Below, piece by piece: positions 1-45,300 of a stretch of DNA of 45,300 bases (its first letter is position 1; every line of letters begins with the position of its first letter). The stretch is taken from NCBI RefSeq assembly GCF_001194135.2, contig NC_069000.1:35375388-35420687 (forward strand), read 5' to 3'. The notes beneath the pieces are model-generated. The model had not been told where the DNA came from and made no database searches. It saw nothing but the letters and a program-made list of their open reading frames with translations. The translations under genes and the position numbers were made by a program. This stretch comes from Octopus bimaculoides (lineage: Eukaryota).

Positions 1-985
1 TTCTTTTAAACCTTTGTCAGATGGCTGGGTTGATGTATCATCTCACTATTTTTGTACTAAAGAGATGATTGAGTTGATTTCTTCAAGAATATATATTCTG
101 CATTTACTGTTATAATCTGCTCTTGAATCTAATGCCCCACCCACCATTCCTTCTGCACACACACAGACACACACTTCATAGCTAAAAATAAGACTTTGCA
201 TGCAAGATTTTTGCCCAAACCATGTATTTTGGCACTTAGGTAACCCAGGATTTCCTTACAATCAACTGAAACATGTGCCTTGCACAAGTGACTTCAATGC
301 CACCGACACAGGAGTTGATTGCTCTTCCTGTGTTGGGCTGCACCTCAATTCCTGGCTGTGTAACGATGCAAAATTCCATGGCTTCACAAGACACATGGAT
401 GTCAAAGAAATATAAAAGAAGGTTGTTGGATCCCACATCATTCTGTCTTCTTCTCTTAAATCTTTACATCAAGTCAAAATTCTTCAGTGATGCCCAAACA
501 GTCTGGTGAGACATTCTTTGAAAGAAGATGGCCGGACAATTCTACTTAGACTCCTCTATGCTTCCAACTTTGAGTTGATGCCTTCAAGAGGTTCCTAGCA
601 CAGACCTTTCAGTGTTTTGTTCTTATTATCATCTTCCACAAAAGGATAACAGAGGGTCAAGAATGGTAGCAAGCTGGACTAAGATGGCTTATGCTGTGTG
701 TTTTGAGTTCAAACTCTGCTATTCCTGGATTGATAAACTAAGAAGCAGTATGGCACCAAGGGCTGATTCCATCAACTGCACCCATCTCTTTAAAATATTT
801 CTGACCTTCCAGCAATATATGAAAAAATCCTTATTGTCCACTCCAGCCTCTCCCACCACCATTGTCTAATACTCTTATAACACCCTCTTCCCTACACCCT
901 GCTACTTTAACTTCTTTTCTTTACCATTCCAGTAAATTTCATTTTTTTGTTTGTGAATGACTTTTTTTCTTTGACACCTTTGCAG

Positions 986-1168
986 AGTCTAGACGTGAAG
1001 TCGATGGGGCGTATCTTCATTGGCCTTGTTAAATGTGGTGCCTGGGGCTGTTTTGATGAATTCAATCGACTGGAACCGCCAGTGCTGTCAGCTGTCTCCA
1101 TGCAAATCCAAGTCATCCAAGATGCTATCAAAAGCAAATCAAAACACATGGAATTACTCCGTAAAAAT
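986..1168 (+). CDS. DYNC2H1: Dynein-2 heavy chain exon 1 of window (AAA1 Walker B: [61 protein letters not shown])
   Basis: Acceptor tttgcag|, donor |gtaaga, phase 0/0. [10 protein letters not shown] is the dynein AAA1 Walker B motif; [17 protein letters not shown] is typical of dynein-2. Confidence 0.95.
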
Positions 1169-1202
1169 GTAAGAAGAATTTCATGCAGCCACATTAATGT
1201 GA

Positions 1203-1219
1203 TCATCATCACCATCATC

Positions 1220-1251
<32 letters not shown>

Positions 1252-1462
1252 CATCATCATCATTATTATCACCATCATCATCATCATCATTATTATTTTC
1301 ATCTTTATTATTTTCATAAATATCATTATCTTCATATCATTAACATCATCATCATTATCACAGTTATCATTTTCATTAACATCATTATCTTCACATCACT
1401 ATTAGTGTCATGACCATCAGCAACAGCAGCAGCAGCATTACCACCACCATCAACATTATCAA

Positions 1463-1493
<31 letters not shown>

Positions 1494-1500
1494 GTCGTCG
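1203..1500. repeat. (ATC)n / (ATT)n compound microsatellite
   Basis: Directly visible; explains the poly-I/poly-M ORFs. Confidence 0.95.
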
Positions 1501-1690
1501 TCAAATTTTGTGTTAGAAGCAGCTTGGTATTATAAATATTATCAACATCACATACTGAATGTATGTGTGTTATTAAACATTTGTAGCTGTGGTATTTTGT
1601 CTAAGGGATCCCTTTAAAGACATATAGTGTTAAAAAACACAGTATAATCCAAAGCTAGGTGAAACAAAATCACCTTGGAATTGAACTTGA

Positions 1691-1738
1691 ATGACAGATA
1701 TTGATATTTCACAGATTTTACTGTTTCATCAGTGTTAT
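1691..1738 (-). ncRNA. Putative minimal type I hammerhead ribozyme, copy 1
   Basis: Minus strand: AUAACA-CUGAUGA-A-ACAG UAAAAU CUGU-GAA-AUAU CA AUAU-C/UGUCAU. Both core boxes are intact, stems I-III can form, AUC cleavage triplet; one extra A before stem II. Confidence 0.65.
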
Positions 1739-2016
1739 CTACTTACCCCACTTCTGAGACAAATCCGCAGTAGCTAGCTAGAAATATATATACAAATATC
1801 ATAAAATCTTTTGCCGATGTGCAAAAGCACAGCACAAGTAGAACAAAATTCAAAGTTTGTGTTAGAAATATCTCAATAATGTAAGCATTATCGATATCAC
1901 ATATTTAATGTATGTGTGTTGTCAAATACTACAAAACTGCAGTTTTCTGTCTAAAGATATGTAGTGGTTAAAAACAAAAACACAGCATACTTCAAAGCTA
2001 GGTGAAATGTAAATGA

Positions 2017-2063
2017 GTGACAGATACTGACATTTTGTAGTTATTTCTGCTCATCAGTGTCAC
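2017..2063 (-). ncRNA. Putative type I hammerhead ribozyme, copy 2 (degenerate, GAAA changed to AAAA)
   Basis: Minus strand: GUGACA-CUGAUGA-GCAG AAAUAA CUAC-AAA-AUGU CA GUAU-C/UGUCAC; perfect 6-bp stem I. Confidence 0.55.
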
Positions 2064-2624
2064 ATACCTCTACACTTCTGAAGTAAACCATGACAATTAG
2101 CTGAAAGTATATATAAAAATAGCATAAAATCTATTTCCTGATGTGCAAAAGCACAGCACAAGTAGATCAAAATTCAAAGTTTGTGTTAGAAATATCTCGA
2201 TAATGTAAGCATTATCAATATTGCATATTTAATGTATGTGTGTTGTCAAATACTACAAAGCTGCAGTATTCTGTCTGAAGACATGTAGTGGTGAAAAGAA
2301 AACACAGTATACTTCAAAGCTAGGTAAAATGTAAATGAGAGTGTGTGTAAAGGCACATGGCTTAGTGGTTAGAGTATTTGGCTCATTGTCATATGGTTGT
2401 GAGTTCAATTCTTGGCAGTACATTGCATCCTTGAGTAAGACACTATATTTCACATTGCTCGGCTCCACTCAGCTGGCAAAAATGAGTAGTACCTATATTT
2501 CAAAGGACCAGCCTTGTCATGCTATGTGTCATACTGAATCTCCCAGAGAACTACATTAAGGGTATGTGTGTTTGTGGAGTGCTCATATATATATATATAT
2601 ATGAGACAGGTGTACGTACGCCGC

Positions 2625-2657
<33 letters not shown>

Positions 2658-3605
2658 TACAGAATGGGACAAGAACACAAAACATCCAGATAGACGATAC
2701 AAAGAAAACAAGGACAGGTCATTCAGAGTTTTCTTTCTTCAGTCGAGATCCAGATTATCTTTGCAATTTCAGCTGGTTATTCTCAATATTGCTCCAATCT
2801 GGACAGCCCCAAGGAAAAACTAAGCTAAGAGCATTAGATTCCTTGGGAGAAAGCAGCAAATAACATGACAGGCTTCTTTCAGTTTCTGTCTTCCAAATCC
2901 ACTCACAAGGCTTTGGTTAGCCTGAGGCTATAGTAGAAGACACTTGCCTAAAGTACCACACAATGGGACTGAACCTAGAACCATGTGGTTGGAAAGCAAG
3001 CTTCTTACTACACAGCCATGACTTAGATACATTATATGAGGTGTTCAGCTCCTGCCTCTGTGACATTAATGGCTTCTGATACTCTCTCCTCTCCTTCTCC
3101 CCCCTTCTCTCTCCCTCATTCTTTACTTTCTCTTTCCTCTCACTGGCATTGGCATAGACATATATATACACTGTATGTGTGTAGCATTCTCTCTCCTCTA
3201 TGGCTCACTGTGTGTCCATAAATTACCTTTACACTTTGAAAAATTCATAAGAAAAGGAAAAATAAGGATAACTCAGCTGAATTTATTGGAAAGCAGAAGC
3301 AAACAGATAAAGCTTTATTAGAAACATCAGAACATTTCCACATAGGCTCCAATGGTTGCGCACTAGACAGAGACACAATAAATTATGGAAGGTGTAAAGA
3401 TAATTTATGAACATCCTGTATGTGTTACATACATCCTCAAACGTCTTTCACACGAAAACAAGCACACATACACAAACATATACACAAATACACACACACA
3501 CACACACGTACACACACACATGCAAATTTAAGTATTGTTTAAATTCTGGAATATTCCATTCATTTGCTATTTGCCTGTTTTTTTTTTCTTCTCTTTGTCT
3601 TTCAG

Positions 3606-3829
3606 ATTGAAATTGACCATAACTCTGGTATCTTCATAACAATGAACCCTGCGGGTAAAGGTTATGGAGGCCGACAGAAACTACCAGACAATCTGAAGCA
3701 GCTATTTCGGCCAGTGGCCATGTCCAAGCCCGACAATGAGCAAATTGCTGAAGTCATCCTCTTTTCGGATGGTTTCAAAGAGGCCAAAATGATCGGACGA
3801 AAGCTGGTCACTATCTTTAATCTTTCCAA
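3606..3829 (+). CDS. DYNC2H1: Dynein-2 heavy chain exon 2 (AAA1 sensor I and Arg finger: [39 protein letters not shown]...LVTIFNLS)
   Basis: Acceptor tctttcag|, donor aa|gtaagt (phase 2). FITMNP and [14 protein letters not shown] are dynein motifs. Confidence 0.95.
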
Positions 3830-4094
3830 GTAAGTTGTTGTTGTTATGATTAGCTCAATGTGAGTCTTGATCCAGGAAACCTGTGTTCAGCAAAGGTATT
3901 TCCATTAATATTATTATCATTAATATTATTATCATTACCGGAGTTCAAATACCACCAAGATCTATCTGCCTTTCATCTTTTTGGGGTCAATAAAATATGT
4001 ACCAGTCAAACACTGGAGTCAATGTAATCAACTTACTCCCTCCTCAGAAATTGCTAGCCTTGTGCCTATAGTAGAAAGGATTATTATTATTATT

Positions 4095-4392
4095 GCCTTT
4101 GCACAGTTTCTAATGCTGGAGATGTACTACGGTGTCAGCTGTTCACTACCAGTGAACTAAGGTAGCACCTCTTATTTTTCGTGCACCTTCCGGAGTATTT
4201 GAGCGGTTCCAAGCAGTGCTGTTTTCTGCAAGTGCTCCACCCTTATTGCAGCCCCTATTTGTTCCACGTACTTCTCCAGATTTTTGCTCACTGTTCCCAG
4301 GGCTCCGATTATTATTGGTACTACTGCTACCTTTTTCAGCACACTTGTTGTCACATTTCTCGACTTTTCTTTCTTCCTTATCGCTGAAACAT
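4095..4392 (-). mobile_element. 3' end of an R4/Dong-like non-LTR retrotransposon (RLE domain C-terminus plus 3' UTR), with an internal deletion or frameshift
   Basis: Minus-strand translation SDKEERKVEK then KKVAVVPIIIGALGTVSKNLEKYVEQIGAAIRVEHLQKTALLGTAQILRKVHEK*; 3' end abuts (AAT)n. Confidence 0.8.
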
Positions 4393-4960
4393 TCAAAATT
4401 AAACCGGAATAACTGCGTTTCTTTCCAAGTAAAACTAACATCATCAGTCTTCGGTCTTTCACAAAGGGTAGCAGAAGGAAGGAAAGAAAGAAAAAAAAAC
4501 ACATAACGAAGGAAAAGAACTGGGGGCAAAAAAAATTTTCAGTCANNNNNNNNNNNNNNNNNNNNNNNNNNNNNNNNNNNNNNNNNNNNNNNNNNNNNNN
4601 NNNNNNNNNNNNNNCCTGCCATTTTATTAATTCCTCCATGATATGTCAACAGTTCACAAATATATCTATCCTTGTAGGTTTTGAGGACTGAAATATTTTT
4701 ATTGTGCAGGTGGCACATAAAAAACACCATTTGAGCGTTGCCATTGCCAGTACTGCCGGACTGGCCCCGTGCCAGTGGCACGTAAAAAGCACCCACTACA
4801 CTCTTGGAGTGGTTGGCGTTAGGAAGGGCATCCAGCTGTAGAAACTCTGCCAGATCAGATTGGAGTCTGGTGTAGCCATCTGGTTCACCAGTCCCCAGTC
4901 AAATCGTCCAACCCATGCTAGCATGGAAAGCGGACGTTAAATGATGATTATTATTATTAT

Positions 4961-5001
<41 letters not shown>

Positions 5002-5004
5002 TTA

Positions 5005-5232
5005 AGGTGGTGAGCTGATAGAATTGTTAGCATACCTGGCAAAATGCTTAGCAGTATTTCGTCCGTCTTCACATTCTAAGTTCAAATTCCGCCAAGGTTG
5101 ACTTTGCCTTTCATCCTTTTGGGGTTGATAAATTAAGTACCAGTGAAACACTGGGGTCGATGTAATCAACTAGTCTCCTCCCCACAAAAATTGCTGCCCT
5201 TGTGCCTTTAGTAGAAAGGATTATTATTATTG
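5005..5232 (+). mobile_element. SINE family B1 (aaggyggcgagctggcagaa head, gcctttcatcctttyggggtcgataaa core, agaaagg(att)n tail)
   Basis: Further copies at about 3940-4094, 9833-10060, 12355-12545(-), 19015-19275, 22050-22250, 25745-25978, 26105-26295(-), 31425-31600, 31883-32150, 42070-42235. Confidence 0.8.
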
Positions 5233-5900
5233 TTATTCAGCTCCTCCTCCTTCTCCTCATCCATGTCAGTGACAATGGTGATAATGAGGATATAATTAGC
5301 TCTGGTCAGTCCTGATCCAAGAAACCTATTCATCAAAGGTGTTTCCAGTCATGGCGATCCCATCTATTTTACTTCAGATACAGTATAGTTAAGACAACAT
5401 TATTCAATGTCTCCCTCTTTCTTCTTCTTCTTCTTCTTCTTCTTCTTTTTCTTCTTCTCTGTCAGTGGCGATGGTGATGATGATGATGATCATTATGATC
5501 ATTATGATTATCTTCTTCTTCTACTTCTTTTTCTTCTTCTTCTTCTCCTCCCTTCTTTCTCTTCCTCTGTCAGTGATGATGATGATGATAACGACAACAA
5601 TGATGATTATTATTATGATTACCTCCAGGTCAATCCTTATCCGGGAAGAAACCTCTTCATCAAAGGTGCTTCCAGCCATGGCAATCCCATCCATTTTTCT
5701 TCATGCCCAACATAGCTAAGACAGCATTATTCAATGCCTCCTTCGTTGTTGTTGTTGTTGTTGTTGCTGTTTCTTAAGTCTAGGTCAGTCCTGAAGCGAG
5801 AAACCAATTCATCAAAGACATTCCACAACTGCCCACTCCACCTTTTATATTATTCAGAAGCAGTGCACTTAGGATCTCTTTTATCCAATGTGTCATTGCT
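5232..5900 (+). repeat. Three diverged tandem units interleaved with (TTC)n, (GAT)n and (TTG)n microsatellites
   Basis: Recurrent ggtcagtcctg...aacc...tcatcaaag...ccatc...taagac.acattattcaatg. Confidence 0.7.
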
Positions 5901-6027
5901 ACTACTACTACTACTGCTGCTGCTGTTTGGCTCTCAGCAAATGTGAATAAATGAGTCATTGGTAGAAGAAAACAATAAGTCTATAGTTCCTTAACATTGC
6001 TTGTGCTCCTGGTTCAGGTACTTCCTT

Positions 6028-6030
6028 CCA

Positions 6031-6108
<78 letters not shown>

Positions 6109-6188
6109 TTCTCAAACACAACTCACTTTGGTCACACATGAATACATGCAGTATACCTCTTTCTCTCTCCCTTTTTCTTTTTTCTCTT

Positions 6189-6229
<41 letters not shown>

Positions 6230-6570
6230 CACACATGCATACACATGCACATATGTTCCTCACACACATTCTCACACAAACACACACACATATCCCCACA
6301 TACATGCATGCCTACAACACACACATGCCATCACACACACACACACACGCTTTCCCTCCACACACACATGCCCCCACCCACACTCACATGTACTCAAACA
6401 TACACACACACTTTCCCTCTACACACATGCCCACATGCACTCACACACACACAAACACACACTTTCCCTCCACACACATGCCCCCACCCACACACACATA
6501 CACACACACACACACACAGTTTCCCTCCACACACATGCCAACATCCACCCATCCACCCACACTTGCACTG
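6028..6570. repeat. (CT)n plus CA-rich microsatellite/minisatellite block
   Basis: Directly visible; explains the SLSL, HTHT and RERE ORFs. Confidence 0.95.
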
Positions 6571-7081
6571 GTTAATATTATCATTCTCTTCCATCATTTC
6601 TTCTTTTTATCCACCATTTGTTGTCTTTTCTCAAAAGCTGAATGAAGAAACAGGTGTACCTTAACATAGGTCTCTTCCTCTCACTTTCTTCAAAAAGAGC
6701 TACTGAATGCAACCAGGTCTATGGATTGCATGGAAATCAGTATCTGTAGGTCTGATGGTTACTCCACAATCACTCCATAAAGAGCATGGGGTCAGCTTCC
6801 CTGGTTTCTCTGGATGGAATGCTGGTGTGTTGCAGGATTACTCATTTTTATCGGCTGTGTGGACTGGGGCAACATGAAATAAGTGTCTTGTTCAAGAACA
6901 CACTGCATCACCTGGTTCAGGAATTGAAACCACAATCTTACAATCATGAGTCCAACACCCTAACCACTAAGCCATACACCTCCATAAATTATAAGAAGGA
7001 AGTGGATCTGATGAGTACACATCACTCCGTAAGGAGCATAGGGTCAGTTTCCTGGTTTCTCTGGTGTATATATTCCTCTCT

Positions 7082-7467
7082 GGAGGCACAATGGCCCAGT
7101 GGTTCGGGCAGCGGACTCGCGGTCATAGGATCACGGTTTCGATTCCCAGACCGGGTGTTGTGAGTGTTTATTGAGCGAAAACACCTATTGCTCCACAAGG
7201 CTCTGGCAGGAGATGGTGGCGAACCCTGCTGTACTCTTTCACCACAACTTTCTCTCACTCTTTCTTCCTATTTCTGTTGTGCCTGTAATTCAAAGGGTCA
7301 GCCTTGTCACACTGTGTCACGCTGAATATCCCCAAGAACTACGTTAAGGGTACACATGTCTGTGGAGTGCTCAACCACTTGCACGTTAATTTCACGAGCA
7401 GGCTGTTCCGTTGATTGGATCAACTAGAACCCTCGATGTCATAAGCGACGGAGTGCCAACAACAACA
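7082..7467 (+). mobile_element. tRNA-derived SINE family A, full length, with 15-bp TSD
   Basis: A-box tggcccagtgg and B-box ggtttcgattccc; TSD atattcctctctgga at 7070-7084 and 7468-7482; (CAA)n tail. Confidence 0.88.
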
Positions 7468-8076
7468 ATATTCCTCTCTGGACAAGACACTGGTCCATTG
7501 CAGGTTTACTCGTTTTTATCCAGCTGAGTGGACTGGGGCAATGTGAAATGAAGTGTTTTGCTCAAGGACACAAAGCATTGCCCCATTCAGAAATCAAAGC
7601 TACAATTTTACTATCATGAGTGCAACACTCTAACCACTAAGCCATTCACCTCCATAAGTTATAGAAAGAAAGCAGATTGCGTGGAAATTAGTATCTATGG
7701 ATCTGATAGTCAGTTATAAAAATAGGGCCCAGAATGTCCATAATTTACTAGGATTTATACTTAGGTGCTCCTGCACTGATAGTGGCAATGCATGGTGCAA
7801 AGTGCTCGAGCAGGATTGGTTGTGATTGTTGCCCTGACTGCTGCAATGATTTTGCACTTCAAACTGTTTTTGTAGCTTGAGGTTTTTCCTACAGTAGCAT
7901 GCTCAGCCAAAGCCCAACGCTGTGTATTTAGGAAAGAGATTATAAGTGGAGCTGTCCCTTTTAACTGCTAGCTAAGATCCATGAAGAAATATTGTGTGAG
8001 TTACCTTCAGTCACAGACTCCTGGTCGTAAGTCATCTTGAAACTTCTCTGCTCAGGCCATTGCCATCACTGTCGAT

Positions 8077-8461
8077 CTGTTGGCACTCCGTCGCTTACAA
8101 TGTTGAGGGTTCCTGTTGATCCGATCAACGGAACAGCCTGCTCGTGAAATTAACGTGCAAGTGGCTGGGCACTCCACAGACACGTGTACCCTTAACGTAG
8201 TTCTTGGGATATTCAGCGTGACACAGAGTGTGACAAGGCTGACCCTTTGAATTACAGGCACAACAGAAACAGGAAGTAAGAGTGAGAGAAAGTTGTGGTG
8301 AAAGAGTACAGCAGGGTTCGCCACCATCCCCTGCCAGAGCCTCGTGGAGCTTTAAGTGTTTTCGCTCAATAAACACTCACAACACCCAGTCTGGGAATCG
8401 AAACCACGATCCTATGACCATGAGTCCGCTGCCCTAACCACTGGGCCATTGCGCCTCCACT
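8077..8461 (-). mobile_element. SINE family A, full length, with 12-bp TSD
   Basis: Reverse complement of the 7082 copy; TSD atcactgtcgat at 8065-8076 and 8462-8473. Confidence 0.88.
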
Positions 8462-8746
8462 ATCACTGTCGATAACTGGTTGTAAAACCATAAAATAATG
8501 AAGTTCACTTTAATATATTTCTACATTATTTCTTTATGATGATCATTTAATGTGGATATACTAAAGGAAAGCTACAATACTGCAGTATCTGTCTTGAAAA
8601 AGCATCTCATACAGACATGTAGTACCAAAAAACACTGAACATTTTTCACCTGCTACTGTTACTTCTGTGCTTTTTAGCACTATACATCTATATGTGGTGC
8701 CTTCTCAAGATGTATTGTGACTTACTTTTTAGTATATCCATGTTAA

Positions 8747-8965
8747 CTCTTTAGCAATTAAACCAATCATATCCGTTCAAATTATTCTACCTGTTTTATG
8801 TTGAAACTGGCTAGATCTGGTTTCTCACACCAACTCTACAATATCATTCTAAAAAATTAACAGTTACCTCATCAAATCCCAAATCTACAAGGTAATGCAA
8901 AATTAATTAAAAACATGTGAATAAATAAGCATTACTTTTGACCGAATAATGTGAATGCTAAAGGG
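8747..8965. mobile_element. piggyBac-like MITE
   Basis: TTAA at 8743-8746 and 8966-8969; TIRs c(t/c)ctttagca. A similar left end ttaa|ccctttaaatacc occurs at 35551. Confidence 0.75.
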
Positions 8966-9284
8966 TTAAATCAGATATATAGATTGCTTTTCAGTACTGA
9001 TACTGTTTCCATTGCAAATAACAAAGTATTCCTTTTGTGGGTTTTTTTTTTTTATCTTTGTAATTAATTTATATGATTCTTGATGTGAATATATGTGTTG
9101 AAACATATTTCGTTGTATCTCAGGAGGGTCGTTATGTCATTAGATACATGCACTGGTTCTATTTCACTTCTCCATATTTATAAGTCAATTGGTTAACCAT
9201 TTGACCTATTAACTGTTCAATTCTTTAATTACTACCAGAACACAAATTTGAACTCCGTTTTTTTGGGGTTTTTTTTTTTTCAAG

Positions 9285-9388
9285 ACAATTGCTAACACCA
9301 CAGCAGCACTATGACTGGGGACTGAGGGCCATGAAAACTGTTCTTAGAGGATGTGCCAGTCTTTTACAGAAAGCCAGAGATGAAGATG
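9285..9388 (+). CDS. DYNC2H1: Dynein-2 heavy chain exon 3 (K-QLLTPQQHYDWGLRAMKTVLRGCASLLQKARDED), absent from the ORF track
   Basis: Polypyrimidine tract plus caag|, donor g|gtatgt. HYDWGLRA is a dynein motif; phases 2/1 fit both neighbouring exons. Confidence 0.93.
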
Positions 9389-10649
9389 GTATGTGGATAA
9401 TCAGTTTTCTTTTCTCGAGATACTCTGAATTTATGGGATTCATTGGATTGTGCTTGTTAATTTAAAACAGTGGTATTCAACCAGGGTTCATATGGCCCGT
9501 CAAGATTCAAAGGGCCCTTCAGGGTCCATACAAGATTTTGTTATTAAAATTTATTTCTAATAAATAGTATTCCCAATATATTTCTGCAATACAGAAATTT
9601 ACATTATTTACATTTGACGGATATTTGTCCTCATCTTGTTTGTTGTTAACACAACATTTCGGCTGATATACCCTCCAGGCTTCTTCAGGTATCTTGGAGA
9701 AATTTCGAACCTGGGTTCTCACTCCTAAGGTATTTTTCAATGTTATTAATATTGGGGCCGATCTAATTGACTGCCCTCTTCCCTCAAAATTTCAAGCCTT
9801 GTGCCTATAGTAGAAAAGATTATTATTATTTGACCAGTGAGCTGGTAGAGTTGTTAGCACACCGGACGAAATGTTTCACAGCATTTTACCCATCACTACA
9901 TTCTGAGTTCAAATTCTGCCGAGGTCAACTTTGGCCTTCATCCTTTCGGGGTAGATAAATTAAGTACCAGTGAAACACTGGAGTCGATGTAATCAACTAG
10001 TCCCCTCCTACTAAATTTCAGGCCTTGTACCTTTACTAGAAAGGATTATTATTATTATTATTATTATTACTACTACTATTATGATTATTATTATTATTAT
10101 TTTCATTATCATCTTCTTTCAATTTTGTTTCCATTTCTTGCCAAGTGTCTTCCTGACACCTAGGGCAAAGAAACACACTGTATACATTGGTAGTTCATTA
10201 AAATAAACACACCAGACTGCTCATTTACAAAGTTATGTGATAGAGAAAAAGGGGAAGAACGACAGAGAAAAAGGAAAAAAAATTTTTAAATGAAAAAAAA
10301 AATAAACAAAGAAAATAGAGGGGAAAAAAATGAAAGAAAATCCACACCAACAATGCTCTTCTCAGTATGTGTGACATACCAGATAAGACAATCTTTTACA
10401 CTTCTTGCATGGATGGTAAGCCAGGGATGATTCTTAAATAATTTTCAATTATCATTATCGTTGTCGTCATTATTATTATTATTATTATTATTATTGTTAT
10501 TAGTATTATTATTGTTATTATTCAACCAATATTGATTTTCATTGATTTTTTTTTTGTATGCTATTTCTAATATGAAACTGATGCAAAACTGAATTCCAAT
10601 ACGTTTTCCTTTTTTTCTTTTTCTCTCCGGAATAATATCCTTCTTTTAG

Positions 10650-10864
10650 TAACCATCGATGAAACAGTCGAATCAATGTTAGTGGTGCAGGCACTGAGAT
10701 TTAACACTCTGTCGAAGCTCACCTTCTCTGACAGCAGTGTGTTCGACAGTCTGGTGCAAGACATATTCCCCGGGGTTAGTTTCAAGGACATTCAGTTTGA
10801 GAATGTCGCTCAGGCATTCCGCGAGGTGTGTCAAGAACAGAACCTGACCGTTGATGAAAGCCAG
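10650..10864 (+). CDS. DYNC2H1: Dynein-2 heavy chain exon 4 (V-TIDETVESMLVVQALRFNTLSKLTFSDSSVFDSLVQDIFPG...LTVDESQ)
   Basis: Acceptor ttcttttag|, donor cag|gtaagt, phases 1/0. VVQALR.NT.SK and D.FPG motifs. Confidence 0.93.
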
Positions 10865-10962
10865 GTAAGTGAGACAAACTACCTTTACTCAATGTCCCAA
10901 ATAATGTCTGAGGTTTACAGCTTCAGTGTGAAGGATACGTGTATATTTTATTTGGTGTAGTA

Positions 10963-10996
<34 letters not shown>

Positions 10997-11201
10997 ATAG
11001 GAAAGTGTTGTTTTATTTTTATATGCATTTTCATGTTATGATATATGTAAGCGTGGCTGTGTGGTAAGAAGCTTGCTTCCCAACCACATGATTCCAGGTT
11101 CAGTCCCACTGCATGGCACTTTGGGCAGGCATCTTCTACTATAGCCTTGGGCTGACCAAAGCCTTGTGAATGAATTTGATTGATAGAAACTGAAAAAAGC
11201 C

Positions 11202-11283
<82 letters not shown>

Positions 11284-11648
11284 GTATGTATATATTTATG
11301 TGTATGTGTCTGTGTTTGTCGCCCACCGTCATTTGACTACCAATGCTGGTATGTCTATGTCCCCATAACTTAACAATTTGGCAAAAGCAACCGATAGAAT
11401 AAGTACTAGGCTTATGAAGAATAAGTCCTGGGGTCGATTTCTTTACCTATCATTTGATACCTGCTTTCCATGGATGGTTTGACAGGAGCTGGCTAGGTAG
11501 AAGACTGCACAAGGCTTCACTGCCTGTTTTGGCAGGGTTTATGTATGTATGTATGTATGTATGTATGTACATACGTACGTACATATATATATGTAGATAA
11601 ATAGATAGACAATCAGACAGGCAGATATGGTTAGTTGTAGCAGTGTGT

Positions 11649-11685
<37 letters not shown>

Positions 11686-11959
11686 GTTGTCAGATAAATT
11701 AGTTCATTATTTTTTTTTTGTACTTGGCATTCTATCATTATGTCTGAAAAAGAGCTCAAATTTATTCAAATTTCAAAACCGATAAACAAAAGTTGTGGAG
11801 GGAAAATAGATCAACAAAAAATAAACTGAACTCATAAAATGGTATAGTAAAAATATTTTTCATGTAAATTCAAATAATATTGGAAAAGGATTAAAATAAA
11901 TGGAGGAAAATGAAGACCAAATGAATTTATCTGACTACCCAATAAATGCCACATATATG

Positions 11960-12250
11960 CAGGTATACATACACATGTAGTTACGTACATGCATACATAC
12001 AAACACACATATATATACATATATACACACATGCACATACATGCATATACACATACTATATACGTACATACATACATACACATATGTAGACATACATACA
12101 TATACACATGCATACACACATACATATGCACATACATGTGTACTTACATACACAAATACATATATATATGCATACACATACATGCACAAAAACATATATA
12201 CATACACATACATGCACACATACACATACATACATACATACATACATACA
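11960..12250. repeat. Degenerate (CATA)/(CA) microsatellite
   Basis: Directly visible. Confidence 0.9.
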
Positions 12251-12732
12251 GATGTTTTTAAATTAAAAATTATTGATTACACAAAATAATCTTCAATCTT
12301 AAAATCTTATGTATATTGCACAATGCTGCATGAAATGCGTCAGAGTAATAATACTTTCAAATTTCAGCACCAGGCCAGCAATTTCAGGGGTGGGAGAGGT
12401 TCATTACATCAATCCCAGAGCTCAACTTGTACTTATTTTATCGACCCTGAAACAACGAAAGTTGACCTCGGCAAAATTTGAACTTGGATTGTAAAGACAG
12501 ACATTTTGCTCAGCATCCTAACGATTTTGCCAGCTTGCCACTTTGCATCAGTGTAATAATAATAATAATAATGAGGTCATAATGTACCATACATCAGGTG
12601 TTGAAGGGATTGCAGAGAAACCTGAGATGAAATGATTTGCTTAAGAGCACAATGCACCACCCAGTCTAGGAATTGAAACCACGATCTCACAATCATGAAT
12701 GAAACACCCTAACCACTGTGCCATGCATCCTC

Positions 12733-13063
12733 ACTACCATTTTGAGCGTGGCCGTTGCCAGTACCGCCTGACTGGCTCCTGTAGGATTTTCGAGCGAGAT
12801 CGTTGCCAGTGCCCCTGGACTGGCTTGTGCGGGTGGCACATAAAAGACACCATTTCGAGCGTGGCCGTTTTCGTGCGGGTGACACGTAAAAGCACCCACT
12901 ACACTCTCTGAGTGGTTGGCGTTAGGAAGGGCATCCAGCTGTAGAAACTCTGCCAAATCAGACTGGAGCCTGGTGTTGCCATCCGGTTTCACCAGTCCTC
13001 AGTCAAATCGTCCAACCCATGCTAGCATGGAAAGCGGACGTTAAACGATGATGATGATGATGA

Positions 13064-13066
<3 letters not shown>
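12733..13066 (+). mobile_element. Family D element, 5'-truncated
   Basis: Same 3' UTR and (GAT)n tail. Other D or D-like copies at about 4705-4950(+), 13549-13645(+), 24018-24230(-), 24600-24805(+), 29540-29800(+), 33210-33530(-), 36470-36580(+), 39505-39889(-). Confidence 0.75.
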
Positions 13067-13107
<41 letters not shown>

Positions 13108-13937
13108 CGCACACATACATGGTTGTGTAATAAGATATTTGATTCCCAAACACATGGTTCCAGGATCGGTCCCACTGCATGGCATCTTGGGCTAGTATCT
13201 TCTGCAATAGCCCCTGGCCAACTAAAGCTGTATGAGTGGATTTGGTAGACAGAAACTGAAAGAAGCCTGCCATGAGTGTGTGTGTGGCTGTGTTTAAGTT
13301 TGTGTCTCCTTGTCTTGGCATCACAAAGTAGTTGTAAAGGAATGATAAATGCCATTGTCATGCAAGCAATGCCATTCATTTCCAAAATTCTAGAAGAACA
13401 TGTCTGGCCATGGGGAAACATTGCCTTGCTTGGAAACAGGTGAAGGTTGGCAAAAGGGAGGGCATCCAGCTGTAGAAAATCTGTCTCAATAATCTCCATT
13501 TAGCCTATGTAACCATAGAAAAGTAGATGTTAGGATGATAACAATATATTGGAGCCTGGTGTAGCCATCTGGTTTCACCAGTCCTCAGTCAAATCGTCCA
13601 ACCCATGCTAGCATGGAAAGCGGACGTTAAACGATGATGATGATATATATATATTTTTTGTTGAGTCAGTCTCTTGCTACTCTGAGTTTCACCTGTTGGT
13701 GTGGCATAGGGTCTTCAGGCAAGTTTTGACCAATCTCCACTATGGGATTGAGTACTCTTTACTTCTGACCAGTTGATACTAAATGGATATAACTATGTAT
13801 ATGTGTATGCATGTGTGCATATTTATATTATATTATATATATATATATAAGAATAATATTAGGGATAAAAATCACAATTTATCAAAAATTAAAATTAAAT
13901 TAAGTTTCACAGTATATAATATATAAATATATAATTT

Positions 13938-14137
13938 AGAGAAAAGAACCAAAGTTCATGAACTCATCCATGAAATCCACAGTCACATATAGAAAAATTT
14001 AATAAGTACTTCATTATTTTAGTGATTATTACTTTGTATTTTATTATAGTTCTTTTAAGTATATTTACTTATTAAATTTTTCGATTTGTGACTGTGAATT
14101 TTCATGGATGAGTTCATGAACTTTGGTTCTTTTCTCT
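13938..14137. repeat. Fold-back inverted repeat, ~71-bp arms
   Basis: Arms 13938-14008 and 14066-14137 (agagaaaagaaccaaagttcatgaactcatccatgaaa...). Confidence 0.9.
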
Positions 14138-14561
14138 CATCATCATCATCGTTTAATACCCACTTTCCATGCTAGCATGGGTTGGACGATTTGACTGAGG
14201 ACTGGTGAACCAGATGGCTACACCAGGCTCCAATCTGATTTGGCAGAGTTTCTACAGCTGGATGCCCTTCCTAATACCAACCACTCCGAGTGTGGAGTGG
14301 GTGCTTTTACGTGCCACTGGCATGAAGGTCAGTCCGGCGGTACTGGCAACGGCCACGCTCAAAATAGTGTATTTTACGTGCCACCTGTACAGGAGCCTGT
14401 CCAGCGGCACTGGCAACGATCTCGCTCGAATGTCTTTACACGTGCCACCGGCACAAGTGCTAGGAAGGCAACGCTGGGCACAGGTTCCATCACGATTTCG
14501 CTTTCGCTTGCCCCGACAGGTCTTCGCAAGACAAGGTCTTCACAAGCCAAGTTTTGTGTCC
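14138..14561 (-). mobile_element. Family D element, long copy
   Basis: Reverse complement of the 22898 copy, with the same 5' start (ggacacaaaac). Confidence 0.8.
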
Positions 14562-14568
14562 AATGAAG

Positions 14569-14781
14569 GAGATACCACCATGCTGGAAATAGCAGTCAGA
14601 ACTTGATTCTAAAACCATATTGAATGTTCATATAGCACTAAGAGAGAAGACGAGGATGGAATTATCCAGTAATTTTTGCTAGTTTATTTTGTCTCTTTGT
14701 CTTCTCTCCTGGTGCTATATGAACATTTAATGTGGTTTTAGAGTCAAGATTTGACTGCTATTTTCAGCGTGGTGGTATCTC
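14569..14781. repeat. Fold-back inverted repeat, ~83-bp arms
   Basis: Arms 14569-14651 and 14699-14781 (gagataccacca...gagagaagac). Confidence 0.9.
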
Positions 14782-15520
14782 TTAGATACCCTAAATTATA
14801 ATTTTAAATAATTATTACCTTTGATGGTTTTTATTCCCATGCTGGCCACATGATAACACCGGTATTTAAATATCGATCTTATCCTTATGTATATATGTGT
14901 GTATACATATATTTTTAGCTGCTATTCCTAGCAAATTGAGTGACCACGTAGAGGCTTCTTTTTCAGCTTGCATGTTTATAGTCAATGAAGGAAGTGAACA
15001 GTGACATTTTGTATTAGGCAATCAGTAATTGTTTCAATGAAATTCCTGGCAAAGTGAATTGATGAGATTTAAAGCAGCGATAATTATGTCATTAATGGAA
15101 GGAGCTAAAGTAGAGTGAATGAAGTAGATGAAGAACTAATTATAAAGCTACTTTAAACATATGTAAGGGTTTTGTTGCAATTAACAGAAATACAATTAAA
15201 CGTAAAAGAACAGGACATACATGTCTGTGTGTCTCACTCTTTCTCAGGTGTAAAAGTAACAGGTACTCCTTTTGAAGCCTGTAAGTGCTAGCTATGTGTG
15301 TTTGACATATGTAAGAAATAGGTACGTCTGTTTGATATACGTTATGTGCAGGTATGGCTGTGTGTTTATGGAGTTCACTTTGCAGCTGTGTGAACCCTGT
15401 GGTTTCAGTTTCAGTCCCACTGTGTGGCACATAGTGAAAATGCCTTCAACTATAGCCTCAGGCTAACTATTTTGTGAGTGATTTTGTGTAGAAGCCTGCC
15501 ATTATATATATTTATATGTG

Positions 15521-15565
<45 letters not shown>

Positions 15566-16589
15566 NNNNNNNNNNNNNNNNNNNNNNNNNNNNNNNNNNN
15601 NNNNNNNNNNNNNNNNNNNNNNNNNNNNNNNNNNNNNNNNNNNNNNNNNNNNNNNNNNNNNNNNNNNNNNNNNNNNNNNNNNNNNNNNNNNNNNNNNNNN
15701 NNNNNNNNNNNNNNNNNNNNNNNNNNNNNNNNNNNNNNNNNNNNNNNNNNNNNNNNNNNNNNNNNNNNNNNNNNNNNNNNNNNNNNNNNNNNNNNNNNNN
15801 NNNNNNNNNNNNNNNNNNNNNNNNNNNNNNNNNNNNNNNNNNNNNNNNNNNNNNNNNNNNNNNNNNNNNNNNNNNNNNNNNNNNNNNNNNNNNNNNNNNN
15901 NNNNNNNNNNNNNNNNNNNNNNNNNNNNNNNNNNNNNNNNNNNNNNNNNNNNNNNNNNNNNNNNNNNNNNNNNNNNNNNNNNNNNNNNNNNNNNNNNNNN
16001 NNNNNNNNNNNNNNNNNNNNNNNNNNNNNNNNNNNNNNNNNNNNNNNNNNNNNNNNNNNNNNNNNNNNNNNNNNNNNNNNNNNNNNNNNNNNNNNNNTAT
16101 ACACACACACACACACACAGACAGACACACACACACAGAGTTGGGCGTAAGTCCATTAATCCACTAATCATTAATTAATGAAGTTGACATTTTCATTAGT
16201 GATTCAACTTTTAAGTTAACTTTGAAAATCATTATCAGACTAATTAACTTTTGTTACATTTAGTTTCTGTTAACTCAAGTCCATTAACCCCAAAATTTCA
16301 TAAAAACTGGTAAACGTTTAAAAGTTTTTATTGTTTTCAGATTGTCTTAGTATATTTAATATTCTACGTGTCATATTTAGGTGGGGTTTTTTTCCTACAC
16401 TCATGCATAACACGGCCTCGCTCTGTTGGGACTACACGTGTGTTACTTTGACATCCTCATTGCATAAAATTTGTTTATGGGGAGAAAAATATTGAAAAAT
16501 ATCATTAGAAGTGTGAGTGAGAAAGAAACAAGGAGGCAGGTTTTGGGATGTGCTAGAAACAACAGCCAGATCTCCCATGAATCACACAT

Positions 16590-17594
16590 TTTCCTTATAC
16601 ACACACATGCACTCACTCGCACACATACACTTATACACTCACACACACACGCACATATGCTCACTCACACACATGTGCGTGCGCACGCACTCACTCATAC
16701 ACGCACACACATACACACACTTCCACATGCAGATATGCTAACACACTCACACATACACACACACATTTACACAGTGACAGTGACACACTCGCCCACACAC
16801 TCAGGCATAGCACAGATACACTCTGATATACACATGCACACTCACATACACACACACACAGCCATATACATACACAGACTCACATGCACAGAGACACACA
16901 TGTGCACAGACACACACACCCATTCACATACAGACATACAAACATATGTACACACACACACACACACACACTCACAAACACAGACACACACATACATATA
17001 CTTACACCCACAGACACACTCGAGCTCACACACATATCTATGGACACAGTCACACACATATAAACAGTGATATATGCAGATACACACACACACACACACA
17101 CACAATGCATATACACAATGAGGAACAAGTGCACTTATGCACAGACACAAACACATACACACATACTCTCTCCCTCTTCTCTCTTTCTACCTCTCCCTCC
17201 TCTCTCTTCTTTTCTTTTTCCCATTCTCTTCGTCATCCCTCACCATCTCGCTCCCATATCTTCTAATATAAGTTAAACCACAGATTGATCTCTGTGTCAT
17301 ACCAAACCAAATATAAACTATTTGGAACCCAAAGAATTGGCAAATAAAGACAATGAGGTCATATGTCTTTGGAATGCAATTATTCTACACAATATAATTC
17401 TTGACTTACTTTAAATTAAATACTGTCTTTGAAATTTGGCCATAACTGTTCTCTTATATGAAGCGTTATCACATAGAACTATTGCAGCCATATATTTCCC
17501 TCTTTCCATCCCTCCATCCCTCTCTCTAACTCTCTCAGTCTCTCTTGCATTCTTTAACATATCCCCCCACACACACACACACTCATACATACAT

Positions 17595-17640
<46 letters not shown>
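16590..17640. repeat. CA-rich degenerate microsatellite tracts
   Basis: Directly visible at 16590-17165 and 17568-17640. Confidence 0.9.
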
Positions 17641-19352
17641 CTACCTACTTAAGTATTCGTCCCTCCGTCCTTCAACCCACATTCCATCTTCTTCATCTAT
17701 CCATGGAGTCATCTATCCACTTTTGATTCCCCTCCATCCTTCCATACCTCTATCCTCCTTTTATTTCCCCTGTAGCCATCCATACATCTATTGACTTTTT
17801 ATGTCCTTCCATCCACCTGCTCACCTTTTATTTGCCCTATCCACTCCTTCATTTCCCCATCCATTCAGCTCTCCATCCCTTCATTTTCTTCCATTTATCT
17901 GAAGGTACATGGCCTAGTGGTCAGGGTGTTGCACTCACAATCGCAACATCATGGTTTCAATTCCTGGACCAGGCAGTACATTATACTCTTGAGCAAAAAA
18001 ATTCATTTCATATTGCTTCAGTTAAGTGAGTAACTCTGCAATGGACTGGTGTCTTGTCCTGGGGATATGTGATCCCTGTCATGTCATGGAAACCATGTAA
18101 CTGCCCTATGAGACCTAGGACTTGAGGTAATCATGTCCAAGAGGTTGTTGTTATTGTTGTTGTTGATGATGAAATTTGGCCACAATGAAAGGTAGGCAAG
18201 ATAATCTGCCTACCTTTTATTTCCTTCATCCATCCACCCTGTAAACACCATGGCCATCCTGCCTCCCGATGACAACATTAAGATTTGTTTCTCTATAGCT
18301 GTAGCACTGAAACACTTCATGACAATCAAGCTGAATATCTCTACATTGTTGTTTAGTCCATTTGAAATAGCAGCCAAATTATCCTCAAATCACATCCTCC
18401 CCTCTTAAAAAGGTTTGGGTTACATATTGTTGTTTTACATATACTATGACTGCAAAAGGCAAAACCTCCAAAAGATGGAATGGTCATAATTGGAGTTCCT
18501 TTGATCATCAGTCTGTTAATTCAATAAGGACTGAGCTCAGGATAAGCAACAATAACTACATCAGTAGTGTCTCCTTATCTCAGAGATCCACTAAAGTTTT
18601 TCTCTCTGTATGTGATTTTGAGAAGGGTTTTTATTTTCCCATCTGACCAACATCTCTAGGGTTTGTTTGATCAAATCATTAACTCTTCACCTGTCCAAAC
18701 CATTCTCATAAGTTTGTCCTAAATTCCCATGCTTGTTTTCAGACTTTTACATAGTCCTTCTTTCATACTTTCTGAGTAATATAACGCTTTCCTTTCATAA
18801 ATCCCAAGTTACTCTGGTGGTTGAAAAGAAAAAAATTGGGAATGTGTATCATATATGATGTGTTGACCCCAGGAAATTGTGTCCTGTGCATCATATACGA
18901 CACACAGGGCAGACTAGGTGTTAAGATTACTCAGTTTCATTCTTTCTTACTTTTGTCTTCCTTTTGCTCATTCTTTCTTTCCATTATTCTTTCTTTCTTT
19001 GATTGTATTCATAAAAGTAGCAAGCTGGCAGAATCACTAGCATGCTAGGCAAAATCACTAGCATGCTAGGCAAAATCACTAGCATGCTAGGCAAAATGCT
19101 TAGTGGCATTTCTTCCAGTGCTACATTCTGAGTTCAAATTCCACCAAGGTCAGTTTTGCCATTCATATTTGCAGTGTTGATAAAATAAGTACCAGTTGAG
19201 CACTGGGGGTCAGTGTAATTGACTAGCACCCCTCCCCCACAGTTTCAGGCTTTGTGACTATAGCAGAAAGACTAATTATATTTCATTAAACTTTTATAAC
19301 CGAGCTGTTATTTTATTATGTAACTGGAATGGTTTACATTGCTATTGAGCAG

Positions 19353-19529
19353 GTGAAGAAAGCCTTGGAACTCTATGAACAGCTGAAACAAAGGATGGGC
19401 ATCGTAATTGTTGGACCAAGTGGTTCAGGCAAGTCCACTCTCTGGTCAGTTCTACGCCAAGCCTTAGCAAAGATTGGTCAGACAGTAAAACAGTACACAA
19501 TGAATCCAAAGGCCATGCCAAGAACTCAG
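19353..19529 (+). CDS. DYNC2H1: Dynein-2 heavy chain exon 5 (AAA2 Walker A GPSGSGKS: VKKALELYEQLKQRMGIVIVGPSGSGKSTLW...MNPKAMPRTQ)
   Basis: Acceptor gagcag| (weak pyrimidine tract), donor cag|gtatgt, phase 0/0. P-loop at 19413-19436. Confidence 0.95.
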
Positions 19530-19917
19530 GTATGTTACAATGTTTTGTTATTGTTATTGTCATTATTGTATACGTAGCCAACCCTGCTCCCGCATGAGCA
19601 GTTAGTTCCACTACAGTCAACTCAAAGGTAACCTATAGCAGTGGCTCCCAAATGAATTTTTCACAGAATCTGTTATATGGTTTTCCCAGGGGGTGTGATA
19701 TGTTGAGGCGTTAACCCAGCGTTTTTATTCTAGAACTTANNNNNNNNNNATAGGTGCAGGCATGGTTGTTTGATAAGAAGTGTACCTCCCAACCACATGG
19801 TTCAGAGAGGGAGAGAGAAAGTGAGAGTGGGAAGGAGAGAGATTACATTGTGTGTGTGTGTGTGTGTATTTGTATATTGTTTATTGATATTGGCATCTTT
19901 TGTTCTTATATATTTAG

Positions 19918-20005
19918 TTGCTTGGTCACATCGATATGGATACTCGTGAATGGACTGATGGAGTTCTTACAAACAGCGCCCGCCAAGTAGTCAAAGAACC
20001 TCTTG
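19918..20005 (+). CDS. DYNC2H1: Dynein-2 heavy chain exon 6 (LLGHIDMDTREWTDGVLTNSARQVVKEPL), not in the coding frame of the ORF track
   Basis: Acceptor tatttag|, donor g|gtaatt, phases 0/1. REW.DG dynein motif. Confidence 0.94.
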
Positions 20006-20518
20006 GTAATTATTTTCAATTCTATAAAATTCTCACCAAAGAATCTAGTATCTCATTGAGTTATTGATGCATCTGTATTTTCCCTTGATGAAATATTATC
20101 GTTATTTATTGCCATATTCCTTCCTTTATATGTATTCAAGAAATTATTATTTATCACCATTTTCCAAATTGTTATCTTCATAGTCTAAATATGAAAATAT
20201 TTCAATTATTCCACTCTTTTATTTGGAATTGCAGTGTATTTCTGTATATCTTTTTTTTTTTTTTCTGCAAAACAATATGTTTTTGTAGATTTATATATTT
20301 CAGTTTTATTCAATTCTTTGTATTCATTCTTTTTAGATTCATTAACGTTAGGAACAGGCATGGTTGCATGGTTAGGGAGCTTGCTTTGCAACAAAGTGGT
20401 CTTGGGTTCAGTCCCACTGCATGGCAGCCTTTGGCAAGTGTTTTTAATATAGCCCTGGACCAATGCCTTGTCAATGACTTTTGGTCAAAGGAAAGTGTGT
20501 GGAAGTTCATCATACAGG

Positions 20519-20918
20519 CACAGGAGTGGCTGTGTGGTAAGTAGCTTGCTTACCAACCACATGGTTCCACGTTCAGTCCCACTGTGTGGCACCTTGGGCA
20601 AGTGTCTTCTACTATAGCCTCGAGCCGACCAAAGCCTTGTGAGTGGATTTGGTAGACGGAAATTGAAAGAAACCTGTCGTATATATGTATATGTATATAT
20701 ATGTTTGTGTGTCTGTGTTTGTCCCCCCAACATCGCTTGACAACCGATGGTGGTGTGTTTACATCCCCGTAACTTAGTGGTTTGGCATAAGAGACCGATA
20801 GAATAAGTACTAGGCTTACAAAGAATACGTCCTGGAGTCGATTTGCTCGACTAAAGGCGGTGCTCCAGCATGGCCACAGTCAAATGACTGAAACAAATAA
20901 AAGAGTAAAGAGTATATA
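20519..20918 (+). mobile_element. SINE family C (tRNA-like head, accttgggcaagt CORE-like block, internal TA/TG microsatellite, aagagta tail)
   Basis: Full copy. Partial copies at about 2863-3022(-), 11050-11445, 13105-13310, 15350-15520, 20345-20500, 36112-36322(-). Confidence 0.8.
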
Positions 20919-21499
20919 NNNNNNNNNNNNNNNNNNNNNNNNNNNNNNNNNNNNNNNNNNNNNNNNNNNNNNNNNNNNNNNNNNNNNNNNNNNNNNNNNN
21001 NNNNNNNNNNNNNNNNNNNNNNNNNNNNNNNNNNNNNNNNNNNNNNNNNNNNNNNNNNNNNNNNNNNNNNNNNNNNNNNNNNNNNNNNNNNNNNNNNNNN
21101 NNNNNNNNNNNNNNNNNNNNNNNNNNNNNNNNNNNNNNNNNNNNNNNNNNNNNNNNNNNNNNNNNNNNNNNNNNNNNNNNNNNNNNNNNNNNNNNNNNNN
21201 NNNNNNNNNNNNNNNNNNNNNNNNNNNNNNNNNNNNNNNNNNNNNNNNNNNNNNNNNNNNNNNNNNNNNNNNNNNNNNNNNNNNAGGTACCAGATTTAAA
21301 AATAAATACTGAGGGCAATTTGCTTGACCTTCAAGACAGTTTCCCCGGCATGACCACAGTCCAGTGAATAAAAAAAAATGAAAGACAGACGATAAAAGCT
21401 ACTTAGATACGACATACATACATACATACATACATACATACACACATACATACATACGTACATACACACATACACACACACATACACACATCTGTATGT

Positions 21500-21692
21500 A
21501 TATGTAATTGTTAAATAGGATAGCAAACATTAAGGCAAGGCAAACATCTCAAGTCAAATACAATATTATTATTGGAAAAAAAAGTCAAAATCTTACAGCT
21601 GTTTCTGGGATATTCCATCACAATAATATTGTATATGACTTGAGATGTTTGCCTTGCCTTAATGTTTGCTGTCCTGCTTAACAATTATATAT
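21500..21692. repeat. Fold-back inverted repeat, ~71-bp arms
   Basis: Arms 21500-21570 and 21622-21692 (aaacattaaggcaaggcaaacatctcaagtca). Confidence 0.9.
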
Positions 21693-22367
21693 CCACTGCA
21701 TTGGAAATTTGCAATGGCTCCATAACTACTGTTTCGGCTATAACCTTGGAGCCCTAATAATCTGTTACAGCGCTTACTTAGTGTACTTAATCGTTTAGAT
21801 CAACTGTGAACTAAACCCTCATACTTTGAAACCATGTGGTTTGAAAGAAAACTGCTTACCACACAGCCACCCCTGCAATGTGTTTTCTTTTTTGTTTTGA
21901 GAAAAAAGAAAGATTAAAAAAATGAAAGAGAAATCCTACCAGGGGCAACAGGAGTTAAAGAAATGTTACAGAAGGAAAGTTCATGGAAGATCTGAAGATC
22001 GATAAATTACCTTACAGTGCAACAAGGTCTTATTATTATTATAGTGGGCAACGATTTGGCAGAATACTCAGTATGCTGGACAAAATGCTTAGCGGCGGCA
22101 TTTTACCTATCTTTACATTCTGAGTTCAAACTCTGCTTAGATCAATGTTGCCTTTCATCTTTTTGGTGTCAATAAAATAAGTACCAGTTGAGTATTGAGG
22201 TTGATGTAATCAACTTCCTCCTCTCCTCAAAAACTTGCACACTTTGTGCAAAGCCAGTCCCCCCCCCCCCTGTTGCCCTTGAAACCTGTATTGGTTTGAA
22301 GGGCAACAATTGCCATGCGCCCTGTAGTTATTATCAGTAATGTTATTTGTGGTTTTTACTTTGACAG

Positions 22368-22575
22368 ATATTCATTCCTGGATTATATGCGATGGGGATA
22401 TTGATCCTGAATGGATTGAATCCTTGAATTCTGTACTGGACGACAACAGACTCTTGACCATGCCATCAGGGGAGCGGATTCAATTCGGACCGAATGTGAA
22501 CTTCATATTTGAGACCCATGATCTTGTCAATGCATCCCCTGCCACGATATCCCGTATGGGCATGATATTTCTCAG
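22368..22575 (+). CDS. DYNC2H1: Dynein-2 heavy chain exon 7 (AAA2 Walker B region: [69 protein letters not shown])
   Basis: Acceptor tttgacag|, donor ag|gtgaga, phases 1/2. [16 protein letters not shown] and [10 protein letters not shown] motifs. Confidence 0.96.
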
Positions 22576-22897
22576 GTGAGATTGTTACTACCACTGCAGA
22601 TATCTTTTATCTCATTTAACTAAGCTGAAGAAACAATAAGACAGTGTATTAGTATCAGTTCCTTCTGTGTTCTTTCAAACACACTGGGCAGCACGTTTAA
22701 GCCTCTGGTTTCTAGTGGCTGCAGTTTTCCCTGCATCTAGCCATCTGATGTTGGTCTCTCCCATATCTCTTATGAATGTTCTGTGCCATGTAGTTTTCAG
22801 TCTTTCTCTATCCTTCTAGTCACCAGTCTAAGATTTGTCTTGCAAAAATGTTTGGAGGTCTTCTTAGAGTGTAAAATATATACATATCTACATATAT

Positions 22898-23317
22898 GGA
22901 CACAAAACTCGGCTTGCGAAGACCTGTTGGGGCAAGTGAAAGCAAAATCGTCATGGCACTTGTGCCCAGCATCGCCTTCCTGGCACTTGTACCGGATGGC
23001 ATGTGTAAAGACATCCGAGCGATATCATTGCCAGTGCCGCCGAATTGACTCCTGTGCGGGTGGCATGTAAAATACACCATTTTGAATGTGGCCATTGCCA
23101 GTACCGCCTGACTGGCCTTCGTGCCGGTGGCACGTAAAAGCACCCACTACACTCTCGGAGTGTTTGGCATTATGAAGGGCATCCAGCTGTAGAAACTCTG
23201 CCAAATCAGATTTGAGCCTTGTGTAGCCATCTGGTTTCACCAGTCCTCAGTCAAATCGTCCAACCCATGCTAGCATGGAAAGCAGACATTAAACGACGAC
23301 GACGATGATGATGATAT
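22898..23317 (+). mobile_element. Family D element (RTE 3'-end derived), long copy
   Basis: Starts ggacacaaaactcggc, has three ~65-bp subrepeats with gtggcacgtaaaa, ends ccaacccatgctagcatggaaag...(GAT)n. Confidence 0.8.
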
Positions 23318-23344
23318 ACATACACACATTCTTACATATGTATA

Positions 23345-23381
<37 letters not shown>

Positions 23382-26300
23382 TAATATAAAATTATTTTGA
23401 TATGTAAACACATATAAATCATAAATATACTTTTATGAGATCTTATGAGGTTGTATATCCGTATTAGAAATCAATGAGGATATTAAAAGATGCACATGGT
23501 GGATGTAAAGTGGTAATCCATATAGATGAAACGGTGGTAGAAGATGATTTTAAGAAGAATCTTCAGCAGGTACAAACTCTAATGACTGTTTCGAGAATAT
23601 GTAGGTTGAAATGGGCAAATTATTTCTAACCATAACAAACATCTACAATTCTCTCACTGAAGGTAATTTAAGAGGATTTACAAAAGTGGTTTTTTTTTTA
23701 ATTTTAAAAAACAAGAATGTTTTAAGACTTTTTAAAATTCGAAGGCTGTATCGAAAGAGCATACAGTTCAGGTGAATGATCTATAATAAGAGCTGAGTTT
23801 ACATGTTTAAGTAGATTATAAAACTATTGATAATATTGTTTTAAGATGAATCCAAATGCGCAATGGATAAACAGGTTAAAATCATATAAACTAATTATTT
23901 TTGGAAAAAATTATATATATTATAATATGTGTATATACTTGTGTGCATACATACACACACACATACATAGACATGTACACATATATTAATATATATATAT
24001 TAATGTGTGTGTGTGTGTATCATCATTTAAAGTCCATTTTCCATGCTGGTAAGTTGGGGAGCTGCACCATGTTCCAACCTGATTTGGCATGGTTTCTACT
24101 GTTGAATGTCCTTCATAATGCCAACCACTCCAAGAATGTAGTCCATGCCCTTTCCATGCCACTGGCATGGGGGTGCCAGTTATGAAACACCAGCATTGGT
24201 CATGACTATAATCTCGCTTGGCTTCACAGATCTTAGTATGTATAATATATATATATATTATACATACACATGTATTATACATACATATATATTATACATA
24301 TACAAGTTATTATTTATAGGTTAATATGTATAGTTAAAACAAATTATTTCACTTTGTCTCAAAGTTTCTAAATTCTTATAATGTAAACAACATACAATTC
24401 TCAATAGCAAGTATATAGCTTCTAAAATAGAGAAAATTTAAAGGGTTGCTTTGGTCTAATGGTAGAACTCCTGTGATGCTTGCAAATGTGGGTTCAAGCC
24501 CCATGGACATCCTTTGACTTTTTCTCTCTGAAAGTCTTTTTTTTACCCCGATATTTACAAGTTATTATTTATAGTTTTATCTACTTCGGTTTTACAATTA
24601 GAAATGAATTGCCAGTGATGGTGCCTCTTAAAAAGCACTCTGCCCACACTGTGGGGTGGTTGGTGTTTAGAAGAGCATCCAGCTGTAAAAACCATGCCAA
24701 AACAGACATAGAAGTCTGGTGCAGTCTTCTGCTTGGTCAGCTCTTGTCAAACCATCCAACCCATGCCAGCAAGGAAGGCAGACATTAAACGATGATGACG
24801 ATGTACAATTAGTACTGCATATTTATTTGTTCATAAAATTTTACTTACCATATATCAATATATGTAAAAGCATGTGGCCTAGTGGTTAGAGCATTGCACT
24901 CACAATTGCAAGATCATGGGTTCACTTCCTGGAGTGGGTGGCACGTTGTGTTATTGAGCAAAACACTTAATTTCACATTGCTCCAGTCAAAACAGAATGG
25001 TCTTCCAATCAGGGTAAGTGTTGACCTACTCGTCTCGCCAGCGGGGTGGCTTCATTTGGAAGCTAAAACAGTGCAGAGTGCATTATGACCCGTGGTGAAT
25101 AACAACATCTGATAGTCTGCTCAATACCATGATACTGTGATATCAATACACTTAAGCATACACGTACACACATATATTCATGTGTGTGTGTGAGCCATTC
25201 CATCTATGCCAATAAAAATAATCAATATGTAGTCTTCTGTGTCCAGTGTGTAAGTTTGGTGGTAGATACATCCTGGGAGTTCATCTTCGTTAATTAGCTT
25301 CAGCACAGATGAAGTCAATAACAGCTTACCTTCCCAGAAAATATCAAAATTCATTTTATTTACTTAACGATGACATCGTTAATGAAATTCACTTAGGATT
25401 TTTACAACATTCTGATTGAATTGCCATTTTTGGCAAACAAAAAAAGCCTCATCCAAAGCCAGTATCTAAATTGATTCAAATTTTCTTTTTTTCTTTTTCT
25501 TCCTTTTCTATTTTTCTTCTTTTTTCTTTGTTTTTTTTTTCTTTTTCTTTAAATTAACGAAACTTATATTTTGTTTTTGTATTGAGTTTGCAAGATTCTT
25601 GTGTTGAAATATATTTTGTTGTATCTTGGGAGTGTCATTATGCCAATACTAAGCACACACACACACTGGTTCAGTTTCACTTCTGTTATTATTATTATTA
25701 TTATCATCATCATCAGTAGTAGTAATAGTAGTAGTAGTAGTAGTAAGGTGGCGAGCTAGCAGAGTCATTAGCATGCCGGGCAAAATCCTTAGTAGCATTT
25801 TGTCTGTCTGCATGATCTGAGTTCAAGTTCTGCCAAGGACAACTTTGCCTTTCATCCTTTCAGGGTCGATAGATTAAGTAGCAGTGAAACACTGGGGGGT
25901 CAATGTAATCATCTAGTCCCCTCCCCAAACAAATTTCAGGCCTTGTGCCTTTAGTAGAAAGGATTATTATTATTATTAGTCAGTTGGTTAATCATTCAGA
26001 AGAAGATTTGGAGTACAGAAGGCATATCATTGATGATGTCGTGAATGGCAACAAAAGGACTTTGACAAACCAGGCTGAATTATTGGTTTCAAATAATTTG
26101 GTACAATGCCAGCAATTTCGGTGGGGGAGGTATTAAGTCAATTACATCAACCCCACTCCTCAATGGGTATTTATTTTATGGACCCTAAAAAGATCAAAGG
26201 CAAAGCCAGCCTTGGCAGAATTTGAACTCAGAACATAATAAAGACAGACGAAATGCCACTAAGCATTTGGCACAGCACTGTAACGATTCTTACAGTACAC

Positions 26301-26449
26301 TACCACCTAACTGATTTATTGGTTGACTGGAGACTTAATCAAATAATTGATTAGTTAAATGGTTCACTAATTGACAAATAATAACACTGAGTAACACAAG
26401 TTTTGTCTTTGGGTAAAATCTGTTATTTCCTATTTGCTTACTCCTAGGT

Positions 26450-26830
26450 GGAGGCGCAATGGCCCAGTGGTTAGGGCAGCGGACTTGCGGTCATAGGATC
26501 GCGGTTTCGATTCCCAGACCGGGCGTTGTGAGTGTTTATTGAGCGAAAACACCTAAAAGCTCCACGAGGCTCCGGCAGGGGATGGTGGCGAACCCTGCTG
26601 TACTCTTTCACCACAACTTTCTCTCACTCTTACTTCCTGTTTCTGTTGTACCTGTATTTCAAAAGGGCCAGCCTTGTCACACTGTGTCACGCTGAATATC
26701 CCCGAGAACTACGTTAAGGGTACACGTGTCTGTGGAGTGCTCAGCCACTTGCACGTTAATTTCACGAGCAGGCTGTTCCGTTGATCGTATCAACTGGAAC
26801 CCTCGACGTCGTAACCGACGGAGTGCCAAA
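26450..26830 (+). mobile_element. SINE family A, full length
   Basis: Near-identical to the other two A copies; probable TSD gcttac(t/c)cctag at 26436-26447 and 26844-26855. Confidence 0.88.
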
Positions 26831-27515
26831 GGAAAAGGAGAAGGCTTACCCCTAGAAACTATGAAAAATGGTTAATATTTCCTTCAAGCTTTGCTTTTGT
26901 TACTATATTTATTCAAATCCAAAAGAATCCTTCTCAAGACATGGCTATGATTCTCCCCACTTACTCCTGCTCACAATCAGATATGCAGATATTGTCAGCC
27001 ACTAAGGGACATACTCCAGTGGTTACGGTCAAGCAACTAACAAGCAAGTCTGTAGTATTGAGCAGAATATTTGCTATAACAATATTTCTGCTTCAGCAAC
27101 TCAATGATGAATCTCTCTGAAATGTAATGGAAAATAGTTCAGTTTTAAAACATGCTTGAAAACAGGTGAAGGTTGGCAAAAGCAAAAGTTTGGAGGGAAT
27201 AGCAGTCATTTCCTGTGATTTCTAGATAGAAGCAAATAGGAAATAACACTTATTGACTAAAGACAAAAAAAATTTTAATTTTGTTATACAGTGTAATAAT
27301 AATAAAAGAAGTGACATAGAGTCACTGCATGTGTTTATTGATATAATGACCCTCCCAAAATACAACAAAATGAAACTTAAACTTATTCATTTGAGTTGCT
27401 TGAAATATTTAGCTTTGTTTTCTTTCTTAACATTTTATCATAACTAAGTTTGTTTTCTGTGGTTTGTTTTTTTGTTTTTTTCTTATTCATACTTTTTTTT
27501 TCTTCTTGTTGCAAG

Positions 27516-27645
27516 TGATGAAAACATAAACATGAAAGGCTTGGTGCAGTCATGGCTGCAGAGTCAAGACGAACTGCAACAGATGAAGCTCAGTACCTGG
27601 ATAGATGACTATTTCTACAGTGCTCTTGACTGGGTCATCAGGCAG
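27516..27645 (+). CDS. DYNC2H1: Dynein-2 heavy chain exon 8 (S-DENINMKGLVQSWLQSQDELQQMKLSTWIDDYFYSALDWVIRQ)
   Basis: Pyrimidine tract plus gcaag|, donor cag|gtgaga, phases 2/0. Confidence 0.92.
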
Positions 27646-29971
27646 GTGAGAGACACTTAACCTTTGACAGGTGTTCTTCACCTTAATTACACTCATCATC
27701 ATCATCATCATTTAACATCCTCTTTCCTGTGCTTGCATGGTTCAGACGGAATTTGTTGAGGCTGATTTTCTTACAGCTTCACACCTCACCTGTTTCCAAG
27801 CAAGGTAATGTTTCTCCCCCTGATTTTCATAGAAGACTGGAAATGATCAACCTCACTTGTATGATGATGATGCTCATTTACAACCTTCACACGATGTCTA
27901 GATAAGGGTACACACAAATACATACACACATATATACACAACCACCCAGACATGCACTCATATATATATATATAATAGTATAGCTTTAACTATTACACCG
28001 GTTAAATATGTACTAATTTTATCTTCATTATTATTTTAAACTTAAACTTCGTTCAACTTGTATTTAAAACAATGATAATTTATGTAAGATGTTTTTTGTA
28101 TATAATATACATGTTATTATAATGGATGAAGGAATGATTATTGAATGGTTATTATTTTGATATTATGATATTTTTTAAATAATTTTTCTATCTTTATATA
28201 ATAAGTATTCATATTAATTCATTTGGTACTTATTGTTGGTTATCTAATTATTGTTCTACTTACGATCTGACGAGTAGCTATATTTTTGAATAGAACTTAT
28301 TTTCGATAATTTCAATTGATTNNNNNNNNNNNNNNNNNNNNNNNNNNNNNNNNNNNNNNNNNNNNNNNNNNNNNNNNNNNNNNNNNNNNNNNNNNNNNNN
28401 NNNNNNNNNNNNNNNNNNNNNNNNNNNNNNNNNNNNNNNNNNNNNNNNNNNNNNNNNNNNNNNNNNNNNNNNNNNNNNNNNNNNNNNNNNNNNNNNNNNN
28501 NNNNNNNNNNNNNNNNNNNNNNNNNNNNNNNNNNNNNNNNNNNNNNNNNNNNNNNNNNNNNNNNNNNNNNNNNNNNNNNNNNNNNNNNNNNNNNNNNNNN
28601 NNNNNNNNNNNNNNNNNNNNNNNNNNNNNNNNNNNNNNNNNNNNNNNNNNNNNNNNNNNNNNNNNNNNNNNNNNNNNNNNNNNNNNNNNNNNNNNNNNNN
28701 NNNNNNNNNNNNNNNNNNNNNNNNNNNNNNNNNNNNNNNNNNNNNNNNNNNNNNNNNNNNNNNNNNNNNNNNNNNNNNNNNNNNNNNNNNNNNNNNNNNN
28801 NNNNNNNNNNNNNNNNNNNNNNNNNNNNNNNNNNNNNNNNNNNNNNNNNNNNNNNNNNNNNNNNNNNNNNNNNNNNNNNNNNNNNNNNNNNNNNNNNNNN
28901 NNNNNNNNNNNNNNNNNNNNNNNNNNNNNNNNNNNNNNNNNNNNNNNNNNNNNNNNNNNNNNNNNNNNNNNNNNNNNNNNNNNNNNNNNNNNNNNNNNNN
29001 NNNNNNNNNNNNNNNNNNNNNNNNNNNNNNNNNNNNNNNNNNNNNNNNNNNNNNNNNNNNNNNNNNNNNNNNNNNNNNNNNNNNNNNNNNNNNNNNNNNN
29101 NNNNNNNNNNNNNNNNNNNNNNNNNNNNNNNNNNNNNNNNNNNNNNNAAGTAAATCTAAGACATTTCAATTCAGAAAGAATTTATTAAAATGATTTTAAA
29201 ATTATATAAAGAAAATATAGAATACTACCAGTTTCAATGATGAATCTCATCGTATCAAATATTTGTAAAAATTTATAAAAATTTGAAATAAAAACAGTTT
29301 ATCTTCTGTTCAGGGGTCAAAAACATGTCTGGAGTTTTTTCATTGAAGTCTTCCTTAAATATAGAGTTTGAGGTATTAGAGAGAAAGAGAGGGGGTGTAG
29401 TTATTTATTGTCTTAAAATAATTCTGTGTAGGTTCCTGTCAAGGGATGTGTATTCTACTTGCATTTATTGTTGTGTGATTGTTGGATATAGTCTTCTAAA
29501 TTTGTTTAAAACTGAATGCTTTCTTGATATCTGCCTGGATTTTTCAATCCCACATAAAAAGCATCCAGTTCACACTGTAATGGGGTTGGCCTTTGGAAAG
29601 ATATCCAGCTGTAGAAATCATGCCTAAACTGACTTTGCCTGTGCTTGTGCCATTTGAAAAGCAATCTGCAAATTGGTTGGTGTTAGGAAGGGAATCCGGC
29701 CGTAAAAACCCTTCCAAAACAGACACAGTAGCCTGGGGTAGTCTTTTACCTGGCTGGCTCCTGTCAACTGTCCTACCCATGTATGCATGGTAGGCAGACA
29801 TTTATAATTTCAAGAAATTCAGAATATTTGACAGCAAAAATATGCATAGAGACAATCACATCTTTATTATAGAATTCATTTTATAAAGCCAACAATTGTT
29901 TCTATTGTATTAACATATTTAGATGTAGAAAATACCGTTGAAATTAACATTGATATAACATACACACACAC

Positions 29972-30382
29972 GTGTGGTAAGTAACTTGCTTGTGAACTAC
30001 ATGGTTCCGGGTTCAGTCTCACTGCGTGGCACCTTGGGCAAGTGTCTTCTACTATAGCCTTGGGCCGACCAAAGCCTTGTGAGTGGATTTGGTAGACGGA
30101 AACTGAAAGAAGTCTGTCATATATATGTATATATATATATGTATATATATATGCATGTGTGTGTGTATATGTTTGTGTGTCTGTTTGTCTCCCCCCCCCC
30201 AACATCGCTTGACAACCGATGCTGGTGTGTTTATGTCCCCGTTATGTAGCAGTTCGGCAAAAGAGACCGATAGAATAAGTACTAGGCTTACAAAGAATAA
30301 GTCCTGGGGTCGATTTGCTTGACTAAAGGTGGTGCTCCAGCATGGCCACAGTCAAATGACTGAAACAAGTAAAAGAGTAAGA
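29972..30382 (+). mobile_element. SINE family C, followed by an RTE-like G tail (30385-30530)
   Basis: Closely similar to the 20519 copy. Confidence 0.8.
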
Positions 30383-30619
30383 TATACCTAGTCATGGGGA
30401 AATATTACCTTGCTTGGAAACAGGGTAGGGTTGGCAACAGGAAGGACATCCAGCCATAGAAAATATGCCTCAACACATTTCATTTGACCCATGCAAGTGT
30501 GGAAAAGTGAACATTAAATGATGATGATATTTTTCAAAATAAATTTACCATAATCTCGCTTCTGTAAGAATAAAATCAAGCATAGAAAAATCCTTACCGT
30601 TGTTTTCCAATTATTCCAG

Positions 30620-30775
30620 AACGACTTGGTTGTGGAGACCAGCTTGGTTGGCATTTTAAAAAATGGCCTTTCACATCTTGGCCAAGCTAAAAGCAAAGCT
30701 CACTTTGCTGTGTGTTTAATTCGAGGACTAGGAGCCAACTTGAATCCGAAATCCAGAGCAGCTCTTGCAGAAGAA
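30620..30775 (+). CDS. DYNC2H1: Dynein-2 heavy chain exon 9 (NDLVVETSLVGILKNGLSHLGQAKSKAHFAVCLIRGLGANLNPKSRAALAEE)
   Basis: Acceptor ttccag|, donor gaa|gtaagt, phase 0/0. VVETSLVG..NGLSHL and LIRGLG.NL match dynein-2. Confidence 0.93.
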
Positions 30776-30942
30776 GTAAGTGTAAACCTTTTATCTTTCT
30801 TTTGTCTTTTGTCGTTTACATGCTTCAGTCCTTGGACTCTGACCATACTGGACACCATCTTGTGTAATATTAGTTGAACAAATTGACCCCAGTACTTATG
30901 GTTTTTCTTTTTCTTTTTAAGTCTGGTACTTGTTCTATTGTG

Positions 30943-31172
30943 GCGGTGCGTGGCTTAGTGGTTAGGGTGTCAGCATCATGATCGTAAGATTGTGGTTTCG
31001 ATTCCTGGACCGGGCGACGCGTTGTGTTCTTGAGCAAAACACTTCATTTCACGTTGCTCCAGTCCACTCAGCTGGCAAAAATGAGTAATGCTGTGATGGA
31101 CTGGCGTCCCTTCCAGCTGGAAAACATACACCACTGAAACCGGGAAACCGGGCCAGGCTTTGAAAGGGCGCA
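30943..31172 (+). mobile_element. SINE family A' with alternative tail (gatggactggcgtcc...aaagggcgca)
   Basis: Second copy at 31612-31860(+). Related copies at 6790-6983(-), 7030-7655(-, split), 12560-12732(-), 17902-18125(+), 24868-25130(+). Confidence 0.8.
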
Positions 31173-31611
31173 TTTATTTATTACTTGTTCTATTAGCCGC
31201 TTTTGCCAAACTGCTAAGTTACAGGGATGCAAACAAACCAACACTAGTTGTCAAGTACCAGTGGTGGGGGACACAAACAAAAGAACACATACACATATAT
31301 CCATGCATACATCCTATCATCATCCTCATTTAACGTCCTCCTTCAATACTGGCATGGGTTAGATGGTTTGTCAAGAGCTGGCAAGTTAGAAAACTGTGTC
31401 AAGGTTTGGCATGGGTTTTATGGCAGCATTTCATCTGACTTTATGTTTTGAGTTCAAATGCTACTGAAGTAGAATTTTCTTTCCATCTTTTCAGGGTGGG
31501 GGTGATAAAATAAGTACCAGTTGAGCATTAGGGCTTCTATAATCAACTTCCCCATCCCTTCCAAATTGCTGGCCTTATGCCAAAAATTATCGTCACTATT
31601 ATTATTATTAA

Positions 31612-31860
31612 TGGAGGTGCGTGGCCTAGTGGTTAGGGTGTCAGCACCATGATTGTAAGATTGGGGTTTCGATTCCTGGACCGGGCAATGCATTGTGTTC
31701 TTGAGCAAAACACTTCATTTCACGTTGCTCCAGTCCACTCAGCTCGCAAAAATGAGTAACGCTGTGTGATGGACCGGCGTCCTGTCCAGCTGGGGAACAC
31801 ATACGCCATTGAAACCGGGAAACCAGGCCCATGAGCTTGGCTAGGCTTTAAAAGGGCGCA
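31612..31860 (+). mobile_element. SINE family A' with alternative tail
   Basis: ggaggtgcgtggcctagtggttagggtgtcagc head; closely similar to the 30943 copy. Confidence 0.8.
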
Positions 31861-33863
31861 AAAAAAAAAATATTATTATTATTAAGGCGATGAGCTGGCA
31901 GAATCGTTAGCACGCCGGGCAAAATGCTTGGTGGCATTTTATCTCTCTTTGCATTCTGAGTTCAAATTCCATTGATATCAACTTTGCCTTTCATCCTTTC
32001 GGCCTTTTGGGATCGATAAATTAAGTACCAGCCAAGTACTGGGGGTCGATGTGATCAACTATCCCCATCTCCATAAATTCCAGGCCTTGTGTCTATAGTA
32101 GAAAGGATTATGTTCAGGCCTTGTGCTTTTAATAGAAAGGATCATTATTATTATTATCATTTTTATCATTATTATTATTATTATTAATTCCAACTTCCAC
32201 TTGAAAAGGAAGGTGTTTATGGAGATGGAAGTGACCTCCTGTGAAATTGCCAAAAGGGGAGTTGACTATAGTGAAAATGGTTAGAAGAGAGGAAACTACT
32301 CTAAACATGTATCTATAGATTGGAGAACAACAGCTGAAAGATGTGAGAGGGCAAGCTGACTTTGCCATCAGGGTGGGGTTTACAGTACTCTTTGATAGAT
32401 TTGAGCCAGAATCCCTCCTGTATCAGGAGGACTAATCATATCAGTGACCAGGTCACAGTTGGTGTGATGAAACATTTTTGACACCAAATAATGAATGTTT
32501 AAGTGAAGTTAATAGTTTTGTTTTGTGCGTTTTGGGATGGCTAATATATGTAATCCAAGCTGTAATTGTTTTAGCTTCAACACATGGTCTTGGATCATAT
32601 CACTTGCCAGGCAAGTACATCTCTGAAAAATATATTGATCCATATATTCATATCTGAAGGTGCATGGCTCAGTGGTTAGAATGTTGAGCTCACAATCATG
32701 AGGTAGTGAGTTCAATTCCCCAGCACAAATTGTAACCTGTGACAATTAAAGAAATCCTCCTCCTCCTATCATCATCATCATCATCATCATCATCAACACC
32801 ATTCACCATCATTTTTCTTTTCTTTTTTTTTCATTTTTTTTGGTGCTGCTTGTTTCAAGTCTTTCCATTGTTTCACAGACCAAGCAGGTTTGAAAATCAG
32901 AGATTTTTGTCTGTGCGACAAGAAAAAAAAAATTTGGACAGATTGAAAAATCATGATAGCAGTTTGCAGAAAATCTCTGACAGGATTCATGACAAGTACA
33001 CTTGTGCTGTGACTTTCTTTGTATCATAAATAACACCCATAAGGCATTTTTTTTATATTTACTTCTATGTAATGCCAGGGCATATTATATCTGAGTGTAA
33101 AAAATATATGTAAACAAGTGAGAAAAAAAATAGAGTTTGCAGTACATTTAAGATCATGTTGTACAAAGTAAATACAGTTTTATAACATCTATTATTTTCT
33201 TGGTGCGCTATCATCATCATCAACAACATTTAGCATTCATATTCCATGCTGGCATGGGTTGGGTAGTTTGGCAGGATCCAAGAGGTCAGAAGGTTGTGTT
33301 GTACTCCAATGTCAACTTTGTCAGGGTTTGTTTCTACAGCTAGATTCCCTTCCTCACACCAACCAGTCTACAGAGTGTGCTGGGTGCTTTTTTATGTGGC
33401 ACCAGCACTAGTGAGATCACCAAGTCGCTTGCAAGATCAGACCCCTTGATAGAGGGGAGTTTAGACTGTTAAAGGAGGTGGCTTATCACAGGTGTTGAGA
33501 AGCAAGAGTACGATAAAGGGATAGGACTAGGTGTCTTGTTGTGGAGGAGAGACATGGCTGCCCCCAGCGGGAGTAGGAGAGAAGATGGTGGCGATGAGAT
33601 GGCAGAGCGTCCCCTCAAGGTGCTAGAGGGTGAATATGAGGAGGACGAGGACAGAGGAACAAGTGATGTGAGGATAGGGGCAGAGGATGAGGTAAGTTCA
33701 CAAGAATGTGAAGTGAATTACAGATGGTTAAAGATAAGGAATATGAAGATATAGGGGATACAGTGAATGACAAATAGGGGAGGAAGCATGGTCAGTGACG
33801 ATTATCAGATTGGTGGAAGGTTAACATACTTTAATCAATGATTTACAATAAAAAGAACATAGG

Positions 33864-34522
33864 CGCAGGAGTGGTTGTGTGGTAAGTAGCTTGCTTACCA
33901 ACCACATGGTTCCGGGTTCAGTCCCACTGCGTGGCACCTTGGGCAAGTGTCTTCTACTATAGCCCCGGGCCGACCAAAGCCTTGTGAGTGAATTTGGTAG
34001 ATGGAAACTGAAAGAAGCCCATCGTATNNNNNNNNNNNNNNNNNNNNNNNNNNNNNNNNNNNNNNNNNNNNNNNNNNNNNNNNNNNNNNNNNNNNNNNNN
34101 NNNNNNNNNNNNNNNNNNNNNNNNNNNNNNNNNNNNNNNNNNNNNNNNNNNNNNNNNNNNNNNNNNNNNNNNNNNNNNNNNNNNNNNNNNNNNNNNNNNN
34201 NNNNNNNNNNNNNNNNNNNNNNNNNNNNNNNNNNNNNNNNNNNNNNNNNNNNNNNNNNNNNNNNNNNNNNNNNNNNNNNNNNNNNNNNNNNNNNNNNNNN
34301 NNNNNNTGTGCGTGTGTGTGTTTGTCCCCCCAACATCGCTTGACAACCAATGCTGGTGTGTTTACGTCCCCGTAACTTAGCGGTTTGGCAAAAGAGACCG
34401 ATAGAATAAGTACTAGGCTTACAAAGAATAAGTCCTGGGGTCGATTTCCTCAACTAAAGGCGGTGCTCCAGCATGGCCTCAGTCAAATGACTGAAACAAG
34501 TAAAAGAGTAAAGTAAAAGAGT
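33864..34522 (+). mobile_element. SINE family C, full length; assembly gap in its internal microsatellite
   Basis: 5' half ends gaagcccatcgtat at the gap; 3' half resumes tgtgcgtgtgtgtgtttgtcccccc. Confidence 0.8.
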
Positions 34523-34929
34523 AATTCTTCTGAAACTTTAATACCTTTCTTAAACTAATTCTAATTCTTTAGTTTCAGTTCCAGAACTGCAGTCACATGG
34601 AGCACTGCCATTATTTTGTTGATAATTTATTGTCAAAACTACTGTGAATTGACATAGATACACTTCACTTGCTGCTAATAATGTAACTTAAGTTCTGAGT
34701 TCAAATTCTGTCGAGGTCAACTTTGCCTTTCATCCTTTCGGGGTCAATTAAATAAGTGCCAGTTACTCAATGGGGTCGATGTAATCGACTTAATCCCTTT
34801 GTCTGTCCTTGTTTGTCCCCTCTTTGTTTATCCCCCTGTAGGCAATAAAGAAATAAATACTATGACTTACTTCTCGTGAGCTAATTATGAAGCTTCTATC
34901 TGGTCACTTGATCTTTTAGAAATAGCAAC

Positions 34930-35140
34930 CAAATCTTTTCCACTTGTTTCAGTTTTTGGCCTGCAAACATGCTGGGGCTCTGCCTTGGACAGTTTTAGTT
35001 CAATGAATCAAACTCAGTACTTATTTTCAAAGCTTCGTACTTATTGTTTGGTGACTCCTTGTCAAAGTGCTTAGCTATGGAGACATAAACAAACCAACAT
35101 TGATTGTTATACAGTGGTCAGAGACAAACATAAACACACA

Positions 35141-35187
<47 letters not shown>

Positions 35188-35313
35188 GCAGGGTGTCCAC
35201 AAAGTCTGGGTTCATGGGGATTAACACATACTTTAAGAAATTATTATTTCTTATATTTAATTGCTTATGTTATGATTTTATTTACTCCATGTACCCAGAC
35301 CTTGTGGACACCC

Positions 35314-35359
<46 letters not shown>

Positions 35360-35518
35360 GCTTCTTTCAGTTTCCCGTCTACCAAATCCACTCACAAGGT
35401 TTTAATCAGCCTGAGACTATAGCAGAAGACACTTGCCCAAGGTGGCATGTAGTGGGATTGAACCCAGAATCATGTGGTTGAGAAGCAAACTTCTTACCAC
35501 ACAGCCATGCTTGTGCCT
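34930..35518 (-). mobile_element. SINE family C (diverged), hosting a MITE in its microsatellite
   Basis: Reverse complement of the C head at 35355-35518 and of the C tail at 34930-35135. Confidence 0.7.
35189..35315. mobile_element. Tc1/mariner-like MITE (127 bp)
   Basis: ~29-bp TIRs cagggtgtccacaa(a/g)gtctgggt(t/a)catgg; inserted in (TA)n. Confidence 0.8.
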
Positions 35519-36991
35519 ATAAATCTCTCATAAACCACACCCTGCTGCCTTTAACCCTTTAAATACCAACCTGCCTGAAACCACCCTTGGTCCTATGATA
35601 CAAACTTCCCATTTTAAAGTAATCTGAATTAAAATTTCCATTAAAATTCCATGTTAATTTATTTTCCAAATCCCAGCTGAATAATGTCAGAGTTATTTTA
35701 ATATTTTTTTTTTTTATCCTTTTCAAAATTTATTGAAAAACAAAGGCAATGAAGGGCAAATGTATACAGGATGATCATGATACAACCATAGGGCTGGCTA
35801 CTCAGTCAAGTTTGACTCAGGGCTAAACAACGACAGCAATTTTTCTGGTCAACAAAATTGCTTTCTTTTCTAAGTTTTCACAAGATTTGTAAATTTTATA
35901 TCTTAGTCTTCAAATCCTTCAGATTATTTGTAACTAATTAATTCTGGAGTTTTCTTTCATCCTTCTCTTGTGTTGGCTTCCTACCATACACTGTCTACGT
36001 AACTTTCCTCCACCTACTATGATACCTCTTTATTGATTGGAACTCTATTTAATATCATTACCATCAACCATTTCATGTCTAAATACAAGGTGGTATCAAA
36101 ATGTTCCCAGACTCTTTTACTCTTTTACTTGTTTCAGTCATTTGACTGCGGCCATGCTGGAGCACCACCTTTCGTTGAGCAAATCAACTCCGGGACTTAT
36201 TCTTTGTAAGCCTAGTACTTATTCTATTGGTCTCTTTTGCCGAGCCGCTACATGACGGGGACATAAACACACCAGCATCGGTTGTCAAGCAATGCTAGGG
36301 GCACAAACACAGACACACAAATACACACTTTGCCTTTCTTCCTTTCGGGGTTGATTAAATAAGTACCAGTTACGCACTGGGGTCGATGTAATCGACTTAA
36401 TCCGTTTGTCTGTCCTTGTTTGTCCCCTCTGTGTGTAGCACCTTGTGGGCAGTAAAGAAATAAGAAACCGTGCCAGATCAGACTGGAACCTGGTGCAGCT
36501 CTCCAGCTTACTGGTTCCAGCTAAACTGTCTGACCCATGCCAGCATGAAAAGCAGATGCTAAATGGTGATGATGTTGATGGTATATATGTACAATAGGTG
36601 CATGCATGGCTACACCAAATTCCATTGGAAAGGAAAGTGAGGTTGGAGAGGGTGATATTGGGCCACCACTCCCAGTAAATTTGAAAAGGGCATGAATAAT
36701 ATGAGAATGGTACAAGTGAAAGGACCTTCTCTAAGAATGTGTCCGTACGCTGAAAATTATGGAGGAGTGAGGGCTGTTAGTGAGCAGGTTCCCTTGGAAT
36801 CTGGGGGTTTTTTTTGGTTGCCCTAAAAGTCCTCCTGTGTCATTCTAATAATATTGTATACCATATATTATATACTTTTTTTTATTAAATGGTTTAATTT
36901 TCTGTAAATCCCAATACTTTATCCTGTCATTGTTTTGTTGCCGTTATCTGTTGCCCTGTTGGCAAATGAGAAAAATTGTTGTTGTTATTCT

Positions 36992-37662
36992 TCAGCTAGC
37001 AAAATCAATAGCATGCCAGACAAGATGCTTAGAGGCATTTCGTTTGTCTATTCATTCTGAGTTCAAATTCTGCAAACATCAACTTTACCTTTCATCCTTT
37101 CAAGGTTGGTAAAATAAGTACCAGTTGAGTACTGGGGTCAACGTAATTGATTTACCCACCTCCCACTAAAATTTCAGGCCCTGTCCCTAGAGTAGAAAGT
37201 ATTATTATTATTAAGGTGGCAAGCTGGTAGAATCATTAGCATACTGTGAAAAATGCTTAGCAGCATTTCATCCATCACTACGTTCTGAGTTCAAATTCTG
37301 CCATGGTCAACTTTGCCTTTCATCCTTTTAGAGTCGATAAATTAAATACCAGTGAAACACTGGGGTCAATGTAATTAACCAGGCCGCTCCCCCAAAATTT
37401 CAGGCCTTATGCCTTTAGTAGAAAGGATTATTATTATTATTATCATTAATTAGGTAGCAAGTTGGCAGAATCGTTAGCACGCCGGGCAAAATGCTTAGCA
37501 GTGTTTTATCTGTTGCTATGTTCTGAGTTCAAATTCTGCCAAGGTCGACTTTGCCTTTCATCCTTTTAGGGTCAATAAAATAGGTACCAGTTGAACACTG
37601 GGGTCAATGTAATCGACTCATCCCCTCCCCAAAAATTGCTGCTCTTGTAGCAAAATTTGAAT

Positions 37663-37722
<60 letters not shown>
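36992..37722 (+). mobile_element. Three head-to-tail SINE B1 copies joined by (TAT)n
   Basis: Copies at about 36992-37212, 37213-37445 and 37455-37722; each has head, core and (ATT)n tail. Confidence 0.85.
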
Positions 37723-37724
<2 letters not shown>

Positions 37725-37741
37725 TTCTTTCCCAAATTCAG

Positions 37742-37849
37742 GTGTTTTCAATGATTGGAGAAACTCCACCAGATTCACAACACATTCTGGATACTTACTA
37801 TGACGAGGAGACTGGACGACTAAAAACCTACACACTACAAGATGGTCTG
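37742..37849 (+). CDS. DYNC2H1: Dynein-2 heavy chain exon 10 (VFSMIGETPPDSQHILDTYYDEETGRLKTYTLQDGL), absent from the ORF track
   Basis: Acceptor aattcag|, donor ctg|gtgaga (alternative donor after 37844, see findings). PPD....DTYYD..GRL.TY pattern. Confidence 0.88.
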
Positions 37850-38204
37850 GTGAGAAACATGCTAATAAAGAACATTTGGATTTAAGATTTCAGTTGGTCC
37901 ACAGCCACCCCTGTTTATGGTTGATTTGGTTAACCTCCTCCTCTGACTCCCATCCACCCTGGTGACATTTGATAGTGTGTACATATGATCTAAAACAGCA
38001 TCTTCCCTGCCCTCTCCCATATGTTTTGTAGTATGTAGAACTGCCCCAAATCAATCAAAGCCTTGTGGGTGGATTTGGTTGTTGGAAACTGAAAGAAGCC
38101 CATTGTGAATGAATATATGAGTGTGTGTGTGTGTGTGTATTAATTGCAGGTAGGGACGCAATATTTTGTTTTACAACCATAATATACTGCCAAGTATATT
38201 AATC

Positions 38205-38560
38205 ATCCTCATCATCATCGTCGTTTAACGTCCGCTTTCCATGCTAGCATGGGTTGGACGATCTGACTGAGGACTGGCGAACCAGAAGGCTGCACCAGGC
38301 ACCAATTTGATCTGGCAGAGTTTCTACAGTTGGATGCCCTTCCTAACGCCAACCACTCCGAGAGTGTAGTGGATGCTTTTACGTGCCACCAGCTCGAGGG
38401 CCAGTCAGGTGGTACTGGCAGTGGCCACGCTCAAAATGGTGTTTTTTACGTGCCACCTGCACAGGAGCCAGACCGGCAGCACTGGCAATGACCTCGCTCG
38501 GATGTTTTTTCACGTGCCACCGACACAAGTGCCAGTAAGGCGACGCTGGTTACGATCACA
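38205..38560 (-). mobile_element. Family D element, 5'-truncated
   Basis: catcatcgtcgtttaacgtccgctttccatgctagcatgggttggacg... is the reverse complement of the D tail. Confidence 0.8.
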
Positions 38561-38734
38561 CTAAATGTTTATAAAATCAATACAGTGCCTTGCTTTTGTT
38601 TTGGCAGTGCATTGTTTTCAATTTTGAGTTTATCTCTAAAGAGTTTTCATACAATTTAGAGCCAGCACTGAAAATTACGTTTCATATATGAATACACCTA
38701 TGTAAACAATGCGCTGGCAGATAGAAAACTATGT

Positions 38735-38788
38735 AATGGGTGTACATGCACATTTCAGAAGTTATTGCTCCGTCTTCAGTATCACATT
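38735..38788 (-). ncRNA. Degenerate hammerhead-like motif
   Basis: CUGAAGA-CGGAG CAAUAA CUUCU-GAA-AUGUGCAUGU-A. Stem III equals the palindrome ACGTGCACGT after two CpG-type transitions; stem I is weak. Confidence 0.35.
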
Positions 38789-38964
38789 AACTATCCTCAA
38801 ATACATGGCTTAAATAGCCAATAACTTTAGTGGCGTAATACTACTGGATAGACCAATTTACATATTAAACACATTCCTGGCAACTGGTATGTAATTCTGT
38901 GTCCCTACCAGTAACTAATATGTATGTACCAGTTGCCAGGAATATGTTTAATGTACTTACTGGT

Positions 38965-39279
38965 ATTTCGTCAGTTACGATGGCGAAGGTTCCAGTTGAT
39001 CCGATCAGTGGAACAGCCTGCTTGTGAAATTAACATGCAAGTGGCTGAGCACTCTACAGACATGGGTACCCTTAACATAGTTCTCAGGGAGATTCAGCTT
39101 GACACAGAGTGTGACAAAGTTGGCCCTTTGAATTACAGGTACTACTCATTTTTGCCAGCTGAGTGAACTGGAGCAAAATGAAAAAAATGTCTTGCTCAAG
39201 GAAACAACGTGCCACTGGGAATCAAACTCACGACTTTACAATTGTGAGCCGAATACCCTAACCACTAAGCCACATACCT
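38965..39279 (-). mobile_element. SINE family A', inserted in a fold-back arm
   Basis: Reverse complement of the A' consensus, from accactaagccacatacct to cgtcagttacg. Confidence 0.8.
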
Positions 39280-40774
39280 TGATGTGTTTAATATGTAAAT
39301 CAGTCTATCCAATAGTGTTACACTGCTAAGCTTAGAGGCTATTTAAGCAAGGTATCCATGGATAGTTAATGGGTTAGATGTGGTACTGAAGAAGGAGCAA
39401 TAACTCCAGAAATATGCATATACATCCATTACATTTTTTTCTATCTTCGATCACATTGTTTACATAGACATGGGTGGATGTAAGTATATATATGTATATG
39501 TGTATTCATCATCATCATCATCATCATTTAACATCTGTTTTCTATGCAGGCATGGGTTGGACGATTTGTCCAGAGCTGGGGAGCTGCACCAGACTCCGGT
39601 CTAATTTGGTTTGGTTTCTACAGCTAGATGCCCTTCCTAATGCCAACCACTTTACAGAGTGTGCTGGGTGCATTCTATGTGGCCCCAGCACCAGTGAGGT
39701 CTGCTTTGGCATAGTTTCTGCAGTTAGATGCCCTTCCTGATGCCAACCACTTTACAGAGTGTACTGTGTGCTTTTTATAAGGTACCATCATGAAGGCTTT
39801 TTACGTGGCACTGGCACTGGCACTGGGCTCTTGCGGGCCAACCCTCTTCACCAGGAGGACTGGCCTTAACACTTCTGCTGTGGAGTATGNNNNNNNNNNN
39901 NNNNNNNNNNNNNNNNNNNNNNNNNNNNNNNNNNNNNNNNNNNNNNNNNNNNNNNNNNNNNNNNNNNNNNNNNNNNNNNNNNNNNNNNNNNNNNNNNNNN
40001 NNNNNNNNNNNNNNNNNNNNNNNNNNNNNNNNNNNNNNNNNNNNNNNNNNNNNNNNNNNNNNNNNNNNNNNNNNNNNNNNNNNNNNNNNNNNNNNNNNNN
40101 NNNNNNNNNNNNNNNNNNNNNNNNNNNNNNNNNNNNNNNNNNNNNNNNNNNNNNNNNNNNNNNNNNNNNNNNNNNNNNNNNNNNNNNNNNNNNNNNNNNN
40201 NNNNNNNNNNNNNNNNNNNNNNNNNNNNNNNNNNNNNNNNNNNNNNNNNNNNNNNNNNNNNNNNNNNNNNNNNNNNNNNNNNNNNNNNNNNNNNNNNNNN
40301 NNNNNNNNNNNNNNNNNNNNNNNNNNNNNNNNNNNNNNNNNNNNNNNNNNNNNNNNNNNNNNNNNNNNNNNNNNNNNNNNNNNNNNNNNNNNNNNNNNNN
40401 NNNNNNNNNNNNNNNNNNNNNNNNNNNNNNNNNNNNNNNNNNNNNNNNNNNNNNNNNNNNNNNNNNNNNNNNNNNNNNNNNNNNNNNNNNNNNNNNNNNN
40501 NNNNNNNNNNNNNNNNNNNNNNNNNNNNNNNNNNNNNNNNNNNNNTATATATATATATATATATATGCTGGTACTTAAAGTCATACAGACACAAACATAT
40601 TGCTATTTTAGTTTTTCTGTTTTCTCTGTCATTTTGCTAATTTTCATTCCGTCCCTTTTGCTCTCAATTTCTCTTTCTCTGTCCTTCTCTCTGTCCAGAA
40701 GGAGTATTTTCCTTTGAGTATGTGACACAGAATTTCATACTCTGGCTCTCTCTCTCTCTCTCTCTCTCTCTTTT

Positions 40775-40812
<38 letters not shown>

Positions 40813-41009
40813 CCCCTTTCTCTCTTTCTCTCTCTTTCCCATTTTGTGATAACACATTCATGCATACATGCTTTTATATACACATCTCCTCACTCAAATG
40901 ACCATCATATATGCAAACAAATATTCTTTCTCTCTCTCTCTGATATGTATTCACACACCTACCACATACACTAAGTTAAGCTATTTTCCCTAAACGTTGT
41001 TTCCAACAG

Positions 41010-41170
41010 AAAGATGAACATCTTGATTTGAACAGCTTGGAACAAGGCTCACAACTTCCCATAATCAAGACAGTCGATGTGCAAAGAAACCTTGATTATT
41101 TCTCATTGTGGCTTCAGGACAAACACTACCATCCGTTTATCCTTGTTGGACCAGAGGGTTGTGGCAAAAG
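41010..41170 (+). CDS. DYNC2H1: Dynein-2 heavy chain exon 11 (KDEHLDLNSLEQGSQLPIIKTVDVQRNLDYFSLWLQDKHYHPFILVGPEGCGK; AAA3 Walker A), absent from the ORF track
   Basis: Acceptor ttccaacag|, donor ag|gtaaga, phases 0/2. PFILVGPEGCGK P-loop. Confidence 0.93.
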
Positions 41171-41279
41171 GTAAGATTATCTAAGGGGTCTGTTGAACAA
41201 GAGATCTATGGTAAAATGTAAGTTTACTGAAATAGGGTTTTGGAAACAGGATACTGCGGTAAGGAGGTTTTATTTAAAC

Positions 41280-41539
41280 CAGTGGCTCTCAACCATTTTC
41301 TACCTACAGACACCCTTCGATTCCTATTTTACTAAGGTGCATCCTCATAGCCATTTGATGTTTAAAAAATCCTATTATATTTTTATAATTAAATATTGTT
41401 AGGAATTGTGTAAAGAGAATTGTTAAAATATTTTGTGTATTATATAGAAGAATAACCAATTTCTTGGTCATAAATTATCACAACATAATCTTTTATGGAC
41501 CCCACTAAGGGCCATATGGACCCTGATTGAGAACCACTG
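41280..41539. mobile_element. hAT (Charlie-type) MITE
   Basis: TIRs cagtggctctcaacc and gattgagaaccactg; degenerate 8-bp TSD atttaaac/atctgaat. A similar left end cagtggtattcaacc occurs at 9468. Confidence 0.7.
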
Positions 41540-41732
41540 ATCTGAATAGAGTTTCTTGAGCCAAAAGAATGTGGGCAAAAGAGGATACTATCTACATAAG
41601 ATTTTGTTTGACGTAGGTAAAGTAAATGTTAGAGGTAATACTTGATAATTGTAAGCACCTGTATATGCCAGATCGTGGCCGGGGTGAAAGAATAAATTAA
41701 AAATGTAAAAATACAAACAGAACACAAAGGAT

Positions 41733-41816
41733 TTTGCGGTAGACATGTTTCAAGCTTTATAGTCGTTGATATATAATTGATAGACAGGATGGTATAAAGC
41801 TATCTTCAGCCGCAAA
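41733..41816 (-). ncRNA. Putative type I hammerhead ribozyme (Penelope-like), slightly degenerate
   Basis: UUUGCGG-CUGAAGA-U-AGCUUUAUA(31-nt loop)UAUAAAGCU-U-GAA-ACAUGU-C/UA-CCGCAAA: 7-bp stem I, 9-bp stem II, palindromic stem III. Confidence 0.5.
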
Positions 41817-42400
41817 TATATTCTTTCCCAAGTATTATATCACAAAGAAGTCACCAAGAAAAAAGTAAAAGAGGGAGAAATATGAGAGATAAAAGTGGGA
41901 GTCCACTTGGTATTGTCCATTGTAATATCCATTGCAATATCTTTATCCTTTAAGTTGATACATTTATATAAAAGTTCATCGGTACTCCGAAATCTGTCCA
42001 TATTGTTTGAGTAGGTTGAGCTTCGAAGTAAGGCAACACACCAACAGAATTGTTGGCATGTCAGACTAAATGCTTAGAGGTAATTCTTTTAGTTCTTTAC
42101 ATTTTAAGCTCAAATCTCAATGAGGTTAATTTTGCCTTTCATCCCTCTGGAGACGATAAAATTAAAATATCTGTCATCTACTGAGGTCTATGTAATCAGC
42201 TTGTTCCGTCTCTTTAAAATTGCTGCCCTTGGACTCGGCAATGGATCAGCATTCTGTTCAGAGGATTATTGTAATTTCAGTTGCTTATATAAGTCAGAAA
42301 ATGGGTAACCAGCATTATGAATGCTTGGGCTAAAGTAAAAAAAATAATAATTATGTCCTCTAGTTAATCAAATTGACTGTACTCTGCTTAAGAAATGTAA

Positions 42401-42631
42401 GGCGGCGAGCTGGCAGAAACGTTAGCGTGCCGGGCGAAATGTTTAGCGGTATTTCGTCTGCCGTTATGTTCTGAGTTCAAATTCTGCCGAGGTCGACTTT
42501 GCCTTTCATCCTTTCAGGGTCGATAAATTAAGTACCAGTTACACACTGGGGTCGATATAATCGACTTAATCCCTTTGTCTGTCCTTGTTTGTCCCCTCTA
42601 TATTTAGCCCCTTGTGGGCAATAAAAAGAAA
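42401..42631 (+). mobile_element. SINE family B2 (B head and core, gtcccctct...gcaataaagaaat tail) with 13-bp TSD
   Basis: TSD taagaaatgtaag at 42389-42401 and 42632-42644. Truncated B2 copies at about 34695-34855 and 36325-36465. Confidence 0.85.
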
Positions 42632-43039
42632 TAAGAAATGTAAGATTTTTGGGTCTCTCTGAGATCTGATCAAAAAGTATTGGGAGTGGTGCTATAAAAA
42701 GAAAACTGCAACACATATCACTTCAACATTTAATCTCCTTCAGCTTGTTCTTGAAATTCTACATGGCTACCAATTCTTCAGTGATACTTCAATGAGCCTA
42801 TGGCTTTTTATGCATACTGCCATATGCAATAAATAAGTAAGAATTTTTTTTCTTCATGGCAAACCACAGTTAAAAACCTTTACAGATTCAAATATGTCCC
42901 AGACATGTTTGAACTGATCTAAAGTTTGTTTAATAATGCATTAACTCTTCTTTAAAATGTTAATACAATATCTATGCACTTCATTATTGCTTTTTTTTTT
43001 GTTGTTATCTTTATTTTCTTACCTATTCCTCTTTTGCAG

Positions 43040-43286
43040 TCTGTTACTGCACCATTGCTTTCAGCAGCTGCGATCAGTCAGTGTTGCAACGGTGCACTGC
43101 AATGCACAAACCACACCTTTGCACATTTTGCAGAAGCTCGATCAGATGTGTCTAATAGTTAGCACAAATACCGGACGGAGATACAGGCCTAAAGAAGGTG
43201 AGCGGCTCATCTTGTACCTGAAGGGTATCAACCTCCCACGACATGACAAATGGCAAACTTGCCAGTTAATTGCTTTCCTGAGACAG
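43040..43286 (+). CDS. DYNC2H1: Dynein-2 heavy chain exon 12 (S-LLLHHCFQQLRSVSVATVHCNAQTT...RPKEGERLILYLKGINLPRHDKWQTCQLIAFLRQ; AAA3 Walker B region)
   Basis: Acceptor cttttgcag|, donor cag|gtaagt, phases 2/0. TVHC.AQTT and STNTGR.YRPK are dynein-2-type motifs. Confidence 0.95.
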
Positions 43287-43375
43287 GTAAGTAATTTCAG
43301 CTATGAATTGTAATTACTACACTAGTGTATATGATTTTTTTTTTCATATTTGTAATTTTAAATTTTTTGTTAATT

Positions 43376-43416
<41 letters not shown>

Positions 43417-43646
43417 TTTTACATTTACTTTTCTATGCTCACATGCATGTGTCAGGTAAAATTTTGTTGAGGCAGATTTTCTACAGCCAGATGCCTTTCC
43501 TGTCACCAACCTTTACCTGTTTCCAAGTAAATATTTCCTTATAATCAGATACATCTTCGTGAAAGATTAGGAACACCAATGTGATCGATTGTCATCTATG
43601 ATTTCAGACCATGTACCTATAGTAGAAAGAATTATTATTATTATTA

Positions 43647-43920
43647 TAAATAAAGTGGATACCAAAGTACCAAAGAAACATCATGATCTATCCAGAGAGA
43701 TGAAGCAATTGTGGAAGACTAAGATGACAATTATTCCTGTAGTAATTGGTGTGCTCGGCACAATACCCAAACTGCTTCCTAAAAGGCTGAACAATATTGG
43801 AATTGAGACTTGCATTACTGTCTTGCAGCAAAGTCTTAAATTTTATCTAGTGTTCTGCATCTTTTAGAAAGGTTCTTGAGATTTGAGGAGACTTGTTGTA
43901 ACCAAGCATCAAGACAACAT
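43647..43920 (+). mobile_element. Second, distinct R4/Dong-like RLE-LINE 3' fragment
   Basis: KKHHDLSREMKQLWKTKMTIIPVVIGVLGTIPK...LQQS, then frameshifted RKVLEI* (stop 43884-43886). Confidence 0.75.
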
Positions 43921-43960
43921 CCCTGTTAACTAATAAAGCACATAATGATTTTTAGGGAGC

Positions 43961-44271
43961 AGAGGCATATGGCTTAGTGGTTAGGGTATTCATAAGGTCG
44001 TGAGTTCAATTCCTGGTGACACATTGTACTCTTGAACAAGACACTTTATTTCACATTGCTCCAGTCCCCTCAGCTGGTAAAAATGAGTAGTACCTGTAAT
44101 TCAAAGGGCCAGCTTTGTCTCATTCTGTGTCATGCTGAATCTCCATGAGGTCTATGTTAAGGCTACATGTATCTGTGGAGTGTTCAGCCACATGCACATT
44201 AATTTCACAAGCTGGCTATTCAGTTGATCGGATCAACTGGAACCCTCATCATTATAACTGACGGAGTGCCA
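43961..44271 (+). mobile_element. SINE family A' (tRNA head, ccagtccactcagctgg core, A-type 3' tail)
   Basis: The same composition occurs at 2350-2585(+) and 38965-39279(-). Confidence 0.8.
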
Positions 44272-44286
44272 GTTTTAAGGGAATAA

Positions 44287-44288
44287 TG

Positions 44289-44319
<31 letters not shown>

Positions 44320-44692
44320 ACATTTAACATCCATTTTCCATGGCTAGACAGTTTGACAGGAACTCGCAAGGCCAGGGGGCCACACCAGGTTCCATAGTCT
44401 TTTTCAGCTTGGTTTCTACGGTTGGATGCCCTTCCTAATGCCAACCATTCCACAGACTATACTGGGTGCTTTTTATGTGACACCAGCACCCACACCAATG
44501 TTTTAATGTGGCACCTTGGTTTTAGGATCTCGATTCTGTTGTGGTGGGCAGGTCCTCTCAGGTACAGCAATGCACCACATAACTCAGTCCTCGATCATCT
44601 CCTTCAAAAAGTTCAATGTTTTGAGATTATCATTCAATACTTTGGTCCCATGTCTTCCTGGGTTTCCCTTATCTACAACTTCCCACCACTTT
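44287..44692 (-). mobile_element. 5'-truncated RTE-clade LINE: ORF C-terminus plus family-D 3' UTR and (GAT)n tail
   Basis: Minus translation VVGSCR*GKPRKTWDQ/VLNDNLKTLNFLKEMIED*VMWCIAVPERT resembles the RTE C-terminal RGRP.KTW...DR..W motif; contiguous with ggaagggcatcca...gttaaat(gat)n. Confidence 0.7.
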
Positions 44693-45227
44693 ATTGATTT
44701 TAATAGGAGAAACATCAAAGGAAGTCACAGTGGTTAATCAACCTGCTAGAAAGAGCAACTTGATATCCCGCAAATCAAAAACTTTAAGATCCTGCTTGTC
44801 TTAAAAGAAGAGGCTACCAAAAGACAGGACGATCATGGTTGGAATGCCTTTGATCACATGTCATGGTTAATCATGGTTAATCTTGGGCTAACCTACTACA
44901 ACAATAACATCAATGATAATCGTTATGATTTGTAAAGAAACAGTGCAATTCTAAATCGAGGAGAAGAGGAATGGACTGACAAGCTAATCAACCTAGATTA
45001 TAGATTATATGGCTTCAAGAAGAGTTGAGAATATTGAAGGTAAAAAAGGTTATTAAATAGATTAGAATATATTGAAAGATGTGAAAGAAATGGTTTATTC
45101 CAATAAGTCTGTGGTCATTAAGAAGAATGTGCAAAAGAGGAGAATTGTTTCATCTGGCATTGAGAAGAGTTAATGAGTTTCGAAACATGATAAAAGCAAG
45201 CAACGCCTTTCCCTATATATAGATGCA

Positions 45228-45300
<73 letters not shown>
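45228..45300. repeat. (ATCT)n(GTCT)n tetranucleotide microsatellite
   Basis: Directly visible; runs off the window end. Confidence 0.95.

What the first reader, a model, noticed from the sequence alone, without database searches (positions are those of the whole stretch)
1500..2343. Tandem ~325-bp repeat with one hammerhead ribozyme fold per unit (retrozyme-like array) in intron 1, antisense to the dynein gene
Seen: on the minus strand the same position in two units, 326 nt apart, gives a minimal type I hammerhead. Copy 1 (1691-1738) has CUGAUGA, stem II ACAG/CUGU, GAAA, near-palindromic stem III AUAU-CA-AUAU and an AUC site. Copy 2 (2017-2063) has a perfect stem I GUGACA/UGUCAC and stem II GCAG/CUAC. 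The first stem II pair is A-U in one copy and G-C in the other, a compensatory-type change. Unit similarity ends at about 2339-2343, within a few nt of where the third cleavage site would fall, as expected if a self-cleaved multimeric RNA was reverse-transcribed and inserted. Established: minimal type I hammerheads with palindromic stem III occur in Penelope-like elements and act as dimers, and metazoan retrozymes are non-coding tandem repeats of a few hundred bp with one hammerhead per unit that yield small circular RNAs. Inference: this is a cephalopod retrozyme or non-autonomous Penelope family. I cannot tell whether it is already described. Copy 2 (G12 to A) is probably dead, and copy 1 has one extra A.
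Basis: partly seen in the sequence, partly recalled or inferred. Interest (0 to 1): 0.85.

Follow-up and report, generated by a model that had tools for sequence, protein, structure and literature searches.

The report
Decayed hammerhead-bearing tandem repeat in intron
An intron of a dynein motor gene holds about 2.6 head-to-tail copies of a 326-base non-coding repeat, each with a hammerhead self-cleaving-RNA motif; it is most likely the worn-out remnant of an already known kind of mobile element (an animal "retrozyme"), and whether it belongs to a dispersed family could not be checked.

Summary
Window 1494-2343 is a 2.6-unit tandem array with a period of 324-326 bp and 31-32% GC. On the minus strand, two type I hammerhead-like motifs lie 326 nt apart.

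- **Copy 1 (1738-1691):** every fixed core nucleotide is intact.
- **Copy 2 (2063-2017):** it has G12->A and a C.A mismatch in stem II, so it is probably dead.
- **Chance:** a motif as good as copy 1 is expected about 3e-4 times per window.
- **Constraint:** the 12 substitutions between the copies spare the core and the helices. Random placement does this in 0.5% of trials.
- **Against:** no Rfam hammerhead model matches, even at E<=10 on 71 nt. The hammerhead fold is not favoured (+2.4 against an MFE of -7.5 kcal/mol). The units are unequally diverged, and the array is a single locus in the 45 kb window.

Dispersed relatives could not be tested, because this genome is absent from the searchable collections; a control confirmed that.

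My best reading, at about 0.6, is an inactive relic of a metazoan non-LTR retrozyme or Penelope-derived repeat. That makes it a new member of a known kind. "Intron 1" is correct only relative to the window: the host gene is a cytoplasmic dynein 2 heavy chain gene, and the intron lies between AAA1 exons.

The parts
1494..2343 (-). Whole tandem array: 2.6 head-to-tail units of about 326 nt, 31-32% GC, with no ORF longer than 36 aa inside it
2023..2343 (-). Unit A. Its 5' end lacks the first 3-5 nt after the predicted cleavage site, and it ends with hammerhead-like copy 2.
1697..2022 (-). Unit B, the full 326-nt monomer that cleavage after C2023 and C1697 would release. It ends with hammerhead-like copy 1.
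1494..1696 (-). Unit C. It is truncated after about 204 nt where it abuts the (GAC)3(GAT)n microsatellite, carries two insertions (17 and 13 nt), and is about 76% identical to A and B.
1691..1738 (-). Hammerhead-like copy 1. All fixed core nucleotides are present (CUGAUGA, GAA, A15.1, U16.1, C17). There is an extra A between A9 and 10.1. Helix I has 5 of 6 pairs, helix II is 4 bp (A10.1-U11.1), and the helix III segment is AUAUCAAUAU. Predicted cleavage is after C1697.
2017..2063 (-). Hammerhead-like copy 2. CUGAUGA is intact, helix I has a perfect 6 bp, and helix II has 3 of 4 pairs (C.A). G12 is replaced by A (AAAA for GAAA). The equivalent cleavage position is after C2023. It is probably inactive.
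1202..1493 (.). Flank: an (ATC)n microsatellite of about 290 bp that abuts the 3' (minus-strand) end of the array
2350..2585 (+). Flank: a tRNA-derived SINE of a family with at least 10 copies in the window. It lies 7-10 nt beyond the 5' (minus-strand) end of the array and is followed by (TA)n at 2585-2656. No array sequence resumes beyond it.
1169..3605 (+). Host intron of a cytoplasmic dynein 2 heavy chain-like gene, from the donor GTAAGA at 1169 to the acceptor ...tttcag ending at 3605. It lies between two exons that encode the AAA1 domain. The hammerhead motifs are antisense to the gene.

Best explanation
The array is a degenerate, now inactive relic of a hammerhead-bearing non-autonomous retroelement of the metazoan 'non-LTR retrozyme' / Penelope-derived kind.

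Inferred mechanism of the ancestor: a multimeric minus-strand transcript folded one type I hammerhead per unit, perhaps pairing two neighbouring motifs through the near-palindromic helix III segment. It cut itself after the C of AUC and released monomers of about 326 nt. These could be ligated into circles and copied back into DNA by a Penelope-like reverse transcriptase/endonuclease supplied in trans.

Shown here: the repeat architecture, the motif, its rarity by chance, and the pattern of differences between the two copies, which spares structure and core.

Inferred only: past self-cleavage, circular RNA, retrotransposition, and the Penelope partner.

At this locus today, copy 2 has lost the catalytic G12. 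Copy 1 has very weak helices I and III. The motif is antisense to the host gene, so no function for the dynein transcript is expected.
For: - **Architecture.** The unit is 324-326 bp, there are 2.6 head-to-tail copies, GC is 31-32%, and nothing is coding. This matches the published format in PMC7229834.
- **Core.** Copy 1 has every fixed core nucleotide, and its helices are the canonical metazoan sizes: helix I 6 bp and helix II 4 bp (sizes from PMC4209133).
- **Rarity.** The chance rate is about 3e-4 per 45 kb window.
- **Pairing.** Each copy forms 12 of 13 standard pairs, against 11-46% of cells paired when the partners are slid by 1-3 columns. Two pairs change on both sides (A-U to G-C), and one changes from A-U to G.U.
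- **Constraint.** Of the 12 substitutions inside the 48-nt motif, only one hits a fixed core nucleotide. Random placement does as well on both counts in 0.5% of 200,000 trials.
- **Array end.** The 5' end of the array falls 3-5 nt from the predicted cleavage site, which has about 4% prior probability for a random boundary.
- **Flanks.** The array abuts microsatellites, and Penelope-like elements insert preferentially into microsatellites (PMC8557442).
- **Precedent, if the source is a cephalopod.** Type I hammerheads (235 Rfam Hammerhead_1 loci in the giant squid genome, PMC6962438) and active Penelope-like elements (Octopus vulgaris, PMC13282606) are both on record.
Against: - No Rfam hammerhead family reaches even E<=10 on the 71-nt stretch around copy 1.
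- The hammerhead secondary structure of copy 1 scores +2.4 kcal/mol against an MFE of -7.5 that pairs part of the core. The fold z-scores are about -0.8.
- The helix III self-duplex and helix I of copy 1 are each worth about 0 kcal/mol.
- Pair 10.1-11.1 is A-U in copy 1, not the highly conserved G-C.
- No loop 1 / loop 2 tertiary contacts can be shown, and published retrozymes carry canonical hammerheads that have them.
- The whole unit is not unusually structured: z = -1.42 on either strand.
- The hammerhead end of the unit is the least conserved part (71% against 92%), and unit C is about 76% identical to both A and B. The array was therefore not simply inserted as identical units that then decayed.
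- There are only two motif copies, so covariation cannot be assessed properly.
- The array is a single locus in the window, and no relative could be retrieved anywhere.
- The descriptor and the constraint test were designed after seeing the sequence.
Confidence: 0.6

Rival explanations
1. It is a chance motif. An ordinary intronic minisatellite arose by local tandem duplication or unequal crossing-over of AT-rich sequence that happens to contain CUGAUGA...GAAA with short complementary flanks. No ribozyme ancestry is involved.
For: - All Rfam hammerhead models miss it.
- The hammerhead fold is not the preferred fold, and no fold is significantly stable.
- The helices are short and AU-rich.
- The units have unequal divergence, as expected from stepwise local duplication.
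- It is a single locus in the window.
- At about 3e-4 per 45 kb, a genome of a few Gb would hold tens of chance hits of this quality.
- CUGAUGA resembles the (GAT)n microsatellites that abound here.
Against: - The expectation of about 3e-4 per window has to coincide with three other things: a tandem repeat of retrozyme size, a motif phase that matches the array boundary, and a second copy whose 12 substitutions avoid the core and preserve 12 of 13 pairs (p about 0.005).
- If copy 1 had drifted into the motif by chance, the differences from copy 2 should be enriched at motif positions. They are depleted there.
Confidence: 0.25
2. It is a still-active retrozyme locus. The array is transcribed from the minus strand, copy 1 cleaves (alone or by pairing with copy 2), and linear or circular RNAs of about 326 nt are produced today.
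For: - The core of copy 1 is complete and the AUC site is cleavable.
- Natural hammerheads tolerate an extra nucleotide after A9 (PMC4209133, citing De la Pena and Flores 2001).
- Minimal hammerheads are known to need dimers or host factors.
Against: - Releasing a monomer needs two cuts, and copy 2 has G12->A, the catalytic general base (established hammerhead biochemistry; my own knowledge).
- Helices I and III of copy 1 are worth about 0 kcal/mol.
- The locus fails the published criterion of two consecutive complete hammerheads.
- The units are 8-25% diverged, so the locus is old.
Confidence: 0.07
3. It is a fragment of a larger element rather than a free-standing retrozyme. Examples are tandemised pseudo-LTRs of a Penelope-like element whose coding part was lost, or an internal tandem-repeat region of another transposon.
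For: - Penelope-like elements carry their hammerheads in pseudo-LTRs and insert as partial tandems, often into microsatellites.
- Retrozyme consensus sequences are homologous to Penelope pseudo-LTRs (bioRxiv 10.64898/2026.07.22.740005).
Against: - No reverse transcriptase or GIY-YIG endonuclease domain was found among the ORFs scanned in the window, and the array has no ORF longer than 36 aa.
- The helix sizes (I 6 bp, II 4 bp) are those of canonical type I hammerheads. They are not the long helix II and short helix I of Penelope minimal hammerheads.
- The repeat period is 326 bp, not several kb.
Confidence: 0.08

Closest known systems
Metazoan non-LTR retrozymes (Cervera and de la Pena 2020, PMC7229834; Li et al. 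2026, bioRxiv 10.64898/2026.07.22.740005), which include the newt/axolotl satellite hammerhead repeats of 330-350 bp and the mussel and coral families
   Same: It has head-to-tail non-coding repeats of about 300 bp, low GC, and one type I hammerhead motif per unit in the same phase. Helix I is 6 bp and helix II is 4 bp. Helix III is weak and near-palindromic, which suggests dimer action.
   Different: No loop 1 / loop 2 tertiary-contact nucleotides can be recognised, and Rfam Hammerhead_1 does not match. Pair 10.1-11.1 is A-U. There are only 2.6 units, one motif has lost G12, and no dispersed family or circular RNA has been shown.
Minimal hammerheads of Penelope-like elements (Cervera and de la Pena 2014, PMC4209133)
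   Same: It has type I topology and an unpaired nucleotide between A9 and 10.1 (copy 1). The 15.x-16.x segment is short and self-complementary. Low intrinsic stability and high sequence variability with compensatory changes between copies are also shared.
   Different: Penelope minimal hammerheads have a long helix II (6-8 bp), a short helix I (2-5 bp) and a conserved G10.1-C11.1 pair, and they sit in pseudo-LTRs flanking an RT-EN ORF. Here helix II is 4 bp, helix I is 6 bp, copy 1 has A-U at 10.1-11.1, and no RT/EN lies nearby.
Plant LTR retrozymes (Cervera et al. 2016, PMC4918200)
   Same: The concept is the same: a non-autonomous element whose RNA is cut by hammerheads.
   Different: Plant retrozymes have type III hammerheads in LTRs, units of 600-1000 nt and GC above 55%. 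None of this applies here.

Membership tests
Hammerhead ribozyme, type I | Fixed core nucleotides C3 U4 G5 A6 N7 G8 A9, G12 A13 A14, A15.1-U16.1, H17 | tested here: met
   Copy 1 has all of them. Copy 2 fails at G12 (A), so the feature is met in one of two copies.
Hammerhead ribozyme, type I | Three helices around the core, with helix I open-ended | tested here: met
   Each copy forms 12 of 13 standard pairs, against 11-46% of cells paired for slid controls. The helices are short and AU-rich.
Hammerhead ribozyme, type I | Match to a curated covariance model (Rfam Hammerhead_1, _3, _II, HH9, HH10) | tested here: not met
   There is no hit at gathering score on the window, none at E<=10 on 1.1 kb, and none at E<=10 on 71 nt.
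Hammerhead ribozyme, type I | The hammerhead fold is energetically accessible | tested here: not met
   The hammerhead structure of copy 1 scores +2.4 against an MFE of -7.5 kcal/mol, and that of copy 2 scores -0.7 against -9.2. Helix III as a dimer is about 0 kcal/mol. Nearest-neighbour energies ignore the tertiary structure of the core.
Hammerhead ribozyme, type I | Covariation in the helices across family members | tested here: inconclusive
   Only two sequences are available. Two pairs change on both sides, one changes on one side, and two cells are broken. The constraint simulation gives p about 0.005.
Hammerhead ribozyme, type I | Site-specific self-cleavage | not testable with these tools
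   This needs in vitro transcription of monomer and dimer constructs.
Metazoan non-LTR retrozyme | Head-to-tail tandem repeats of about 170-400 bp, dimers to multimers, with GC below 45% | tested here: met
   The period is 324-326 bp, there are 2.6 units, and GC is 31-32%. The definition comes from PMC7229834.
Metazoan non-LTR retrozyme | Canonical type I hammerhead with loop 1 / loop 2 tertiary interactions in each unit | tested here: inconclusive
   The helix sizes are canonical, but no conserved loop nucleotides can be recognised and Rfam Hammerhead_1 is silent. A possible distal extension of helix I exists only in copy 2 and is not significant.
Metazoan non-LTR retrozyme | [quoted passage not shown] 2026), with the array called by TRF | tested here: not met
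   Copy 2 lacks G12. TRF with their parameters does not call the array.
Metazoan non-LTR retrozyme | A multi-copy dispersed family in the genome | not testable with these tools
   The window holds a single locus. Both metagenome scans, the prokaryote-genome scan and the six-frame protein search were negative. A control shows that this genome is not in those collections.
Metazoan non-LTR retrozyme | Expression as small circular RNAs | not testable with these tools
   No transcriptome data are available.
Penelope-like element minimal hammerhead | [quoted passage not shown] | tested here: met
   Copy 1 has an extra A at 1725. Copy 2 lacks it through a 1-nt deletion. The trait is described.
Penelope-like element minimal hammerhead | A highly conserved G10.1-C11.1 pair | tested here: not met
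   Copy 1 has A-U. Copy 2 has G-C but is the copy without G12.
Penelope-like element minimal hammerhead | Palindromic 15.2-16.2 / loop 3 that allows a dimeric helix III | tested here: inconclusive
   AUAUCAAUAU is self-complementary at 8 of 10 positions, with a central C.A/A.C mismatch. Its duplex energy is about 0 kcal/mol.
Penelope-like element minimal hammerhead | Location in pseudo-LTRs flanking an RT plus GIY-YIG ORF; long helix II and short helix I | tested here: not met
   No RT/EN domain was found among the scanned ORFs, and there is no ORF longer than 36 aa in the array. Helix II is 4 bp and helix I is 6 bp.

The most novel reading that the evidence does not exclude
The locus is a member of a live, so far undescribed retrozyme family in this (possibly cephalopod) genome. 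Its AU-rich hammerhead would have canonical helix sizes, an A10.1-U11.1 pair and an extra nucleotide after A9. It would be invisible to the Rfam models, work as a dimer or with host factors, and yield circular RNAs of about 326 nt. The structure-preserving divergence between adjacent units would then reflect RNA-level replication and selection.
Probability: 0.12. Interest if true: 0.5.

Novelty: new member of a known kind. Interest (0 to 1): 0.3.

Why it matters
If the family exists, it would add one more animal lineage to the known range of hammerhead retrozymes. It would also be an example of a hammerhead variant that the curated covariance models miss, which is useful for tuning ribozyme searches and for studying the link between retrozymes and Penelope-like elements. 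It would not change the current picture. Tandem repeats of about 300 bp with type I hammerheads are already described from corals to salamanders, including molluscs, and hammerhead loci have been counted in a squid genome. This particular locus is old, partly broken and antisense to its host gene, so no effect on the dynein gene is expected.

Tried and rejected
- **Rfam scans** at gathering score on the whole window, and at E<=10 on 1.1 kb and on 71 nt, gave no hammerhead hit. They returned only noise from snoRNA families and a weak tRNA hit in the neighbouring SINE.
- **TRF** with three parameter sets never called the array.
- **Search for relatives.** Two exact-pattern scans of metagenome contigs built from blocks invariant in all three units, one scan of prokaryotic genome contigs, and a six-frame translation of the array against 5.8 billion proteins all returned nothing.
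- **Control for those negatives.** ORFs of the flanking SINE, which has at least 10 copies in this window alone, also find nothing. The dynein exon finds nothing above 86% identity. This genome is therefore not in those collections, and the negatives say nothing about dispersal.
- **Orthologous-intron comparison** through the dynein exon had to be abandoned for the same reason.
- **Energy of the dimeric hammerhead.** This topology is a pseudoknot for the evaluator, so I used duplex energies of the individual helices instead.
- **Whole-unit folding** for a rod-like circle gave z = -1.42 on both strands, which is not informative.
Packed ORFs were used instead and showed only dynein domains.
- **Continuation beyond the SINE.** I rejected the idea that the array continues past the SINE, because BLAST finds no similarity there.
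- **The second repeat with 327-bp spacing** at 5319-5765 is unrelated to the array.
Full report
**What is in the sequence.**

Window 1494-2343 is a head-to-tail direct repeat. A BLAST of the region against the whole window aligns it to itself at an offset of about 326 nt (76% over 525 columns, E=2e-104) and finds no other copy in the 45.3 kb. The repeat finder reports spacings of 322-327 nt.

A three-way alignment defines these units on the minus strand:
- Unit A runs from 2343 to 2023.
- Unit B runs from 2022 to 1697 and is 326 nt long.
- Unit C runs from 1696 to 1494. It stops after about 204 nt against a (GAC)3(GAT)n microsatellite and carries two insertions.

The array has 31-32% GC and no ORF longer than 36 aa inside it. 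Tandem Repeats Finder does not report it under any of three parameter sets, including those of a published retrozyme pipeline.

**The motif.**

Copy 1 (1738-1691) reads AUAACA-CUGAUGA-A-ACAG-UAAAAU-CUGU-GAA-AUAUCAAUAU-C-UGUCAU.
- Every fixed core nucleotide is present.
- Helix I forms 5 of 6 pairs and helix II has 4 bp.
- Within one molecule, helix III can form 3 bp with a UCAA loop.

Copy 2 (2063-2017) reads GUGACA-CUGAUGA-GCAG-AAAUAA-CUAC-AAA-AUGUCAGUAU-C-UGUCAC.
- Helix I is a perfect 6 bp.
- G12 is an A. G12 is the catalytic general base (established hammerhead biochemistry), so this copy is almost certainly dead.

The two predicted cleavage positions, after C1697 and after C2023, are 326 nt apart.

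**Is it more than chance?**

I wrote a descriptor that copy 1 satisfies:
- CUGANGA, followed by 0-1 extra nucleotide;
- a 4-bp helix II with a 3-8 nt loop;
- GAAA;
- a helix III of at least 3 bp closed by A15.1-U16.1;
- any base but G at position 17;
- at least 5 of 6 pairs in helix I.

In the real window it hits only copy 1. A version that also allows one helix II mismatch and any base at G12 adds only copy 2. In 6000 simulated first-order Markov windows of the same composition, the copy-1 descriptor hit twice, or about 3e-4 per window on both strands. The loose version hit 0.015 times per window.

The descriptor was written after seeing the motif, so the true figure is somewhat higher. A genome of a few Gb would still hold tens of such hits by chance. 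The motif alone is therefore suggestive, not decisive.

**Evidence from comparing the two copies.**

The homologous position in the second unit is fixed by the repeat, so copy 2 is an independent test.
- Units A and B are about 92% identical over the first 240 nt or so.
- They are only 57-73% identical over the last 90 nt or so, which hold the motif (29 of 41 columns in the motif segment).
- Despite this, each copy forms 12 of 13 standard pairs, against 11-46% of cells paired when the partners are slid by 1-3 columns.
- Two pairs differ on both sides (A-U to G-C: the outermost pair of helix I and the first pair of helix II). One differs from A-U to G.U.
- Only one of the 12 fixed core positions differs.

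I placed 12 substitutions at random on copy 1, using the observed share of transitions:

| Outcome kept | Share of 200,000 trials |
|---|---|
| At least 12 pairs | 5.3% |
| At most 1 core change | 12% |
| Both | 0.5% |

If copy 1 had drifted into the motif by accident, the differences should pile up at motif positions. They avoid them.

This is the strongest argument that the sequence descends from a hammerhead that was once under selection at the RNA level. It agrees with the "high variability with compensatory changes" described for Penelope-type hammerheads (PMC4209133). The limits are that there are only two sequences and that I chose the statistic after the fact.

**Evidence against a working ribozyme.**
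- No Rfam hammerhead family matches. This holds at gathering score, at E<=10 on 1.1 kb, and at E<=10 on the 71 nt around copy 1, so all hammerhead models score below roughly 12 bits.
- The hammerhead secondary structure of copy 1 evaluates to +2.4 kcal/mol, while the minimum-free-energy fold (-7.5) pairs part of the core with the helix III segment. For copy 2 the values are -0.7 and -9.2.
- The fold z-scores are about -0.8.
- The helix III segment paired with itself as a dimer, and helix I of copy 1, are each worth about 0 kcal/mol.
- The whole unit is not unusually structured on either strand (z = -1.42).
- Pair 10.1-11.1 is A-U in copy 1, where G-C is highly conserved.

**Context.**

The host gene lies on the plus strand. 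It encodes a cytoplasmic dynein 2 heavy chain.
- Pfam AAA_6 matches exons at about 983-1168, 3606-3830 and 10661-10906.
- AAA_5, DYNC2H1_AAA_dom (PF21264) and AAA_7 match exons further on.
- The intron runs from the donor GTAAGA at 1169 to the acceptor ending at 3605.

It is therefore an internal intron between AAA1 exons, and "intron 1" is correct only within the window. The motifs are antisense to the gene, so the dynein pre-mRNA does not contain them.

Reading along the minus strand:
- The 5' end of the array loses similarity at 2339-2341, 3-5 nt short of where the third cleavage site would fall (2345|2344). A random boundary would land this close about 4% of the time.
- Seven to ten nucleotides further on begins a tRNA-derived SINE (2350-2585, plus strand). 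Its family has at least 10 copies in the window (weak tRNA hit). It is followed by (TA)n.
- No array sequence resumes beyond the SINE.
- The 3' end of the array is in mid-unit and abuts a 290-bp (ATC)n microsatellite.

Penelope-like elements are reported to insert preferentially into microsatellites (PMC8557442). That fits, but it is weak evidence.

**History of the array.**

This is only partly compatible with the data.
- The 5' boundary fits the proposal.
- The 3' end does not lie at a cleavage site.
- The units are not equally diverged. Over the same columns, A and B are about 92% identical, while C is about 76% identical to each.

So either later conversion homogenised the bodies of A and B, or the array grew stepwise, or the units were already different in the template.

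**Relatives elsewhere.**

- Two exact-pattern scans of metagenome contigs, built from blocks invariant in all three units, found nothing.
- One scan of prokaryotic genome contigs found nothing.
- A six-frame translation of the array searched against 5.8 billion proteins found nothing.

These negatives are not informative. As a control, ORFs of the neighbouring SINE, which must be extremely abundant in this genome, also found no candidate. The dynein exon found nothing above 86% identity. This organism's genome is therefore not in the searchable collections. I also could not verify that the source is a cephalopod.

No reverse transcriptase or GIY-YIG endonuclease domain turned up among the ORFs of at least 62 aa that I scanned from 11-45 kb. 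A non-autonomous element does not need a neighbouring partner, so this carries little weight.

**Comparison with what is known.**

Metazoan non-LTR retrozymes are defined as follows (PMC7229834):
- short tandem repeats with monomers of about 300 bp, from dimers to large multimers;
- GC below 45%;
- a canonical type I hammerhead in each unit;
- expression as small circular RNAs.

A 2026 preprint derives them from the pseudo-LTRs of Penelope-like elements. It calls an array active only if two consecutive units carry complete hammerheads (bioRxiv 10.64898/2026.07.22.740005).

The present array meets the criteria of architecture, composition and motif phase. It fails the "two complete hammerheads" criterion and the covariance-model criterion. 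It cannot be tested for dispersal or for circular RNA.

Its helix sizes (I 6 bp, II 4 bp) are those of canonical metazoan type I hammerheads. Penelope minimal hammerheads have a long helix II and a short helix I. However, it shares their extra nucleotide after A9 and their weak, near-palindromic helix III.

If the source is a cephalopod, two records are relevant. The giant squid genome has 235 Rfam Hammerhead_1 loci (PMC6962438), and Octopus vulgaris has recently active Penelope-like elements (PMC13282606). Neither component would then be new to the lineage.

**Verdict.**

The most likely explanation (about 0.6) is a decayed, inactive relic of a hammerhead-bearing non-autonomous repeat of the retrozyme / Penelope-derived kind.

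| Alternative | Probability |
|---|---|
| A chance motif in a locally duplicated minisatellite | about 0.25 |
| A still-active locus | about 0.07 |
| A fragment of a larger Penelope-type element | about 0.08 |

Even if fully correct, it is a new member of a known kind at a single eroded locus, so my interest score is modest (0.3). The decisive step is a homology search of the 326-nt monomer in the source genome, followed by covariation analysis and a cleavage assay of the family consensus.

Noticed in passing
window 2350-2585 (+), with further copies at e.g. 39046-39280, 43963-44186, 30951-31087, 31615-31758, 6839-6975, 7481-7645: There is a tRNA-derived SINE family with at least 10 full or partial copies in the 45 kb window. 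Rfam gives a weak tRNA hit at 2358-2416. The copy next to the array is followed by a (TA)n tail at 2585-2656.
   Followed up: partly
window 1202-1493: A microsatellite of about 290 bp, (ATC)n with variants, starts only about 35 nt downstream of the exon's splice donor (GTAAGA at 1169). It directly abuts the truncated end of the array.
   Followed up: partly
window 5319-5438 and 5646-5765: A second direct repeat, with a spacing of 327 bp and 81% identity, sits in a microsatellite-rich stretch (5241-5915). It is not similar to the array by BLAST and holds no hammerhead-like motif, so the similar period looks coincidental.
   Followed up: partly
window 983-1168, 3606-3830, 10661-10906 and further exons up to about 45 kb (+): The host gene is a cytoplasmic dynein 2 heavy chain 1-like gene. 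Its exons match Pfam AAA_6, AAA_5, DYNC2H1_AAA_dom (PF21264) and AAA_7, and all lie on the plus strand. The best database relatives of the first exon are only 78-86% identical, so no close relative of this genome is in the protein collection.
   Followed up: yes
window 4546-4614, 15566-16097, 19740-19749, 20919-21284, 28322-29147, 34028-34306, 39890-40545: There are seven runs of N (2738 bases in all). These are gaps of a draft assembly, so repeats near them may be collapsed or missing.
   Followed up: no
many places between 11 and 45 kb, both strands: An abundant interspersed repeat gives translated frames that read like 'GLVKPDGNTRLQSDLAEFLQLDALPNANHSE...'. It appears in many copies and has no Pfam match, so it is probably another non-coding SINE-like family.
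   Followed up: no
window 3967-4050 and 5105-5188; also 4042-4094 and 5182-5234: This is an 84-nt direct repeat at 82% identity, with an adjoining 53-nt block at 89%, 1138 bp apart. Each copy ends in (ATT)n, which looks like the 3' end of another short interspersed element.
   Followed up: no
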